A DNA stretch of 64,000 bases from Minisyncoccota bacterium (GTDB lineage: Bacteria > Patescibacteriota > Minisyncoccia > Phycocordibacterales > JAQTLZ01). The stretch's first letter is position 1; each line of letters begins with the position of its first letter. The stretch is from assembly GCA_028711065.1 (NCBI GenBank), contig JAQTSY010000001.1, forward strand, positions 22,610 through 86,609, given 5' to 3'. Shown here one piece after another: positions 1 to 64,000 of the stretch. The position numbers and the translations under genes are program-made. Below the pieces are notes generated by a model. The model made no database searches and was not told the DNA's origin. It worked only from the letters and a program-made list of their open reading frames with translations.

Positions 1-14
1 ATAATGAAAGATAT

Positions 15-572
15 ATGCCAGGACTTTACACAGGAAAGGGAGATGCTGGTACCACAAAAATCTTTACCAGCAAGGAGCGGATTTCAAAAGACTCTCCGGT
101 CATAGAAGCGCTCGGCTCACTTGATGAGCTCAATTCCTTTTTAGGTATCTGTAAAGTGCTCTCGTATGAGAAGAAGCTCAAACTGGAATCAGATCTTCTA
201 GGAGATATCATTCACGCAATACAAAAAGACCTTTTTATCGTGCAGGCGGAGCTTGCTGGTTCTGAAATGACTATCTCGCGCAAAAAGGTGGAAAGTCTTG
301 AAGCTCTTATTGCAACAGTCGAAAAGATAATTCCACCTATAAAAACATTCCGCATAGCAGGCGGGACAGAGCTTGCAGCGCATTTTGACGTGGCACGGAC
401 AGCTGTCCGCAGAGCCGAACGGCGAGTGGTTGGAGCGGGAGAAAAAGGAAATAAAGTTGGGCTAGACACTTTGGCATTTGTAAACCGCCTCTCGAGCGTC
501 TTTTATGCATTCGCTCGTTTTGTAAATGATCAAGAAAAAATCATTGAGCCTTCTCCAGACTACAGCCTTTAA
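15..572 (+). CDS. PduO-type ATP:cob(I)alamin adenosyltransferase (MMAB family)
   Basis: The N-terminal 'YTGKGDAGTT' matches the PduO/MMAB 'YTxxGDxGxT' signature. The ~185-aa size fits the family. Confidence 0.75.
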   Translation: MPGLYTGKGDAGTTKIFTSKERISKDSPVIEALGSLDELNSFLGICKVLSYEKKLKLESDLLGDIIHAIQKDLFIVQAELAGSEMTISRKKVESLEALIATVEKIIPPIKTFRIAGGTELAAHFDVARTAVRRAERRVVGAGEKGNKVGLDTLAFVNRLSSVFYAFARFVNDQEKIIEPSPDYSL

Positions 573-593
573 AATTGTAGTTTTCATTTCTTC

Positions 594-1286
594 TTGTATA
601 CTAAGTGGGCGAAAAGTAAAATCACTTTATTTTATATGCAAATGTTAGAGGATCACGAGCCAATTTCTACTATAACGTATCCTGAAAGTGATAGAGAGAA
701 ATGGAAATCAGGAGCAGAGAAATTTCAGCACTTTTTCGCTTCCTTGGGGGGAGAAAATACTATAGGCCTTGACCATCAAGATTTCGGCGTCATCGAAGCT
801 TTTTTCTTAGAAGAAAAACCGCTTCTCTTTCTTCATCAAATGAGCGATCGAGCTCGAAAAGAATTTGTAAATTCTGGTTTTTTTGTAGAGGGAAGTTATG
901 TATACAACCAGGCTCTCGTGAAAACTTTGCTTCAAGAAGAGCCGGGGTTAAAAGAAGAACTTGAAAGTGAAGAGCCAAAGGTAGCAATGAAAAAATTATC
1001 TGCTGCTGATCACACTGATTTTGCTTTTTCTCGCGGCATTCTCTTAGGCATTCCCCGGAGTGCTGTAGAAGATTTTGTTAGATATCAGGATGATATGAAA
1101 AGAAATGAAAATATGCCAAAGAAAATAATTGATGTGTATACAGTAAAATGGGGCGAGTGGCGCGATGAGCCTGACGCAAGAGCTTTCGAGGAAAAGCTTA
1201 GCGCAGCGTTTGAGCAATCAGGAATTCTTGAAGTGTTGGATCCGCGCCAATTTAAAACTGCAGATGGAATGGATATCCGGGTATAA
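594..1286 (+). CDS. hypothetical protein
   Basis: 230-aa ORF in the gene-dense + strand context with no recognisable motif. The start is uncertain; an alternative Met lies at ~636. Confidence 0.4.
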   Translation: MYTKWAKSKITLFYMQMLEDHEPISTITYPESDREKWKSGAEKFQHFFASLGGENTIGLDHQDFGVIEAFFLEEKPLLFLHQMSDRARKEFVNSGFFVEGSYVYNQALVKTLLQEEPGLKEELESEEPKVAMKKLSAADHTDFAFSRGILLGIPRSAVEDFVRYQDDMKRNENMPKKIIDVYTVKWGEWRDEPDARAFEEKLSAAFEQSGILEVLDPRQFKTADGMDIRV

Positions 1287-1351
1287 TTGTCGAACTATGA
1301 AATATGATATAAAAAATGTTGTTTTGGTTCCGAAGAGAAAACTCTCCAATC

Positions 1352-2287
1352 ATGGCCACTAAAGAAAAGAAAATATTAGTTTCGGGTTCGCTTGCAATCG
1401 ATCTCATTTTTGATATTCATGGAAAAATTCAAAACGAAATTGTTTTGCCGGTTCAAAGCCAGCAAAATATGATGTTTGTGGCAAAGCGAAAAATTGAACG
1501 ATACGGGGGGACTGGTGGAAATATTGCTTATGGCCTCGGGCTTCTTGGCGCGAAGCCGATTCTCGTGTCTGCGGTAGGGAAAGATTTCGACAATGGTTTT
1601 CGGCAACACTTACTTTCTCACGGCGTGATTCCTAAAGTTTTTATTGAAAAAAAAGGCTTTACCGCGAATTTTTATGGAATGTCTGATGAAAAAGGACAGC
1701 AAGTAGGGGTGTGGCAGCCAAATTGCTATCACGACCAAATCGAAAAATTTCCTTTGTCTAAAATCCTGCCGAAGCGTGAATTAAAGAAGGTGTCGTATGC
1801 CATCGTTTCTGCCGGAACGGGTAAAAGTATGCTCGCCCATATAGAAGAGCTTCGAAAAGTGTGCGGGAAAGAAATAACCACTCTCTTCGATCCGGGCCAG
1901 GTGCTTTCTGTTTTCTACGATAAAACACTTCTCGAAAAAACTCTGAAACTTGCCGATATTTTTATAGGAAACGAAGTTGAATTTAAACAAGCTGAAAGTA
2001 TTTTGGGATACTCGCGAGAAGAAATCTTTAAGCTCGGAATAACTACGCTTATCGAAACAAAAGGAAGTGAGGGAAGCGTCATTTATCATAAGAACGGCGC
2101 CAAAGAAAAAGTAAGCGCAGTAAAACCAAAAAAGATTGTTGAAACAACTGGGGCGGGTGACGCGTATCGCTCGGGGCTTCTTTTCGGTCTGTATCAAGGT
2201 TTAACCTTGAGAAAAAGCTGTGAACTCGGAGCAAAAATTGCTGCAAAAAGTATTGAATATTCAGGAGCACAGGAATATAAACTTTAA
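1352..2287 (+). CDS. PfkB-family carbohydrate/nucleoside kinase (ribokinase-like)
   Basis: The N-terminal 'GGTGGNIAYGLGLLG' Gly-rich motif and the C-terminal 'TTGAGDAYRSGLLFGL' (PfkB signature 2, DTxGAGD) are both present. Start chosen at 'MATKEKKILVSGS'. Confidence 0.8.
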   Translation: MATKEKKILVSGSLAIDLIFDIHGKIQNEIVLPVQSQQNMMFVAKRKIERYGGTGGNIAYGLGLLGAKPILVSAVGKDFDNGFRQHLLSHGVIPKVFIEKKGFTANFYGMSDEKGQQVGVWQPNCYHDQIEKFPLSKILPKRELKKVSYAIVSAGTGKSMLAHIEELRKVCGKEITTLFDPGQVLSVFYDKTLLEKTLKLADIFIGNEVEFKQAESILGYSREEIFKLGITTLIETKGSEGSVIYHKNGAKEKVSAVKPKKIVETTGAGDAYRSGLLFGLYQGLTLRKSCELGAKIAAKSIEYSGAQEYKL

Positions 2288-2333
2288 GACGCAATCCACA
2301 ACCCCCATAATCTCTCTGGGGTATACTTAAAGT

Positions 2334-3053
2334 ATGCGGAAAAAGGTAATGCGAGTCTATCGCACGAAATATCATCTGCTTGGTACGATCCTTGTGATCG
2401 TCGTGCCTTTTCTTTTCCTCCTTTATTTTTCTCGAGTTTCGAATATTGATACCGGAGTGCTTTTTGAAAATTTGGTTTTGTCAGTCGGACGAATTATCGT
2501 TGCATACATTATTTCCGCTGTACTCGCTTGGGTGCTCGCAGTATTCTTTTATCGGGGAAAACGCGCCGATTATGCCCTTCCCGTTTTCGACATTCTTCAA
2601 AGTTTTCCCACTTCCGCCACTCTTCCTCTCGCTGCACTTATCTGGGGAAAGACAAACAGCACAGTTATTTTCTTTCTGGTTCTCACGATGATTTGGCCGA
2701 TTCTTTTCTCTCTTATAAGCGCGCTCAAACTCGTAAAGCATGAATGGGAAGAATCTGTCGAAATAGGAGGTATTACTGGTTGGCGATATATAAAATCATT
2801 TTTGATTCCCGTAAGTTTTCCCGCTCTCGTTACAGGCTCTATCATTGGTATTGGAGAAGGATGGGAAGCACTTGTTGCAACAGAAATTATTATCGGTATT
2901 CAATCCGGCCTCGGACATTTTTTCGAACAATTCGCTACAAATACAACCCTTACAGCTCTTGGGGTGCTTGGTTTTCTCCTTCTTATCTTCAGCGTGAACA
3001 AAATAATCTGGCTCCCTCTTTTGGAGCGAAGCCATAAGATGCTAGAAGAATAA
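2334..3053 (+). CDS. ABC transporter permease (NitT/TauT-type, BPD_transp_1)
   Basis: Six predicted TM helices and a conserved EAA-like loop region. An ABC ATPase follows immediately. Confidence 0.75.
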   Translation: MRKKVMRVYRTKYHLLGTILVIVVPFLFLLYFSRVSNIDTGVLFENLVLSVGRIIVAYIISAVLAWVLAVFFYRGKRADYALPVFDILQSFPTSATLPLAALIWGKTNSTVIFFLVLTMIWPILFSLISALKLVKHEWEESVEIGGITGWRYIKSFLIPVSFPALVTGSIIGIGEGWEALVATEIIIGIQSGLGHFFEQFATNTTLTALGVLGFLLLIFSVNKIIWLPLLERSHKMLEE

Positions 3054-3065
3054 CTTTTTATTTTC

Positions 3066-3845
3066 ATGAGTACCATTTTGCATTTAAAAAACGTAGCAAA
3101 AACATTCCGCGATGAGCACCGCAAAGAAGCTCGAATACTCACTGATATAAACCTTGAGATAAAAGAAGGAGAAATATTCTCTTTTCTCGGCGCTTCCGGC
3201 TCTGGCAAGTCAACGCTTCTTCGGCTTATGTCCGGACTTGATAAGGAATTCACCGGAGAAATTGTCTGGGCACCTTCTGCAAATCCTAAAGAATGCGGAT
3301 TTGTTTTCCAGCAGTTCGCTCTTTTGCCGTGGCTTACGGTGCATCAAAACATAGAACTTTGGCTCATCTCTCGAAATATTCCGCTTGCCGAAAGAGAACG
3401 CCGAGTCAAAAAAGAACTCCAGGTAATGAAGCTCGAACGAGCAGGGCATTTGTATCCTCACGAGCTTTCCGGGGGGATGAAGCAAAGAGTGGGTATTGCG
3501 CGTGCGCTCGTAATCGAGCCGAAAATTATCTTTATGGACGAAGCCTTTTCAGAGCTTGATTCATATACCGCGCAAACCCTCCGCCAGGAACTTTTGAATA
3601 TTTGGCAGGAAAGAAAGATGACCATTGTCATGGTCACTCATATTCTCGAAGAAGCACTTGAGCTTGCAGACAGAATCGCTGTTTTAACATCAGATCATCC
3701 GTCCACCATTTCACACGTGATGGAAAATTCCTTATCGCGTCCGAGACAGAAGCGCTCGCCAGAATTTTTCGCTCACGAAGATAAACTGTTCGGATATGTA
3801 CGCCCACATCTGGAAGCAAAAGAAAGGCGAGATGCTTTGATGTAA
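3066..3845 (+). CDS. ABC transporter ATP-binding protein (NitT/TauT family)
   Basis: Walker A 'GASGSGKST', ABC signature 'LSGGMKQRVGIARAL' and Walker B 'IIFMDEAFSELD' are all present. Confidence 0.9.
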   Translation: MSTILHLKNVAKTFRDEHRKEARILTDINLEIKEGEIFSFLGASGSGKSTLLRLMSGLDKEFTGEIVWAPSANPKECGFVFQQFALLPWLTVHQNIELWLISRNIPLAERERRVKKELQVMKLERAGHLYPHELSGGMKQRVGIARALVIEPKIIFMDEAFSELDSYTAQTLRQELLNIWQERKMTIVMVTHILEEALELADRIAVLTSDHPSTISHVMENSLSRPRQKRSPEFFAHEDKLFGYVRPHLEAKERRDALM

Positions 3846-3874
3846 GTTTTCTGCTATACTCTCGTCTAACTAAT

Positions 3875-4672
3875 ATGATCGAAGTTAAAAATCTCGTAAA
3901 AAAGTTTGGAAATTTCACCGCTGTGAAAAATGTCAGTTTCGAAGTTAAGAAAGGTGAAATTTTTGCATTTCTGGGTCCCAATGGTGCAGGGAAATCAACT
4001 ACGATAAAAATGCTTACGACCCTCCTTCATCCCACGGAAGGGACGATTCGAATTGACGGAAATAATCCCGTAACACAGGCAAACCAGGTCCGTCACGCCT
4101 TCGGCATCGTCTTTCAAGACCCAAGTCTCGACGATGAGCTTACAGCGTGGGAAAACATGGAATTTCACGGCGTACTGTATGGAATGCCGAAGAAACTTCG
4201 CCGACAAAGAATTGATGAACTTATGGCATTCGTAGAGCTTACTGATCGTAAAGACAGCCTGGTAAAACAATTTTCCGGAGGAATGAAACGCCGGCTTGAA
4301 ATTGCGAGGGGTCTTATTCATCATCCGAAAATCATCTTCTTGGACGAGCCGACCCTCGGTCTTGATCCGCAAACTCGAAATCATATGTGGACGTATCTTC
4401 AGGAATTAAATAAATCTGAAGGTGTTACTATTTTTTTCACCACGCACTACATGGAGGAGGCTGCAAAAGTTGCGCAAAGGATTGCCATTATAGACCACGG
4501 AACCATTGTGGCTTCCGGCACAGCAGATTCCTTAAAAGAACAAACGAGCACCAAATCTCTTGAAGAAGCATTTCTGGCCCTCACAGGAAAGACAATTCGA
4601 GAAGAGGAAGCCGGCGCAGGGGATCATATGCGCCAGATGCGCCAAGTATGGAGAGGGGGAAATAAAAGATAA
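3875..4672 (+). CDS. ABC-2 type transporter ATP-binding protein
   Basis: Walker A 'GPNGAGKST', signature 'FSGGMKRRLEIARGL' and Walker B 'IIFLDEPTLGLD' are present. Confidence 0.9.
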   Translation: MIEVKNLVKKFGNFTAVKNVSFEVKKGEIFAFLGPNGAGKSTTIKMLTTLLHPTEGTIRIDGNNPVTQANQVRHAFGIVFQDPSLDDELTAWENMEFHGVLYGMPKKLRRQRIDELMAFVELTDRKDSLVKQFSGGMKRRLEIARGLIHHPKIIFLDEPTLGLDPQTRNHMWTYLQELNKSEGVTIFFTTHYMEEAAKVAQRIAIIDHGTIVASGTADSLKEQTSTKSLEEAFLALTGKTIREEEAGAGDHMRQMRQVWRGGNKR

Positions 4673-4678
4673 AAAACT

Positions 4679-5431
4679 ATGCTTTCAACTATTTACATTC
4701 TTTGGCTTCGACAAATTAAGCGATACATACGCTCCAAGTCTCGCATAATTGGTTCTCTTGGCCAGCCAATTCTATTTCTCTTGGCACTCGGATATGGGTT
4801 CGGGCCGGTTTTCCAGCAAGCGGGAAAAGGGAATTATATTAATTTTCTCGTTCCCGGAGTGGTTGGAATGGGAATTATTTTCACGGCGATCTTTTCAGGA
4901 ATTGAAGTGATCTGGGACAGGCAATTTGGATTTTTGAAAGAGACGCTTGTTGCTCCCGTATCTCGTTACAATATTATGGTTGGAAGAACTTTGGGGGGCG
5001 CAACCGTTGCAGTAATGCAGGGTGTTGTTGTCTTTCTTCTGTCGCTTTTTACTGGTTTCCATCCCGTATCTTGGGCAGTCATGCCTCTCGTTCTCGTTGT
5101 TATGTTTCTTGTCGCAATTCTCTTCACAGCTTTGGGCACTGCGATCGCTTCGAGATTGGAAGACATGCAGGGCTTTCAGCTTATTATGAACTTTTTGGTG
5201 ATGCCTCTCTTTTTCCTTTCAGGTTCTTTGTTTCCTCTCGGGGAATCTGGCCAGGGGGTCATAGGTACGATCGCGAAATTTGATCCGCTTTCATATGGGA
5301 TTGACGCGATGCGAGGACTTCTCGTCGGCGGATATCATTTCGGATTGGGGACTGATATAACAGTACTTTCTCTTATAACGGTTGTGTTCGTTCTTATTGG
5401 AGGTTATCTCTTTTCTAAAATAGAGATCTAG
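4679..5431 (+). CDS. ABC-2 type transporter permease
   Basis: Polytopic membrane protein encoded directly downstream of the ABC-2 ATPase. Confidence 0.75.
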   Translation: MLSTIYILWLRQIKRYIRSKSRIIGSLGQPILFLLALGYGFGPVFQQAGKGNYINFLVPGVVGMGIIFTAIFSGIEVIWDRQFGFLKETLVAPVSRYNIMVGRTLGGATVAVMQGVVVFLLSLFTGFHPVSWAVMPLVLVVMFLVAILFTALGTAIASRLEDMQGFQLIMNFLVMPLFFLSGSLFPLGESGQGVIGTIAKFDPLSYGIDAMRGLLVGGYHFGLGTDITVLSLITVVFVLIGGYLFSKIEI

Positions 5432-5435
5432 CAAT

Positions 5436-6368
5436 ATGGAAAATTCATCGAAGACCTTGAAGGGAAGCGCGCTTGTTGTGTGCGCCGCGCTTCTTTGGGC
5501 GCTCGACGGAGTAATACGAAGAAGTCTTTTCACTCTTCCTCCGATTACCATCATCTTTTTTGAGCATCTTTTCGGCGCCATCATTATTTTACCGTTTGTC
5601 TGGAAAGCGCTTGCCTCCGAACGTCTCCTTGTCCAGGAATGGCTCATGATCATTCTCATATCTCTTTTAAGCGGACTTTTTGGGACACTTTGGTTTACCA
5701 CCGCGCTTCTCAAATCCGGCTTCATCTCATTTAGCGTAGTTTTTTTACTGCAAAAACTTCAACCGATCTTTGCAATCTCCACCGCACGAATATTTCTAAA
5801 GGAAAAACTTACGAAAAAATATATTATTTGGGCTGTGCTGGCTCTGGTGGCTGCCTATTTTGTTACCTTTCCAAAAGGAATAGTAAATTTTTCTACCGGA
5901 AGCGGAACTGTTATCGCCGCTCTCTATGCACTGGGCGCAGCGTTCGCATGGGGTTCATCTACTACTTTTTCTAAAATCGCCCTGAAGAAAAGATCTCATA
6001 GTTATGTTACTGCTGTCCGGTTTTTCATCACAACCCTTCTTGCACTCTGTTTTATGATTATAATTCACCAAACTCCTTCACTCCATTATCCTAGTCTTTC
6101 CCAGTTCGCTCGCTTTGCTCTTATTGCAGTTTCGACAGGAATGCTAGCACTTCTCATCTATTACAAAGGCTTGCAAAAAATTCCGGTAAAGGTTTCTACT
6201 ATTCTTGAGCTCACTTTTCCACTTGTTGCCATTCTCATAGACGCGATTCTTTATCACTCGTTTCTTTCCTTCAGTCAGGCAATTGCAGCAATTGTGTTAA
6301 TTGCGAGTATGTATAAAATATCTACTATAAGAATTTCTGAAAATGAAACTTCTATTCAAAACAACTAG
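5436..6368 (+). CDS. EamA/DMT-family membrane transporter
   Basis: About 10 TM segments arranged as a duplicated EamA-like architecture. Confidence 0.65.
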   Translation: MENSSKTLKGSALVVCAALLWALDGVIRRSLFTLPPITIIFFEHLFGAIIILPFVWKALASERLLVQEWLMIILISLLSGLFGTLWFTTALLKSGFISFSVVFLLQKLQPIFAISTARIFLKEKLTKKYIIWAVLALVAAYFVTFPKGIVNFSTGSGTVIAALYALGAAFAWGSSTTFSKIALKKRSHSYVTAVRFFITTLLALCFMIIIHQTPSLHYPSLSQFARFALIAVSTGMLALLIYYKGLQKIPVKVSTILELTFPLVAILIDAILYHSFLSFSQAIAAIVLIASMYKISTIRISENETSIQNN

Positions 6369-6717
6369 TAAGACTGGAAAAGGGCGAGGTAAACTTCTCG
6401 GGTTTCCGACAGTGAATCTTGTTATTCCGGATGAACTTTCTTTGACCATGCAAGAGGGGATTTATGCCGCGCGCGCGACAATAAAAGAACAGAAATACGA
6501 AGCCGCGCTCTATTTCGGCACGGTCCCAACGTTTGAAGACGTTGACCATACTTTAGAGCTTTATCTTATTGATGCTGATCACCCCATCATTTTTGCCGGA
6601 GAAGTTGTTGAATTTCAAGTAATAAAATTTATTCGAGGAGTCCAAAAATTTGATTCTCCAGAGCTTCTTGTCCGCCAGATGCAGAAAGATGTTGAATCGA
6701 TAAAATCTATTCTCTGA
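6343..6717 (+). CDS. riboflavin kinase (monofunctional, RibF C-terminal-domain type)
   Basis: 'GKGRGKLLGFPTVNL' matches the flavokinase GxGRG..LGFPTAN motif, followed by 'EGIYAARA' and 'PTFED'. The gene overlaps the end of the upstream EamA gene by 26 nt. Confidence 0.85.
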   Translation: MKLLFKTTSKTGKGRGKLLGFPTVNLVIPDELSLTMQEGIYAARATIKEQKYEAALYFGTVPTFEDVDHTLELYLIDADHPIIFAGEVVEFQVIKFIRGVQKFDSPELLVRQMQKDVESIKSIL

Positions 6718-6744
6718 ATCATTAAATTCTGCTAGAATGGCAGA

Positions 6745-9330
6745 ATGTCTCAATTAAGAAAGCGAAACTCGAAGAGTGTACGGCTTTCTAGCCATGTTAT
6801 ACCAGAAAGGTACGAGCTTAGCTTGAAGCCTGATCTCGAGGCTTTTACCTTTGAGGGGCAAGAAGCTATTACTCTTATTCTCAAAAAAGCTACCAAGACG
6901 ATAACGCTTCACTCAAAGAATCTGGAGATAGAATCTGCTGAAGTAGAATTTAGAAAAGAGAAGATCTTTGCTCTTAAAATTTCGTACGATGAGAAGGCAG
7001 AGACTGCTACATTTTTCTTTCAAAATGAAATTCCTAAAGGGAAGCTTAAGCTCGCTTTAGTGTTTCGAGGAGTTTTAAACGATTTAATGCGGGGCTTTTA
7101 TAGAAGTCGCTATGAACACGAGGGGAAGACGAAACACCTCGCTACGACCCAATTTGAGTCAACAGATGCCCGTCAGGCCTTTCCTTGTTTCGATGAGCCA
7201 GCTTTGAAGGCAATTTTCGATATCTCACTTGTCGTTCCGACGAATCTGACAGCCATTTCAAATACCATGCCCTCCAATATCCGGGAGCACGAGGGAGGAT
7301 ACAAAACCGTTACTTTTGAACCCACTCCGAAGATGTCTACCTATCTCGCGGCATTTATTGTTGGAGATTTTGAATCTATTGAAGGAAAAACTGCCCGCGG
7401 AACTCTTGTCCGAATTTTCACCACTCCAGGAAAAATTCATCAAGGAAAATTTGCTTTGGAAGTTGCGAAAAAATCGCTCACGTTTTTTGAAAAATATTTC
7501 GGCATTCATTATCCGCTTCCTGCGCTCGACCTAATCGCCATTCCTGATTTTCAATCAGGGGCAATGGAAAACTGGGGTGCAATTACCTATCGAGAGACTG
7601 CGCTTTTGTATGACGAAGAACATTCAGCCCTCGCTACGAAACAGCGAGTGGCTATTGTGATCGCGCACGAGATCGCTCATCAGTGGTTTGGAAATCTTGT
7701 AACCATGGAATGGTGGACGCATTTATGGTTAAACGAGGGGTTCGCAACGTACATTGAATACCTCGCGGTTGACGCAATGTTCCCAGAGTGGGACATGTGG
7801 ACGCAATTTCTTATCGAAGACCATGGGGTTGCCCTCCAACTTGACGCTCTGGCAAACACTCATCCGATCGAAGTTCCTGTACATCACCCGAACGAAATTA
7901 GTGAAATTTTCGATAAAGTTAGCTATTCAAAAGGAGGAAGTGTGATAAGAATGCTTGCAGAGTATCTTGGAAAAGAAAATTTCCGAAAAGGCCTTTCGCA
8001 TTATTTGAAGAAACACAGCTACGCAAATGCAGAAACTGCTGACCTTTGGAAAGCCCTCGAAAAAGTCTCCGGCAAACCTGTGGCAAAAATAATGCGAGAC
8101 TGGACGGAGCATCCAGGATACCCAGTTCTCCAAGTTTCGCAAGTACAAAGCAAATACAATTTAACCCAATCACGCTTCTTCTCAAGTCCGATTTCGGAAA
8201 GAAAAATGAAAGACAAGACTTTGTGGCATATTCCTGTAATTTCCAAATCGAATAATAAAAGCGGAGTAGATAAAACCATTTCGAATAAAAAAACCTTTGC
8301 AGTTTCGAGAAAAGCCGGTTCAAAGTGGACAAAGATAAATTACGGAGAAACGGGGTTCTTCCGCACCGCATATTCTAAGGAAGCACTTGAGAGTTTCAAG
8401 GAGCCAATTGAAAATAAGACGTTTGGCCCAATTGATCGGCTCGGCATTATCCGAGATGCTTTCGCACTTTTGGAGGCAGGGAAAATCGATGCAGAAAGTG
8501 TGCTAACTCTTTCGGAGAGTTTTAAAAACGAAGATGATTATGCTGTTTGGGGAGAATTGGCATCTGGACTCTCTTCGCTCACCGGAGTTTTGCCAGTAGG
8601 CAAGTTGAAAAATGAATACAAAGAATATGCCGGAAAGATATTTCTAGGAGTTGTTAAAAAATTAGGCTGGGCTAAAAAAGACGAAGAAAAGCACACGGTA
8701 ACACTTTTGCGCTCCCTTGTTCTTGGAAGTGCGGGACTTTACGGGAATAAAGAGGTTATAAAACGAGCACAAAGGCTTTTCCAAGATTTCATAGAAAAAG
8801 GTGCTCCAATTTGCGCGGATATTCGAGGCACTGTATACATGCTCGCAGCTCGTTATGGAGGAAAAAAAGAGCACGAAATTCTCACAGACCTCTACAAGAA
8901 AGAGAAACTTCAGGAAGAAAAAAATCGAATCGGGAGGGCGCTTGCGAATTTCTCGAGTGAAAAACTTATAGAGGAAACCCTCAATTTTGCCCTTTCCAAA
9001 GAAGTGCGAACACAGGATGCTTTTATTCTCATCATTTTGGCTTGGAGAAATCCGTACGGGCAGGAAATAACATGGAAATTTGTGAAAAAACATTGGGGTA
9101 AACTTTTGTCGCGGTACGGGGGAGCCGGAATCATTGCTCACATATTGGAGAGCGCTTCTGTTTTTGCAACAAACGAAAATGCGAAAGAGATCCTGAAATT
9201 TTTCAAAACTCATCCTGCACCTGGCGCGAAAAGAACTTTAGAACAAGCAATCGAGCAAATTTATTCGAATGTTCTCTGGAGAGAAAGGCTTCTGAAAACT
9301 TTGCCGGCATTTTTTAAAAAGAATAAATAA
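6745..9330 (+). CDS. pepN: aminopeptidase N (M1 family zinc metallopeptidase)
   Basis: 'GAMENWG' exopeptidase motif and 'HEIAHQWFGNLVTMEWW...LWLNEGFA' HExxH-(18)-E zinc site. Confidence 0.9.
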   Translation: MSQLRKRNSKSVRLSSHVIPERYELSLKPDLEAFTFEGQEAITLILKKATKTITLHSKNLEIESAEVEFRKEKIFALKISYDEKAETATFFFQNEIPKGKLKLALVFRGVLNDLMRGFYRSRYEHEGKTKHLATTQFESTDARQAFPCFDEPALKAIFDISLVVPTNLTAISNTMPSNIREHEGGYKTVTFEPTPKMSTYLAAFIVGDFESIEGKTARGTLVRIFTTPGKIHQGKFALEVAKKSLTFFEKYFGIHYPLPALDLIAIPDFQSGAMENWGAITYRETALLYDEEHSALATKQRVAIVIAHEIAHQWFGNLVTMEWWTHLWLNEGFATYIEYLAVDAMFPEWDMWTQFLIEDHGVALQLDALANTHPIEVPVHHPNEISEIFDKVSYSKGGSVIRMLAEYLGKENFRKGLSHYLKKHSYANAETADLWKALEKVSGKPVAKIMRDWTEHPGYPVLQVSQVQSKYNLTQSRFFSSPISERKMKDKTLWHIPVISKSNNKSGVDKTISNKKTFAVSRKAGSKWTKINYGETGFFRTAYSKEALESFKEPIENKTFGPIDRLGIIRDAFALLEAGKIDAESVLTLSESFKNEDDYAVWGELASGLSSLTGVLPVGKLKNEYKEYAGKIFLGVVKKLGWAKKDEEKHTVTLLRSLVLGSAGLYGNKEVIKRAQRLFQDFIEKGAPICADIRGTVYMLAARYGGKKEHEILTDLYKKEKLQEEKNRIGRALANFSSEKLIEETLNFALSKEVRTQDAFILIILAWRNPYGQEITWKFVKKHWGKLLSRYGGAGIIAHILESASVFATNENAKEILKFFKTHPAPGAKRTLEQAIEQIYSNVLWRERLLKTLPAFFKKNK

Positions 9331-9335
9331 TTATT

Positions 9336-11078
9336 ATGGAACTTCTCTGGAAATATGTAAAAAAACAAAAATGGCTCCTGGCGGGAACTTTGGCTTTGGC
9401 GACAATAAACCAGGGTTTTTCGCTTTTGGATCCGCAAATTTTTCGAATCATTGTTGATAAATATGCGACCCAGGCGTCGAATTACACCCACTCAGGATTT
9501 CTCCGGGGTGTACTGCTTCTTCTCCTCGCTTCGATCGGCGTCGCGCTTGTGTCGCGAATTGCCAAAAATTTCCAAGATTATTACGCCAACGTAATCACTC
9601 AACGAGTGGGAACCGAAATGTACAGCGAATCCGTTGCTCATACTTTTGCTCTGCCTTACGCTATTTTTGAGGATGAAAGAAGCGGGGAGATGCTCCAGAA
9701 ACTTCAGAAAGCCCGTCTTGATGCTCAAACGCTCATTATGAGCGCTATTGGAAGTATTTTCATCGCACTCGTTGGGATTATTTTTGTGATCATCTACGCT
9801 CTCCATGTGCATTGGTCAGTTGGGCTCGTCTATATTCTCATCATTCCCGTGCTTGGAACGGTGACCTTTACTATTTCGAGGAAGATCAAACAGGCGCAGA
9901 AGAATATTGTCATAGAAACCGCAAATCTTGCTGGTTCGACGACAGAGACGATTCGAAACGTCGAGATGGTGAAAAGTTTGGGACTTGAGGAGCAAGAAAT
10001 CACCCGACTCAATATCGTCAATCAGAAAATTCTCCAATTAGAGCTCAAGAAAATTAAACTGATAAGAACACTAAGCTTCATCCAGGGTACGTGCATCAAC
10101 GCGCTCCGCTCGTCGCTTCAGCTCCTTATGCTTTGGCTCATTTGGAGCTCTGCCATCACGGTCGGAGAATTTTTCAGCCTCTTTATCTACTCATTCTTTA
10201 TTTTCAACCCACTTGGTGATCTCGCAAACGTTTTCGCCCAATTTCAAGAAGCCAGCGCAAGCCTCGCTGCCGTAGCGGAGCTCCTTTCTCGCCAAGTTGC
10301 TCCAATTCCTCTTTCCCCCGTCCGACTCAAATCACTTGAATCAATTGAATTTAAAAATGTAGATTTTGCTTACTCGGGAGCTCGAGGTTCGGCTGTTTCG
10401 GGGATTAACTTAAAAATACATGTCGGAGAAACGGTCGCTTTCGTGGGCCCTTCTGGTTCCGGCAAATCGACTCTTGTAAAACTTGTGCTTGGCCTTTACC
10501 AGCCGGAGAAAGGTTCTCTTTCATTCAATACTGTAAATGCGTCCAAGATCGATTTCGAGGCATTGCGAAGCCGTGTCGGGCTTGTTGCGCAGGAGACCCA
10601 GCTTTTTTCAGGAACGATTCGAGATAATCTTTTATTCGTGAAAACTGACGCTACAGATGAAGAGTGTCTTTTAGCGCTTTCTTTTGCTCAAGCCACAACA
10701 ATTTTAGAGAGGAGCGGGCAAGGACTCGATACAAAGATCGGCGAAGGAGGAGTGAAAGTTTCAGGAGGAGAACGCCAGCGTCTCGCTATTGCTCGAGCCC
10801 TTCTTCGAAAACCGGAACTTATTATTTTCGATGAAGCGACTTCGAGCCTTGATTCAATCACCGAAAAAGAAATTACAGACACTATTCAAAGCGTTGAAAT
10901 CGCAGCAAAAGGTGTGATGCAAATTCTAGTTGCTCACAGACTTTCGACAATTGCCCACGCGAAAAGAATTTACGTGCTGGAGAAAGGCAAAATCATCGAA
11001 GAAGGGACGCACGAATCACTCCTTAAGAAAAAAGGGTTATATGCTGCTTTGTGGAGAGAGCAGTCGCCGATGAGTTAG
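9336..11078 (+). CDS. ABC exporter, fused permease/ATPase (MsbA-like type I exporter)
   Basis: An N-terminal 6-TM domain is followed by Walker A 'GPSGSGKST', signature 'VSGGERQRLAIARAL' and Walker B 'IIFDEATSSLD'. Confidence 0.9.
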   Translation: MELLWKYVKKQKWLLAGTLALATINQGFSLLDPQIFRIIVDKYATQASNYTHSGFLRGVLLLLLASIGVALVSRIAKNFQDYYANVITQRVGTEMYSESVAHTFALPYAIFEDERSGEMLQKLQKARLDAQTLIMSAIGSIFIALVGIIFVIIYALHVHWSVGLVYILIIPVLGTVTFTISRKIKQAQKNIVIETANLAGSTTETIRNVEMVKSLGLEEQEITRLNIVNQKILQLELKKIKLIRTLSFIQGTCINALRSSLQLLMLWLIWSSAITVGEFFSLFIYSFFIFNPLGDLANVFAQFQEASASLAAVAELLSRQVAPIPLSPVRLKSLESIEFKNVDFAYSGARGSAVSGINLKIHVGETVAFVGPSGSGKSTLVKLVLGLYQPEKGSLSFNTVNASKIDFEALRSRVGLVAQETQLFSGTIRDNLLFVKTDATDEECLLALSFAQATTILERSGQGLDTKIGEGGVKVSGGERQRLAIARALLRKPELIIFDEATSSLDSITEKEITDTIQSVEIAAKGVMQILVAHRLSTIAHAKRIYVLEKGKIIEEGTHESLLKKKGLYAALWREQSPMS

Positions 11079-11308
11079 AGACTAAGAGCTTTCCTAAGTT
11101 CAGGCTCGTTGAAGCCAACGATAATTTTTCCTCCTATATCGATAACAGGAACTCCCATTTGTCCTGATTTTTCAACAGCTTCTTTTCGCGCTGCCATATC
11201 ACTCGCAGCATTTTTATCGGTAAATTTTACGCCGTTGGCAGTAAAAAAATCTTTTGCCATGTGGCAGAAGTGGCAGGTCGGAGTTGAATAGATTATTACG
11301 TCTTTCAT
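11075..11308 (-). CDS. glutaredoxin-like protein (thioredoxin fold, CxxC)
   Basis: 'YSTPTCHFCHMAKDFF' CxxC motif near the N-terminus in a 77-aa protein. Convergent with the ABC exporter and overlaps its stop by 4 nt. Start chosen at the internal Met 'MKDVIIY'. Confidence 0.7.
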   Translation of the reverse strand: MKDVIIYSTPTCHFCHMAKDFFTANGVKFTDKNAASDMAARKEAVEKSGQMGVPVIDIGGKIIVGFNEPELRKALSL

Positions 11309-11451
11309 AGAAGTTTGAGATAAGATTAGTAAAAGAGTACTCATTATATCAGACAATTTTTAAGACACAAAATTTTTGCCATAACCACTCGCATTCCCGC
11401 CATTTCGGTATATAATGTCTGCCTATAATTAATCAATTAATCCTTCATTTT

Positions 11452-12738
11452 ATGGCTAATTCACCGTTCAACAACTACCTCGTGAGGCTGAAGAGCGCCT
11501 CAACCCTTTTGGGCCTTTCGAACAAGGAATTCAAGACTCTTTCGACTCCTAATAACGTCTTCGAAAAGGAGATCGAAATTGAGCGCGATAATGGCCAGAT
11601 CGAGAGTTTAAAAGCTTATCGAGTTCAGTTTAATAATGCTCGCGGTCCTTATAAAGGCGGTATTCGTTTTCATCCGAAAGCAAATTTGAATGAAGTAAAA
11701 GCGCTCGCTTTGGGCATGGCGGTGAAATGCGCAGTTGTGGGAATTCCGATGGGAGGAGGCAAGGGAGGAGTTGAATTTGATCCAAAGCAGTACTCTCCAA
11801 AAGAAATCGAGGCAATTTCGCGCGCTTGGATGCGAGCGTTCGCCGAACACGTCGGAAGCAAGAAAGATATTCCAGCACCAGATGTCTACACGAACGGCGC
11901 CATTATGTCTTTCATGCTCGATGAATATGAAAAAATTGTTGGTTACAGCGATCCCGGAATGATCACGGGCAAACCGCTTTCTCTTGGTGGAAGTTTGGGA
12001 CGAGACACTGCAACAGCTCAAGGGGGCGTGTATATTTTGGAGGAGCTTGTAAACACACTTGGCTTAAGACGAAAAGATCTGCGTGTGGCAGTGCAGGGAT
12101 TTGGAAACGCGGGATATCATGCGGCATCAATTTTACACGGACTTGGCTACAGAATTGTGGGCCTTTCTGACAGCAAGGGGGGAATTTGGAGCGCACGGGG
12201 ACTTGATCCAGAGGAAGTGAATGCTGTGAAAGAGGAGCGTAACGCCGTTACTGAATTTTATTGCAAAGGCACAGTGTGCGATATGGATAAACTTATGCAC
12301 GATGAAGCAAAAATCTACAGCGAAAAAGATTTCGTAACATGTCCGTGCGATATTCTGATTCCTGCTGCCCTCGACAATGCAATTGACGCGAAAAACGCAA
12401 AAAATGTCAAAGCGAAAATTATTTTGGAACTTGCAAATGACCCGACAACACCCGAAGCGGATCTCATTTTGGCCAAAAAGCGAGCGATCATTGTACCGGA
12501 TGTTTTGGCAAACGCCGGGGGAGTAACGGTTTCCTATTTCGAGTGGGCGCAAAACATTACGGGACAAAGATGGACTGAAGAAGAAGTAAGGGACAAGCTG
12601 AAGCCGATCATGCTCAAAGCTTTTGAAAGCGTCTGGCGGCTTTCAAAAGAGAAAAAGTTGACCCTTCGCAACTCTGCCTATTTTGTGGCAGTAGAAAAAA
12701 TTGCCACCGCAATGCGAGATAGAGGCTCGTTTTTGTGA
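11452..12738 (+). CDS. gdh: glutamate dehydrogenase (Glu/Leu/Phe/Val dehydrogenase family)
   Basis: 'KGGIRFHP' and 'PMGGGKGG' GDH signatures, plus 'GFGNAGYH' Rossmann motif. Confidence 0.9.
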   Translation: MANSPFNNYLVRLKSASTLLGLSNKEFKTLSTPNNVFEKEIEIERDNGQIESLKAYRVQFNNARGPYKGGIRFHPKANLNEVKALALGMAVKCAVVGIPMGGGKGGVEFDPKQYSPKEIEAISRAWMRAFAEHVGSKKDIPAPDVYTNGAIMSFMLDEYEKIVGYSDPGMITGKPLSLGGSLGRDTATAQGGVYILEELVNTLGLRRKDLRVAVQGFGNAGYHAASILHGLGYRIVGLSDSKGGIWSARGLDPEEVNAVKEERNAVTEFYCKGTVCDMDKLMHDEAKIYSEKDFVTCPCDILIPAALDNAIDAKNAKNVKAKIILELANDPTTPEADLILAKKRAIIVPDVLANAGGVTVSYFEWAQNITGQRWTEEEVRDKLKPIMLKAFESVWRLSKEKKLTLRNSAYFVAVEKIATAMRDRGSFL

Positions 12739-12750
12739 TAGTATGGGTTT

Positions 12751-13443
12751 ATGAGCACCGACCGAAAAGTCGCCATTTTTGATGTAGACGGAACGATATT
12801 TCGTTCCAGCCTTCTTATCGAATTGGTGGAAATAATGATCGAATATGGGCTTTTTCAGGAGTCTGTGCGGGCAGATTACGAACGAGAGCGTTTGCACTGG
12901 CTTGAGAGAAAAGGGGATTACGAAGCCTATATTCAGGCCATCATAAAAGTTTTTGTCGCAAATATTAAAGGCGTTTCTTATAAAGAATTTGACGACGCTT
13001 GTACAGAAGTAGTCGCTCGGCACAAAGACAAAAATTATCGCTTTACCCGAGACCTCATCAAAGATTTGAAAAAGAAAGGTTACTACCTTCTTGCCATCTC
13101 GCAGTCTCCCAAAACAATTCTCGATAAGTTTTGCATTCCGCTCGGATTTGATAAAGTGTATGGCAGGATTTATGAGACCGGGCCTTCGGACAAATTGACT
13201 GGTGCGGTAACGGACGAACATCTCATAAGCAATAAGGCAAACATCGTGCGCAGGGCGGTACTCAAAGAAAATCTGACCCTCGAAAATTCTGTCGGAGTTG
13301 GAGACACCGAAAGTGATATCCCGTTTTTGGAAATGGTGGCTAAACCAATATGTTTTAATCCAAATTCCATGCTTTGGAAGCAGGCGAAGCGCTCTAAATG
13401 GCGAGTCGTTGTGGAAAGAAAGGATGTCGTATACGAAATATAA
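12751..13443 (+). CDS. HAD-superfamily hydrolase (subfamily IB, phosphoserine-phosphatase-like)
   Basis: 'IFDVDGTIF' HAD motif I (DxDGT) and a C-terminal 'GVGDTESDIPFL' motif III. Confidence 0.75.
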   Translation: MSTDRKVAIFDVDGTIFRSSLLIELVEIMIEYGLFQESVRADYERERLHWLERKGDYEAYIQAIIKVFVANIKGVSYKEFDDACTEVVARHKDKNYRFTRDLIKDLKKKGYYLLAISQSPKTILDKFCIPLGFDKVYGRIYETGPSDKLTGAVTDEHLISNKANIVRRAVLKENLTLENSVGVGDTESDIPFLEMVAKPICFNPNSMLWKQAKRSKWRVVVERKDVVYEI

Positions 13444-13485
13444 ACACAAGAAATTGTCACGTACTAAAATTTTTAACGTTATTCT

Positions 13486-14067
13486 ATGAGACGCACCGAT
13501 GATGAAAATACTCGAACGCTGTTAGAGGAGGCGAAGAAAGGCGATAAACATGCTTTTGAAGAAGTGTACCGCCTTTTCTTTACGCCAGTCTATCGATATG
13601 TCTATCTTCGGGTAAAAGACAAGAAGCTCGTTGAGATGCTTACCCAAGATGTTTTCATAAAAGTATATAGTTCGCTCGGCCAGTTTCAATCTAAAGGAGC
13701 ATCTCCACTTTCGTATTTCTTTACAGTCGCGAGAAACACGATCATCGATCATTGGCGAAAAGACAGAAATAAAATTTCGTTCGGAAAGGAAGATCTTATG
13801 CTGGTAGTTCCGGATACTGCCGATAATCCCGAGCAATCGTACGAAAAACAAGAAACAAAGGCTCTTTTGTATAAGGCGGTGAATATGCTAAAGCAAGATG
13901 AGCGGGAAGCCATTTCAATGCGATATTTAAACGAAATTCCTAATAAAGAGATCGCGAAACATATGGAAAGAACGGAAGAATCAGTGCGACAGCTTCAGTC
14001 GAGGGGGCTTAAATCACTTCGGGTGATCCTTCTTGAGCTTTCTCGGGGTAGCGAAGATAAAAAATAA
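13486..14067 (+). CDS. RNA polymerase sigma factor, ECF (sigma-70 family regions 2 and 4)
   Basis: Region 2 'FEEVYRLFFTPVYRYVYLRV...ARNTIIDHWRK' and region 4 'EREAISMRYLNEIPNKEIAKHMERTEESVRQLQSRGLKSLR'. Confidence 0.8.
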   Translation: MRRTDDENTRTLLEEAKKGDKHAFEEVYRLFFTPVYRYVYLRVKDKKLVEMLTQDVFIKVYSSLGQFQSKGASPLSYFFTVARNTIIDHWRKDRNKISFGKEDLMLVVPDTADNPEQSYEKQETKALLYKAVNMLKQDEREAISMRYLNEIPNKEIAKHMERTEESVRQLQSRGLKSLRVILLELSRGSEDKK

Positions 14068-14071
14068 TTCT

Positions 14072-15379
14072 ATGCCAGCTCCTAAAAAAGAAATTGACGA
14101 AAATCTAATAGCAAAAGCCCTCGAAATGCACGAGGCGGGCAAAGTGAATCAGGAGATCATCTCTCGGCTTGTTCCAAACGGAAATAAAGAGGAACTGGAA
14201 GAGATCCTTGAATGTTTGGCCTGGGTAGAAAATGAAGGGAAAAGCATTTCACCCTCTCCGCTTCTTCTGCGCACCATTTTGGCTCACGTACCTCATGCAG
14301 AGAAAGTCGCCGCTGCGACAGAGGTTCCTCCCATTTCTGACGAAGGTCTAAAGAAAAAAATAAAAGAGCGGCCTATTTTCGACATTTCTAAATTGAAAGA
14401 CACCTTCTTGAATAAAAAAATCTTTCTGCCTGTTGGTGCGGTGGCCGTTGTCCTCTTTCTTTTTCTTATTTTAAAACCTGGAAGTGCCCCGACTACAACC
14501 ACCACGCTTCCTTCTTCCGAAGCCACGCAAGCTTTTCTCACAAAATCCTCAATTGAAAATCCCGTAACCATAGATGAAATCTTCAGTGACTTGGACAAGG
14601 AAACAGAAGATGAGTTGAGCGGTGTGACGGCAACAGTAGACGCAATGACTCCAGTTCCTGCGGCGGCTCTTTTAGATACGAGTGCAATTGTAAACAAAAA
14701 TGAGACAGATAAAGGAGTTTGTGAGCGAATTTCAACCGCAAGCGCCGATGCTGATACGCAAATTACTGGGAGACAGACAAAGTTCGAAACTGCATATAAT
14801 TTCGAACTGCAAAAACTGGAACAAAAACTGGCAAGCACAACTCAAGAATTAAATGATAAAAGAGATACTGCAAAAGCGTCCTTTGCCTCTCAAGTGCTTT
14901 CGTTTTCAGATGCGGCCTCAACAACCGAACAAAAACAAGCAATTTCTGACTTTCAACAAGCAGTGGAAAAAGCTCGCGCGACGCGCCTTGTTTCTGTAGA
15001 TGCAGCAGTTAAAATTTTTGGAGATGCAGTGGCGAGTTCGACTGACGCAAAGAAAACTGCGACCCTAACAGCACTTCAAAGTTTTCAAACCTCTGTACAA
15101 CGGGCCTTTCAGAAAGCAGAGTCAGATTGCGTAAGTTCAATTCCGAAAGATACTACGCAATCAAATCTCATAAAAACCCTTAATAGCGCAGAGGCTACGC
15201 TTAAAGCAAACCAAACTTCTCTCTCTAAGACAGCTCCCGTTTTCGACGTCCTCGTGAAAACGCGTAGAGATTCGATATTGAGAGCGTTTTCTGGCTACAA
15301 ACTTTCTCTTCGAAAAATGAAAGCTGACTTACGGCTCGTATTTCCTGTTCCGAAGAAATCCACAGCCCCATCCATCTAG
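14072..15379 (+). CDS. candidate anti-sigma factor (single-pass membrane protein with Ala/Thr/Ser-rich extracytoplasmic domain)
   Basis: The start lies 4 nt after the ECF sigma stop, suggesting translational coupling. The protein has a ~115-aa N-terminal cytoplasmic segment, one TM helix 'IFLPVGAVAVVLFLFLIL', and a ~300-aa low-complexity C-terminal domain. Confidence 0.4.
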   Translation: MPAPKKEIDENLIAKALEMHEAGKVNQEIISRLVPNGNKEELEEILECLAWVENEGKSISPSPLLLRTILAHVPHAEKVAAATEVPPISDEGLKKKIKERPIFDISKLKDTFLNKKIFLPVGAVAVVLFLFLILKPGSAPTTTTTLPSSEATQAFLTKSSIENPVTIDEIFSDLDKETEDELSGVTATVDAMTPVPAAALLDTSAIVNKNETDKGVCERISTASADADTQITGRQTKFETAYNFELQKLEQKLASTTQELNDKRDTAKASFASQVLSFSDAASTTEQKQAISDFQQAVEKARATRLVSVDAAVKIFGDAVASSTDAKKTATLTALQSFQTSVQRAFQKAESDCVSSIPKDTTQSNLIKTLNSAEATLKANQTSLSKTAPVFDVLVKTRRDSILRAFSGYKLSLRKMKADLRLVFPVPKKSTAPSI

Positions 15380-15406
15380 GAAAAAGCGGTAGGGTATAAT
15401 AGACCC

Positions 15407-16285
15407 ATGCAGAATTCCCTCGGGGTTCTTTTGTCGGTATCAACACTTCTTCTTTGGAGCGTTGGCGATTTTTATATACAAAAATCAACTCGCCTTGTTG
15501 GCATTTGGAAATCTCTTTTCTTCATAAGTTTCTTCGGAATGGTATTAGAGCTTCCTTTTGTGTGGGTCGAGGTACAAAAGATTTTTTTAAGCCCTCAAAG
15601 CCTTATCCTTCTTGTTGTTCTCGGATTATCGATATTTCTTGCCGCTTTACTCGATTTTGAGGCCCTGAAACGAGGGAAAATTGCGGTTGTCGAGCCCGTA
15701 TTCGGGCTCGGAATTCCTTTCACTGTTTTTCTCGCAGTTGTCTCTGGTCATGATATTTTAAGCCTCACCCAAAGTCTTCTGATCGGTGCTATTTTCATCG
15801 GAATCATTCTTTCAGTTGTAGTAAAAGGTTCTTTTCGTTACGATCGAATTATTTGGGAAAAAGGCGTGTTCATTGCAATTCTCGGAACTTTAGCAATGGC
15901 TCTTACGAATTTTCTAACAGGAATTGGAAGCCAGCTCATCTCTCCGCTTATGACGATCTGGTTTATCAACTTTTTCCTCACTATCACGACATTTGTGTAC
16001 CTTTTCGCGAAAGGGGAATGGAGAAGCTTGCCAAACGACCTGCGAAGGCACTCGAAAGTTATTCTCGAAGAAAGCCTTTTCGACAACATTGCTTGGCTCT
16101 CGTACGCTTTTGCAATGACGCTCATCCCTATAAGCATTTCAACCTCAATAGCTGAGAGCTATATTGTGATGGCCGTTCTTCTCGGTGTCTCTGTGAATAA
16201 AGAAACGCTGAATCGCCACCAAGTGCTTGGCGTTATTCTCGCAGTTCTCGGAGTAATCTCGCTCTCGCTTACCGTAACTGGCTGA
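15407..16285 (+). CDS. EamA/DMT-family membrane protein
   Basis: 10-TM polytopic protein with EamA-like repeat architecture. Confidence 0.6.
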   Translation: MQNSLGVLLSVSTLLLWSVGDFYIQKSTRLVGIWKSLFFISFFGMVLELPFVWVEVQKIFLSPQSLILLVVLGLSIFLAALLDFEALKRGKIAVVEPVFGLGIPFTVFLAVVSGHDILSLTQSLLIGAIFIGIILSVVVKGSFRYDRIIWEKGVFIAILGTLAMALTNFLTGIGSQLISPLMTIWFINFFLTITTFVYLFAKGEWRSLPNDLRRHSKVILEESLFDNIAWLSYAFAMTLIPISISTSIAESYIVMAVLLGVSVNKETLNRHQVLGVILAVLGVISLSLTVTG

Positions 16286-16286
16286 T

Positions 16287-16931
16287 ATGTTGCGCATAAT
16301 TCTCGCATCGCTCGGATTTCTCCTCATCCTTCTTGTTTCAGAAGCTTGCAAGAAGCATTTTCATTTTTCAGCGGATATAACACGGAAGATCGCCCATATG
16401 TTTTCGGGCGTCTTTGCTTTTTTTCTGCCGTATCTCCTAACCAGGGGGGAACTTATTGTTCTGTCAGTTTTATTTATCGGAATTATTTTTGGCACAAAAA
16501 CTTTCGGATTATTCGGAAGCATCCACGGAGTATCCCGCAAAACGTGGGGCGAAATCTATTTCCCGCTTTCTCTGGGACTTTTAGCATATTTTTTTCTTCC
16601 CGATCGCGTACTTTCAGCACAATTTGGGGTACTAGTGCTTGGATTTTCTGATGCGTTGGCGAGCATCGTTGGGATAGAGTTTGGCTCTCATAAGCTGCGG
16701 ATTTTCGGGCACCAGAAAAGTATCGAAGGAAGTGCCGCCTTTTTTGTCACAACAATCGTCATTACCATCGCCTTTCTTACTCCAACCTCTTTTTTGATAA
16801 TTATTGCCGGACTTTTTGTGGCATTTCTCCTGACTTCGGTTGAACTTTTCTCGATAAACGGTCTTGATAATCTCCTTTTGCCAGTTTTGGGAGCATACTT
16901 GTTTCAATACATCTTACTTGCTTTGAGGTAG
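16287..16931 (+). CDS. CTP_transf_1-family membrane protein (dolichol/phytol kinase or CdsA-like)
   Basis: Polytopic protein carrying 'DALASIVGIEFGSHKLRIFGHQKSIEGSAAF', which resembles the cytidylyltransferase-family K-[ST]-x-EG-[ST] motif. Confidence 0.45.
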   Translation: MLRIILASLGFLLILLVSEACKKHFHFSADITRKIAHMFSGVFAFFLPYLLTRGELIVLSVLFIGIIFGTKTFGLFGSIHGVSRKTWGEIYFPLSLGLLAYFFLPDRVLSAQFGVLVLGFSDALASIVGIEFGSHKLRIFGHQKSIEGSAAFFVTTIVITIAFLTPTSFLIIIAGLFVAFLLTSVELFSINGLDNLLLPVLGAYLFQYILLALR

Positions 16932-16992
16932 TTCCAGAGCTAAAATAGAAGGATAGAGCTTATTAGAAGGCTTTCTTAACTATTTAGAGCGT

Positions 16993-17376
16993 ATGGATTT
17001 ACTATTTCTTTTTGGGCGGATCCTTTTTGGAGGTTTCTTCCTTTATAGCGGAATTAAACATTTTACTAGAGTAAATGCATTTTCTGCCTATGCTGGGAGC
17101 AAGCATGTTCCAAGTCCGAAAGTTTCGGTTTATGCTACCGGAGTACTTATCTTTCTGGGGGGAGCGGGAGTTGTTTTGGGTATTTCCCCAGTCTGGTCGC
17201 TCATATTTATCATCCTTTTTCTTGTGCCCGTGACCTTTATCATGCATCAATTCTGGAAGGAAACAGACCCAATGCAAAGAGCCGTACAGACCACGAACTT
17301 TCTCAAAAATATCGCCCTTCTTGGGGCAGCGCTTATGCTCCTCTCTGTCGCAACTCCTTGGCCGTTTTCGTTCTAG
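16993..17376 (+). CDS. DoxX-family membrane protein
   Basis: 'LFGRILFGGFFLYSGIKHF' DoxX N-terminal motif and four TM helices. Confidence 0.7.
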   Translation: MDLLFLFGRILFGGFFLYSGIKHFTRVNAFSAYAGSKHVPSPKVSVYATGVLIFLGGAGVVLGISPVWSLIFIILFLVPVTFIMHQFWKETDPMQRAVQTTNFLKNIALLGAALMLLSVATPWPFSF

Positions 17377-17400
17377 GAATTCCTTACCACGCAAGCAAGC

Positions 17401-17575
17401 CCCACACCTTTTGGGAAACTCACTGGGCTCTGTGCAGCGGAAAGGAGCTTTTCCGGAAAACTGAACTGTCTGAGCCTCGCCCCACAGGCGGGCGAGTTTT
17501 CACGTTTTCCGAAATAGAAAAGCTCCTATTCCGCAATCAGAGAACCAGTGGCAGCTGTTTTCCAAAAGGTGTGGG
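17401..17575. ncRNA. candidate structured ncRNA (~175-nt extended hairpin; family unassigned)
   Basis: ORF-poor convergent intergenic region. A perfect 14-bp closing helix pairs 17401-17414 with 17562-17575. Inside it, 17437-17461 pairs with 17504-17534 (25 bp with one bulge), 'cactgg' 17421-26 pairs with 'ccagtg' 17545-50, and an apical hairpin 'ctcgccc/gggcgag' is followed by 'tttt'. Strand undetermined. Confidence 0.45.
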
Positions 17576-17584
17576 CGAGTAACT

Positions 17585-18280
17585 TTACTGACCCCTTAGA
17601 TGGGCTTTTTTAATGATCTCTATGATCTCGTCTTCATTATCCGTAATACTATAGATGAGGAGATCCTCGGGGCGAATTGTTCCGTATTTATCTAAAAGTG
17701 TGGCTCGAAAAAGTTTTTCCATTGGTTGCCAGTATTCTGCGCCAAACAATACGATCGGTACCGGCGAAATTTTGTGTGTCTGTCGCAGAGTCAGTATCTC
17801 GAAGAATTCATCGAGGGTGCCGAAACCCCCAGGAAAGAAGACGCAGCATTTTGCCGTAAAGGCAAGAATAAATCGCCGGATAAAGAAATAATAGAAATCG
17901 ACAGAGTCGGTAACGTACTGATTGGTCACCTGTTCATGAGGAAGTTTGATAGTAATGCCTATTGAGTTTCCGTTCGCTTCTTTTGCTCCTCTATTCGCTG
18001 CTTCCATAATTCCGGGACCTCCGCCGGTAATGACCGCGCATTGCGTCTGTTCGACAATTTTTCTTCCCAAAGCGCGGGCTTTCTCGTAAAACACTGTCCC
18101 TTCTTGTATTTTTGTCCCGCCGTATATTGTTACTGCTTTAGGATATTGAGCGACAAATTCAAAGCCCCGCAAGAATTCACTGTCGATTTCAGACACGCGG
18201 TCTTTCGCTGTGACGTGAGCGTGGTGTTTGATCTTATCAATAAAAGAAATCAGTGCTTCGCTGTGATTATCTGTATTCAT
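17585..18280 (-). CDS. LOG-family protein (cytokinin riboside 5'-monophosphate phosphoribohydrolase-like, TIGR00730)
   Basis: 'GGGPGIMEAANRGA' and 'PGGFGTLDEFFE' LOG signatures. Confidence 0.8.
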   Translation of the reverse strand: MNTDNHSEALISFIDKIKHHAHVTAKDRVSEIDSEFLRGFEFVAQYPKAVTIYGGTKIQEGTVFYEKARALGRKIVEQTQCAVITGGGPGIMEAANRGAKEANGNSIGITIKLPHEQVTNQYVTDSVDFYYFFIRRFILAFTAKCCVFFPGGFGTLDEFFEILTLRQTHKISPVPIVLFGAEYWQPMEKLFRATLLDKYGTIRPEDLLIYSITDNEDEIIEIIKKAHLRGQ

Positions 18281-18367
18281 TGGGCTCTATTTTATCAAGG
18301 AAAGTCGAAAATGTCCCGCGCCTTCAGCTGGACATCTTTCGACATGATTTTTGTGTGTCAAAAATCA

Positions 18368-19105
18368 TCATTTTTTTAATCCAATGCTTTCGAGAAAAAG
18401 CGTGAGCTCTTTCCCACTCAATTCCCGATATTGCCCCTCTTTTGTATTCCCAAGCCGGATATTCATGATACGAATCCGCTGAAGGTCCCTCACTTCATAT
18501 CCGCAAGCAGTACACATTCTTCGGATTTGGTGCCGTTTTCCTTCAGTGATCGTGATCGTAAGAGTTTTTTCATCCAACTCTTCTACGACAGCAGGCTTGG
18601 TCGTGAAATCCTCAAGAGCAATGCCTTTTTCGAGCCTTTGAATAAATTGTTCGGTGATCGGCTTATTTACCACCACTTGATATTCTTTTTCATGGGTCTT
18701 GTCGGGACTCAAAAGCCTTTCAATAATTCTTCCGTCATTTGTGAGAATGATAAGCCCTCGAGATTCCTTGTCGAGCCGTCCGACAGGAAATACTTTCGTG
18801 CGAAATTTTACAAGGTCAACAATTGCTTTCTCACCGGGCTGGGGCATCGTGGTTGTAATTCCCGGAGCCTTGTTGTAAGCCAAATAGACGTAATTGTTTT
18901 TTTCTCTGCCGGCATTTTGTATTTCCACCCTATCCTCTTTGTTTACTTTATCCCCAAGTACGGCAATTTTGCCATTTATGGTCACCTTTTTCTGTTCAAT
19001 CAAAGTATCAGCGCCACGGCGAGTAGAATGTCCTTGCAGAGCCAAATAGCGGTTAATCCGCATTGGATAGACGATTTCAGGCTCTTTTTGCAGTGATTTC
19101 TTCAT
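18368..19105 (-). CDS. rRNA pseudouridine synthase (RsuA/RluB family)
   Basis: An N-terminal S4 domain 'MRINRYLALQGHSTRRGADTLIEQKKVTINGK' is followed by the catalytic 'VGRLDKESRGLIILTNDG' motif. Confidence 0.85.
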   Translation of the reverse strand: MKKSLQKEPEIVYPMRINRYLALQGHSTRRGADTLIEQKKVTINGKIAVLGDKVNKEDRVEIQNAGREKNNYVYLAYNKAPGITTTMPQPGEKAIVDLVKFRTKVFPVGRLDKESRGLIILTNDGRIIERLLSPDKTHEKEYQVVVNKPITEQFIQRLEKGIALEDFTTKPAVVEELDEKTLTITITEGKRHQIRRMCTACGYEVRDLQRIRIMNIRLGNTKEGQYRELSGKELTLFLESIGLKK

Positions 19106-19189
19106 AGTTAGACACTATAACACGCATTGCGCAAAATAGTCTGTGAGTATATGATTACAGTATATTAATATCCTTTTTCATTTTCACGT

Positions 19190-19354
19190 ATGAAGAAATT
19201 AAGTAAAAATGAGTGGATTGGAGTTGTTGTCGCTCTTGTTATCGTGGGAGTTTTCATGATTTTCCCGCAAGTGCTTCGAAGTATCGAGGGGAAGAATGCA
19301 GCTACACCATCAATTTCACCGGCTGCGATCGATGCGGCGCAATTACCACAATAG
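19190..19354 (+). CDS. small hydrophobic protein (54 aa, single TM)
   Basis: ORF 'MKKLSKNEWIGVVVALVIVGVFMIFPQVLRS...' is below the cutoff of the ORF track. It sits in the divergent region upstream of tgt and is followed by a hairpin plus T-run. Confidence 0.3.
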   Translation: MKKLSKNEWIGVVVALVIVGVFMIFPQVLRSIEGKNAATPSISPAAIDAAQLPQ

Positions 19355-19378
19355 AATATTTTTCTATTGCATAGGAAA

Positions 19379-19405
19379 AAGGCCGTTTCAATACGGCCTT
19401 TTGTG
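19379..19405 (+). terminator. intrinsic terminator-like hairpin
   Basis: 'aaggccg-tttcaata-cggcctt' stem-loop followed by 'ttgtgt'. Confidence 0.4.
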
Positions 19406-19417
19406 TCATCAAACGCC

Positions 19418-20632
19418 ATGGGAGCTATAAAATTTAAAATCGAAAAGAAACTCAAGGGCCAGCTCGGGAGGGCAGGGATTTTAGAGACGCCTCATGGGAA
19501 AATTGAAACGCCAGCTTTCGTTGTGGTTGGAACAAATGCCACAATAAAATCGGTCAACGTCGAACAAGTGAAAGAATGTGGAACACAAGTCGTGCTTGGA
19601 AATACCTATCATTTATACCTCCAACCTGGAGACAGGCTTGTTAAAGATGCCGGCGGACTTCACAAATTCATGAACTGGCATGGACCAACGATGACAGACT
19701 CTGGGGGGTTCCAAGTTTTCTCCCTGGGTGTTGCCTACAAAAAAGGTATTACGAAATTTGCTAAAACAGAAGACCTCCACGATGACACGAACGAAAAAGA
19801 AGAAAATAAAATCTCGCCGCAACTGGCAGTCATCGATGAAGAAGGCGTAACATTCAAATCGCACCGCGACGGAAGCATGCACCGCTTTACCCCAGAACGC
19901 TCGATTGAAATTCAACACAATATCGGAGCTGATATGATTTTCGCTTTTGATGAGTGCACTTCACCAAGTGCTCCTCTTCAATATCAGAAAGAAGCGATGG
20001 ATAGGACTCATCGCTGGGCAAAACGTTCTCTCGATTATCACAAATCACAACCGCATTCCGAAAAGCAGGCTCTGTTCGGAATAGTTCAGGGGGGCAGGCA
20101 CGAAGACTTGCGGAAAATTTCCGCAAAACAAATTGGTGGAATGGATTTCGATGGATTCGGCATTGGCGGTTCATTTAACAAAGAAGATATGGGAACTGCG
20201 GTGAAATGGGTGAATGAAATCTTGCCGGAAGAGAAGCCGAGACATCTTTTAGGAATTGGCGAGCCGACAGATCTCTGGGAAGGGGTTGAAAACGGCGTAG
20301 ATCTTTTTGATTGCGTGCTTCCAACCCGCCTCGCACGTAATGGTTCTATTTATACAAAAGATGGAAGAGTAGGAATTACAAACGCGCGCTTCACGAAAGA
20401 CTTTTCTCCAATCGAAAAAGATTGCGGATGTTACACGTGCCAGAATTATTCTCGTGCTTATATTTCGCATCTTTTCCGCTCGGATGAGATGCTTGCTGGG
20501 ACTCTCGGCTCCATACATAACATCTATTTTATCGTAAATTTGGTTAAAACTGCTCGGCAGGGGATTTTGGACGGAAATTTCCGCGAACTCAAAGAAGCAT
20601 TCTTGTCAAGATTTCGTCCAAATACGGCTTGA
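19418..20632 (+). CDS. tgt: queuine tRNA-ribosyltransferase (tRNA-guanine transglycosylase)
   Basis: Tgt N-terminus 'TPHGKIETPAFVVVGTNATIKSV...VVLGNTYHL', catalytic 'DECT' region, and a C-terminal zinc site 'CGCYTCQNYSRAYISHL'. It carries a ~25-aa acidic insertion relative to canonical Tgt. Start chosen at 'MGAIKF'. Confidence 0.85.
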   Translation: MGAIKFKIEKKLKGQLGRAGILETPHGKIETPAFVVVGTNATIKSVNVEQVKECGTQVVLGNTYHLYLQPGDRLVKDAGGLHKFMNWHGPTMTDSGGFQVFSLGVAYKKGITKFAKTEDLHDDTNEKEENKISPQLAVIDEEGVTFKSHRDGSMHRFTPERSIEIQHNIGADMIFAFDECTSPSAPLQYQKEAMDRTHRWAKRSLDYHKSQPHSEKQALFGIVQGGRHEDLRKISAKQIGGMDFDGFGIGGSFNKEDMGTAVKWVNEILPEEKPRHLLGIGEPTDLWEGVENGVDLFDCVLPTRLARNGSIYTKDGRVGITNARFTKDFSPIEKDCGCYTCQNYSRAYISHLFRSDEMLAGTLGSIHNIYFIVNLVKTARQGILDGNFRELKEAFLSRFRPNTA

Positions 20633-20649
20633 AATAAGGCTAGAAACTA

Positions 20650-20678
20650 TTGACTTTAGAGTCTAGATGTGCTATACT
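20650..20678 (+). promoter_or_regulatory. sigma70-type promoter (TTGACT-17 nt-TATACT)
   Basis: Near-consensus -35 at 20650-55 and -10 at 20673-78 with a 17-nt spacer, ~85 nt upstream of the secreted-protein gene. An 'aaggag' SD lies 9 nt before the ATG. Confidence 0.6.
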
Positions 20679-20697
20679 ACTCGATAGGGAGATGAAA

Positions 20698-20719
20698 TAA
20701 AGCTCGAATTCTCGAGCTT
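20698..20719 (+). promoter_or_regulatory. 5'-UTR palindrome (possible operator or attenuator)
   Basis: 'aaagctcg-aattct-cgagcttt' 8-bp inverted repeat between the promoter and the SD. Confidence 0.3.
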
Positions 20720-20762
20720 TTTCATTTCTGGAGGTAAGGCTTCAATTAAGGAGAACCGTACC

Positions 20763-22298
20763 ATGAGGCAGATCTTTGGAAAGTTTTTGTTGTTGGCAAT
20801 TATCGCGGGCTTCATGCCCATTGCGATCAAAGCCGCGGACGCAGCGGCGCCGACCGAACAGGCCGGGCCTGTAGCGATCAGCATTCAGTACCCGAATGAC
20901 GAGAACATGATCATCGGGCGCGGCGAAGATCTCTACGTCGGCTGGCTCATCGAGGGCCTGGGACAGGATGTCTCGGCCGATATGGGCATCTGGTTGTACG
21001 GCGACGACAGAAGTGCTGACGAGATCAGCGCAAAAATCGTGACCGATGGGTACGATTACGATCGTTACGTCATCAGTCCGACGCATGCACTTGGCCGGTA
21101 CTGGATTGTGCTGGAGATCGACGGCAACGAAAAAGGCGGGCCTTACGCGTGGGCGCGGTCTGCAAGCTTCGAAATCGTGTTGGCGACGCACATCGAAGCT
21201 GTCTACCCGGAAGAGCCGGGAGCCGGAATGCAGTGTCGTCTTCAGGGAGACTTCCAACCCCTGTTCAACAGAGTCTCTGTTCAAAATAAGGACGGATCAC
21301 AGTATCGCGACCTCGGATTGTTTGACGATAATGGCGGGAATATCTATCTGAATTTCCCCACAACGTTGAACAATCAGCAATACGGCAATGGCGGTGGCGG
21401 CAAAGGTATAGCCGCTGGCGACAATGCAGGCGCGCCGACTTCTTCGACAAGCTGGGTTGTAAGCGGCATCTACGTCGTGAACGTAGACAATGCTGCGGGC
21501 AGTTCGTCCTTTGAGGTGCACGTCTCCGACAAGCGGGTGATTTTCACGGAGCCCGATGGCGGCGAGACATTCCTCACGGGCCTTGATATGCCCTGGGGTG
21601 TAGTCGTTGAGGGTACCGAAGGAGAACTCTTGCTTGAAAGTCGCGATGTGCCAGGACTAACGTATTTCCTAACATACCTGGATTTCGGCAACTGGAATGG
21701 TGACAATATCATCCCCGAAGAATTGCCGGCGGGAACATACGCGCTGACTTTCGGGAACGAAATTGATGGACGCTGGTCATCGGAAAATTTCCTTATCGAA
21801 AACCCGGTGGTCCCGACTATTGAAATTACGTATCCGAAAGCGGGAACGATCGTGTGGGCTGGCGGACCAGTGAACGTGAATTACGAAACGGTTGGCGTTG
21901 CCAACCCGCTCGTCTTCACAGTTGAATCACCGGATGGCAGTAATTCCGTCTTCATCGGTGAGGACAAGAGTGTTTCCGGTTCCTTCGTCTGGGTCATCCC
22001 AAGCGACTGGACACCCGGATATTACCGAATCCGCGTTGAGGAGGAGACAAAGGGTGCAGGAGCGCAAGCTCTCTCCGGCGTCTTCACAGTTCAGCAGTCA
22101 GGGCCCGCGAAAGGATTCGCGATGAATATCGATCGAGTCCAAAGGGACGACAAGATCAAGTATGAAGTCAAGGTGAACCCCGGCAATGTTCTGTCCGCGA
22201 AGTCGATCAAAAAAATTCAGGACGTCGCCAACCACGAAGCCAAGGTGGCTGAAAAGCTGGCTGCGAGGGAAGCCAAGAACAACAAAAACATGAAGTAA
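20763..22298 (+). CDS. secreted repeat-domain protein (signal peptide; tandem Kre9/KNH-like beta-sandwich-type modules; Lys-rich C-terminal tail)
   Basis: Signal peptide 'MRQIFGKFLLLAIIAGFMPIAIKAADAA'. Three repeats follow the pattern 'I.I.YP..G.I..G..V.V.W......V.F.........G...W.IP'. The gene is markedly GC-richer than its neighbours and has its own strong promoter and terminator. Confidence 0.55.
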   Translation: MRQIFGKFLLLAIIAGFMPIAIKAADAAAPTEQAGPVAISIQYPNDENMIIGRGEDLYVGWLIEGLGQDVSADMGIWLYGDDRSADEISAKIVTDGYDYDRYVISPTHALGRYWIVLEIDGNEKGGPYAWARSASFEIVLATHIEAVYPEEPGAGMQCRLQGDFQPLFNRVSVQNKDGSQYRDLGLFDDNGGNIYLNFPTTLNNQQYGNGGGGKGIAAGDNAGAPTSSTSWVVSGIYVVNVDNAAGSSSFEVHVSDKRVIFTEPDGGETFLTGLDMPWGVVVEGTEGELLLESRDVPGLTYFLTYLDFGNWNGDNIIPEELPAGTYALTFGNEIDGRWSSENFLIENPVVPTIEITYPKAGTIVWAGGPVNVNYETVGVANPLVFTVESPDGSNSVFIGEDKSVSGSFVWVIPSDWTPGYYRIRVEEETKGAGAQALSGVFTVQQSGPAKGFAMNIDRVQRDDKIKYEVKVNPGNVLSAKSIKKIQDVANHEAKVAEKLAAREAKNNKNMK

Positions 22299-22336
22299 AT
22301 CTGCTTCGCACTGGGCGAGCAGATAAACCACAACCG

Positions 22337-22375
22337 CAGCCACGTGTCTTTACGAACGTGGCTGCTTTTTATTGT
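22337..22375 (+). terminator. rho-independent terminator
   Basis: A 10-bp stem 'gcagccacgt...acgtggctgc' is followed by 'tttttattgtt'. Confidence 0.75.
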
Positions 22376-22463
22376 TGAGAAAAATTAGATATTTGTGTAT
22401 GATGCAATTTGGCGTTGGAGCAGTACAAGTCGGGGGCGAAACAAACCTGGGAGGGCCGGGCGA

Positions 22464-22670
22464 ATGCTTTTAACTTTTCGTGATCTTTACAGAGGACAGG
22501 AAGTTTGTGCGAATAAGGACATCGGTTCCATAAAGAACGGGACGCAGGGCGTTGTTGAAGAGCTCACCCATACCGTGCATCATTGCCACGTATCCTTTTG
22601 TGGGAAATTGGTGCACAATGTGCACATTGACGATTTGAACTTACTGGGTAAGCCCGTTCCCATCGATTAA
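22464..22670 (+). CDS. small DUF4926-like protein
   Basis: 68-aa ORF with a 'gggaggg' SD. 'IKNGTQGVVEEL...HVSF...VHNVHIDDLNLL' resembles the DUF4926 pattern (G.GTVVE...YEVEF...L..d.L). GC-rich. Confidence 0.4.
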   Translation: MLLTFRDLYRGQEVCANKDIGSIKNGTQGVVEELTHTVHHCHVSFCGKLVHNVHIDDLNLLGKPVPID

Positions 22671-22693
22671 TTTCGGCGCGAACAGATTCAGAG

Positions 22694-22727
22694 AGTGGTA
22701 CGCGATGAGTGTACCGCTTTTTATTTT
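22694..22727 (+). terminator. rho-independent terminator
   Basis: Hairpin 'agtggtac...gtaccgct' followed by 'ttttatttt'. Confidence 0.6.
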
Positions 22728-22755
22728 CCGATAATGTATTAGTATTAGGAAACTG

Positions 22756-24783
22756 ATGAAAACAGAAAGGAAATTTAAACTTAAATCGGAATTCAAACCT
22801 GCCGGTGATCAACCGGGAGCTATTTCTGCACTCGTAAAAGGACTCAAGGAGGGAATGAATCATCAAACTCTTCTTGGGGTTACCGGTTCAGGAAAAACTT
22901 TTACTGTCGCCAATATTATTGAAAAAGTTCAGAAACCAACGCTTGTTATCGCTCACAACAAAACTCTTGCCGCCCAGCTCGCTCAAGAATATAAAGAATT
23001 TTTCCCAGACAACGCTGTGCATTATTTCGTTTCGTATTACGACTACTATCAGCCGGAAGCATATTTACCAACTACTGATACTTATATCGAAAAGGAAGCG
23101 ATGATAAATGACGAAATTGATCGTCTTCGCCATGCATCTACACAGGCACTTCTGACGCGCAGTGATGTGATTATTGTAGTTTCTGTCTCATGTATTTACG
23201 GGTTGGGTTCACCTGTTGAATACGAGAAAGTAAATTTAAAGATCGAAAAAAACCAGGTTATTTCGCGCGCAGATTTGATTCGAAAACTGGTAAATCTCCA
23301 TTTTGAACGCACCAATGCAGACCTTGAGCCGGGACTTTTCAGAGCGCTTGGAAATGCGATTGAAATGATGCCGGTCAATGAGAAACTTATCTATCGCTTA
23401 AGTTTCAAAGAAAGTGTCATCGACGAGATTGAAGTCATTGACGCAATCAGCCGTTCAGTTCTCGAAAACGTAGACAATTTTTTCCTTTTCCCGGCAAAAC
23501 ATTTCATCAGCACCTCCGAAGGAGTAAAAAGCGCCCTCCAAACCATCGAAGCCGAACTCAAAGAGCAGATCAAAAAATTCGATAAGGAGGGGAAACTTCT
23601 CGAAGCCGAGAGAATAAAACGCCGAACAAGATACGACCTCGCTCTGATTCGTGAAGTTGGCTACTGCAACGGAATTGAAAACTATTCTCGGCATTTCTCG
23701 GGAAAAATAGAGGGCGAACCACCAGATTCACTTCTTTCCTATTTCCCGCACAAAGCAGATGGTTCGGCAGACTTTCTCACTATCATAGACGAATCGCACG
23801 TAACTGTGCCCCAAATTGGAGGGATGTATGCTGGAGACGCTTCACGAAAGAAGACTTTGATCGAGCACGGCTTTCGGCTTCCTTCCGCGAAAGACAATCG
23901 TCCACTCAAAGCCGAAGAATTTCGAGAAAGAGTGGGGCAAGTAATTTATACTTCAGCAACTCCTGGAGAATATGAAAAGAAAGAGAGCCAGCAAGTGGTG
24001 GAGCAAGTCATTCGTCCGACAGGTCTTATTGATCCTGAAATAATCATCCGCCCAATCGTTTCGAAGGGGAAATTCCTTGGACAGGTCAAAGATTTTATTA
24101 ACGAGGCTGAAGCAGTGATAAAAAGAGGAAACCGTGTCATAGCCACAACACTTACCAAAAAAATGGCGGAAGATTTGAGCGAGTATCTCAAAGAGCGCGG
24201 AGTGAAAGCTGAATACTTGCATAGCGATATCGAAACGCTTGATCGCATTAGAATTCTTACAGAATTTCGAAAAGGGAAATTTGACTGCATTGTCGGTGTA
24301 AATCTTCTTCGCGAAGGGCTTGATCTGCCGGAAGTTGAGCTCATCGGAATTCTTGATGCCGACAAAGAGGGCTTTTTGCGTTCTGAAACCTCGCTTATTC
24401 AAACCATCGGCCGTGCAGCGCGAAATGTGCTTGGCCACGTGATTCTTTATGCCGACAACATGACCGGCTCAATGGAGAGAGCGATAAGCGAGACCAATCG
24501 GCGCCGCGCTCTTCAGGTCGCTTATAATACGAAACACGGCATTACTCCAAAAACCATTCTCAAGAAAATTCATGATATTACCGAGACAATGGAGAACAAA
24601 CATTCGAAAACGCTCAAAAATCTGATTGAGCTCGATGATAAATTCTTCAAGAAAAATCCTGCAAAATTCATTAAAGAAAAAGAGAAGCAGATGAATGCTG
24701 CGGTAAAAGTGCTTGATTTCGAGACCGCGGCACTCCTTCGGGATGAAATTGCCATGCTTCAGCTCTCCCTACGGGAGCGGTAA
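22756..24783 (+). CDS. uvrB: excinuclease ABC subunit B
   Basis: 'GVTGSGKTFT' Walker A, helicase motifs, 'DESHVTVPQ', and a C-terminal UVR domain 'AAVKVLDFETAALLRDEIAMLQ'. Confidence 0.95.
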   Translation: MKTERKFKLKSEFKPAGDQPGAISALVKGLKEGMNHQTLLGVTGSGKTFTVANIIEKVQKPTLVIAHNKTLAAQLAQEYKEFFPDNAVHYFVSYYDYYQPEAYLPTTDTYIEKEAMINDEIDRLRHASTQALLTRSDVIIVVSVSCIYGLGSPVEYEKVNLKIEKNQVISRADLIRKLVNLHFERTNADLEPGLFRALGNAIEMMPVNEKLIYRLSFKESVIDEIEVIDAISRSVLENVDNFFLFPAKHFISTSEGVKSALQTIEAELKEQIKKFDKEGKLLEAERIKRRTRYDLALIREVGYCNGIENYSRHFSGKIEGEPPDSLLSYFPHKADGSADFLTIIDESHVTVPQIGGMYAGDASRKKTLIEHGFRLPSAKDNRPLKAEEFRERVGQVIYTSATPGEYEKKESQQVVEQVIRPTGLIDPEIIIRPIVSKGKFLGQVKDFINEAEAVIKRGNRVIATTLTKKMAEDLSEYLKERGVKAEYLHSDIETLDRIRILTEFRKGKFDCIVGVNLLREGLDLPEVELIGILDADKEGFLRSETSLIQTIGRAARNVLGHVILYADNMTGSMERAISETNRRRALQVAYNTKHGITPKTILKKIHDITETMENKHSKTLKNLIELDDKFFKKNPAKFIKEKEKQMNAAVKVLDFETAALLRDEIAMLQLSLRER

Positions 24784-24820
24784 ACCTTTTGCATTCTGAG
24801 AGCAGAACGCTCAAGGTCTT

Positions 24821-24849
24821 GCTAAATGGGTCCCAACCCATTTCTCACC
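24821..24849. repeat. palindromic motif, copy A (core gggtcccaaccca)
   Basis: 'taaatgggt-ccca-acccattt' hairpin 40 nt after the uvrB stop. It is about 26/29 identical to copy B at 26066-26097 when B is read in inverted orientation. Confidence 0.5.
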
Positions 24850-24886
24850 ATAGCGAAGAAAATGGCCAAATGATAGAATTATTCCC

Positions 24887-25624
24887 ATGAGTAAGGATGA
24901 GTCTCCAAAGAATATTATTGTGGGAGGAAAAAAGGCTGACTTTACTTCGATTCTCGTTCATCGTTTGCGAAATCCTCTTACTGAAACAAAATGGACCCTC
25001 TCCGCTCTTTTGAGCGGTGACTATGGCATATTGAATGAAGAGCAAGAAAAATCTCTCAAAAAGTGTTACGGGGGGAACGATATAGCAATATCCATGGTCA
25101 ATGATCTTTTAAATCTCGATCGTCTTAAAGCAAATAATACTGAATACAATGATTCCCCTGTGAAAATTGCGGGTCTCGTTGAAACTATCATTTCTGGTTT
25201 TTCGGCTAGGGCAAAACATAAAAATATATCACTCACGTTTGATAGAAAAACCGATACGGGAGAAACGGTCTATTCCAATCCCGAAAAAATTCGGGCTATT
25301 TTAGAAAATCTCCTCGAAAACGCGATCAATTATTCTCTTGTCGGCGACCCGATAGAAGTAGGACTCGTCTCATCTCCTCAAGAAGTGACTGTGACAGTCA
25401 AAGATAAGGGAATCGGCATTCCTGAAGCAGAACAGAAAAATATTTTTACGGAATTTTATCGAGCCACAAACGCAATTCGGCATGAAAGAAGCGGAGCGGG
25501 CCTTGGATTGTATATCGTGAAAAAAATTGCAGAGGGCCAAGGAGGAAAGGTATGGTTTGAAAGCCAAGAAGGCAAAGGAACCACATTTTTCTTCACTATT
25601 CCGACAAACAAGGCAGTTTCTTAG
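24887..25624 (+). CDS. histidine kinase, soluble (HisKA + HATPase_c only, no sensor or TM domain)
   Basis: H-box 'VHRLRNPLTETKW' sits ~25 aa from the N-terminus. N-box 'LENLLENAINYS', G1 'DKGIGIPEAE' and G2 'GAGLGLYIVKKIAEGQGG' are present. Confidence 0.8.
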   Translation: MSKDESPKNIIVGGKKADFTSILVHRLRNPLTETKWTLSALLSGDYGILNEEQEKSLKKCYGGNDIAISMVNDLLNLDRLKANNTEYNDSPVKIAGLVETIISGFSARAKHKNISLTFDRKTDTGETVYSNPEKIRAILENLLENAINYSLVGDPIEVGLVSSPQEVTVTVKDKGIGIPEAEQKNIFTEFYRATNAIRHERSGAGLGLYIVKKIAEGQGGKVWFESQEGKGTTFFFTIPTNKAVS

Positions 25625-25707
25625 GTTTTCCACTTTGACCCAGTGGTCTGTTTTTGATATACCTCTTCTGGGCGAAGTACAAACATTGGAATAGGAGATT
25701 AGACCAG

Positions 25708-25896
25708 ATGGAAAACCAGAATGCGGAACAAACTCAGGGTGTCTTCATAGTACCCAAACGTAAGCGAAGAGGGCTCACCCCGAGAGTAAGGGGAGTGCCT
25801 TACTCTCCTCCTGAATCGGCGGTCCGCGCGCTCTCTGATTGGGAGCGTCAACATCAAGAATGGCGAAGACAAATGGCTACCGCTAGCAGTAGTTGA
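25708..25896 (+). CDS. small basic hypothetical protein (62 aa); the region could alternatively be a small RNA
   Basis: An 'aggag' SD lies 8 nt upstream. The Arg/Lys-rich peptide has no known motif. A perfect 10-bp internal hairpin 'gagagtaagg...ccttactctc' is present. The unit ends with the terminator at 25935-25961. Confidence 0.3.
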   Translation: MENQNAEQTQGVFIVPKRKRRGLTPRVRGVPYSPPESAVRALSDWERQHQEWRRQMATASSS

Positions 25897-25934
25897 TCTG
25901 AGAAGTACGCTTCGACGCAAAACATTTTCTATTA

Positions 25935-25961
25935 GTCCGGCAAAACCGGACTTTTTATTTT
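25935..25961 (+). terminator. rho-independent terminator
   Basis: 'gtccgg-caaaa-ccggac' followed by 'tttttatttt'. Confidence 0.75.
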
Positions 25962-26065
25962 CTAAAAAATAAGATACAATGAAAGCGTTCATATATAACC
26001 CTATGCGTTAAACACGCGTAGATTTCTGTGTCTATGAAGGAAAAAGAAGATAAACTCATAATCAA

Positions 26066-26097
26066 GGGGTGAAATTGGGTTGGGACCCAATTTCACG
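26066..26097. repeat. palindromic motif, copy B (core gggtcccaaccca on the minus strand)
   Basis: 'gtgaaattgggt-tggg-acccaatttcac' 12-bp perfect hairpin, ~80 nt upstream of uvrA. It is an inverted copy of motif A; both are preceded by 'tcaagg' on the + strand. Confidence 0.5.
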
Positions 26098-26177
26098 GCC
26101 GGAAGCGCATGGGCGCTGAGGCGGGGTCGCGGAATTTTTCAGGAGAAAAATATCTGTGACCAAGAACACACATAATA

Positions 26178-28772
26178 ATGAAAAACGAAAAAGATTTACT
26201 CATCATAAAAGGCGCCCGTACCCACAACCTCAAAAATGTGACGGTAGAGATGCCGCGCAATAAAATGGTTGTGTTCACGGGACTTTCCGGAAGCGGGAAG
26301 TCGTCTTTAGCGTTTGACACCATCTTTGCCGAAGGTCAGCGACGATATGTCGAATCTCTTTCTTCATACGCTCGGCAATTCTTGCGCCAAATGCAAAAGC
26401 CGGATGTGGACGAGATCATCGGCCTTTCACCCGCAATTTCAATCGACCAAAAATCCCGCTCGAATAATCCTCGTTCAACTGTCGCCACAATTACCGAAAT
26501 TTACGACTACCTCCGTATTCTTTACGCTCGCGTAGGCAAACCGCACTGTCTGATCTGCGGAAGGGTTATCAAAAAGCACACGAACGAAGAAATCCTTGAA
26601 ACAATCCTCAAAACCGTTGAAGGAATCGAAACTGGTACAACCAAAAAGGTAATGGGGGTCGCATATGATACTCTCAAAATTCGCATTCTGTCACCCCTTG
26701 TGGTTGGGAGAAAAGGCGAATATTATCAGCTTCTCTACGATCTTCTCGGAAAAGGATATAAAGAAGTGCACGTGGATGGCAAAAATAAGAAACTCCGCGA
26801 ACAAATCATTCTTTCCAAAACTCAAAAGCATGATATTGACGTCGTTGTTGATGAAATTTTCGTTACCGAACTCAAAGATGTAAAATCAAAAAGTGGAGCT
26901 CATGAAAGGCTTAGTGAAGCAATTGAGCGCGCACTTGCGGAATCCGACGGACTTCTTCGAATCGAATACCCTGGAGAAGGCGGGGAGACAAAAGAGCATC
27001 TCATTTCTGCGAAATTCATGTGTGCATACGATGGGTTCTCCTACCCAGAGATCGAGCCGAGACTTTTCTCTTTCAACTCTCCATACGGTGCGTGTCCAGA
27101 ATGTAACGGACTTGGAACAAAACATTTTTTCGGTGAAGAACCTTGTCCGAAGTGCAAGGGCGCACGTCTTCGAGAAGAAGCGCTTCATGTATTTCTTGGT
27201 GAAGGAAAAATTAATATTGTGAATCTGGTCGGAATGTCTATCGCGGATTGTTTTGATTTCTTCTCGAAACTCAAACTCACTGCCACGGAAAAAAATATCT
27301 CGAAGGTGATCATAAAAGAAATCGAAAGTAGGCTCCAATTTATGATTGATGTCGGTATTGATTATCTCTCTCTCGATAGGCGCGCACATACGCTCTCTGG
27401 AGGAGAAGCACAACGAATCCGCCTCGCTTCACAACTCGGCTCTGGCCTTGTGGGAGCACTCTACGTGCTTGATGAACCAACCATCGGCCTTCATGCTCGC
27501 GATAATGACCGACTCATTAAAACTCTGCTTCATCTCCGAGACATCGGAAACACTATTGTCGTTGTAGAACACGACGAAGATACTATCTTTGCGTCTGATT
27601 ACATCGTAGACATTGGCCCCGGAGCAGGAGTACACGGCGGAGAAATTGTCGTAGCAGATTATTTGGAAAAGCTTCTTCTTGCCAAGAAAAACGATTCGAA
27701 ATCGCTTACTCTTTCATATCTGCGGGGGGAAACAGCAATAGAACCGCCGGAAGAAAGACGAACTGAAGAAAAAGGGGCTCTTAAAATCCGAAATGGAAAT
27801 ATCTTCAATATTAAAAATATGGATTTGGATGTTCCTCTTGGCAGGCTTGTGAGCGTGACCGGCGTCTCTGGTTCTGGAAAATCGTCCCTCGTGTATGAAA
27901 TAATTCACAAAAATCTTCAAGCTCGGCTCGAGCGATATTATCGTTCAAACGAGACTCATAACTGTGCTTCATTTACCGGAAGTGAATATCTTGGACGCAC
28001 CATTCTTATCGACCAAAGTCCTATCGGCCGAACTCCTCGTTCAAATCCTGTAACCTATACTGGCTCTTGGATCTTTATCCGAGATCTCTTTGCTGCTTCA
28101 GCCGAAGCGCGCGCTCGCGGATGGAAAGCAAATCGTTTTTCTTTCAACGTAAAGGGCGGGCGTTGTGAAAACTGCCAAGGGAATGGAATGATCGCTGTGG
28201 AGATGCACTTTTTGCCGACAGTCTACGTCCCTTGCGAAGTCTGCGAAGGAAAGCGATTTATGAAAGAAACGCTCGAAATTAAATACAAAAAGAAAAGCAT
28301 TTATGACGTGCTACAGATGACTGTCGAGGAAGGATTGAAATTCTTTGAAGACATTCCGGCCATTTACGACAGAATGAAAACGCTCGATGAGGTGGGTCTT
28401 GGATATTTAAGACTTGGCCAATCAGCGACAACGCTTTCTGGCGGGGAAGCACAAAGAGTAAAAATTTCATCAGAGCTCTATCGTCCGCATCTTCAAAAGA
28501 CCCTTTACATTTTGGATGAGCCGACCATCGGTCTGCATTACGAAGATGTGCGAAAACTTATTGAAATTCTTCAGAGACTGGTGAAGCACGGAAATACTGT
28601 GCTCGTCATCGAACACAACATGGATGTCATAAAAAGTTCCGACTACATTATTGATATCGGCCCAGAAGGAGGAAATGGGGGAGGGAAAGTCGTGGCAAAA
28701 GGAACTCCCGAAGAAGTTGCCAATAATACCAAGTCTTACACAGGCAAATATTTGAAGAAAGCTTTGAAATAA
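26178..28772 (+). CDS. uvrA: excinuclease ABC subunit A
   Basis: Two ABC modules: '[14 protein letters not shown]', '[15 protein letters not shown]', '[11 protein letters not shown]' and '[15 protein letters not shown]'. Zinc-finger Cys pairs 'CPECNGLG...CPKCKG' and 'CENCQGNG...CEVCEGKR' are present. At 864 aa it is somewhat short. Confidence 0.95.
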
Positions 28773-28777
28773 AAAAC

Positions 28778-28812
28778 CGCTTTCCCTTGCGAGGAAAGCG
28801 TTGTTTCAAATT
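28778..28812. terminator. bidirectional intrinsic terminator between uvrA and the convergent REC gene
   Basis: 'cgctttcc-cttgcga-ggaaagcg' is flanked by 'aaaaaa' on the 5' side and 'ttgtttcaaattgttttt' on the 3' side. Confidence 0.65.
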
Positions 28813-28822
28813 GTTTTTGACG

Positions 28823-29224
28823 TCAGTGGGGGATATTATATCCCTCTTCGATAACACCGAGACCGAAAAGCACAGCCGCGAGCAACGTGGGAGCCTTCGT
28901 TACTTCCAAAATCTCGGTTGCCCCCACATCCGTAAAGCCCTCGGCATTGCCGCCCGAAATGACAATGATTGGGACCTCCGGACTTTGTTCCCTAATCATT
29001 CGCACGGCGTCAACGGATGATTTGTTTCGCAGACTACTGTGCACAATCACAGCAGCAATACCGGCTGATTCTGCACGGAAATCAGTTACGAGCTGCGCCG
29101 AGCTTGTGACCGGGATGATGCTTTCAAGCGGAATCCCCACCCTAGTAAGCCTCTCACAGAGAAGCTTCTTGATCTCGGGATCGCTCTCCGCAAGCATCAA
29201 CTTCATGTTCGGTGCTAACTTCAT
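28823..29224 (-). CDS. stand-alone receiver (REC, CheY-like) domain protein with non-canonical active site (pseudo-receiver?)
   Basis: REC-fold pattern 'KLMLAESDPEIKKLL...AAVIVHSSL...PIIVISG...K'. The position of the phospho-acceptor Asp appears to be occupied by His/Ser. A 'ggaggg' SD is present. Local GC-rich segment on the opposite strand to the uvr genes. Confidence 0.5.
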   Translation of the reverse strand: MKLAPNMKLMLAESDPEIKKLLCERLTRVGIPLESIIPVTSSAQLVTDFRAESAGIAAVIVHSSLRNKSSVDAVRMIREQSPEVPIIVISGGNAEGFTDVGATEILEVTKAPTLLAAVLFGLGVIEEGYNIPH

Positions 29225-29294
29225 GGCCGATGGCCCTCCATTTGGGTTTACTTGCAAAAACAGCGAGCTATACTGTATCATTCAAAACACTCTT

Positions 29295-30509
29295 ATGTCA
29301 ATAAGTCAAGAATCACTGAAAAATCTGCCCGACTCGCCCGGAGTCTACTTTTTTCGATACGGAAAAGAGATTCTTTACATCGGCAAAGCCACATCTCTTC
29401 ACGACCGAGTGAAAAGCTATTTTTCAGCTCGTCTTGGAGAGGCTCGTAGCCCGCTTATCACCAGAATGGTTGAAAAAGCGGATTCTCTTGATTTTCAGAT
29501 TACTGATTCAGTGCTCGAAGCTCTGATTCTTGAAGCCGCACTTATAAAGAAATACCAGCCAAAATACAATACGGATGAAAAAGACGATAAAAGCTACAAC
29601 TATGTCGTTTTCACAAAAGAAGATTTCCCACGAATTCTTTTGGTTCGTGGCAAAAACCTAGATTCTCTGGATTATAAAGTGAAAGATATTTTCGGTCCAT
29701 TTCCGAATGGTGGGCAGTTAAAAATTGCACTTAAAATTATTCGTAAAATTTTCCCTTATAGAGATAACTGTACTCCGCTTCAGGGAAAATTGTGTTTCAA
29801 CGCCCAAATTGGCCTTTGCCCGGGCGTATGCGATGGACAAATGGGAAAAATTGAATACGTTCGTCAAATCAGACACCTCAAACTCTTTTTTGAAGGTAAA
29901 AAGTCTGCTCTAGTGAGATCTCTTGAAAAAGAGATGAAAACCCTCGCCAAAAATCGAGAGTTTGAAAAAGCGGAAATTATTAAAAGACAGATTTTTGCCC
30001 TTGGGCACATTCAAGACGTGGCGCTTTTGCGCCCTGAAAGAGACGGAACCATTCGCGCGAATGGTTCCGTCTGGAGAATTGAGGCTTATGACGTTGCGCA
30101 TATAAGCGGAACTTCAACCGTGGGAGTCATGACTGTTGTTGAAGATGGGGAAGTGAAAAAGGCCGATTACCGAATGTTTAAAATTCGCACTGCCAAGGCA
30201 GGAAGCGATACAGGGGCACTTCAGGAAGTCCTTGAACGCAGACTGAAACACTCCGAATGGCCCACCGCAAATTTAATTGTGATTGATGGTGGAATTGCGC
30301 AAAGAAATTTGGCAGAAAAAGTATTAGAAAAGAGCGGGCTGAAAATTCCAATCATAAACGTAGTGAAAGACGATCGACACAAACCCGACCATTTTCTAGG
30401 GAGTGAATCGCTTGCTCAAAAATATAAAAAAGAAATTCTCTTAGCGAACAGCGAAGCGCACCGATTCGCAATTTCGTATCATAAAAAACTGCGAGGAATA
30501 ATCGGCTAG
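29295..30509 (+). CDS. uvrC: excinuclease ABC subunit C, short form (GIY-YIG + UVR + RNase H-like endonuclease domain; no C-terminal HhH)
   Basis: 'GVYFFRYGKEILYIGKATSLHDRVKSYF' GIY-YIG, a UVR motif 'VRSLEKEMKTLAKNREFEKAEIIKRQIFAL' and 'AYDVAHISG' are present. The protein ends at ~404 aa, before any HhH domain. Confidence 0.85.
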   Translation: MSISQESLKNLPDSPGVYFFRYGKEILYIGKATSLHDRVKSYFSARLGEARSPLITRMVEKADSLDFQITDSVLEALILEAALIKKYQPKYNTDEKDDKSYNYVVFTKEDFPRILLVRGKNLDSLDYKVKDIFGPFPNGGQLKIALKIIRKIFPYRDNCTPLQGKLCFNAQIGLCPGVCDGQMGKIEYVRQIRHLKLFFEGKKSALVRSLEKEMKTLAKNREFEKAEIIKRQIFALGHIQDVALLRPERDGTIRANGSVWRIEAYDVAHISGTSTVGVMTVVEDGEVKKADYRMFKIRTAKAGSDTGALQEVLERRLKHSEWPTANLIVIDGGIAQRNLAEKVLEKSGLKIPIINVVKDDRHKPDHFLGSESLAQKYKKEILLANSEAHRFAISYHKKLRGIIG

Positions 30510-30919
30510 CAATCCTTGCTTTTGCTGTCATATTTTTTTAGTCAACAGATTTAGAAATTCAATCGCGAAAGAGGCCTTGTTGACAGCATGGTGCCGTCAG
30601 CAATAGACCATATTGGTGCATTTTGCGGTTGATAGCTGGGAATGGGGTGTGCAGACATGCCCCAGAGCACAGTTGCGCCACCTAGTCTCATAGAGTGGGG
30701 GAGAATAACCGGGACCTTCTTCCCCGTGCGTCCTTTGAGGAACAGGCAACTCGGCAGGTCCGAGTCATTCGGATCAAACCTCCGGAGGAGGAGAAAGTAG
30801 CGCGCTTTCTTTACTCCTCCGGAGGGCCGTCCATTTAAGAATCCCTATCCAATAGGAATGATTTGTGAACTCGATTTTCAACAAGTACTGAAATTCGAGT
30901 TTTTTGTTATACTATTTGC

Positions 30920-31894
30920 ATGTCAAAAATCCGTGTCGGAGTTTTGCGGGGAGGAACCTCCCGCGAATACGAAAAATCTCTCAAAAGCGGAGCGAGTGTT
31001 CTCCAAAATCTTCCGGAAAAATATATCGGATGCGATATTCTCATTACAAAAGAGGGCACGTGGCATCTCGGAGGCATTCCCATCACTCCTGAAAAACTTT
31101 TCAAAAAAGTGGATGTTATTTTTAACGCCCTTCAGGGAGACTTTCTAGAAAATCGCCACATCCAACATATATTTGAATCTCATAATATTCCTTATACTGG
31201 GGCCGATTCTCTTTCTTCTATCGTCACAACAAATAAGGCCCTAGTGAAGAAAGTATTATCTCTGCACGGTATTAAAGTCCCTTATTCAATTCAAGTAAAA
31301 AAAATAGATCACACGAAAGAAAAAATAAGAGAAATTTTCAGAACATTCCCAATGCCTGCCATAGTGAAGCCCCTTTCTTCGACTTATTCCCTTGGTGTTT
31401 CTCTTGCCAAAACTCTAAAAGAACTTGAGGAAGGAATGGAAAGAGCTTTTGCTTACTCATCTACAGTAATTATCGAAGAATATATTAAAGGGAAAGACGC
31501 CAAGTGTCTTGTGGTGGAAAAATTTCGGAAAAAAAAATATTACGCATTCCTGCCGATTGAACTCAAAAGACCAAAGGGCGCAGAATTTCTTGATAACACA
31601 ATTCGTATTTCAGGTGTTGCAGAAAAAATAAGTCCGGGAAATTTTACTCAGAAAGAAAAGGAGGGAATGGAACATGCCGCAATCAGTGCCCATCGAATCG
31701 TTGGTTTACGCCACTCATCAAAAACTGATTTTGTGGTGAATCCAAGGCGAGGAGTGTATTTACTCGAAATAGATCCTTTACAGGGATTTGATGAAGACTC
31801 ATCAACATCTAAATCGCTCTCTGCTGTGGGAGCAAAGATGTCCCATTTTGTTGACCATATGATTGGGCTGGCTTTGGCAGATAAGAAAAGGTAA
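30920..31894 (+). CDS. ddl: D-alanine--D-alanine ligase
   Basis: Ddl N-terminus 'IRVGVLRGGTSREYEKSLKSG' and ATP-grasp motifs. 'GSGKST'-type motifs are absent, as expected. Confidence 0.85.
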   Translation: MSKIRVGVLRGGTSREYEKSLKSGASVLQNLPEKYIGCDILITKEGTWHLGGIPITPEKLFKKVDVIFNALQGDFLENRHIQHIFESHNIPYTGADSLSSIVTTNKALVKKVLSLHGIKVPYSIQVKKIDHTKEKIREIFRTFPMPAIVKPLSSTYSLGVSLAKTLKELEEGMERAFAYSSTVIIEEYIKGKDAKCLVVEKFRKKKYYAFLPIELKRPKGAEFLDNTIRISGVAEKISPGNFTQKEKEGMEHAAISAHRIVGLRHSSKTDFVVNPRRGVYLLEIDPLQGFDEDSSTSKSLSAVGAKMSHFVDHMIGLALADKKR

Positions 31895-31965
31895 AAAGTA
31901 TAAGAGTCGACCCTTACAGGGTCAGTACCCCGATTGGTCCGTCAGTAGACGGAGCTCAATCGGGC

Positions 31966-32063
31966 TTCGACTCTCCTGCATGAGCAATCCCCATTGCTCA
32001 TTCGGGTCCACAAATCGAAAACCGCCTTTCGGCGGTCGATTTGTGGACCCGAGGAGAGTCGAA
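31966..32063. repeat. 28-bp inverted repeat duplicating tRNA-Ala nt 50-73 plus 8 nt of trailer, with a 25-bp hairpin insertion in the left copy
   Basis: Left arm 31966-31977 + 32003-32018 ('ttcgactctcct' ... 'cgggtccacaaatcga') is the exact reverse complement of 32036-32063. The arms surround the terminator hairpin 'ccgcc-tttc-ggcgg'. The inserted 25 nt form 'gagcaat-cccc-attgctc'. Confidence 0.6.
32010..32035 (-). terminator. intrinsic terminator of the tRNA-Ala transcript (also usable for ddl on the + strand)
   Basis: On the minus strand the tRNA trailer 'caaatcga' is followed by 'ccgcc-gaaa-ggcgg' and 'ttttcgatttg'. Confidence 0.6.
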
Positions 32064-32116
32064 CTCCTGACCTTTGCTTTGCAAAAGCACTGCTCTACCA
32101 GCTGAGCTACGGGCCC
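32044..32116 (-). tRNA. tRNA-Ala (anticodon UGC)
   Basis: Minus-strand sequence GGGCCCGTAGCTCAGCTGGTAGAGCAGTGCTTTTGCAAAGCAAAGGTCAGGAGTTCGACTCTCCTCGGGTCCA folds as a 73-nt cloverleaf. It has the G3:U70 Ala identity pair, anticodon loop tTTGCAa, a T-loop TTCGACT and discriminator A. CCA is not encoded. Confidence 0.85.
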
Positions 32117-32188
32117 TTTTTGATAACGCGATAGATTCTACACGAATTTTGATTCCGTGACAATTCTCTTAAATCGTTATCCATTTTC

Positions 32189-32497
32189 TTACTCTTGCGG
32201 CTGTCTTCTGGCCCTCTGCTTTTCCCTTTCTTCCTCTCTTTCTGCGATTTCGGAATCGCGAGTAATTTGGTTTAAGCTTTCCTTGAATTGTTCATCGCGG
32301 AATTTCAGCTGACGCATTTCTTCTTTCTCCCGCTCCAATTTCTGCTCTTTCATCGTAAGGTCAAACTTTTCTTGGCGATTTCTTCGTGTTTCATCCGCAA
32401 TTGTGACAGTTTTTTTCCTAATGTCATTTTCTAAATTTCGTATTTCATCTTCAGTTCGAACTTTTTTATTTTTAAGCTCATTTAATTTTGATTGCAT
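32189..32497 (-). CDS. hypothetical coiled-coil protein (Glu/Lys/Arg-rich, 102 aa)
   Basis: Charged heptad-like sequence 'KLNELKNKKVRTEDEIRNLENDIRKK...' in an ORF divergent from the PPDK_N operon. Confidence 0.35.
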   Translation of the reverse strand: MQSKLNELKNKKVRTEDEIRNLENDIRKKTVTIADETRRNRQEKFDLTMKEQKLEREKEEMRQLKFRDEQFKESLNQITRDSEIAEREEEREKQRARRQPQE

Positions 32498-32617
32498 ATA
32501 AGTACTATTTACTAAAAAATGAATTGGTTTTAATACCCATAATTATGCCCTTTTTTGAAACGGCTCGCAATTGTATCGGTTTGATAAACGCTAGAAAAAT
32601 GGTAAAGTGATACTCAT

Positions 32618-33571
32618 ATGAAAACAGCCTATATCAAGGCTTTTAAAGAGCTCGGGAAGGGCGATGCAGCCATTGCTGGAGGAAAAGGCGCCTCTTTGGG
32701 CGAGATGACACAAGCTAGAATACCAGTGCCGCCTGGATATGTCATCCTTTCAGCAGCTTTTGAGCATTTTCTCGAAGAGACGAATCTAAACGCGGAAATT
32801 GATACAGAACTCCATAAAGTGGATCACAAGGAAATGCACACAGTTGAGAATGCGTCCGAAACAATCCAGGCTCTTATTTTGGATGCAGATATGCCAGAGG
32901 ATATCGAAAAAGAAATTGAAACCAATTTTAAAAAGCTTGGAGCAAAATTTGTTGCTGTCCGCTCGTCAGCAACGGCCGAAGACTCTTCCGAAGCCGCCTG
33001 GGCAGGCCAGCTTGATAGCTATCTTAATACTACCGAGAAAGAACTCCTCACAAACGTAAAACGCTGTTGGGCATCACTCTTTACACCGCGAGCAATTTTC
33101 TACCGATTTGAAAAAGAACTCCACAAGCAGAAAATTTCCGTTGCAGTAGTCGTCCAGAAAATGGTTGAATCAGAAGTTTCCGGCATCGCTTTCTCCGTAC
33201 ATCCAGTTACAGAGGATTACAACCAGCTCATTATTGAGGGGGGATACGGCTTGGGTGAAGCTATCGTTTCGGGGCAGATCACGCCAGACAGCTATATCGT
33301 TGAGAAAAATCCTCGAAACATCGTGGACGTAAATATTTCTGTTCAAGAAAGAGGGCTCTTTCGTCTGCCAAAGGGTGGAAATGAATGGAGAGATGTTTCA
33401 AAAGAAGAGGGAGAGAAGCAGAAGCTATCAGGAAAACAAATCCTCGAACTTACTGAAATTATCCTTGGAATCGAGAAACACTACGGCTTCCCGTGCGATA
33501 TCGAATGGGCATTTGAAAAAGGAAAATTTTATATCGTTCAGAGCCGACCGATTACTACGCTGAAGAAATAA
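32618..33571 (+). CDS. stand-alone PEP synthase/PPDK-type N-terminal nucleotide-binding (ATP-grasp, PPDK_N) domain protein
   Basis: 'IAGGKGASLGEM' matches the PpsA/PPDK/RPH 'GGKGANLGEL' motif. The ~317-aa length matches the ATP-binding domain of rifampin phosphotransferase. Neither a His swivel nor a PEP/pyruvate TIM-barrel domain is present. Confidence 0.75.
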   Translation: MKTAYIKAFKELGKGDAAIAGGKGASLGEMTQARIPVPPGYVILSAAFEHFLEETNLNAEIDTELHKVDHKEMHTVENASETIQALILDADMPEDIEKEIETNFKKLGAKFVAVRSSATAEDSSEAAWAGQLDSYLNTTEKELLTNVKRCWASLFTPRAIFYRFEKELHKQKISVAVVVQKMVESEVSGIAFSVHPVTEDYNQLIIEGGYGLGEAIVSGQITPDSYIVEKNPRNIVDVNISVQERGLFRLPKGGNEWRDVSKEEGEKQKLSGKQILELTEIILGIEKHYGFPCDIEWAFEKGKFYIVQSRPITTLKK

Positions 33572-33573
33572 CT

Positions 33574-34971
33574 ATGAATCCCGCGCCGGAAACAAAGTGG
33601 GTAAAACTTGGAGATAGAGCCTACCTTCCTTTTTCGTTTTCATTAAATGGAAGTCAAAACTCTGCAAAGTACTTAAAAAAGTACGGAAATTTTGAGAATG
33701 AAGATAGGGCCATTATGTATCAGCATAGATTTTACTGGCCAGAGAACGAAATAGAAAAGATTGCAGACTATCAGATCCGAAGATACAGAACTCAAGGAGC
33801 AAAATACCTCTGGTCAATGGCGAAAAAATGTGAACAAGCCGGCGACGTGTTTCTCAAAAAGATAACTCGAATAATTGACAGAAAAACAGAAAATAAGTCT
33901 GAAGTCCAAGTCAACCTGTCCCTCATCATCGAAGAATACAGAAAATTTGTGGTCTTTATGACTATCCCGTGGGTACTCGATGATTTTTTCGGGCAAGAGC
34001 TCAACGAAATTCTAAACAAACGAAACCTTACGGAAAGAGTAGAAATAGAAAAGAAGCTCAATCAGCCACTAAGATTAAATGAGGGGGAGCTCGAGCAGAT
34101 ATCATTGCTCAAAATCGCGGCTTCGATGAAAAGTGTCGATGATTTTAATCCCGCGATTCTCAAAAAAATCGCCAAACATGTAAATGAATACGGATGGCTG
34201 CCAATTAGATGGTTTGTAGGAAATCCTCTGAAAGAAACAGACGTTATCGAGAGACTGAAACATGTCTTTTCGGACAATCCCCAAGAAAGATCAAAAAGTC
34301 TAAAAGATCAAGCGAAGAAAGTAAAAAAGGAAGCGGAACAAATAATTAGAGAACTCGGATTCAATGAGGAAGAATGCCAATTCGCGTATCTTCTCAAAGA
34401 ATATACGTTTATACGGACATATAGATCGGATCTTATAAACAAAGTAAATTTTATTGTCATACCCATCCTGAAAAAAGCGAGTGCTGAACTTGGAATTCCG
34501 TATAGCGACATCCTCTATTTATCATATGGAGAAATTCTTGAATGTCTTCGAGATGAAAAGAAATTAGCGCACATTACTGTTTTAAGCGGAAAAGAAGCAG
34601 AAGCATTTGCGACAAAAGAAGGAATCCTCGAGCAAAAATCTCTCAACATAAACGAGATAAAAGGGGTTACCGCATATAAGGGGAAGACTTCGGGCAAAGT
34701 TAAAATTGTCCATAACCCTAATGACATTTCCAAAGTAGAAAAAGGGGATATTTTAGTTACTACAATGACTTTTCCTTCCTATATTGCCGCGATGGAGAGG
34801 GCAGCTGCTTTTGTTACCGACGAAGGAGGCGTACTCTGTCATGCAGCCATTGTTGCTCGAGAAATGAAGAAACCGTGTGTCATTGCCACAAAGATCGCAA
34901 CAAAAGCTTTTAAAGACGGTGACATGGTAGAGGTGGATGCAGACACTGGCATCGTCAAAATAATTAAATAA
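33574..34971 (+). CDS. PEP-utilising-enzyme mobile (phosphohistidine swivel) domain protein, paralog 1, with unique ~350-aa N-terminal domain
   Basis: C-terminal 'GVTAYKGKTSGKVKIV...GDILVTTMTFPSY...DEGGVLCHAAIVAREMKKPCVIATK' matches PF00391 with its catalytic His. The N-terminal region is uncharacterised. Confidence 0.75.
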   Translation: MNPAPETKWVKLGDRAYLPFSFSLNGSQNSAKYLKKYGNFENEDRAIMYQHRFYWPENEIEKIADYQIRRYRTQGAKYLWSMAKKCEQAGDVFLKKITRIIDRKTENKSEVQVNLSLIIEEYRKFVVFMTIPWVLDDFFGQELNEILNKRNLTERVEIEKKLNQPLRLNEGELEQISLLKIAASMKSVDDFNPAILKKIAKHVNEYGWLPIRWFVGNPLKETDVIERLKHVFSDNPQERSKSLKDQAKKVKKEAEQIIRELGFNEEECQFAYLLKEYTFIRTYRSDLINKVNFIVIPILKKASAELGIPYSDILYLSYGEILECLRDEKKLAHITVLSGKEAEAFATKEGILEQKSLNINEIKGVTAYKGKTSGKVKIVHNPNDISKVEKGDILVTTMTFPSYIAAMERAAAFVTDEGGVLCHAAIVAREMKKPCVIATKIATKAFKDGDMVEVDADTGIVKIIK

Positions 34972-34972
34972 G

Positions 34973-36421
34973 ATGGAAGAAATTGACGTAACAAAAAAAT
35001 GGGAAAAAATGAGCACGCGGAAGACCCCGATTCACCGCTATTTTGATTTTGCCGAATCCGCAGCGACTGGCTTAAAGAAACTTATGGATGCCGATATTCC
35101 CCAGTCTGTTCTTATATCAAAAGGTGGAGAAGTAACCATGTATACCACAAAGGAGCGGCAGGAGAGCCTCTTTCAGATGATGGCTAAAAGGTTTAAAGAT
35201 AATGCTTTTATAGAATCGGTATTGCCAAAACTGCCCAAAGAACAGGAACTCTTAGTCGAATGGATTAAGACCAGTTGTTCTCTGAAAAAAATTGAAAATT
35301 TATCCAACACCCAATTATCCGATCTTGTTTTAAAACGGCACGAGAAACATATTGAAATTTGCGCGTGGCAGTGGCTAGGGTTTGCTGGAAAACTCTGTAT
35401 TGATGGCGTTGTTGCTGAAAAACTCAAAATATACGACTTGCCGATCGAGAAAAATTTGCAGACTATCTATGCTCATGATTATCCGGCATATGTTGTCTTG
35501 GCGGAGATGGATTTGAAACAAATTGCTCTCAAGGCGCAGAAAGGAGGAGTTGAAGAAAAAATTGACTCTCTTGTCGAGAGATATTTGAAAAAATACAACT
35601 TCATCAATATGTACGATGAGTTATATTCTCCTTCCACAAAAGAAGAAATTACTAAGCGATTGAAGGTTTACAGCAAGGACAAAAAGTTGGAGGAGGAAAT
35701 AGAGTCTTCGCTCAATACATTCAAACAAAATGCAAATTCATTCAAAGAATTTATTTTAAATACCCGCTTTTCCAAAGAAGATAGGACATTCTTTGAATTC
35801 GCACATCAGTTCGCATTATTTCATGAAACACGAAATTTCTCCAAAGGTGCGTCAGCTTTTTATTCGAAACCTTTTTTTAACGAAATTGCCAAGCGGCTGA
35901 AGTTGGATTTACAAGACCTTCTTGCTTTTAATGACTACGAAATCGCAGATGCTCTTAGCGGAATAAAAGAACTAACAATGGCAGAGGGTAAAAATCGACG
36001 CGAGTTTTGTCTGGGATTTTATTCGCAAGAAAAGTGGTTTTTTGACAGTGGAAAGCGTGCCCACGAAATCGCGGAGATAATAACAAAAATAGAGAAGGTA
36101 TCAGAACTGAAGGGGGTCGTCGCTTACAAAGGCGGAATAGTAAAGGGAAAAGTTAAACTGATAAATAGCGTGACTCAAATGGGAAAGCTTGAAAGAGGAG
36201 ATATTCTTGTTTCCTCAATGACCCGTCCGGAATTTATAACAAGTATGGAAAAGGCAGGAGCTATTATCACCGATGAGGGTGGGACTCTCTGTCACGCTGC
36301 AATCGTCGCTCGAGAGCTCAAAAAACCCTCCATTATTGGCACCAAAATTGCTACACAAATTCTTAAAGATGGGGATTTGGTAGAAGTAGATACAGACAGA
36401 GGTATAATAAGAAAATTATGA
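34973..36421 (+). CDS. PEP-utilising-enzyme mobile domain protein, paralog 2
   Basis: C-terminal 'GVVAYKGGIVKGKVKLI...GDILVSSMTRPEF...DEGGTLCHAAIVARELKKPSIIGTK'. The N-terminal domain is divergent. The start lies 2 nt after the previous stop. Confidence 0.75.
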   Translation: MEEIDVTKKWEKMSTRKTPIHRYFDFAESAATGLKKLMDADIPQSVLISKGGEVTMYTTKERQESLFQMMAKRFKDNAFIESVLPKLPKEQELLVEWIKTSCSLKKIENLSNTQLSDLVLKRHEKHIEICAWQWLGFAGKLCIDGVVAEKLKIYDLPIEKNLQTIYAHDYPAYVVLAEMDLKQIALKAQKGGVEEKIDSLVERYLKKYNFINMYDELYSPSTKEEITKRLKVYSKDKKLEEEIESSLNTFKQNANSFKEFILNTRFSKEDRTFFEFAHQFALFHETRNFSKGASAFYSKPFFNEIAKRLKLDLQDLLAFNDYEIADALSGIKELTMAEGKNRREFCLGFYSQEKWFFDSGKRAHEIAEIITKIEKVSELKGVVAYKGGIVKGKVKLINSVTQMGKLERGDILVSSMTRPEFITSMEKAGAIITDEGGTLCHAAIVARELKKPSIIGTKIATQILKDGDLVEVDTDRGIIRKL

Positions 36422-37890
36422 CCAAAGAAGAAATCATTCACGAGATAAATACTAAGAAGGACTGGTATCCAAAAAGTTATGCGGGATTTTTGTTTGGTAT
36501 TTATATGCAGGGTGAGGGACTCTCCAGGGGCTCTAAAGAAATTCCTTTGGCAATATCTTATGGCATGGTATATCAAAACCATAACCGGCAAGACCATTGG
36601 GACTGGTTTTGGAATATTGGGAAAATGATTCAGAAAAGGAATGAAATTCTTGAAAAAGCTGTTTCCGAAAAAGCCTTTGCAGATACTTATTTTAAAGCTT
36701 GGGAGAAAACCTATGAAAATTATCTCGCCGCTTTTGAAGAAGCAAAAGAACTAGACTTGAATTCCTTGTACGAAATTCTCTCTCTGAAATTTAGGAAATT
36801 ATACGAAACACTCATCGCGCAGGCGGCATACGGATATGTCGTTGATACCTTTCTCACCGCCGAAGACAGCGATTGGCTCGTAGAAGAAATAAAAAATGAA
36901 CTTCGAGAGAAAGCGACACCGGAAGTGATAGCTACCCTTACTGCTCCAGTTTTTCATTCGTTTATCGGAGAATTCAATGAGCGGATCCGAAAACTTGCTC
37001 TCTCTATCCGAGACAAGCGGGATAGCGAAAACATACAGAAAGAAGCTTTAAAGATCACGAAAGAATTTTTTTGGATAAAAACAAATTACCGCGATTACGG
37101 ACGGATTACACAAGAGCAAGTTTTGCATGAGGCCAGCCAGCTCCTCGATAAATCCTCATCTCTTTCTGAAAGCGCGGACCATTCTGAAAAAAACAGGACG
37201 GAAAAAGATCGAATACTAGAGTCATTTAACGCTTCCGCGCGCCTTCGCCGCATACTTCATATTTCCGAACTTTTCACCCATATTCAGGATAAGCGCAAAG
37301 AATGTGTGCTTCGCAATAACAGCCTTTTTTTCGAATTTCTCGAAACAATAGCGAAACGAGAATCGGTAGATAAGAAACTTTTTTTCTATTCAACTTCCCA
37401 GGAATTTTTCTCGTTTTTGAAAGGAATACCTCTTCCAACACACCTTATTGAAAAACGTATACATGAGGGAGTGATGGTTCTTTTTTCTAATGACACCTCT
37501 TATCTCATGTATAAAGAAGAGATCGACAGTTCTCTTAAAAGCGAGCATCTCTTTCCTAATCTTCAGAATGTGACAGAACTCCGCGGCTCAATTGCCTTTA
37601 AAGGAAAAGTGAAGGGAACTGTTCGCGTGCTCCGCAATACTACCGAGATCAATACTTTCGGAGAAGGGCAGATTCTCGTTGCCAACCAAACCACGCCAGA
37701 ATTTGTCCCTGCTATGAAAAAAGCTGCGGCCATTGTTACCGACCAGGGAGGAATTACCTGCCATGCTGCTATCGTTGCCCGTGAGCTTAAAAAGCCCTGT
37801 ATCATTGGTACAAAAAATGCGACCCAAGTTTTGAAAGATGGTGATGTTGTAGAAGTGGATGCGGAGAAGGGAATTGTAAGAATTTTATAA
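36418..37890 (+). CDS. PEP-utilising-enzyme mobile domain protein, paralog 3
   Basis: C-terminal 'GSIAFKGKVKGTVRVL...GQILVANQTTPEF...DQGGITCHAAIVARELKKPCIIGTK'. It overlaps the previous gene by 4 nt (ATGA). Confidence 0.75.
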   Translation: MTKEEIIHEINTKKDWYPKSYAGFLFGIYMQGEGLSRGSKEIPLAISYGMVYQNHNRQDHWDWFWNIGKMIQKRNEILEKAVSEKAFADTYFKAWEKTYENYLAAFEEAKELDLNSLYEILSLKFRKLYETLIAQAAYGYVVDTFLTAEDSDWLVEEIKNELREKATPEVIATLTAPVFHSFIGEFNERIRKLALSIRDKRDSENIQKEALKITKEFFWIKTNYRDYGRITQEQVLHEASQLLDKSSSLSESADHSEKNRTEKDRILESFNASARLRRILHISELFTHIQDKRKECVLRNNSLFFEFLETIAKRESVDKKLFFYSTSQEFFSFLKGIPLPTHLIEKRIHEGVMVLFSNDTSYLMYKEEIDSSLKSEHLFPNLQNVTELRGSIAFKGKVKGTVRVLRNTTEINTFGEGQILVANQTTPEFVPAMKKAAAIVTDQGGITCHAAIVARELKKPCIIGTKNATQVLKDGDVVEVDAEKGIVRIL

Positions 37891-37893
37891 AGC

Positions 37894-39318
37894 ATGGAAA
37901 AAGAGTTACTGCTTAATCCAAATACTGAACTTTTTCGATGGGGACCGACACCGGGCCGAAATTTTCTAATCGGGGATATTTTAGACATCATTGTCACTCG
38001 ATACGTAGATTTATACCCTGGATATGGATGGCCTGATTTTATGTTTCTCTATAAAGAAGGAAGATTTATCTATGTCTGCAGTTTTCCAGAGATTCGGGAA
38101 GCTGGAAAGAAGACATTCTTGAAATTCATAATACCCGAAAATACACGAGAGCATGAAATTGCTTTATGGGAAAAGAAAATACAAGAAGTTCTCCGCTGGG
38201 AAGAAAAAATTACTCACCCTGACCTAAAAAAACTTTCGGAGAAGGATTTTCTAACACTTTGGAAAGATTTCCACCATGCAATCGGCGATTTTTGGATACA
38301 TTCACAAATACCCGAGATTGCGAATTATGGTTCATCAGTCCTTTTAGAAGAAAAACTCCGAGAATTTATCAAAAAGAAAGATGAACTTGCTCATGCAATG
38401 GAGATACTTACCGCACCTGAAGAATATTCTTTCTATCAGGAGGAAGAACTGGAGCTTGCGGAAACGTCCGATCTGAAAGCTCATGCCGATAAATACTTCT
38501 GGATTCAAAACAGCTATGCAAATGTCGAGACAGCAAAAGTAGCATTTTTCCAAAAGCGGAAAAAAGAGTTACAAAGCAATTTTCGAGAAGAAGCGGAAAA
38601 AAGAATACAAAAAGTTAGGAGAGAAAAAATTGAACTTCAAGAGAAGTATGGCTTGCCAAAAGAAATTATGGATGTAGCAGAAGCCCTTGTCGCAAGCATT
38701 GTGTGGCAAGACAGGAGAAAACGCTATATTTGGGAACAACTCCACTACAAACAAATCCTGATCGAAGAGATGTCTCGAAGATTCAATATTCTTGTTTCAG
38801 ATCTTTATAATTTTACTGCGGGGGAAATCCTGGATCTTTTGTATAGAAAATCCCGCGAAAAAGATATCGAGCAAAGAAGAAAGACGTTTGCTTTTATTTC
38901 CGCCAAAAAAGACAAATATATCTATGGAATTGAGGCAGAAAAAGCTTGGGATACCTATGTACAGGACAAGGCTCCCGAGAATACGAAAGAATTCGGCGGT
39001 ATTATCGCGAGCAAAGGAAAAATATTAAAAATAGAGGGAAGAGCGCGCATAGTGCTTGATCCAAAAAACGCTCACGATTTTGAAAAAGGTGAAATATTAG
39101 TCGCTCCGATGACGAGCCCAGATTTTGTGTTCCTCATGAAAGAGGCGGGAGCTATCGTCACTGACAACGGAGGATTAACCTCGCATGCGGCAATTACCTC
39201 GCGGGAACTCCATAAAACATGTATCGTTGGGACAAGAATTGCTACAAAAGTGTTAAAAGACGGAGATATGATTGAGGTGGATGCTAATAGTGGTACTATT
39301 AGAATATTAAATAACTAA
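37894..39318 (+). CDS. PEP-utilising-enzyme mobile domain protein, paralog 4
   Basis: C-terminal 'GGIIASKGKILKIEGRARIV...GEILVAPMTSPDF...DNGGLTSHAAITSRELHKTCIVGTR'. The N-terminal domains of paralogs 2-4 share an 'FFWI.(T/N)NY' motif. Confidence 0.75.
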   Translation: MEKELLLNPNTELFRWGPTPGRNFLIGDILDIIVTRYVDLYPGYGWPDFMFLYKEGRFIYVCSFPEIREAGKKTFLKFIIPENTREHEIALWEKKIQEVLRWEEKITHPDLKKLSEKDFLTLWKDFHHAIGDFWIHSQIPEIANYGSSVLLEEKLREFIKKKDELAHAMEILTAPEEYSFYQEEELELAETSDLKAHADKYFWIQNSYANVETAKVAFFQKRKKELQSNFREEAEKRIQKVRREKIELQEKYGLPKEIMDVAEALVASIVWQDRRKRYIWEQLHYKQILIEEMSRRFNILVSDLYNFTAGEILDLLYRKSREKDIEQRRKTFAFISAKKDKYIYGIEAEKAWDTYVQDKAPENTKEFGGIIASKGKILKIEGRARIVLDPKNAHDFEKGEILVAPMTSPDFVFLMKEAGAIVTDNGGLTSHAAITSRELHKTCIVGTRIATKVLKDGDMIEVDANSGTIRILNN

Positions 39319-39327
39319 GCAATATCT

Positions 39328-40485
39328 ATGAGTGAAAACAATGAGGCGGGGCCACAAATAGGAGCAAGTTGGGAGGGTTATTCAGAGGGAGAGGCGCTAG
39401 AACGTTTGAGACAACTAGGTATAAAGCCGGAATTAGCTTTTTCGATTGAAGACGAAAAAAATCTTAAAGGAGAGAAGGTGAATGCTGAAATTTTCTGGAC
39501 CAAAATAGGGAAACCCGATGGAGAAGAATTTGCTGATCTTGTTCCTGTCGAATCAAAAATCTATTTGCCAAAAGAAAATGCTAATGGCGAACTCATTCTC
39601 TTTACTCCCGGTTTCCCCGGAGGAAACGCGGGACGATTTGAACAAAGATATGCGAAAGATTTTACAGACGCTGGCTATGCATTTGCAACAATCCGGCATA
39701 ATGGGACATCACTCACCAATGGCAAAACATCAGCAGAGATCATGAACTCGCCGAAACGCACAGAGATTGCAAAACAGGCGGGAGAACATCATCTCGGCGG
39801 CACGCGACCGGAAGGATATACGCCTCGCCAGATGATTGATGAGCCGGTTGGAGTACTTTTAGCTCTTCAGGAAAAATTCAAAAGGGTACACCTCATGGGG
39901 CAGTCAATGGGTGTCGCTTCGAGCTACAACACGGCTACAAGATTAAAAAATCATCCTGAAGTGACAGACAAAATAGGAAACATTGTGGGAATCGCGGGTT
40001 ATGTGGGAGGAACCGATGGTGTTCCGGACGGCATATGGGAAGGTATGAAAGATTTTGACGGGGGCGGAAAATATCCAAATGGAATGGATGGGCTTATCGC
40101 GTACGAGCTAGACTACGTAAAAAAAGTTGACCTCAATTTCGCTCTGAATGCAGATCAATTCAAACAATCGCTTAAAGAGGTCGCGGAGAAAAATGCCGAA
40201 ATGGAAGTGCCGGAACATGTCGGGAATGTTCTCGTCTTTTGTCCTGGCGATCCGCTTATTGCTGGACCAAAAGCAAAAACAGGCGAAGAGCTTTTACAAT
40301 ACGGACCAGAAACAAAGAGAAAAGCTGTTATTGAAGATTTAAGCATGCCCGAATCAGAAAAAGCAAAAGCACATTCTATGCTTTGGATAGAGCCGGAAAA
40401 TTTGATCCGCGCAGTCGAGGCGAAAGTTTCATCTCATGGGCCACATTACTTCACGGTTGGGGGTAAAAAAGAACAAAATGGCTAA
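39328..40485 (+). CDS. alpha/beta-hydrolase fold protein
   Basis: 'HLMGQSMGVASS' nucleophile elbow (GxSxG) with the preceding 'LILFTPGFPGG' strand. Confidence 0.5.
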   Translation: MSENNEAGPQIGASWEGYSEGEALERLRQLGIKPELAFSIEDEKNLKGEKVNAEIFWTKIGKPDGEEFADLVPVESKIYLPKENANGELILFTPGFPGGNAGRFEQRYAKDFTDAGYAFATIRHNGTSLTNGKTSAEIMNSPKRTEIAKQAGEHHLGGTRPEGYTPRQMIDEPVGVLLALQEKFKRVHLMGQSMGVASSYNTATRLKNHPEVTDKIGNIVGIAGYVGGTDGVPDGIWEGMKDFDGGGKYPNGMDGLIAYELDYVKKVDLNFALNADQFKQSLKEVAEKNAEMEVPEHVGNVLVFCPGDPLIAGPKAKTGEELLQYGPETKRKAVIEDLSMPESEKAKAHSMLWIEPENLIRAVEAKVSSHGPHYFTVGGKKEQNG

Positions 40486-41263
40486 ATCAAAAATAAAAAA
40501 ATATTTTGTAGAAAGTGCTGGAAAAAAGGTTTTTGTACAAGTTGAATATCCGTCCAAAGTTCCAGCTCCAGCTATCATCGTGGGGCATGGCTTACGCTCT
40601 TACTACACGGGGTTTCTGAATATCTTTGCTAAAAAGCTGCGCGACGAGGGTTATATCAGCGTAAAATTTCATTTTATAGGGACCGGAAAAAGCGAGGGAC
40701 TATTTGAAGAAAAAAGCACGGCGACTATGGTGCAAAATTTCAAAGATGTTATTGCATATCTCAAAACACTTCCTGAAATCACTGATATCGGGGTCATGGG
40801 AAGAAGTAATGCGGGTTCTCTCGCCGCACTTGCCGGCCCAATTGAGAGAGTAAAATCCTACGTGCTTTTGGGCTCTCCTGCTTTCTATTCGTTGAACATG
40901 AAGAAATTTCTTGAGATGGCTGATACAACAAAAGGAGAATATTTCTACCATAGCTCTTTTAAAAGAAAACACACAAAGGGAGAGGGAAGACTTCCTTTGA
41001 GTTTCTTGGAAGAAATCGGAACATTCGATAAGAGGCTTCTTGAAGGAATTAAAAAGCTCAAAAACGTCTGCCTTCTCCAAAGCAAAGTAGACGAAGCTGT
41101 ACCTGTAGAGGAAGGTCATTTTGACTACTGGAAAGAAAATCTTCCAAAACCAAATTGGACAAAGATAATGGAGAAGGGCAAAAATCACAGCTTCAAAGGC
41201 TGCAAAGCTGAAGTGTACCAAGATGCAATCACTTGGTTTCGGAAAACCCTGCCTATAAGATAG
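40478..41263 (+). CDS. alpha/beta-hydrolase fold protein (dienelactone-hydrolase/BAAT-like)
   Basis: 'IIVGHGLRS' followed by nucleophile elbow 'GVMGRSNAGSLAA'. It overlaps the upstream hydrolase by 8 nt (ATGGCTAA). Confidence 0.5.
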   Translation: MAKSKIKKYFVESAGKKVFVQVEYPSKVPAPAIIVGHGLRSYYTGFLNIFAKKLRDEGYISVKFHFIGTGKSEGLFEEKSTATMVQNFKDVIAYLKTLPEITDIGVMGRSNAGSLAALAGPIERVKSYVLLGSPAFYSLNMKKFLEMADTTKGEYFYHSSFKRKHTKGEGRLPLSFLEEIGTFDKRLLEGIKKLKNVCLLQSKVDEAVPVEEGHFDYWKENLPKPNWTKIMEKGKNHSFKGCKAEVYQDAITWFRKTLPIR

Positions 41264-41293
41264 GCCTAATACAGAAAGGAGAGGTTAGAAATT

Positions 41294-41335
41294 ATAAAAA
41301 CGTAAAACACCGCAAGCCTTCTAGGTTGCGGTGTT
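41294..41335 (-). terminator. intrinsic terminator (minus strand) after the SixA-like gene; hairpin shared with the + strand operon end
   Basis: A 10-bp stem 'aacaccgcaa...ttgcggtgtt' is preceded on the + strand by 'aaaaacgtaaa', which is the T-run on the minus strand. Confidence 0.6.
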
Positions 41336-41363
41336 CGTCTGACAGTTTGTACTCGAATCGGAC

Positions 41364-41948
41364 TTATTCAACGATGGTGAGCACGCCGGTATCCTTATTG
41401 AAGTCAAAGACAACGAAGCCTTTGGCTGTCAGCTTGGAACTCAGCACCACCTCCAGCAGGCGTTCGGCATTGAAGCTCGCCCCGCTCGCCATGTCCACCA
41501 ACGCCCCGATAATCGGGCGGTGGCTCACGACAAGAATCGTCTGCCCGGACTTTACTTCAGTGTGGAACTTCGCCAGGACGCGTTTCGCGCTCTCGTGCCA
41601 TGCGAGACATCCTTCGCCCTCATACCCTGGTAGAAACGCTTCGGCAACGACTTTTCCGTCGACCACATCACCCGAGCCGTGCTGGCCCAAGTCATTGATG
41701 GTCTCGAAGTCGATGTCGAGTGCGTTCGCCAAGAGCGACATGGCATCGAGCGCCCGCGCCATGCGTGAGCTGAACGCCTGTCCGTAAGGCCCCTGCGCCT
41801 TAATCGCGTCGATGAGTTTGGCGACTTTCACCATTCCATCGACAGTCATGGGCGGATTGGCCGCGACGAGCGCCAACACCTTTCCAATGATCCCTTCATG
41901 TTTCGGACCATGGAAAACGGCGACGATCCTCAAAATATTTTCGTTCAC
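41364..41948 (-). CDS. histidine-phosphatase-superfamily protein (SixA/phosphoglycerate-mutase-like, divergent)
   Basis: 'IVAVFHGPKHEG' sits at the position of the RHG motif, with R replaced by F. A second His motif 'ILVVSHRPIIGAL' is present. GC-rich. Confidence 0.4.
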   Translation of the reverse strand: MNENILRIVAVFHGPKHEGIIGKVLALVAANPPMTVDGMVKVAKLIDAIKAQGPYGQAFSSRMARALDAMSLLANALDIDFETINDLGQHGSGDVVDGKVVAEAFLPGYEGEGCLAWHESAKRVLAKFHTEVKSGQTILVVSHRPIIGALVDMASGASFNAERLLEVVLSSKLTAKGFVVFDFNKDTGVLTIVE

Positions 41949-42172
41949 GAGTAACCCTCCGTTGTTTTAAATCCCAATCCTTTTCAAGAGCCAGATTTCC
42001 GAAAGGAAACCTAAAAAGAGCCCTGAAAAAGGAACCTGCTACCTAGCATTATAGCATATTCATATCTTTTGTCAATGTATTCATGAGCCCGCTTACCTTG
42101 CTTTTTCATGACTAAAGAGTAACCTTTTATTTTAGGGTTCTAGATGTACAAAAGGGGAAACCAACAAAGGGG

Positions 42173-43177
42173 GTGGACATGTCTACCACAAATGCTGTGC
42201 AGATCGTCGGCGTAAAGGATTACACCTTCGAGATGCTCATGCGGATTTTCAAGCTCGCAGATGGGTACCGGGACGCTCTGGCGCAGAGAAAGTTTGAGGA
42301 GCTGAAAGTGCTCAGAAACTGCTTGGCATTCAACTACTTCTACAGCCCCTCGACGCGCACTCGGACATCGTTCGACGTCGCCATGGAGAGGCTTGGAATG
42401 ATCGTTGAATGGTCGGAAGCCGCCGGGCAATTTTCGAAGACGGTGCAGGGAGAGATCCTCGAACACTCCGTGCGCATCTACTGCGGCTACGGCGCGGATG
42501 TATTTGTCCTCCGGCATGGAGACGATGACGCCGCCGAACGGGCATCAGTTGTGTGCAAAGAGATGGGCGTGCCGTTTCTGAACGCCGGAAGCGGTTCTCG
42601 CGAACATCCAACGCAGTTTGCGCTTGATTTCTACATCATGCTCCAGGATCTCATGGAGCGCGGACTTGTGGAGCAGATCACCAACAGGCACGTCCTCGCC
42701 AAGAGACCGATCAATCTCCTAGTGAGCATGGACCCGGAATTTGGCCGGACAATTCGTTCCGTGGTCCGCGGGCTGGCTCGATTTTTGCGGCCGCTTCGTG
42801 TTTGGGCCTGGGCGCCGTCAATTCTGACTCTTGGAGAAGACATTCTCCGGGAACTCGAAGATTTGGGGGTTCCTTTCGAGGGATATGTGACTGACGTGCG
42901 GAGGATTTTGCCGATGATCGACATCCACTATCATCAGCGTCCTCAATATGAACGGATGTCGCCGGAAAAAAGGAAAATCGTCGAGATGAACGAGCCAAGC
43001 TTCAAGGTCGGCCTCCATGAGATGGCACTTCTTGGAGGATTACTCTATCATCCGATGCCCATCGTGAACGAGGTCGACAGGGCAGTGGATACCCACCCCA
43101 AGGCTCGCTACTTCCCACAAGCTGCTTGGGGCTTGCCGGTGCGGATGGGAAATCTGGTAGAAGTCGTCAGGCGATAG
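42173..43177 (+). CDS. aspartate/ornithine carbamoyltransferase-family protein (ATCase-like)
   Basis: 'YSPSTRTRTSFDVAMERLG' matches the STRTR carbamoyl-phosphate-binding motif. 'HPTQ' (HPxQ) and a C-terminal 'HPMP' (cf. HPLP of ATCase) are present. GC-rich with an atypical N-terminus. Strong SD 'gggggtgg'. Confidence 0.7.
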   Translation: MDMSTTNAVQIVGVKDYTFEMLMRIFKLADGYRDALAQRKFEELKVLRNCLAFNYFYSPSTRTRTSFDVAMERLGMIVEWSEAAGQFSKTVQGEILEHSVRIYCGYGADVFVLRHGDDDAAERASVVCKEMGVPFLNAGSGSREHPTQFALDFYIMLQDLMERGLVEQITNRHVLAKRPINLLVSMDPEFGRTIRSVVRGLARFLRPLRVWAWAPSILTLGEDILRELEDLGVPFEGYVTDVRRILPMIDIHYHQRPQYERMSPEKRKIVEMNEPSFKVGLHEMALLGGLLYHPMPIVNEVDRAVDTHPKARYFPQAAWGLPVRMGNLVEVVRR

Positions 43178-43206
43178 CGCAATGCTCGCTATTCAAAATA
43201 AATACA

Positions 43207-43256
43207 GCCGTCGGTCGCCTTCTTACAAAGGTAATCGACGGCATTTTTCTTTCCCC
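43207..43256 (+). terminator. terminator-like hairpin with T-run
   Basis: 'gccgtcg...cgacggc' 7-bp stem with a long loop, followed by 'atttttctttcc'. Confidence 0.4.
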
Positions 43257-43290
43257 CAGCATTGCAATTGATAAATTCTGCTAAATCCGT

Positions 43291-44046
43291 ATGATAGAGG
43301 CCATGTTGAATATAGAAATTTCAGCTGAAAAGCTTTTTTCATTTATGGGGCTCCCCATAACAAACGGCCTCCTTACGAGCTGGATTGTGGTTATTTTGCT
43401 TGTTATTGCTTCCTACATCCTCTCGAGAAACATCCGCAAAGTGCCGAAAACTTTTCAGAATATTGTTGAAAGCGGGGTGGAAGAACTTGTAGGAATGATG
43501 CAAGGAGTTCTTCATTCTCGAAAAAAAGCAGAGAAATTTTTCCCGCTTATTGCAACCATTTTCACCTTCGTCCTCATTTCAAACTGGCTTGGGATTTTTC
43601 CCGGAGTTGGTTCTATTGGATTTAATGAGGTTAGCGAAGGAGTTACAAAATTTATTCCTCTCACACGCTCTGCTGCAGCAGATCTCAACTTCACTCTGGC
43701 AATTGCCCTTATTTCGGTAGTAATGGTAAACATTCTTGCTATCAAGGAACTCGGCGCAAAAATTCATTTCGGTAAATTTTTCAATTTCAAGGGTCCGATT
43801 GAATTTTTCGTTGGAATTCTCGAGATTCTCGGTGAATTTGCGAAGGTTATCTCTTTCTCCTTCCGACTTTTCGGAAATGTCTTTGCGGGAGAGGTACTTC
43901 TCATCATTATGGGCGCTCTCGCACCATTTCTCGCTCCCATTCCGTTTCTTATGCTTGAAATCTTCGTAGGCTTCATACAGGCGTTGGTATTTTCAATGCT
44001 GACGCTTGTATTTTTGAGCATTGCGGTCGAGCACGAGGCTCATTAA
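43291..44046 (+). CDS. atpB: F0F1 ATP synthase subunit a
   Basis: 'FRLFGNVFAGE' carries the essential Arg motif of subunit a. The protein is polytopic. Confidence 0.85.
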   Translation: MIEAMLNIEISAEKLFSFMGLPITNGLLTSWIVVILLVIASYILSRNIRKVPKTFQNIVESGVEELVGMMQGVLHSRKKAEKFFPLIATIFTFVLISNWLGIFPGVGSIGFNEVSEGVTKFIPLTRSAAADLNFTLAIALISVVMVNILAIKELGAKIHFGKFFNFKGPIEFFVGILEILGEFAKVISFSFRLFGNVFAGEVLLIIMGALAPFLAPIPFLMLEIFVGFIQALVFSMLTLVFLSIAVEHEAH

Positions 44047-44169
44047 GCTTGGAAGATGCGTGTGAGTAAAGTACGTTTACTTTCTTCATTCCATAAGATA
44101 TACTGGGGGCGCTTCTTTTTTTTGTTTTCTTTATTTTAGTCATTATTATTAGCCATTAAAAATCATAAA

Positions 44170-44397
44170 ATGGATATAGACACAATTAAGTTATTCGCAG
44201 TTGCAGCAACAATTATCGGTGGAACCCTTTTCCCAGCACTTGCTATCGGAAAGATTGGTTCAAAAGGCCTTGAATCTATCGGCCGAAACCCAGAAGCAGC
44301 TTCAAAAATCCAGACAGCTATGGTGCTTTCTATCGCTTTCGCTGAAGCTATTGCTATTTACGCATTGGTTGTCGCTCTCATCATTAAATTCGTCTAG
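44170..44397 (+). CDS. atpE: F0F1 ATP synthase subunit c
   Basis: 75-aa hairpin protein with the 'GRNPE' loop and the conserved carboxylate in 'AFAEAIAIYALVVAL'. Confidence 0.9.
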   Translation: MDIDTIKLFAVAATIIGGTLFPALAIGKIGSKGLESIGRNPEAASKIQTAMVLSIAFAEAIAIYALVVALIIKFV

Positions 44398-44420
44398 ATA
44401 GCGGCGAATTATAAACGGTT

Positions 44421-44936
44421 ATGAGTGACCTTCTTAATCATCTGGGGGTGGATTGGAAATTGCTACTCGCACAAGTAGTGAATTTTGCCATACTTGCTTT
44501 CGTTTTGACGAAATTCGCTTATAAGCCGATCCTCGGGATGCTCAAAAAGCGCTCCGATGATATCGAAGAGGGGCTTCGAGCAAGCGAAGAATCAAAAGAG
44601 AGATTAAGCAAGACAAAAATTATCGAAGAAGAGCGAATTCTTGCTGCTAACAAAAAAGCTCTTGCAATGGTGCAAGCTGCAGAGACTACTGCAAAAGTGC
44701 GCGGTGAAGCTATCATGGAAGACTCAAAGAAAAAGAGCGAGGGAATGGTGGAAAGCGCTCACAAATCGATAGAGCAGGAAAGAGGACGAATGGCAGAAGA
44801 AGTGGGGAAAGAGGCGAGTATGTTCGTCCGAATGGGACTTGAAAAAGTCATCGGAAAGATGGATTTCAATGAGCGTGATAATGCCCTTATCGCGGAAGCA
44901 TTGAAAGAGATGAAATCTGCTTCAACCCACAAATAA
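44421..44936 (+). CDS. atpF: F0F1 ATP synthase subunit b
   Basis: An N-terminal TM helix is followed by a long charged coiled coil. Position in the operon supports the call. Confidence 0.7.
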   Translation: MSDLLNHLGVDWKLLLAQVVNFAILAFVLTKFAYKPILGMLKKRSDDIEEGLRASEESKERLSKTKIIEEERILAANKKALAMVQAAETTAKVRGEAIMEDSKKKSEGMVESAHKSIEQERGRMAEEVGKEASMFVRMGLEKVIGKMDFNERDNALIAEALKEMKSASTHK

Positions 44937-44939
44937 CCC

Positions 44940-45323
44940 ATGAAATATAAGCCAAAACAATATGCCGAAGCGCTCTACGAAGCTATGGAGGGAGCGAAAA
45001 AAGGAGAAGAAAAACAACTTGTGGAGCATTTTGTCCAAACAGTAAAGAAAAACAAGGATTGGATTCGATTACCGCTCATTCTCAAACATTTCGAGAAAAT
45101 ATTTGTCGAAAAGAACGGTCTGACAAAAGTAGAAGTTGAATCAGCCTATCCCTTGACCGCAAAGACGAGAAAAGAAATCGAAGGAATATTTAAAGATAAA
45201 GTACTCCTAGAAGAAAAAGTAAATCCGAGACTTATCGCTGGAATCCGAATACTTTTAAATAATTCCGTCTTTATCGATTCAAGCGCGCTCAAACACATTA
45301 ACAATCTTTTTATAAACGCATAA
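44940..45323 (+). CDS. atpH: F0F1 ATP synthase subunit delta (short, 127 aa)
   Basis: The C-terminal '[23 protein letters not shown]' matches the OSCP/delta consensus. Position in the operon supports the call. Confidence 0.6.
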
Positions 45324-45325
45324 TT

Positions 45326-46861
45326 ATGCCTTCACCAATCATCGAAAATCTGAAAAATGAGATCACTGGGTACAAGCGAGAAGCTCGTGCTCAAAAGATC
45401 GGGAAAGTAACCGAAGTGGGAGACGGAATTGCCCGCCTTTCGGGACTTTCTGACGTTTCGATGCAGGAAATGGTGGAATTTGAAACAAGTTCTGGCAAAG
45501 TTTCTGGCGTGGCTTTCAACCTTGAAGAAGACAGCGTTGGTGTCATCGTTCTTGGAGATTATAAAAAAATTAAAGAGGGAGATATCGTTACTCACGCGGG
45601 ACGCGTGCTTTCTGTACCAGTTGGCGATGAAATGATCGGACGAGTCGTAGATCCGCTTGGCAATCCGCTCGATGGCAAAGGACCAATTTTTAAAGCTGGC
45701 TCAAAAAACGAATTTTATCCAACAGAAAGAATCGCGCCGTCAGTAATCGCTCGCTCTCCGGTGAATACTCCTATTCACACTGGTATCAAAGCTATCGACA
45801 GTATGATCCCGATCGGCCGAGGGCAGCGAGAGCTCATCATCGGAGACCGACAGGTGGGAAAAACCTCGATCGCAATCGATACCATCATCAACCAGAAAAA
45901 CGATACTCGGTTCCAGACACCGATCTGTATTTACGTGGCAATCGGACAAAAGGAATCAAAGATCGCAAAGATCATTGCAACTCTTGAGGCTGCGGGTGCA
46001 ATGAAATACACAATCGTCGTCTCTGCTCCATCTTCTGCTCCGACTTCAATGCGATATCTCGCACCCTATAGCGCGACGGCTATCGGAGAATATTTTATGT
46101 ATAAAGGAAAAGACGCGCTCGTGATCTACGACGATCTTTCAAAGCAGGCGACTGCGTACCGAGAAATTTCTCTTCTTCTTCGACGCCCACCAGGCCGTGA
46201 AGCATACCCCGGAGACATTTTCTATCTTCACTCAAGACTTCTCGAGCGTTCAGCAAAATTAAGTAAAGAAAATGGCGGAGGCTCTCTCACTTCGCTTCCA
46301 ATCATCGAGACACAGCTTGGAGACGTGGCCGCATACATCCCAACAAACGTTATTTCTATCACTGACGGACAGATTTATCTCGAATCAGAGCTGTTCAACC
46401 AAGGTACTCGTCCTGCGGTAAACGTCGGACTTTCAGTATCCCGCGTTGGTTCTGCAGCGCAGACAAAAGCGATGAAAAAAGTGGCAGGAAAATTGCGACT
46501 CGAGCTTGCCCAATATCGAGAACTCGCTGCTTTCTCCCAATTTGCATCCGACCTCGATGAGTCAACACGAAAAACCCTTACTCGCGGAAAAGCGCTTTCA
46601 GAATCTTTGAAACAAGATGAGCTTGCTCCGATTCCATTTGAGAGACAAGCCGTCCTTATTTACACAGCGACAAATGGGTATTTTGATGCAATTGCGCCAG
46701 AAAAGATCGTTGACGCCTCGCTCTCTGTGATTGATTATCTCGAGAAGATGCACAAAGAAAAGATTTTTGAAGCGATCAAGAAATCAGGCGAAATGTCAGA
46801 CGATATCCTTAAAACTTTGAAAGATTCTTTGGCTGAATGGGTGAAGATGCAAGTAAAATAA
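45326..46861 (+). CDS. atpA: F0F1 ATP synthase subunit alpha
   Basis: '[19 protein letters not shown]' P-loop, 'DDLSKQA' and '[14 protein letters not shown]'. Confidence 0.95.
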
Positions 46862-46867
46862 TTCATT

Positions 46868-49194
<2,327 letters not shown>

Positions 49195-49298
49195 AAGTTT
49201 TTTTGAAGTTGCAGCTTTTAAAATGACTAAGACTCGGCCAAGCGGCCCGGAGCGGTCTTTTTAAAAGGTGTTACGAGAAAAAACTTTAACAATCAACA

Positions 49299-49541
49299 AT
49301 GCAAGTAGGAATCTATACAATCAAAGACACCCTCTTTAACGGAGAGGCTACAAAAGTTATCGCAAAGACGACGACTGGAGAAATTACTATTCTTCCAAAC
49401 CATCTCCCCTTGGTCTCAACTCTCATCCCCGGAACTTTAAAAATCACTGAAAAAGATGGGCAAGAGAAATCTATTGAGATTAAATCCGGAGTCTTGGAAA
49501 TTCGTCCAGAAAGCCGTATCGTCATTCTTGCGAGCGCCTAA
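49299..49541 (+). CDS. atpC: F0F1 ATP synthase subunit epsilon (N-terminal beta-sandwich only, 80 aa)
   Basis: 'TGEITILPNHLPLVSTLIPGTLKI' epsilon motif. The C-terminal helical hairpin is absent. Confidence 0.7.
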   Translation: MQVGIYTIKDTLFNGEATKVIAKTTTGEITILPNHLPLVSTLIPGTLKITEKDGQEKSIEIKSGVLEIRPESRIVILASA

Positions 49542-49551
49542 CCTGCTTTCT

Positions 49552-49986
49552 ATGCAAAAAGGAATTGATTATATCGGAGTGGGAGTTGTCTTTTTCTGCG
49601 TTGATGAAAAAGGAAATTTGATAATGGCGAAAAGAAACAAAAACACTCGAAATGAACATGGCAAATGGGACAACGGAGGGGGCGGAGTAGAGCTTGGAGA
49701 AACAATTGAGGAAGCGCTCAAACGAGAAGTTTCTGAAGAATACGGCGTCAAAATTATTTCTTATGAATTTTTGGGATTCCGTGATGCTTTTCTCGAACAG
49801 GACGGGAGAAAACAGCATTGGGTAGTGCTTGATTTTAAAGTACTCGTTGATCCGAAGGGGCTTCGAATCGGCGAACCTGATAAATTCGATGATATCGGAA
49901 TCTTTCCAATAGATAAGTTACCCACACCGATGCATAGCCAGATTCCGACCGCTCTGGCAAAATATAAGGACAAATTTTTCAAATAA
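49552..49986 (+). CDS. NUDIX hydrolase
   Basis: Nudix box 'GGGVELGETIEEALKREVSEEYGV'. Start chosen at 'MQKGIDYIGV'. Confidence 0.8.
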   Translation: MQKGIDYIGVGVVFFCVDEKGNLIMAKRNKNTRNEHGKWDNGGGGVELGETIEEALKREVSEEYGVKIISYEFLGFRDAFLEQDGRKQHWVVLDFKVLVDPKGLRIGEPDKFDDIGIFPIDKLPTPMHSQIPTALAKYKDKFFK

Positions 49987-49987
49987 T

Positions 49988-50671
49988 ATGAAAGCCGTCA
50001 TCATCGCCGCAGGAGTGGGGAAAAGAATGCAGCCACTCACTCTCACAACTCCTAAACCTCTTCTCACTGTTCTCGGAAAAACACTTCTCGAGCGCGTTTT
50101 TGATGTACTGCCAAATGAAATCACAGAAATGATCATTGTGATTGGTTATAAAGGCGATATGATACAAGCGAAATTCGGCAACTCCTACAAAGGGAAAAAA
50201 ATTGATTACGTTGAACAGAAAGAGCAAAAAGGAACTGCTCACGCATTAGAACTCTGCCGGCATCTCCTTACAAAAGGAGAGCGGTTTCTCGTCATGTACG
50301 CAGATGATATCCATCACAAAGAAAGCATTCAAAAAATGCTTGTCTACCAGCGCGCATTGCTTCTTTCTCGAGCTGAACATCCAGAGCGATTTGGAGTGGT
50401 AGAAATGGATAAAGATAATCGGATTCTTGAACTTGTAGAAAAGCCAGATAATCCAAAGAGCGATCTCGTCTCAAATGGCGTCTATCTTCTGGATGATAAC
50501 GTATTCAACTACAAAGCTCACGAATACAAGGGAGAACTCTATCTTCCTGTTCTTATCGAACAAATGCTGAAAGAGTATCCTGTCTATGGTGTGGTCTCTG
50601 ACCTATGGATACCGGTGGGCTACCCTGAAGATTTAAAAACCGCAGAAGAAATCTTGAGTGCGCGAAAGTAG
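49988..50671 (+). CDS. sugar-phosphate nucleotidyltransferase (NTP_transferase domain)
   Basis: 'MKAVIIAAGVGKRMQPLTLTTPKPLL' is the G-x-G-x-R-hydrophobic N-terminal signature. Confidence 0.7.
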   Translation: MKAVIIAAGVGKRMQPLTLTTPKPLLTVLGKTLLERVFDVLPNEITEMIIVIGYKGDMIQAKFGNSYKGKKIDYVEQKEQKGTAHALELCRHLLTKGERFLVMYADDIHHKESIQKMLVYQRALLLSRAEHPERFGVVEMDKDNRILELVEKPDNPKSDLVSNGVYLLDDNVFNYKAHEYKGELYLPVLIEQMLKEYPVYGVVSDLWIPVGYPEDLKTAEEILSARK

Positions 50672-50689
50672 ATTTGATATAATGGTAAT

Positions 50690-51334
50690 ATGAAAATTAC
50701 CAAGCTGGGCCACTGTTGTCTCCTCATAGAAGAGAAAAAACTGCGAATCCTGACTGACCCGGGAAGCTTTTCGACTCTCCAGGATTCAATCAAAAATATA
50801 GATATCATCCTGATCACTCACGAACATCAGGACCATTTTCATATTCCTTCAGTTAAAGCTGTTCTCAAAAATAACCCTGGAGCAAAAATAATCACAAATA
50901 CTGCCGTCGGTCTTCTTCTAGACAAAGAGGGAATTAAATACGAAATCCTCGAGGATGACCAAAATAGAACAGAAAAAAAAGTTCTGTTTGAGGGATTCGG
51001 CACTATCCACGCTGAAATTTACAAATCATACCCGCGAGTTCAGAACACTGGATATTTTATTTCAAATCGCTTTTATTATCCCGGGGATGCGCTTCATGTA
51101 CCCCCAAAGTCCCCAGAAATTCTCGCACTTCCTGTAGCTGGGCCGTGGCTTAAGATTTCTGAAGCTATTGATTTTACGCTCGCTTGCAAGCCAAAAATTG
51201 TTTTTCCTGTGCACGACGGGAGTCTCAAAAGTACAGAATTAACTGATCGAGTAGCGGGTGGAGCAATTACTCCCGCGAGCATCGTTTATCAAAAAATGGA
51301 ATTGGGCAAAGAGATCGACTTTGAAAAAATATAG
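50690..51334 (+). CDS. MBL-fold metallo-hydrolase
   Basis: 'ILITHEHQDHF' (HxHxDH) metal-binding motif. Confidence 0.7.
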   Translation: MKITKLGHCCLLIEEKKLRILTDPGSFSTLQDSIKNIDIILITHEHQDHFHIPSVKAVLKNNPGAKIITNTAVGLLLDKEGIKYEILEDDQNRTEKKVLFEGFGTIHAEIYKSYPRVQNTGYFISNRFYYPGDALHVPPKSPEILALPVAGPWLKISEAIDFTLACKPKIVFPVHDGSLKSTELTDRVAGGAITPASIVYQKMELGKEIDFEKI

Positions 51335-51463
51335 ATTTTTATACTTTTCCACAGTTGGTTTTTTGAACAATCTGTGGTATTGTGCTTATCCAGTACCAGT
51401 ACGAGATAGGAAACCAGCGGGGTTTCCTACAGGCAGGGGTAGTGCAAACAGGGAGGAAGACGT

Positions 51464-51733
51464 ATGTCGAAGTTGCGTAAAGACTTAGGGAGAAGTCACC
51501 GGAATGGAGTCAGGAGCAAGGCTCATGCGCTCCAAGTTTTGGCGAGCAATCCGCATGCGGGTAAGCTCGTCAAACGGAGCACGAAGCGGCTGCTTCTGGA
51601 AGCGTCGAAAATCCTGGCCAACAGGAAGGCCTTGGCCGATGCCGAAACCACGCGAATTAACCTCGCCCGACAACAGCGGGACCAACGGAGAGCCTCAGCG
51701 CGCTTGCAATCTCAGGCCGCCCTTGTGGCCTAA
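51464..51733 (+). CDS. small basic hypothetical protein (89 aa), GC-rich
   Basis: A 'ggagg' SD lies 8 nt upstream and a clean terminator follows. No recognisable motif. Composition is foreign to the flanks. Confidence 0.3.
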   Translation: MSKLRKDLGRSHRNGVRSKAHALQVLASNPHAGKLVKRSTKRLLLEASKILANRKALADAETTRINLARQQRDQRRASARLQSQAALVA

Positions 51734-51772
51734 CCAGTTTCGACCACCGCGAGAGCTACTTCAGTTCGATAA

Positions 51773-51803
51773 ACGACCATTACCGCGGTCGTTTTTTCTT
51801 TTA
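51773..51803 (+). terminator. rho-independent terminator
   Basis: 'acgacc-attaccgc-ggtcgt' followed by 'tttttctttt'. Confidence 0.65.
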
Positions 51804-51820
51804 GGGAAACTCTTCCTGAT

Positions 51821-53254
51821 TTGATACAATTTAGACAAATGGAAAACATCTCTCCGACCACAATCGTCATCTTCGGTGTTACCGGAGATCTTTCTCAAAG
51901 AAAGCTTTTTCCGTCCCTCTACGAGCTTCACACCAAAGGATTTCTGCCATCCAAATATCAGATCGTGGGTTTCTCGCGTCGCTCCCTTTCTACAGAGGAA
52001 TTCAGGAATTTTATAAAAGAGACGCTCATTGCCAAAAAGATGCCCGCGACCGAAAGCGATCTCTCTGATTTTCTCAATCACTTAAGCTACCGAGAGGGTT
52101 CATTTGATAATGCCGATTCATACAAAAATTTGTCTGAGACGCTCGTAAAAATTGATGAGGGACTCGGGCAATGCTCGAATAAACTTTTCTACCTAGCCGT
52201 TCCGCCAGATCTCTATGAAGGAATTCTTGGACACCTCTCATATTCAGGCCTTACTATTCCATGCGGAGGGGATATGGGTTGGACCCGTGTTCTTATCGAA
52301 AAGCCGTTTGGAAGGGATGTAGAAACCGCACACAAGCTCGACCATCACCTTTCTGATCTCTTTGAGGAAGAGCAAATTTTCCGTATTGACCACTATTTGG
52401 CGAAAGAAACGCTTCAAAATATCCTCACATTCCGCTTTTCCAACGCTCTTTTCGAACATCTGTGGAGCGGAGAACATATAGAATCGGTTTCTGTAAAACT
52501 TTTTGAAACTCTTGATATTTTGGGACGCGGAACTTTCTATGATTCAACCGGCGCTCTTCGAGACGTCGGGCAAAATCACATCCTTCAAATGCTCGCCCTC
52601 GTCGCTATGGAAAGGCCCAAAAATCTCACGCCTGAAAGCGTCCGGAGGGAGCGAGCTCGAGTATTCGAGAAATTAGTGCCAATGAACGCAAAACACATAG
52701 AAGATCATGCCACCCGGGCTCAATATGAAGGATACCGCAATGAACCAAACGTAAATCCGGAATCACAGACTGAAACATACTTCAAGCTCAAAGCATTTAT
52801 CAATAACGAAAGATGGAGAGACGTACCTTTTTTCCTGGAAAGCGGAAAAGCGCTTCATGAAATGCGCACCGAAATTGTGGTCACATTCAAACCCTGCACG
52901 ACTTGTCTTTGCCCAAATGGCGACGGGCATGAACACCGCAACAAGATCACATTCACAATTCAGCCAAATGAGGGAATCTCTATTGAATATTTCATGAAAA
53001 AACCCGGATTTGATTCCGCTGTAGAACCAAAAGATCTGTCTTATATTTACAGGGAAAGTGCCGAAGAGAAAGCACTCCCAGATGCGTACGAAAAAGTGCT
53101 TTACGATTGCATCCGCGGAGACCAGACGCTTTTCCCCTCTACGAACGAAGTAGACCTTACTTGGAAATACGTGAGTCCCGTCATCAAGCATTGGGAATCT
53201 CTCCCGCTTCTCTCGTATAAGAAAGGTTCAAGCGGTCCAGAAACATCTTTTTAA
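51821..53254 (+). CDS. zwf: glucose-6-phosphate 1-dehydrogenase
   Basis: 'IFGVTGDLSQRKLFPSLYEL' NADP-binding signature and active-site 'RIDHYLAKE'. Confidence 0.9.
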   Translation: MIQFRQMENISPTTIVIFGVTGDLSQRKLFPSLYELHTKGFLPSKYQIVGFSRRSLSTEEFRNFIKETLIAKKMPATESDLSDFLNHLSYREGSFDNADSYKNLSETLVKIDEGLGQCSNKLFYLAVPPDLYEGILGHLSYSGLTIPCGGDMGWTRVLIEKPFGRDVETAHKLDHHLSDLFEEEQIFRIDHYLAKETLQNILTFRFSNALFEHLWSGEHIESVSVKLFETLDILGRGTFYDSTGALRDVGQNHILQMLALVAMERPKNLTPESVRRERARVFEKLVPMNAKHIEDHATRAQYEGYRNEPNVNPESQTETYFKLKAFINNERWRDVPFFLESGKALHEMRTEIVVTFKPCTTCLCPNGDGHEHRNKITFTIQPNEGISIEYFMKKPGFDSAVEPKDLSYIYRESAEEKALPDAYEKVLYDCIRGDQTLFPSTNEVDLTWKYVSPVIKHWESLPLLSYKKGSSGPETSF

Positions 53255-53262
53255 CGAACGGG

Positions 53263-53970
53263 ATGGAAATCATCTTTAAAAAAGACGAAAACATCCTGCA
53301 GGAAGAAGCCGGCGAGAAACTCTCAAATCTTCTCTCGGTGAAAACACCAACACTTCTTCTCCTTGCGGGAGGTTCCGCTTTCTCTCTTTTAGACTCCGTG
53401 GAGACAAAAGTTTTCTCATCAAATCTCACTATCGGGATGGGGGATGAAAGATATGATACAGAGGAAATGGCGAATAATTTTGCACAGCTCATGAAAACTG
53501 AATTTTATGTTGAAGCTATGGCAAAGGGTGCGCAATTTTTTGACTCACGAGTTGAAACAGACGAAACTTTCGAACAATTCGGCGAGAGATTCAAAAAAAA
53601 TATTACAGACTGGATTATCAAAAACCCAAATGGAAGCATTGTGGCAACTTTTGGGATAGGGGAAGACGGCCATACTGCTGGTATTTTGCCTTTCCCTGAA
53701 AATCCAGCTTTATTTGAGGAAATTTTCGAGAAAAATGACACTGCTGTTGCCTACGACGCAAAAGGGAAGAATGTGTATCCGCATCGTGTCACGATAACCC
53801 TTCCCTTTATTCGAACCAAAATACACGCAGCTATCGTATATAGTATAGGTGAGAAAAAAAGAAATGCATTATCCAAAGCACTTGGTCCTTCTGGGTATGT
53901 TTCAGAAACTCCCGCGAGGGTCCTGAAGGAAATCCGTAATACATCGCTTTTCACAAACCTAGAGTTCTAA
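53263..53970 (+). CDS. pgl: 6-phosphogluconolactonase (glucosamine-6-P isomerase/6PGL family)
   Basis: 'LLLAGGSAFSLL' family motif. Encoded immediately downstream of zwf, which is the typical pairing. Confidence 0.55.
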   Translation: MEIIFKKDENILQEEAGEKLSNLLSVKTPTLLLLAGGSAFSLLDSVETKVFSSNLTIGMGDERYDTEEMANNFAQLMKTEFYVEAMAKGAQFFDSRVETDETFEQFGERFKKNITDWIIKNPNGSIVATFGIGEDGHTAGILPFPENPALFEEIFEKNDTAVAYDAKGKNVYPHRVTITLPFIRTKIHAAIVYSIGEKKRNALSKALGPSGYVSETPARVLKEIRNTSLFTNLEF

Positions 53971-53998
53971 CCTGTGGTACAATACTTGCCATATTATT

Positions 53999-54586
53999 AT
54001 GTCGAAAATTTTTATTTTAGTCGGGCATCCTGACAGCGACAGCGAGTGTGCTCGTCTCGCTACCGCCTATGAACTCGGTGCTCGCGCTGCCGGGCATGAA
54101 GTACGGCTTACAAAACTTGGAAGTCTTTCGTTTGATCCCATTTTGCACAATGGATACAAAGAAATACAGGCCCTAGAACCCGATCTTTTAAAAGCGCAGG
54201 AGGACATCAAATGGTGCGAGCATTTTGTCGTTCTCTACCCTGTATGGTGGGCCGCTATGCCAGCGCTCCTCAAAGGTTTCTTTGATCGCGTGTGGCTTCC
54301 TGGCTTTGCATATCGATTCAAAAAAGAAGGATTCCTGAAGGGGGTAATATGGAACGGCGCGCTCAAAGGAAGAAGCGCCCGGGTCATTGTAACGATGGAC
54401 AATATTCCATTCGTCGCCAGACTTCTCTTCGGAGATATCACCAATGAAATTCATTTTGGAATTCTCAAATTCGCCGGCTTCTCGCCTGTGAGAGTTACGA
54501 AGATCGGCCTTATGAAATTTAAAACTGCAGAAGGAAAAACAAAGCACGCACAAATGCTCGAGCGGTGGGGAAGAGCGGGAAAATAA
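53999..54586 (+). CDS. NAD(P)H-dependent quinone oxidoreductase (flavodoxin-like fold, Flavodoxin_2 family)
   Basis: 'MSKIFILVGHPDSDS...HFVVLYPVWWAAMPALLKGFFDRV' is typical of NQO/general stress protein 14-like enzymes. GC-rich. Confidence 0.6.
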   Translation: MSKIFILVGHPDSDSECARLATAYELGARAAGHEVRLTKLGSLSFDPILHNGYKEIQALEPDLLKAQEDIKWCEHFVVLYPVWWAAMPALLKGFFDRVWLPGFAYRFKKEGFLKGVIWNGALKGRSARVIVTMDNIPFVARLLFGDITNEIHFGILKFAGFSPVRVTKIGLMKFKTAEGKTKHAQMLERWGRAGK

Positions 54587-54609
54587 AAGTCGGGCATGTA
54601 TTGCCCGAC
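54580..54609 (-). terminator. intrinsic terminator for the minus-strand ORF 54625-54942
   Basis: Hairpin 'gtcgggc-atgtatt-gcccgac' is preceded on the + strand by 'aaaataaaa', which is the T-run on the minus strand. Confidence 0.55.
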
Positions 54610-54624
54610 CCTAAACCCTCTACC

Positions 54625-54942
54625 TTAAGCAGCCACCGTCTCTGCGATCTCCAAAAACTGATCGCCCGAGAGCGTCTCCGGCAGTTTTACGCCGTGCCGC
54701 CGGCAGAATGTCCGAAATTCACGAAGCTTTCGATCAAGGCATGAACCTCCCCGAGCGACTTTCGGAATTGTTGCTTGCGCTGCCAACTTCATGCGGATCG
54801 AACACTGAACAATCGGCCACCACTTCACCCAAAAATTGTGGTGAGTCGAGCAAAAAGCATCAACTTCACGAATTGTCCCAAACTCTCTCTGCTTGCGCAC
54901 AGGTTTTTTCGCCCGCCCAGTGCACCTCTTTTCCTTACTCAT
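54625..54942 (-). CDS. hypothetical protein (105 aa), GC-rich
   Basis: It is the best of three overlapping frames, with a basic N-terminus and the aromatic cluster 'HHNFWVKWWPIVQ'. It has its own terminator. Confidence 0.35.
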   Translation of the reverse strand: MSKEKRCTGRAKKPVRKQREFGTIREVDAFCSTHHNFWVKWWPIVQCSIRMKLAAQATIPKVARGGSCLDRKLREFRTFCRRHGVKLPETLSGDQFLEIAETVAA

Positions 54943-55075
54943 GACAAAGCCCCCCGGTATTTCGACAAAACAAATCTGTCACCATTTCCGCTCATAAAAA
55001 TAACACGAATGAAATACTTTATCTACCCAAAAGATATGTTTGTATGATAAAGTAAAGATTCCCACAAAGAAAACT

Positions 55076-55297
55076 ATGCTCAAAGAATTTTTCCTAAAAA
55101 AGATGCTTCAAAGCAAGATGAAAGATGTGCCAGCCGCCGAACAAGAGAAAATTTTAATGTTAGTAGAGAAAAATCCAGAACTCTTCCAGAAAATTACGCT
55201 TGAAGTGCAAGAAAAAATAAAAGAAGGAAAAGACCAGATGTCCGCGACGATGGAAGTCGTGGGGCGCTACCAAGAAGAATTGAAGGGGTTGATGTAA
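55076..55297 (+). CDS. small hypothetical protein (73 aa, helical, Lys/Glu-rich)
   Basis: The ORF-track start at 55040 is a TTG; an internal ATG at 55076 is preferred. No motif recognised. Confidence 0.3.
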   Translation: MLKEFFLKKMLQSKMKDVPAAEQEKILMLVEKNPELFQKITLEVQEKIKEGKDQMSATMEVVGRYQEELKGLM

Positions 55298-55339
55298 GAG
55301 GCGTCTTCATCCTTCCTTGACTTAAACAATAAATAGTGC

Positions 55340-55423
55340 TATAACATCTCGAGAATTCTTTGAGATGTTATATCGCCGCAACTAAAAAAAGCCGATATAT
55401 TTCAGCTTTTTTTAGTTGCGGCG
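55340..55423. repeat. two adjacent perfect palindromes (11-bp and 19-bp stems)
   Basis: 55340-55372: 'tataacatctc-gagaattcttt-gagatgttata'. 55374-55423: 'cgccgcaactaaaaaaagc-cgatatatttca-gctttttttagttgcggcg'. They lie at the left border of a GC-rich island. Confidence 0.6.
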
Positions 55424-55494
55424 ATGCGTGTCGTTGCAACCAGTCAAGTGGCTTAAGACTCCTAGAAAGAGTCGATACGAAAGGGACCAAAAGA

Positions 55495-56232
55495 ATGCCG
55501 ACCACAACGATAACCTTCACGCCCACGCCTGAACAGGCGGCGTTGATTGATGCGCTCGCAAAAGAAGCGCGGGGAGAGATTGTAGACTCCTTCGCAAAAC
55601 TAGTGCGACACGGAAAGGCCGGCCCGGCTGAAGTCGAGGCTGGAATGAGGCACTTGCGCCAATTCAGGCGGAAGCTTGATCTTTATGGACTGCTTTCGGC
55701 CGAGATGGAAGTGGTCGCGCCGTGTCTGGAAAAACTGCCTGAAAGGGAACCAAAACTGATCCCCGCGTTCGAAGAGAGCAGTCAAAACACTACGGGGGAA
55801 GTGAAGTTCAAAATGCATATCAGCAGGCGATTGCGCGAGCTGGGCTTCCAGGATCCCCGCGGACCGGCCACAGCGGAGTGTGGGGTCGATTATTTCCGGT
55901 TAGCCATGGACACAGACCTCGATCACATCTTCAGAAGTACGGAGATCGAGCCTGAGGATTTGGCGCTCACGGCGCGTCAAATCCAAGCATGGATCGGGCA
56001 GCGGCAGAGCGTCCTGGATTTCGAAGGGAACTCAAACTTCAGTTTGTTGTGGAAGACGCCGATCGGAAAACTGGCCGTCGTGGAGTTGTCGGGAACGAAG
56101 GAGGAATTCCCTCCGGCAGACCCGCTCCTGACGTTGTCCGCCGAATTGGTGGACTTTCATTCGCCGGAAATCATACCCGCGAATGACCCGAAGATGTGGT
56201 TCATCTTCAAAAAAGCGCAACCGAAGAAGTAG
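55495..56232 (+). CDS. hypothetical protein (245 aa), GC-rich
   Basis: The ATG follows the palindromes and codon usage is GC-rich. No recognisable motif. Followed by a terminator. Confidence 0.4.
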   Translation: MPTTTITFTPTPEQAALIDALAKEARGEIVDSFAKLVRHGKAGPAEVEAGMRHLRQFRRKLDLYGLLSAEMEVVAPCLEKLPEREPKLIPAFEESSQNTTGEVKFKMHISRRLRELGFQDPRGPATAECGVDYFRLAMDTDLDHIFRSTEIEPEDLALTARQIQAWIGQRQSVLDFEGNSNFSLLWKTPIGKLAVVELSGTKEEFPPADPLLTLSAELVDFHSPEIIPANDPKMWFIFKKAQPKK

Positions 56233-56261
56233 CACAACTCGAAAAATGATTTAATACAGGG

Positions 56262-56300
56262 CCTTAGGAGAAAAGACTTTTCCTAAGGTCTTTTTTCTTT
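56262..56300 (+). terminator. rho-independent terminator
   Basis: 'ccttagga...tcctaagg' followed by 'tcttttttctttt'. Confidence 0.65.
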
Positions 56301-56409
56301 TATCCCCCACCGATACTCTATACCCCCAGAACATTCTCTTGATACAATATATGTCAGTGTAGTAGACGTACTTGGGGGGATGTTCAATTTGCATGGGGGG
56401 AGGTAGCTC

Positions 56410-56784
56410 ATGACTTCAGCGATAGAGAGGGCAGAAAAAGCTCTCCGAAGAACCATTCAAAAGTCCTTGGCGGCGGAGCGGATTAGAATTCACGATCGCC
56501 TCCACGAGTGCATTGAAAGTGGGGCCAAAACAGAACGGGGAGCAAGGGCTCTGCGATTGATTTGCGATCGTCATCCCGATCTCGGAGACCGGCTTCTGGT
56601 GGACAGAAATTTGAGCCACGAAGAAATTCTGAAAATCGCGGGAGACATTGGGATGCCTCTCGAGCAACTCGTACCGGAGACAATTTCCGATACGGACTCC
56701 ATTGCCGAGCGAGGTGAAATTCTCGAGGCAGCATGCCCCGTCCGTAAACGAAAGTCGAACAGCACAAATGGCGCGCACCACTAG
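56410..56784 (+). CDS. hypothetical protein (124 aa), GC-rich
   Basis: Strong SD 'ggggggagg' 6 nt upstream. No motif. The terminator overlaps the stop codon. Confidence 0.4.
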   Translation: MTSAIERAEKALRRTIQKSLAAERIRIHDRLHECIESGAKTERGARALRLICDRHPDLGDRLLVDRNLSHEEILKIAGDIGMPLEQLVPETISDTDSIAERGEILEAACPVRKRKSNSTNGAHH

Positions 56785-56796
56785 CGCCATTTTTAC
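56767..56796 (+). terminator. rho-independent terminator
   Basis: 'aatggcgc-gcaccacta-gcgccatt' followed by 'tttac'. Confidence 0.6.
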
Positions 56797-56824
56797 TTGC
56801 CATTTTTTGTGTTAAAGTATCGCG

Positions 56825-57823
56825 ATGTCACTAAGTATAGGTATTGTGGGTCTGCCAAACGTCGGCAAATCGACGCTTTTTAATGCGCTCACAAAAAAGA
56901 GCGTTCCTGCAGAAAATTATCCTTTCTGCACCATTGACCCGTCTGTCGGAGTCGTCGCTGTGCCAGACGATCGACTCCAAAAACTTTCTGATTTTTCTAA
57001 ATCTAAGAAAACAATTCCTGCCGCAGTTGAATTTGTAGATATCGCCGGACTTGTGAAAGGCGCGGCAGAAGGGCAGGGGCTTGGCAATAAATTTCTTGCA
57101 AACATTCGCGAAACTGATGCGATTCTCGAGGTCGTGCGTATTTTTAAAGATGCAGACATTATTCACGTTGCAGGAAAAGTTGAGCCTCTTTCAGATATTG
57201 ATGTTATCAATCTTGAACTCGTCCTAGCTGATTTAGAGACTGTCACTAAGCGAATGGCAAATATAAAAAGCGACCTTAAGCGGGGCGACAAAAAGGCCGT
57301 TGCGGAAAATGCACTCCTTGAAAAAATTCGTCCAATTCTCGAAGCGGGAAAGCTCGCTCAAACTGCCGAGATGAATGTCGAGGAAAAAGAAATTATAAAA
57401 TCGCTCCACCTCCTGACGATGAAGCCTATTCTCTACGCACTCAATATTTCTGCAGCAGCCGAAAATGCAGACGACGTGAAAGCGAAAATCCCCGGCCCAT
57501 TTATCGAAATTGATCCAGTATTCGGCACTGGACTTGATACACTGATTGCCAAAAGCTATGAAATCCTCGGCCTCATCACCTATTTCACGACAGGAGAAGA
57601 CGAAACGCGAGCATGGACAATTCAAAAAGGCTGGACGGCTCCGCTTGCCGGAACAGCGATCCACACCGATTTTAAAGACAAATTTGTGAGGGCAGAAATC
57701 ATCGAATCAAATAAACTTTTAGAAGCCGGCTCATACGCCATAGCACGTGAAAAAGGCCTTGTCCGGACGGAAGGGAAAGAATACGTCGTCAAGGATGGTG
57801 ATGTAATCGAATTCAAAATATAA
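56825..57823 (+). CDS. ychF: ribosome-binding ATPase YchF (Obg-family GTPase)
   Basis: 'GIVGLPNVGKSTLFNALT' G1, 'DIAGLVKGA' G3, and 'NLELVLADLETV' are present. Confidence 0.9.
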   Translation: MSLSIGIVGLPNVGKSTLFNALTKKSVPAENYPFCTIDPSVGVVAVPDDRLQKLSDFSKSKKTIPAAVEFVDIAGLVKGAAEGQGLGNKFLANIRETDAILEVVRIFKDADIIHVAGKVEPLSDIDVINLELVLADLETVTKRMANIKSDLKRGDKKAVAENALLEKIRPILEAGKLAQTAEMNVEEKEIIKSLHLLTMKPILYALNISAAAENADDVKAKIPGPFIEIDPVFGTGLDTLIAKSYEILGLITYFTTGEDETRAWTIQKGWTAPLAGTAIHTDFKDKFVRAEIIESNKLLEAGSYAIAREKGLVRTEGKEYVVKDGDVIEFKI

Positions 57824-57826
57824 AAA

Positions 57827-57857
57827 AACTCTTGCGGCCCGAACGGGTCCAAGAGTT
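57827..57857. terminator. bidirectional terminator between convergent ychF and the minus-strand membrane-protein gene
   Basis: 'aactcttg-cggcccgaacgggtc-caagagtt' flanked by A-runs and T-runs. Confidence 0.55.
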
Positions 57858-57869
57858 ACTACGAAACTT

Positions 57870-58469
57870 TCACACGATTGCTTGCCAGCGAACTTTTTTA
57901 TCTCCCCAGTACCAGACGATGCTACAAAGTCTGGTGGGGATAAAAATGCCGAGAGCAAAACATGCCATCACGCCCAGAATCGAAGTTGGGAATCCCGGCA
58001 AAGTTGAAAATGCAGAGGTTCCAACAAGGAGAAGTGAAGCTGCCACAATCAATCGGGAGTTACTCCTTATTCTCGATAGCTCCTCGACGTAGTGCGCGGC
58101 AGCCTCTTCCATGTCATCTTCATCAGGGTCATTAAAGACATTGTCACAGAGAAGACACAGGAAGAAGACGAGCGCGGTGGCGGCTGTCTCAATTCCCGCA
58201 ACCAGCACAGACACATCCCATGCATACACACCCAGGACAAAGATCAAAACGCAGGCGACAATGGCTGCGCCGGAAGAAATCCCCCTGAAAAGACCTATGA
58301 GCCGCTCCATGCGTGTGGGGAAATCTTGACTCGTACTGCTGACAGATTGACTGCTCATGACCGTGGCCCTCCCAGGCTCGATTCCAATGCTTAACAGCGC
58401 CAAACAACCTCCATCCAGATTATACCCGCGCACACTTTTGTCAAAGTAGAAAAGGGGATATAATTTCAT
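57870..58469 (-). CDS. hypothetical membrane protein, GC-rich (4-5 TM)
   Basis: Start chosen at 'MKLYPLFYF', which has a 'gaggat' SD 5 nt upstream. Hydrophobic segments and an acidic 'DPDEDDMEE' loop are present. Confidence 0.45.
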   Translation of the reverse strand: MKLYPLFYFDKSVRGYNLDGGCLALLSIGIEPGRATVMSSQSVSSTSQDFPTRMERLIGLFRGISSGAAIVACVLIFVLGVYAWDVSVLVAGIETAATALVFFLCLLCDNVFNDPDEDDMEEAAAHYVEELSRIRSNSRLIVAASLLLVGTSAFSTLPGFPTSILGVMACFALGIFIPTRLCSIVWYWGDKKVRWQAIV

Positions 58470-58491
58470 ATTATCCTCACTTATAAACCCC

Positions 58492-59031
58492 ATGGAACCA
58501 CAAAAACAATCTAAAATATTAAAAGCTTCGCTTATTGCCGCTATTGTTATCGTTATAAATCTTTTCTTTAATTACACCCTTTCGCTTGTTTACAAAGAGC
58601 CGGCATATGACGCGTTCTGTCCAAACACCGCGCAAGTTATAAGCGCGCCTACCAAAGAACAGTGTGTTGCAAATGGGGGCCAGTGGAATGAAAATAATTA
58701 TGGCGGTCCAGTCCCTGTCGGGGAAAAAGCTCCGCAAGGATACTGCGACCAGCAATTTATGTGCAGACAGGCATTTGATACGGCGCAGAAAAATTACGAC
58801 CGAAATGTCTTCATCACTCTTGTCCTTCTCGGAGCCATCATCGTCGCCATCGGAAATTTCCTGAAAGGGAACGGCCTCATCAGTTCCGCGCTCTCACTCG
58901 CCGGAGTGCTCTCATTCATCATCGCATCGGTTCGTTACTGGTCTGCGGCAGATAATCTCATCAAAGTAATCATTCTTGGCATCGCACTTCTCATTCTGCT
59001 GTGGGTAGCCTACAAAAAGTTTAAGAACTAG
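58492..59031 (+). CDS. hypothetical membrane protein with a Cys-rich extracytoplasmic loop
   Basis: Two TM helices flank a ~90-aa segment with 4 Cys ('CPNTAQ...CVANGG...CDQQFMC'). The ATG is embedded in a CATG that is shared head-to-head with a minus-strand Met codon. Confidence 0.45.
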   Translation: MEPQKQSKILKASLIAAIVIVINLFFNYTLSLVYKEPAYDAFCPNTAQVISAPTKEQCVANGGQWNENNYGGPVPVGEKAPQGYCDQQFMCRQAFDTAQKNYDRNVFITLVLLGAIIVAIGNFLKGNGLISSALSLAGVLSFIIASVRYWSAADNLIKVIILGIALLILLWVAYKKFKN

Positions 59032-59067
59032 TGTAGAACTTTTCTATTTGGAGAACTTCATTTTTTC

Positions 59068-62000
59068 TTGTATAGTTTTTGGATGCAAAAGTATGATCAT
59101 CTAAAGATCGAAAGGAAGTGGCAAGCCATTTGGGAAAAGAAAAAACCAAATAAAGCTCTCGACAACTCTTCTAAACCAAAATTCTACGGTCTTATTGAAT
59201 TCCCATATCCATCAGGCGACGGACTTCACGTTGGCCACATCCGCTCTAATACGGCGATGGATATTATCGCCCGGAAACGCCGAGCAGAGGGCTACAACGT
59301 TCTATATCCAATCGGTTGGGATGCATTCGGACTTCCAACAGAGAATTACGCGGTAAAAACAGGAATTCATCCGAAAATCGTTACGAAGCAAAACACCGAC
59401 ACATTCAGGCGCCAGCTCAAAGCGCTCGGCTTTTCTTTTGACTGGACTCGGGAAATAAACACAACGGATCCCGCATACTACCGATGGACGCAGTGGATAT
59501 TTTTACAATTTTTCAAAAAAGGTCTCGCATACAAAAAGAAGATGGAAATAAACTGGTGTCCATCATGTAAGATCGGTTTAGCAAATGAAGAGGTCGTTGA
59601 TGGCAAATGCGAACGCTGTGGAGGACAGACAGAGAAACGAGAAAAAGAACAATGGATGCTTGCGATCACCAAATACGCAGAACGACTAGACAAAGACCTC
59701 GACACAGTTAATTTTCTCGAAAAAATAAAAATTCAGCAGAGAAACTGGATAGGGCGTTCCGAAGGAGCAGAAATAGAATTTCCGCTTGTTACGAATGGCG
59801 AAAAAAAGAGAACTCCAATAAAAATTCTCATCGGAACCCGAAACCCTGCAAAAATAGAAATGATCAAGAAAGGTTTCCCTGCAAATTCCGGAATCACTTT
59901 TCTTTCGCTGAATGACCTGCCGCCGATAGATGATTCTGATCTTGTAGAAGGAAATGATTTTCGCGAAAATGCGCGGATGAAATCTGAATACTATTTCAAA
60001 AAAACCGGCATCCCAACGCTCTCAACGGACCATATCGTTCACCTCGAAAATTGGCCAAAAGACAATGGTTTTATCGTGCACATTCGCAAACTGGCGAATC
60101 CCAAATCGCCTCGAGCGACCGACGAAGAGCTCGCGGAGTGGGTAAGTAAATACGTAAAAAAATCCGGCGAAACGAAGACGACCTATCACTTTGCAATTTC
60201 CGTAACTGATTCAAACGGAACAACAGATTTCGTCGGCGTTCAGAAGCCCTATATGCTCCAAGGAATCCGTTCAAAAGCGCCCAACAACGAAGGATATGTT
60301 TTTGATTCCTTCATGAAAGATAGCGATACGGGTGAGTTTCGAATTGAACAGCCCAATCAAATAGCCTTCGAAAAATTTGAAAAAACGATCCGAGAGGAAA
60401 TATGCCCACACATAACGGGAAAGAGGAATATAAAAGTATTTACTACCCGAGCTGACACCATCTTCAGCGCAGCTTTTCTTATTTTGGCTCCTGAACATGT
60501 ATTAATCCGAACTCTAAAAGAAAAAATTACAAACTTTGCAGAGGTTGCACAATATATTACCCTCGCAAAGAAAAAACCCGAGGTAGAGCGGACAGCGGAA
60601 GGAAAAGATAAAACTGGAGTTGAGCTCAAGGGAATTAAAGCGATAAATCCTGCAGATGGAAAAGAAATTTCTGTGTGGATCTCTGATTTCGTTCTAGCAC
60701 AATACGGCACCGGAGCTGTTTTTGCGGATGCACACGACCAGCGTGATTTTGATTTTGCAAAAAAGTATAATATCCCCCTTACTGCGTCTGTTTTACCAAA
60801 GGATGCGAGCAAGCAGGAAGCTGTAAAAAAACTGGAAGAATGTTTCGAGGGGGAGGGGATTCTTTTCAACTCAAAACAATTTGATGGATTCTCTTCAGCT
60901 GAAGCTCGACCTAAAATCATTGCATGGCTTCAAGAAAAAGGATTTGCTTCGCCTAAAACAACTTTCAAACTCCGCGATTGGGTATTTTCCCGTCAGAGAT
61001 ATTGGGGCGAACCCATTCCACTTATCCACTGTGACAAATGCGCGAAATGGATTCCTGTTCCCGAAAAAGATTTGCCAGTCAAACTTCCTGAAGTAAAAAA
61101 TTATAAGCCCACAGATACAGGAGAATCGCCTTTGGCAGGAATCACAAAATGGGTAAACGTAAAATGTCCCGTCTGTAAGGGACCCGCAAAACGAGAAACT
61201 GACACTATGCCAAACTGGGCCGGTTCATCTTGGTATTATCTGCGATACATTGACCCAAAGAATAAAAAAGTTTTCGCAGACAGAAAAAAGCTTGATTATT
61301 GGACTCCTGTTGATTGGTACAACGGAGGAATGGAGCACACAACCCTTCACCTTTTGTATTCTCGCTTTTGGCATAAATTTTTATTCGATCTCGGCCTTGT
61401 TCCAACAAGCGAACCGTATCAAAAACGCACTTCGCACGGACTTATTCTCGCAGAAGATGGCGGAAAGATGTCCAAATCTCGTCCGGAATCGATCATTAAT
61501 CCCGACAACATCATAAAAAATTATGGTGCGGATACTTTGCGCATCTACGAAATGTTTATGGGTCCATTTGATCAGCCAGTCGTGTGGTCAAGCGAATCAA
61601 TGATCGGCTCGCGAAGATTTCTTGAGAAAATCTGGCGGCTTCAAGAAAAAGTTGCTCCAGATTCCAAGCTGACAGCTGACAGCTCTAACCTGAAAGCTGC
61701 CCTAAATCAGACAATCAAAAAAGTTACCGACGATATTGAAGGCATGAAGTTCAACACGGCGATCAGTTCTATGATGGTACTCCTGAACCGGCTCGAAACT
61801 GAAGAAAAAATCGGAAAAGATGTGTTTGAAACACTCCTCATCCTCGTCGCCCCTTTCGCGCCCCATATCGCAGAAGAATTATGGGCCTTGATCGGCAATA
61901 AAAATGCGATAAGCGATGCGCCATGGCCAAAATACGACAACACGCTTCTTGGAGCATCTTCATTTACCATCGTAGTGCAAGTAAATGGAAAAGTGCGCGG

Positions 62001-62145
62001 AGAATTTAAAGTCGAAAGCGAGATAGGGGAGGAGGAGACGAAGAAAAAGGCTCTTTCACTTCCAGAAACAATGAAGTGGATGGATGGAAAGACCGCGAAA
62101 AAAATTATCTACGTAAAAAATAAATTGGTGAGTATTGTCATCTAA
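59068..62145 (+). CDS. leuS: leucyl-tRNA synthetase with an inserted Ham1/ITPase-like domain
   Basis: 'HVGHIRSNTAMDIIAR' (HIGH), 'KMSKS', 'QRNWIGRSEGAEIEF' and 'VFTTRADTIFSA' are present. About 200 extra residues (59815-60430) lie between the last two motifs. Confidence 0.9.
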   Translation: MYSFWMQKYDHLKIERKWQAIWEKKKPNKALDNSSKPKFYGLIEFPYPSGDGLHVGHIRSNTAMDIIARKRRAEGYNVLYPIGWDAFGLPTENYAVKTGIHPKIVTKQNTDTFRRQLKALGFSFDWTREINTTDPAYYRWTQWIFLQFFKKGLAYKKKMEINWCPSCKIGLANEEVVDGKCERCGGQTEKREKEQWMLAITKYAERLDKDLDTVNFLEKIKIQQRNWIGRSEGAEIEFPLVTNGEKKRTPIKILIGTRNPAKIEMIKKGFPANSGITFLSLNDLPPIDDSDLVEGNDFRENARMKSEYYFKKTGIPTLSTDHIVHLENWPKDNGFIVHIRKLANPKSPRATDEELAEWVSKYVKKSGETKTTYHFAISVTDSNGTTDFVGVQKPYMLQGIRSKAPNNEGYVFDSFMKDSDTGEFRIEQPNQIAFEKFEKTIREEICPHITGKRNIKVFTTRADTIFSAAFLILAPEHVLIRTLKEKITNFAEVAQYITLAKKKPEVERTAEGKDKTGVELKGIKAINPADGKEISVWISDFVLAQYGTGAVFADAHDQRDFDFAKKYNIPLTASVLPKDASKQEAVKKLEECFEGEGILFNSKQFDGFSSAEARPKIIAWLQEKGFASPKTTFKLRDWVFSRQRYWGEPIPLIHCDKCAKWIPVPEKDLPVKLPEVKNYKPTDTGESPLAGITKWVNVKCPVCKGPAKRETDTMPNWAGSSWYYLRYIDPKNKKVFADRKKLDYWTPVDWYNGGMEHTTLHLLYSRFWHKFLFDLGLVPTSEPYQKRTSHGLILAEDGGKMSKSRPESIINPDNIIKNYGADTLRIYEMFMGPFDQPVVWSSESMIGSRRFLEKIWRLQEKVAPDSKLTADSSNLKAALNQTIKKVTDDIEGMKFNTAISSMMVLLNRLETEEKIGKDVFETLLILVAPFAPHIAEELWALIGNKNAISDAPWPKYDNTLLGASSFTIVVQVNGKVRGEFKVESEIGEEETKKKALSLPETMKWMDGKTAKKIIYVKNKLVSIVI

Positions 62146-62327
62146 AAAGCTTAATTTCGGGGTTTTTTAGGGGGTATTTGACATTAAATCAGGAGTATAG
62201 TATTGTAAGGCCATAGGGAATGGGGTCAAAAAGACACTATTTCACAACAGAATTGACTTTATTTCACACAGATGATAGAAAATAGGTATAGAAACCATAA
62301 AGCTTCGTAGATTAAGATTTAAAACAA

Positions 62328-63362
62328 ATGACACCAGCAATCAAATTCAAACCAAAACAGATTACCAAGAAGCTTTTGGGCGTTCTCCCGGCTCGTGCTC
62401 GGGATGTGCTCGTAAGCCGTTTTGGGCTTGGTGCAAAGGCGGAACGAATGACTCTCGAAGCAATCGGAAAAACATACAACATCACTCGAGAACGAGTTCG
62501 ACAGATCGAAAACTACGCGATCCACAACATCAAGAAATCTGAAGGCTACAAGAAAGAAAAGGCTGCTTTTGACGAGCTCGAAGCGATCCTTCACGAAATG
62601 GGCGGATTTGTTGCGGAAGAGGATTTTCTCAATCATCTTGCAAAAGACGCTTCTACCCAGAACCATATCAACTTCCTTATGATTTTGAGCCACAATTTCA
62701 AACGAGAGAAAGAAGACGATGAATTCAAGCACCGATGGTATGTCGATGACGCCCTTTCTGCAAAGGTACACGAATCACTGCGAAAACTGTACAAAAATCT
62801 CGGCGACGACGATATTATTCCGGAATCAGAGATCATCAACACTTTCCTTGACTATGTAAAAGATCTTTCTGATCATTTCAAAAAAGAAGAGATCATTAAA
62901 CGATGGCTTTCGGTTTCAAAAAAGATCGGACGAAATCCAATGGGCGAATGGGGTCTTACATCTTCTCCAAACATCAAAGCGAAAGGAATGAGAGACTATG
63001 CATTTCTCGTTATCCGAAAGCACGGCTCTCCGATCCACTTCACTCAAGTTGCAAAAGCAATTACTGACACCTTCAAAAAGAAGGCTCACGTCGCAACCTG
63101 TCACAACGAACTCATCAAAGATCCTCGATTTGTGCTTGTAGGACGCGGACTCTACGCTCTTTCTGAATGGGGATATCTTTCAGGAGTGGTAAAAGATGTC
63201 ATCAAGAAAGTTCTCGAGAAACACGGACCATTGACCAAACAAGAAATCATCGAAAAAGTGCTCAAAGAACGATATGTCAAGGAGAACACCATTGCGATCA
63301 ATCTCCAAAACTCAAAACACTTTAAGAAAGACAAAGACGCAAAATACTCTCTCGTAGGATAA
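62328..63362 (+). CDS. sigma-70 region-4-like HTH domain protein with an uncharacterised C-terminal domain
   Basis: 'TLEAIGKTYNITRERVRQIENYAI' matches the sigma70 region 4.2 consensus (TLEEVG..F.VTRERIRQIE). The remaining ~270 aa have no motif. Confidence 0.5.
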   Translation: MTPAIKFKPKQITKKLLGVLPARARDVLVSRFGLGAKAERMTLEAIGKTYNITRERVRQIENYAIHNIKKSEGYKKEKAAFDELEAILHEMGGFVAEEDFLNHLAKDASTQNHINFLMILSHNFKREKEDDEFKHRWYVDDALSAKVHESLRKLYKNLGDDDIIPESEIINTFLDYVKDLSDHFKKEEIIKRWLSVSKKIGRNPMGEWGLTSSPNIKAKGMRDYAFLVIRKHGSPIHFTQVAKAITDTFKKKAHVATCHNELIKDPRFVLVGRGLYALSEWGYLSGVVKDVIKKVLEKHGPLTKQEIIEKVLKERYVKENTIAINLQNSKHFKKDKDAKYSLVG

Positions 63363-63462
63363 GAAACAAAAAACTGCCGGCAAGGCGGTTTTTTGTTTTC
63401 CCCGTATCCACCTTTTACAGATGGAAAAACATAGTCCTATGCGATAGAATATAAGGAACCAA

Positions 63463-64000
63463 ATGTCATCAGGCTCCAAAAAACCGGCGATCTTTGATTT
63501 GACGAACAAAGGACTCCTGCCATTCCAGAATTTTATGGTTGGAGTTTTCGCCGTTGTCGCGCTTGTCATCCTCGCTCAATTTCCCGGCGCACTCGAGAAA
63601 ACAATTTCCATTATCTTCGAAACCTCGCCTATTTGGCTTCCTTTGGTTCTTCTTCCACAATTCATGCATATCTGGCTTCACTGGAGGCGCGCAATGTTTC
63701 TTATGGGGCAGGGTTCGGCGCTTATAGAAATCAAATTGCCGAAAGAAATAGTAAAATCTCCCGAGGCAATGGAGCTTGTATTGACAGCACTCTGGCAAAA
63801 GGGAAGTGCCACTTACGTCGAGACCTATTGGAAAGGAAAAGTGAAGCCTTGGTTTTCTTTTGAAATTGTTTCCGAGGACGGAAATATCCGCTTTTACATG
63901 TGGACGTTCAAAAAATTTAAGGAGCTTCTTGTTCACCAACTTTACGGACAATATCCCAACATTGAAATTCTGGATGTGAAGCCTGAAGACGATTACGTCC
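63463..64000 (+). CDS. partial ORF (N-terminus; runs off the window end): membrane-anchored protein, possibly VirB4/TraC-like ATPase N-terminal region
   Basis: Open frame with no stop through 64000. One TM 'FMVGVFAVVALVILAQF' is followed by 'LIEIKLPKEIVKSPEAMELVLTALW...FSFEIVSEDGNIRFYMWT', a pattern that recalls the N-termini of conjugation/T4SS-type ATPases. It is absent from the ORF track because it is unterminated. Confidence 0.3.
   Translation, partial: MSSGSKKPAIFDLTNKGLLPFQNFMVGVFAVVALVILAQFPGALEKTISIIFETSPIWLPLVLLPQFMHIWLHWRRAMFLMGQGSALIEIKLPKEIVKSPEAMELVLTALWQKGSATYVETYWKGKVKPWFSFEIVSEDGNIRFYMWTFKKFKELLVHQLYGQYPNIEILDVKPEDDYV

What the first reader, a model, noticed from the sequence alone, without database searches (positions are those of the whole stretch)
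59815..60430. Ham1/ITPase-like (non-canonical NTP pyrophosphatase fold) domain inserted inside leucyl-tRNA synthetase
Seen in sequence: LeuRS is one uninterrupted 1025-aa ORF. In canonical LeuRS only ~12 residues separate 'NWIGRSEG.EI.F' from 'V(F/Y)TTRPDT'. Here ~200 residues intervene. They carry Ham1/RdgB-family motifs in the correct order and spacing: 'KILIGTRNPAKIEMI' (cf. ATGNxGKxxE), 'EGNDFRENARMKSEY' (cf. EE.TF.ENA..KA), 'TDHIV' at the DDSGL position, and 'EGYVFDSFM' (cf. GFGYDPIF). Some catalytic acidic residues are substituted. Inference: LeuRS has acquired a (possibly non-catalytic) ITPase-fold module. This is an unusual aaRS accessory domain and could act in nucleotide sanitation, tRNA/nucleotide binding or regulation.
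Basis: partly seen in the sequence, partly recalled or inferred. Interest (0 to 1): 0.7.

Follow-up and report, generated by a model that had tools for sequence, protein, structure and literature searches.

The report
Ham1-fold hydrolase domain inside LeuRS
The leucyl-tRNA synthetase of this Paceibacteria (CPR) bacterium carries a real, well-conserved Ham1/ITPase-fold nucleotide-hydrolase domain spliced in just before its editing domain. The same module sits inside LeuRS, or as a separate gene directly upstream of leuS, in dozens of related genomes, so it looks like an undescribed accessory part of the enzyme.

Summary
Window 59068-62145 (+) is one uninterrupted LeuRS ORF, and residues ~250-455 (59815-60432) form an extra domain between the linker NWIGRSEGAEIEF and VFTTRADT.

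The fold is Ham1/RdgB/ITPase:
- AF2 with a 58-sequence alignment gives pLDDT 92.5.
- A profile of the module hits RdgB/Ham1 PDB sequences at 1e-14 to 1e-16.

It is not an RdgB equivalog. It scores 18-26 bits against cut-offs of 145-272, the SHR specificity motif is absent, and the first Asp of DDSG is lost. The phosphate- and metal-binding residues (T257, N259, K262, E294, K305, D321) are 98-100% conserved across 44 LeuRS-embedded copies.

The module is lineage-specific (Paceibacteria/Patescibacteria):
- 31 of 35 metagenome loci and 27 of 28 full-length module loci in GTDB species representatives are embedded in LeuRS.
- Two insertion sites are used.
- Most free-standing copies lie immediately upstream of leuS.
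- Related Ham1 subfamilies are never near leuS.
- Module and LeuRS-core phylogenies disagree, which indicates cassette exchange.
- Sister LeuRSs also carry NUDIX and Ser-hydrolase inserts.

Most likely this is a LeuRS-coupled nucleotide pyrophosphohydrolase with non-ITP specificity. Its substrate is unknown. I found no literature on it.

The parts
59068..62145 (+). leuS ORF. 1025 aa from TTG; the likely true start is the ATG at 59083, giving 1020 aa. This is a bacterial-type LeuRS hosting the insert.
   Evidence: NCBIfam TIGR00396 leuS_bact scores 956 bits against a cut-off of 548. Pfam finds tRNA-synt_1, tRNA-synt_1_2 and Anticodon_1. The protein is 100% identical to NCBI MDD5050196.1.
59227..59238 (+). 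HIGH motif (HVGH, aa 54-57) of the synthetic site, intact.
   Evidence: read directly from the sequence.
59557..59619 (+). ZN1 zinc knuckle (CPSC...CERC, aa 164-184), which precedes the insertion region.
   Evidence: [quoted passage not shown]
59743..59781 (+). N-terminal beta-linker to CP1 (NWIGRSEGAEIEF, aa 226-238). 'Site A' lies just before this segment in relatives. 'Site B', the one used in this window, lies just after it.
59782..59814 (+). Short connector PLVTNGEKKRT (aa 239-249) leading into the inserted domain.
   Evidence: It has low pLDDT (block mean 71) in the model.
59815..60432 (+). Inserted Ham1/ITPase-fold domain (aa 250-455).
59833..59853 (+). Phosphate-binding motif G-T-R-N-P-A-K (T257, N259, K262), equivalent to RdgB T8/N10/K13.
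   Evidence: Alignment. 100% conserved in 44 embedded copies. K13 and N10 of RdgB are needed for activity, as cited in PMC8893687.
59944..59982 (+). VEGNDFRENARMK (E294, N301, K305), equivalent to the canonical EE-G-xTF-ENA-xx-K motif.
60019..60039 (+). LSTDHIV (T320, D321) at the canonical DDSGL position. The second Asp is kept; the first is replaced by Thr.
60289..60339 (+). EGYVFDSFMKDSDTGEF, equivalent to the canonical GFGYDPIF...G(K)T(F)AE base-binding region. It is diverged from the canonical sequence.
60355..60378 (+). NQIAFEKF, at the position where canonical ITPases carry the K..ISHR specificity signature. The SHR motif is absent here.
   Evidence: The SHR role is taken from PMC5075207.
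60433..60990 (+). CP1 editing domain (from VFTTRADT, aa 457-464, through GTGAVFADAHDQRD, aa 547-560). The editing motifs are retained.
   Evidence: Pfam PF13603 at 3e-52 over aa 452-621.
61465..61479 (+). KMSKS motif (aa 800-804), intact.

Best explanation
The segment is a genuine Ham1/RdgB/ITPase-fold domain. It belongs to a divergent clade of the family that lacks the SHR motif and keeps only one Asp of DDSG. It is inserted in frame into a functional bacterial-type LeuRS, at the hinge between the ZN1/beta-linker and the CP1 editing domain.

It is a lineage-specific accessory module of Paceibacteria/Patescibacteria LeuRS, not a one-off. Evolutionarily it is tied to LeuRS in three arrangements: a separate gene directly upstream of leuS, an insert before the linker (site A), or an insert after it (site B, this window). 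Modules have been swapped between LeuRS lineages.

Mechanism, inferred: the domain keeps the triphosphate- and metal-binding residues of Ham1 enzymes, so it most likely still binds a nucleotide and cleaves a phosphoanhydride at the alpha-phosphate. It has lost the hypoxanthine/xanthine specificity pocket, so its substrate is probably not ITP/XTP. Because it is held next to the synthetic and editing sites, it most likely acts on a nucleotide species linked to the LeuRS reaction. Candidates are an adenine nucleotide by-product, a non-cognate or mimic adenylate, or Ap4A-type products. Bulk-pool house-cleaning is less likely.

Shown: fold, homology, residue conservation, distribution, linkage to leuS, and module-core incongruence.
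Inferred: catalytic activity, altered specificity, and action in cis with LeuRS.
For: Fold and homology:
- AF2 pLDDT 92.5, pTM 0.86.
- Foldseek ranks 1-31 are all Ham1/RdgB/ITPA or the Ham-like KomB subunit.
- Profile against PDB sequences: 3.4e-16 for 3tqu and 4e-14 for E. coli RdgB.
- phmmer reaches PF01725 proteins at 1e-13 to 1e-8.

Active-site retention:
- G256, T257, N259, K262, E294, N301, K305, D321, H338, R340, D352 and E354 are 95-100% conserved (all but E354 at least 98%) in 44 embedded copies that are otherwise 45-60% identical.
- The K13 and N10 equivalents are required in RdgB/ITPA (PMC8893687).

Host intact:
- HIGH, KMSKS and the CP1 motifs are present.
- leuS_bact scores 956 bits.
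- This is the only LeuRS in the window.

Distribution:
- 41 of the 120 best LeuRS relatives carry the module.
- 31 of 35 metagenome loci are embedded.
- 27 of 28 full-length module loci in GTDB species representatives are embedded.

Linkage to leuS:
- Free-standing copies P0007, P0009, P0005, P0326, L028 and L084 sit 11-290 bp upstream of leuS or overlap it.
- The P0007 locus is syntenic with the window.
- About 19 loci of the neighbouring Ham1 subfamily are never next to leuS.
- No N-terminal read-through fusions are seen, even though the gene lies upstream.

Cassette exchange:
- Window versus P0207: cores 96% and 84% identical, module 54%.
- The P0207 module is 74% identical to that of P0232, whose core is only 62% identical and which uses the other insertion site.
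- P0232 versus P0245: core 97%, CP1 88%, module 59%.
Against: - No biochemical data exist for any member of this clade.
- Pfam PF01725 does not detect the window's segment on its own.
- NCBIfam RdgB/HAM1 models give only 18-26 bits.
- The first Asp of DDSG and the SHR motif are missing, which could equally mean loss of catalysis.
- Adjacency followed by fusion can arise without any functional coupling, and two free copies (P0001, P0002) are not next to leuS.
- I could not model the full-length enzyme, so the orientation of the Ham1 pocket relative to the LeuRS sites is unknown.
- dS between the window and its nearest relative is saturated. Fast evolution of the module therefore cannot be separated from exchange on rate alone. 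The exchange claim rests on identity incongruence and an NJ tree without support values.
Confidence: 0.6

Rival explanations
1. Piggy-back house-cleaning enzyme. The domain is an ordinary non-canonical NTP pyrophosphatase, the cell's ITPase. It was fused to an essential, constitutively expressed gene in a reduced genome. There is no mechanistic link to leucylation.
For: - The Ham1 fold and conserved phosphate-binding residues are present.
- CPR genomes are small and rich in fusions (general knowledge).
- Sister LeuRSs also carry NUDIX domains, another house-cleaning family.
- No second Ham1 gene is present in this 64-kb window.
Against: - The SHR specificity signature, which is essential in ITPA (PMC5075207), is absent from the whole clade.
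- Scores are far below the RdgB equivalog cut-offs.
- The association is exclusive to LeuRS and specific to this clade.
- Only internal placement at the CP1 hinge is seen. The trivial N-terminal read-through fusion expected from an upstream gene is never observed.
Confidence: 0.22
2. Non-catalytic module. The Ham1 fold has been recruited as a nucleotide- or tRNA-binding element, a dimerisation element or a regulatory element of LeuRS.
For: - One canonical acidic residue and the SHR motif are lost.
- Ham1/ITPA proteins are homodimers (general knowledge), so the insert could dimerise LeuRS.
- The position next to the mobile ZN and CP1 elements (PMC13454842) would suit a regulatory role.
Against: - The residues that contact the triphosphate and metal in RdgB/ITPA are the most conserved positions of the module. 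This is hard to explain for a purely structural role.
- Free-standing copies keep the same residues.
Confidence: 0.1
3. Conflict or immunity module. The Ham1-like domain, together with the NUDIX, Ser-hydrolase and nucleotidyltransferase cassettes in sister LeuRSs, destroys LeuRS-directed aminoacyl-adenylate mimics, or repairs toxin-modified tRNA 3' ends. On this view it is under diversifying selection.
For: - dN is about 10-fold higher in the module and CP1 (0.42 and 0.35) than in the catalytic core (0.035-0.058) between the window and its nearest relative.
- Module exchange has occurred between lineages and between sites.
- Hydrolase cassettes are shuffled combinatorially at four hot spots.
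- GNAT genes flank leuS in L058.
- LeuRS is a known target of adenylate-mimic toxins such as agrocin 84 (my own knowledge, not checked here).
Against: - There is no PADLOC hit.
- No toxin partner was identified.
- dS is saturated, so positive selection cannot be shown.
- The whole argument is circumstantial.
Confidence: 0.07
4. Assembly chimera or mis-joined contig that creates a false fusion.
For: - The window comes from a metagenome-assembled genome.
- Two short database fragments do look chimeric: P0003 with a LysRS-like tail, and the GC-rich end of L001.
Against: - The ORF is uninterrupted and has uniform GC.
- The identical protein is deposited from a 153-kb contig.
- More than 60 independent assemblies show the same in-frame architecture with conserved junctions.
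- The syntenic ortholog L004 has it too.
Confidence: 0.01

Closest known systems
RdgB / Ham1 / ITPA non-canonical purine NTP pyrophosphatases (Pfam PF01725; TIGR00042)
   Same: - Same N-terminal (S/T)-x-N-x-x-K phosphate motif, the E...ENAxxK motif, and the second Asp of DDSG.
   Different: - The SHR specificity motif is absent.
- The first Asp of DDSG is replaced.
- GFGYDP is changed to EGY(P/V)x(D/E)S.
- A clade-specific invariant DD (aa 288-289) and an H-x-R motif are present.
- Scores are only 18-26 bits against equivalog cut-offs of 145-272.
- It is embedded in, or genetically linked to, LeuRS instead of being a free house-keeping gene.
CP1 editing domain of class Ia synthetases (LeuRS/IleRS/ValRS), the classic hydrolytic domain inserted into the Rossmann fold
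   Same: It is a hydrolase-fold domain inserted into the catalytic body of LeuRS at the same hinge. The survey PMC13114784 treats CP1 as an insertion-only module coupled to the synthetase.
   Different: - Unrelated fold and chemistry: a nucleotide phosphoanhydride pocket versus an aminoacyl-ester hydrolase.
- Restricted to one CPR lineage.
- Occurs in addition to an apparently intact CP1.
Ham1 domain embedded in potyvirid/secovirid polyproteins next to the RdRp (CBSV/UCBSV HAM1)
   Same: This is a precedent for a Ham1-family pyrophosphatase physically attached to a nucleotide-consuming enzyme, where its catalytic Lys and Asn are required (PMC8893687).
   Different: - That is a viral polyprotein context with cleavage sites, and a canonical ITPase-like specificity is proposed.
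- Here the domain is a permanent in-frame insert in an aaRS and lacks SHR.
aaRSs carrying extra enzymatic domains, e.g. NCBIfam NF040702 'isoleucine--tRNA ligase, N-acetyltransferase domain-containing'
   Same: An essential class I synthetase carries an additional small-molecule-modifying enzyme domain (family listed).
   Different: - The added domain has a different fold.
- I did not examine where the GNAT domain sits or whether it is related in function.
KomB, the Ham-like subunit of the KomBC (Kongming) complex
   Different: - It is no closer than house-keeping Ham1 proteins.
- There is no PADLOC hit.
- No KomC-like partner was seen, and the genomic context is entirely different.

Membership tests
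Ham1/Maf (ITPase-like) fold superfamily | Two-lobed alpha/beta ITPase-like fold, superimposable on solved Ham1/RdgB/ITPA structures. | tested here: met
   [not shown]
Ham1 family (Pfam PF01725) | Significant match to the family profile. | tested here: inconclusive
   - The window segment alone gives no PF01725 hit, even at E<=10.
- Close homologues of the module do pass: P0005 scores 41.6 bits, P0008 28.3 and P0012 23.5, against a cut-off of 22.5.
- A profile of the module hits Ham1 PDB sequences at 3e-16.
- Homology is therefore secure, but the window sequence itself falls below the Pfam threshold.
Ham1 family (Pfam PF01725) | N-terminal (S/T)-x-N-x-x-K triphosphate-binding motif (RdgB T8/N10/K13; ITPA T14/N16/K19). 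| tested here: met
   T257, N259 and K262 are 100% conserved in 44 embedded copies. The functional role is taken from PMC8893687.
Ham1 family (Pfam PF01725) | Acidic pair at the DDSG(L)/EDT position. | tested here: not met
   Only the second Asp (D321) is present. The first is Thr or Ser throughout the LeuRS-type clade, and is non-acidic in the neighbouring 'mid' subfamily.
RdgB/HAM1 ITP/XTP pyrophosphatase equivalog (TIGR00042, NF011397/8) | Score above the curated equivalog cut-off. | tested here: not met
   TIGR00042 scores 18.0 bits against 145.35. NF011398 scores 25.7 against 272. NF011397 scores 24.8 against 234.
RdgB/HAM1 ITP/XTP pyrophosphatase equivalog (TIGR00042, NF011397/8) | C-terminal SHR signature forming the hypoxanthine/xanthine specificity pocket (ITPA 176-178). 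| tested here: not met
   The aligned position reads (I/V)(A/R)(F/Y) in all LeuRS-type modules. The canonical proteins in the same alignment carry ISHR. The signature's role is taken from PMC5075207.
RdgB/HAM1 ITP/XTP pyrophosphatase equivalog (TIGR00042, NF011397/8) | Hydrolysis of (d)ITP/XTP to the monophosphate plus PPi. | not testable with these tools
   This requires an enzyme assay.
Bacterial-type leucyl-tRNA synthetase (TIGR00396 leuS_bact) | Score above the equivalog cut-off, with HIGH, KMSKS, CP1 editing-domain and anticodon-binding domains present. | tested here: met
   The protein scores 956.4 bits against a cut-off of 548.4. Pfam finds PF00133, PF13603 and PF08264. HVGH, KMSKS, TTRADT and AHDQRD are present.
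Anti-phage defence Ham-like proteins (e.g. KomB) / PADLOC systems | Match to a defence-system model, or a defence-type gene neighbourhood. | tested here: not met
   PADLOC gives no hit for the insert or for the free-standing homologues. The neighbours are house-keeping genes.
Intein / homing mobile element inside an essential gene | Hint splicing domain, homing endonuclease, or flanking repeats. | tested here: not met
   No Hint or endonuclease family was found in the window protein. There are no flanking direct repeats. One relative, P0318, does carry a DUF559 endonuclease-like domain at the same site.

The most novel reading that the evidence does not exclude
Paceibacteria LeuRS is a scaffold for exchangeable hydrolase cassettes: Ham1-like, NUDIX, alpha/beta Ser-hydrolase and nucleotidyltransferase. 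They are placed around the CP1 hinge and add a second, nucleotide-level layer of proofreading or immunity.

On this reading, the Ham1-like module has been re-targeted from ITP to adenylate-type ligands. Candidates are non-cognate aminoacyl-AMP, LeuRS-directed adenylate-mimic toxins, Ap4A, or modified tRNA 3' ends. It is swapped between lineages under conflict-driven selection, and reaches DPANN-like archaea as a gene adjacent to leuS.
Probability: 0.15. Interest if true: 0.9.

Novelty: new variant of a known kind. Interest (0 to 1): 0.72.

Why it matters
Class I synthetases are textbook examples of fidelity achieved through one inserted hydrolytic domain, CP1. This case shows an essential LeuRS that has acquired a second, unrelated hydrolase fold at the same hinge. 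The acquisition happened repeatedly and at two positions. Its sisters add NUDIX and serine-hydrolase domains.

The evidence for a functional partnership has three parts: fusion, conserved adjacency to leuS, and exclusivity to one Ham1 clade. That is the classic comparative-genomic signature of a functional link. It therefore points to an unrecognised nucleotide-directed activity coupled to leucylation in CPR bacteria, organisms with minimal genomes and scavenged nucleotide pools.

The finding offers:
- a defined, testable protein (MDD5050196.1) for discovering a new aaRS accessory function;
- a new substrate class for the Ham1 fold;
- a natural example of tolerated domain insertion next to the ZN/CP1 switch, which is currently a drug-design target.

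If the domain turns out to be only a piggy-back ITPase, the result is still a clear case of domain-insertion hot spots and cassette exchange inside an essential gene.

Tried and rejected
- Pfam on the isolated segment gave no hit, even at E<=10. Homology had to be shown by exhaustive phmmer, profiles and structure.
- Single-sequence AF2 was useless (pLDDT 40). It was repeated with a 58-sequence alignment.
- The first genome-contig scan, using the single protein as query, found nothing. It worked once an alignment was used.
- The afdb50 fold library was not available.
- 'Split LeuRS' idea for P0006 (Ser-hydrolase + Ham1 + the C-terminal half of LeuRS): rejected. The true ORF in L008 is 5251-9015 (1254 aa) and includes the N-terminal half. 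The database start was mis-called.
- P0003 (LeuRS linker + Ham1 + a LysRS-like tail, on a 1-kb contig) and the 3' end of L001 look like assembly chimeras. They were not used as evidence.
- dN/dS between the window and L004: dS is saturated in every segment (pS 0.67-0.81). Selection regimes and recombination could therefore not be separated by rates. I relied on identity incongruence instead.
- Flanking repeats or a target-site duplication around the insert: none beyond chance 12-15-mers.
- PADLOC defence models: no hit.
- A second Ham1 or LeuRS gene in the window: none.
- Eight literature searches (seven on a described Ham1/NUDIX insertion in LeuRS or CPR aaRS, one on Ham1 active-site residues) found nothing on such an insertion.
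- Whether contig L058, labelled 'archaeon', is really archaeal could not be settled from its neighbours. Only L005 carries clear archaeal markers.
Full report
**1. What is in the window**

Window 59068-62145 (+) is a single ORF of 1025 codons counted from a TTG. The deposited protein, MDD5050196.1 'MAG: leucine--tRNA ligase [Candidatus Pacebacteria bacterium]', is 1020 aa on a 153-kb contig. It starts at the ATG at 59083 and is 100% identical.

The protein is a bona fide bacterial LeuRS:
- TIGR00396 scores 956 bits against a cut-off of 548.
- Pfam finds tRNA-synt_1, the LeuRS editing domain and the anticodon-binding domain.
- HVGH, the ZN1 cysteines, KMSKS and the CP1 motifs TTRADT and AHDQRD are present.

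About 218 residues lie between NWIGRSEGAEIEF (aa 226-238) and VFTTRADT (aa 457-464). Insert-free relatives have 10-12 residues there. GC content is flat across it. There are no flanking repeats.

**2. Is the domain a Ham1 fold?**

Direct Pfam scanning of the segment gives nothing. A single-sequence AF2 model is uninformative, with pLDDT 40. The wider evidence is nevertheless consistent:
- phmmer against PDB sequences finds a dITP/XTP pyrophosphatase, 6wwd, at E=0.001.
- NCBIfam RdgB/HAM1 models give E from 8e-6 to 1.5e-3.
- An exhaustive phmmer over 1.84 billion representatives finds 236 proteins at E<=1e-3. Beyond the ten or so close relatives, these are ~200-aa proteins that pass PF01725.
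- A profile of the module and its relatives (A1) hits Coxiella Ham1 at 3.4e-16 and E. coli RdgB at 4e-14.
- With a 58-sequence alignment, AF2 gives pLDDT 92.5 and pTM 0.86.
- Foldseek ranks 1-31 are all Ham1/RdgB/ITPA or Ham-like KomB chains, followed by Maf.

The fold assignment is therefore secure.

**3. What kind of Ham1?**

I aligned the module with canonical proteins that carry DDSG and SHR.

Retained:
- G-T-x-N-x-A-K (T257, N259, K262)
- E294-G295
- N301-A302-x-x-K305
- D321

Not retained:
- The first Asp of DDSG is Thr/Ser.
- GFGYDP has become EGY(P/V)x(D/E)S.
- The K..ISHR signature is absent.

The retained residues are 98-100% conserved in 44 LeuRS-embedded copies that are only 45-60% identical overall. 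A clade-specific DD (aa 288-289), H338-x-R340 and D352-x-E354 (95-98%) are similarly conserved.

From the literature:
- The K13/K19 and N10/N16 equivalents contact the triphosphate and are needed for activity (PMC8893687).
- SHR forms the hypoxanthine/xanthine specificity pocket, and R178 is essential in ITPA (PMC5075207).

My reading is that the phosphoanhydride-cleaving machinery is kept under purifying selection while base specificity has changed. The module scores far below the RdgB equivalog cut-offs. I therefore file it in the Ham1 fold and family, but not as an ITP/XTP pyrophosphatase.

**4. Distribution and anatomy in relatives**

Counts:
- Among the 120 best LeuRS relatives, all Patescibacteria/Paceibacteria by their source names, 41 carry the module.
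- A metagenome scan gave 35 loci of this clade. Of these, 31 are embedded in LeuRS ORFs.
- GTDB species representatives gave 27 embedded loci, 2 partial ones and 1 free.

Two insertion points are used. Site A lies before the YLEKIKxQQxNWIG linker, at core position ~208-210. Site B lies after NWIGRSEGxEIxF, at core position ~239-241, and is the one used in the window.

The same lineage of LeuRS also hosts other domains:
- NUDIX, usually at the end of CP1 (core ~367-372), but also at site A or site B.
- Ser_hydrolase (PF06821), at core ~444, at site B or at site C.
- Tandem Ser-hydrolase + Ham1.
- Nucleotidyltransferase + NUDIX.
- Once, a DUF559 endonuclease-like domain.

The window's LeuRS has only the Ham1-like insert.

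**5. Link to leuS beyond fusion**

Most free-standing members of the same clade lie directly upstream of an insert-free leuS.
- P0007: the gene order is Ham1, then LeuRS (787 aa), then a sigma70_r4/HARE-HTH gene, DUF8128, YceG and MnmA. This is the same order as around the window's leuS and its ortholog L004.
- P0009: 11-bp gap.
- P0005, a Ser-hydrolase-Ham1 fusion: 40-bp gap.
- P0326: on a contig with archaeal markers S17e, tRNA-splicing endonuclease and aIF-1A.
- L028 and L084.

Exceptions are P0001 and P0002.

As a control, about 19 loci of the neighbouring Ham1 subfamily are never next to leuS. The exhaustive search found no other aaRS fused to this clade.

The gene sits upstream of leuS, yet I saw no N-terminal read-through fusion, only internal placement at the CP1 hinge. 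Fusion, conserved adjacency and clade specificity together are the standard comparative-genomic argument for a functional partnership.

**6. Mosaicism**

The window and its closest relative P0207 (syntenic locus L004) compare as follows:
- N-terminal catalytic half: 96% identical.
- C-terminal body: 84-92% identical.
- Ham1 module: 54% identical.
- CP1: 55-58% identical.

dS is saturated everywhere, so rates alone cannot separate relaxed constraint from replacement. The identities, however, are incongruent:
- The P0207 module (site B) is 74% identical to that of P0232 (site A), whose core is only 62% identical.
- P0232 and P0245 have 97% identical cores and 88% identical CP1 domains, but modules only 59% identical.
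- The nearest relative of the window's module is the free-standing P0001, at 58%.

In an NJ tree, free, site-A and site-B modules interleave (no support values). I conclude that modules have been exchanged between LeuRS lineages and between sites. How this happened is unknown.

**7. How it most likely works**

Shown:
- A Ham1-fold domain with conserved triphosphate- and metal-binding residues.
- It sits between the ZN1/linker and CP1, the region that choreographs movement of the tRNA 3' end between the synthetic and editing sites (PMC13454842).
- It is evolutionarily tied to LeuRS.

Inferred:
- It binds a nucleotide and cleaves at the alpha-phosphate.
- It has non-ITP specificity.
- It acts in cis on a species connected with the LeuRS reaction.

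I give this about 0.6 overall. Confidence in the parts is about 0.97 for the fold, about 0.7 for coupling to LeuRS, and about 0.55 for catalytic activity with altered specificity. For any particular substrate it is no more than 0.15.

Rivals:
- A plain piggy-back ITPase (0.22), weakened by the missing SHR and the exclusive internal placement.
- A non-catalytic module (0.10), weakened by active-site conservation.
- A conflict or immunity module (0.07), which is attractive but circumstantial.
- An assembly chimera (0.01).

**8. Novelty**

Sequences with this architecture have been public since at least the 2015 Parcubacteria bins (P0242 = KKU66582.1). One is even auto-named 'non-canonical purine NTP pyrophosphatase' (P0231). 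Even so, eight full-text searches found no description of a Ham1 or NUDIX insertion in LeuRS. That set includes a 2026 survey of domain-insertion architectures which discusses LeuRS CP1.

I rate it a new variant of known kinds: the Ham1 family, and aaRSs with accessory domains. Interest is 0.72. An aaRS specialist would be surprised by a second hydrolase fold, shuffled and exchanged, at the CP1 hinge of an essential enzyme, and the proposal is directly testable.

Noticed in passing
Related proteins P0208-P0324; core-LeuRS HMM positions ~208, ~240, ~370, ~444: LeuRSs of the same Patescibacteria lineage carry other in-frame domains at four recurrent hot spots. These are NUDIX (PF00293), Ser_hydrolase (PF06821), nucleotidyltransferase + NUDIX, and tandem Ser-hydrolase + Ham1. 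Protein lengths range from about 790 to 1536 aa. The same domain type can occupy different sites.
   Followed up: partly
L005 8001-8627 and 8652-11495 (also L006, L007): A free-standing module lies directly upstream of a 947-aa bacterial-type LeuRS. It belongs to the same 90% cluster as P0001, which is about 58-60% identical to the window's domain. The contig carries archaeal marker genes (Ribosomal_S17e, tRNA-splicing endonuclease, aIF-1A). This suggests transfer of the pair between CPR bacteria and DPANN-like archaea.
   Followed up: partly
window 60433-60990 versus L004: The CP1 editing domain is only 55-58% identical between the window and its nearest relative, although the flanking catalytic core is 92-96% identical. 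For both proteins the nearest CP1 relative is in a different, insert-free LeuRS (P0264 and P0296). The whole central block of the gene appears mosaic.
   Followed up: partly
P0232, P0245, P0219; L005 LeuRS: Several site-A LeuRSs replace the CP1 threonine-rich motif VFTTRPDT with TFSAHFEAF(T/C)ADTF or TFTTHHHTSYAEIF. Whether post-transfer editing is retained in these enzymes was not examined.
   Followed up: no
P0318 aa 233-590: One LeuRS carries a Ser-hydrolase followed by a DUF559/MTES_1575 endonuclease-like domain at site B. It could be a relic of a mobility function for these cassettes.
   Followed up: no
L001 692-1912: A reverse-transcriptase gene (RVT_1, 406 aa) lies immediately upstream of a Ham1-bearing leuS fragment. 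The 3' end of that contig is GC-rich and looks chimeric.
   Followed up: no
L058 2746-3273 and 6896-7663: GNAT acetyltransferase genes flank a 1202-aa LeuRS that carries Ham1 at site B and Ser-hydrolase at site C. The record is labelled 'archaeon', but its neighbours did not settle the domain of life.
   Followed up: partly
P0003 (1069-bp ENA contig): This fragment reads LeuRS linker, then the Ham1 N-half, then a class II LysRS-like C-terminus. It is most likely an assembly chimera and was not used as evidence.
   Followed up: partly
window 59068 versus 59083: The longest ORF starts at a TTG five codons upstream of the ATG used in the deposited protein. The true start was not determined.
   Followed up: no
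window 58492-59031 and 62328-63362: leuS is flanked by a 179-aa predicted membrane protein and a 344-aa gene whose counterparts in L004 and the P0007 contig are sigma70_r4/HARE-HTH proteins. That gene order is conserved in L004 and in the P0007 contig. The only RNA gene in the 64-kb window is tRNA-Ala(TGC) at 32043-32116.
   Followed up: partly
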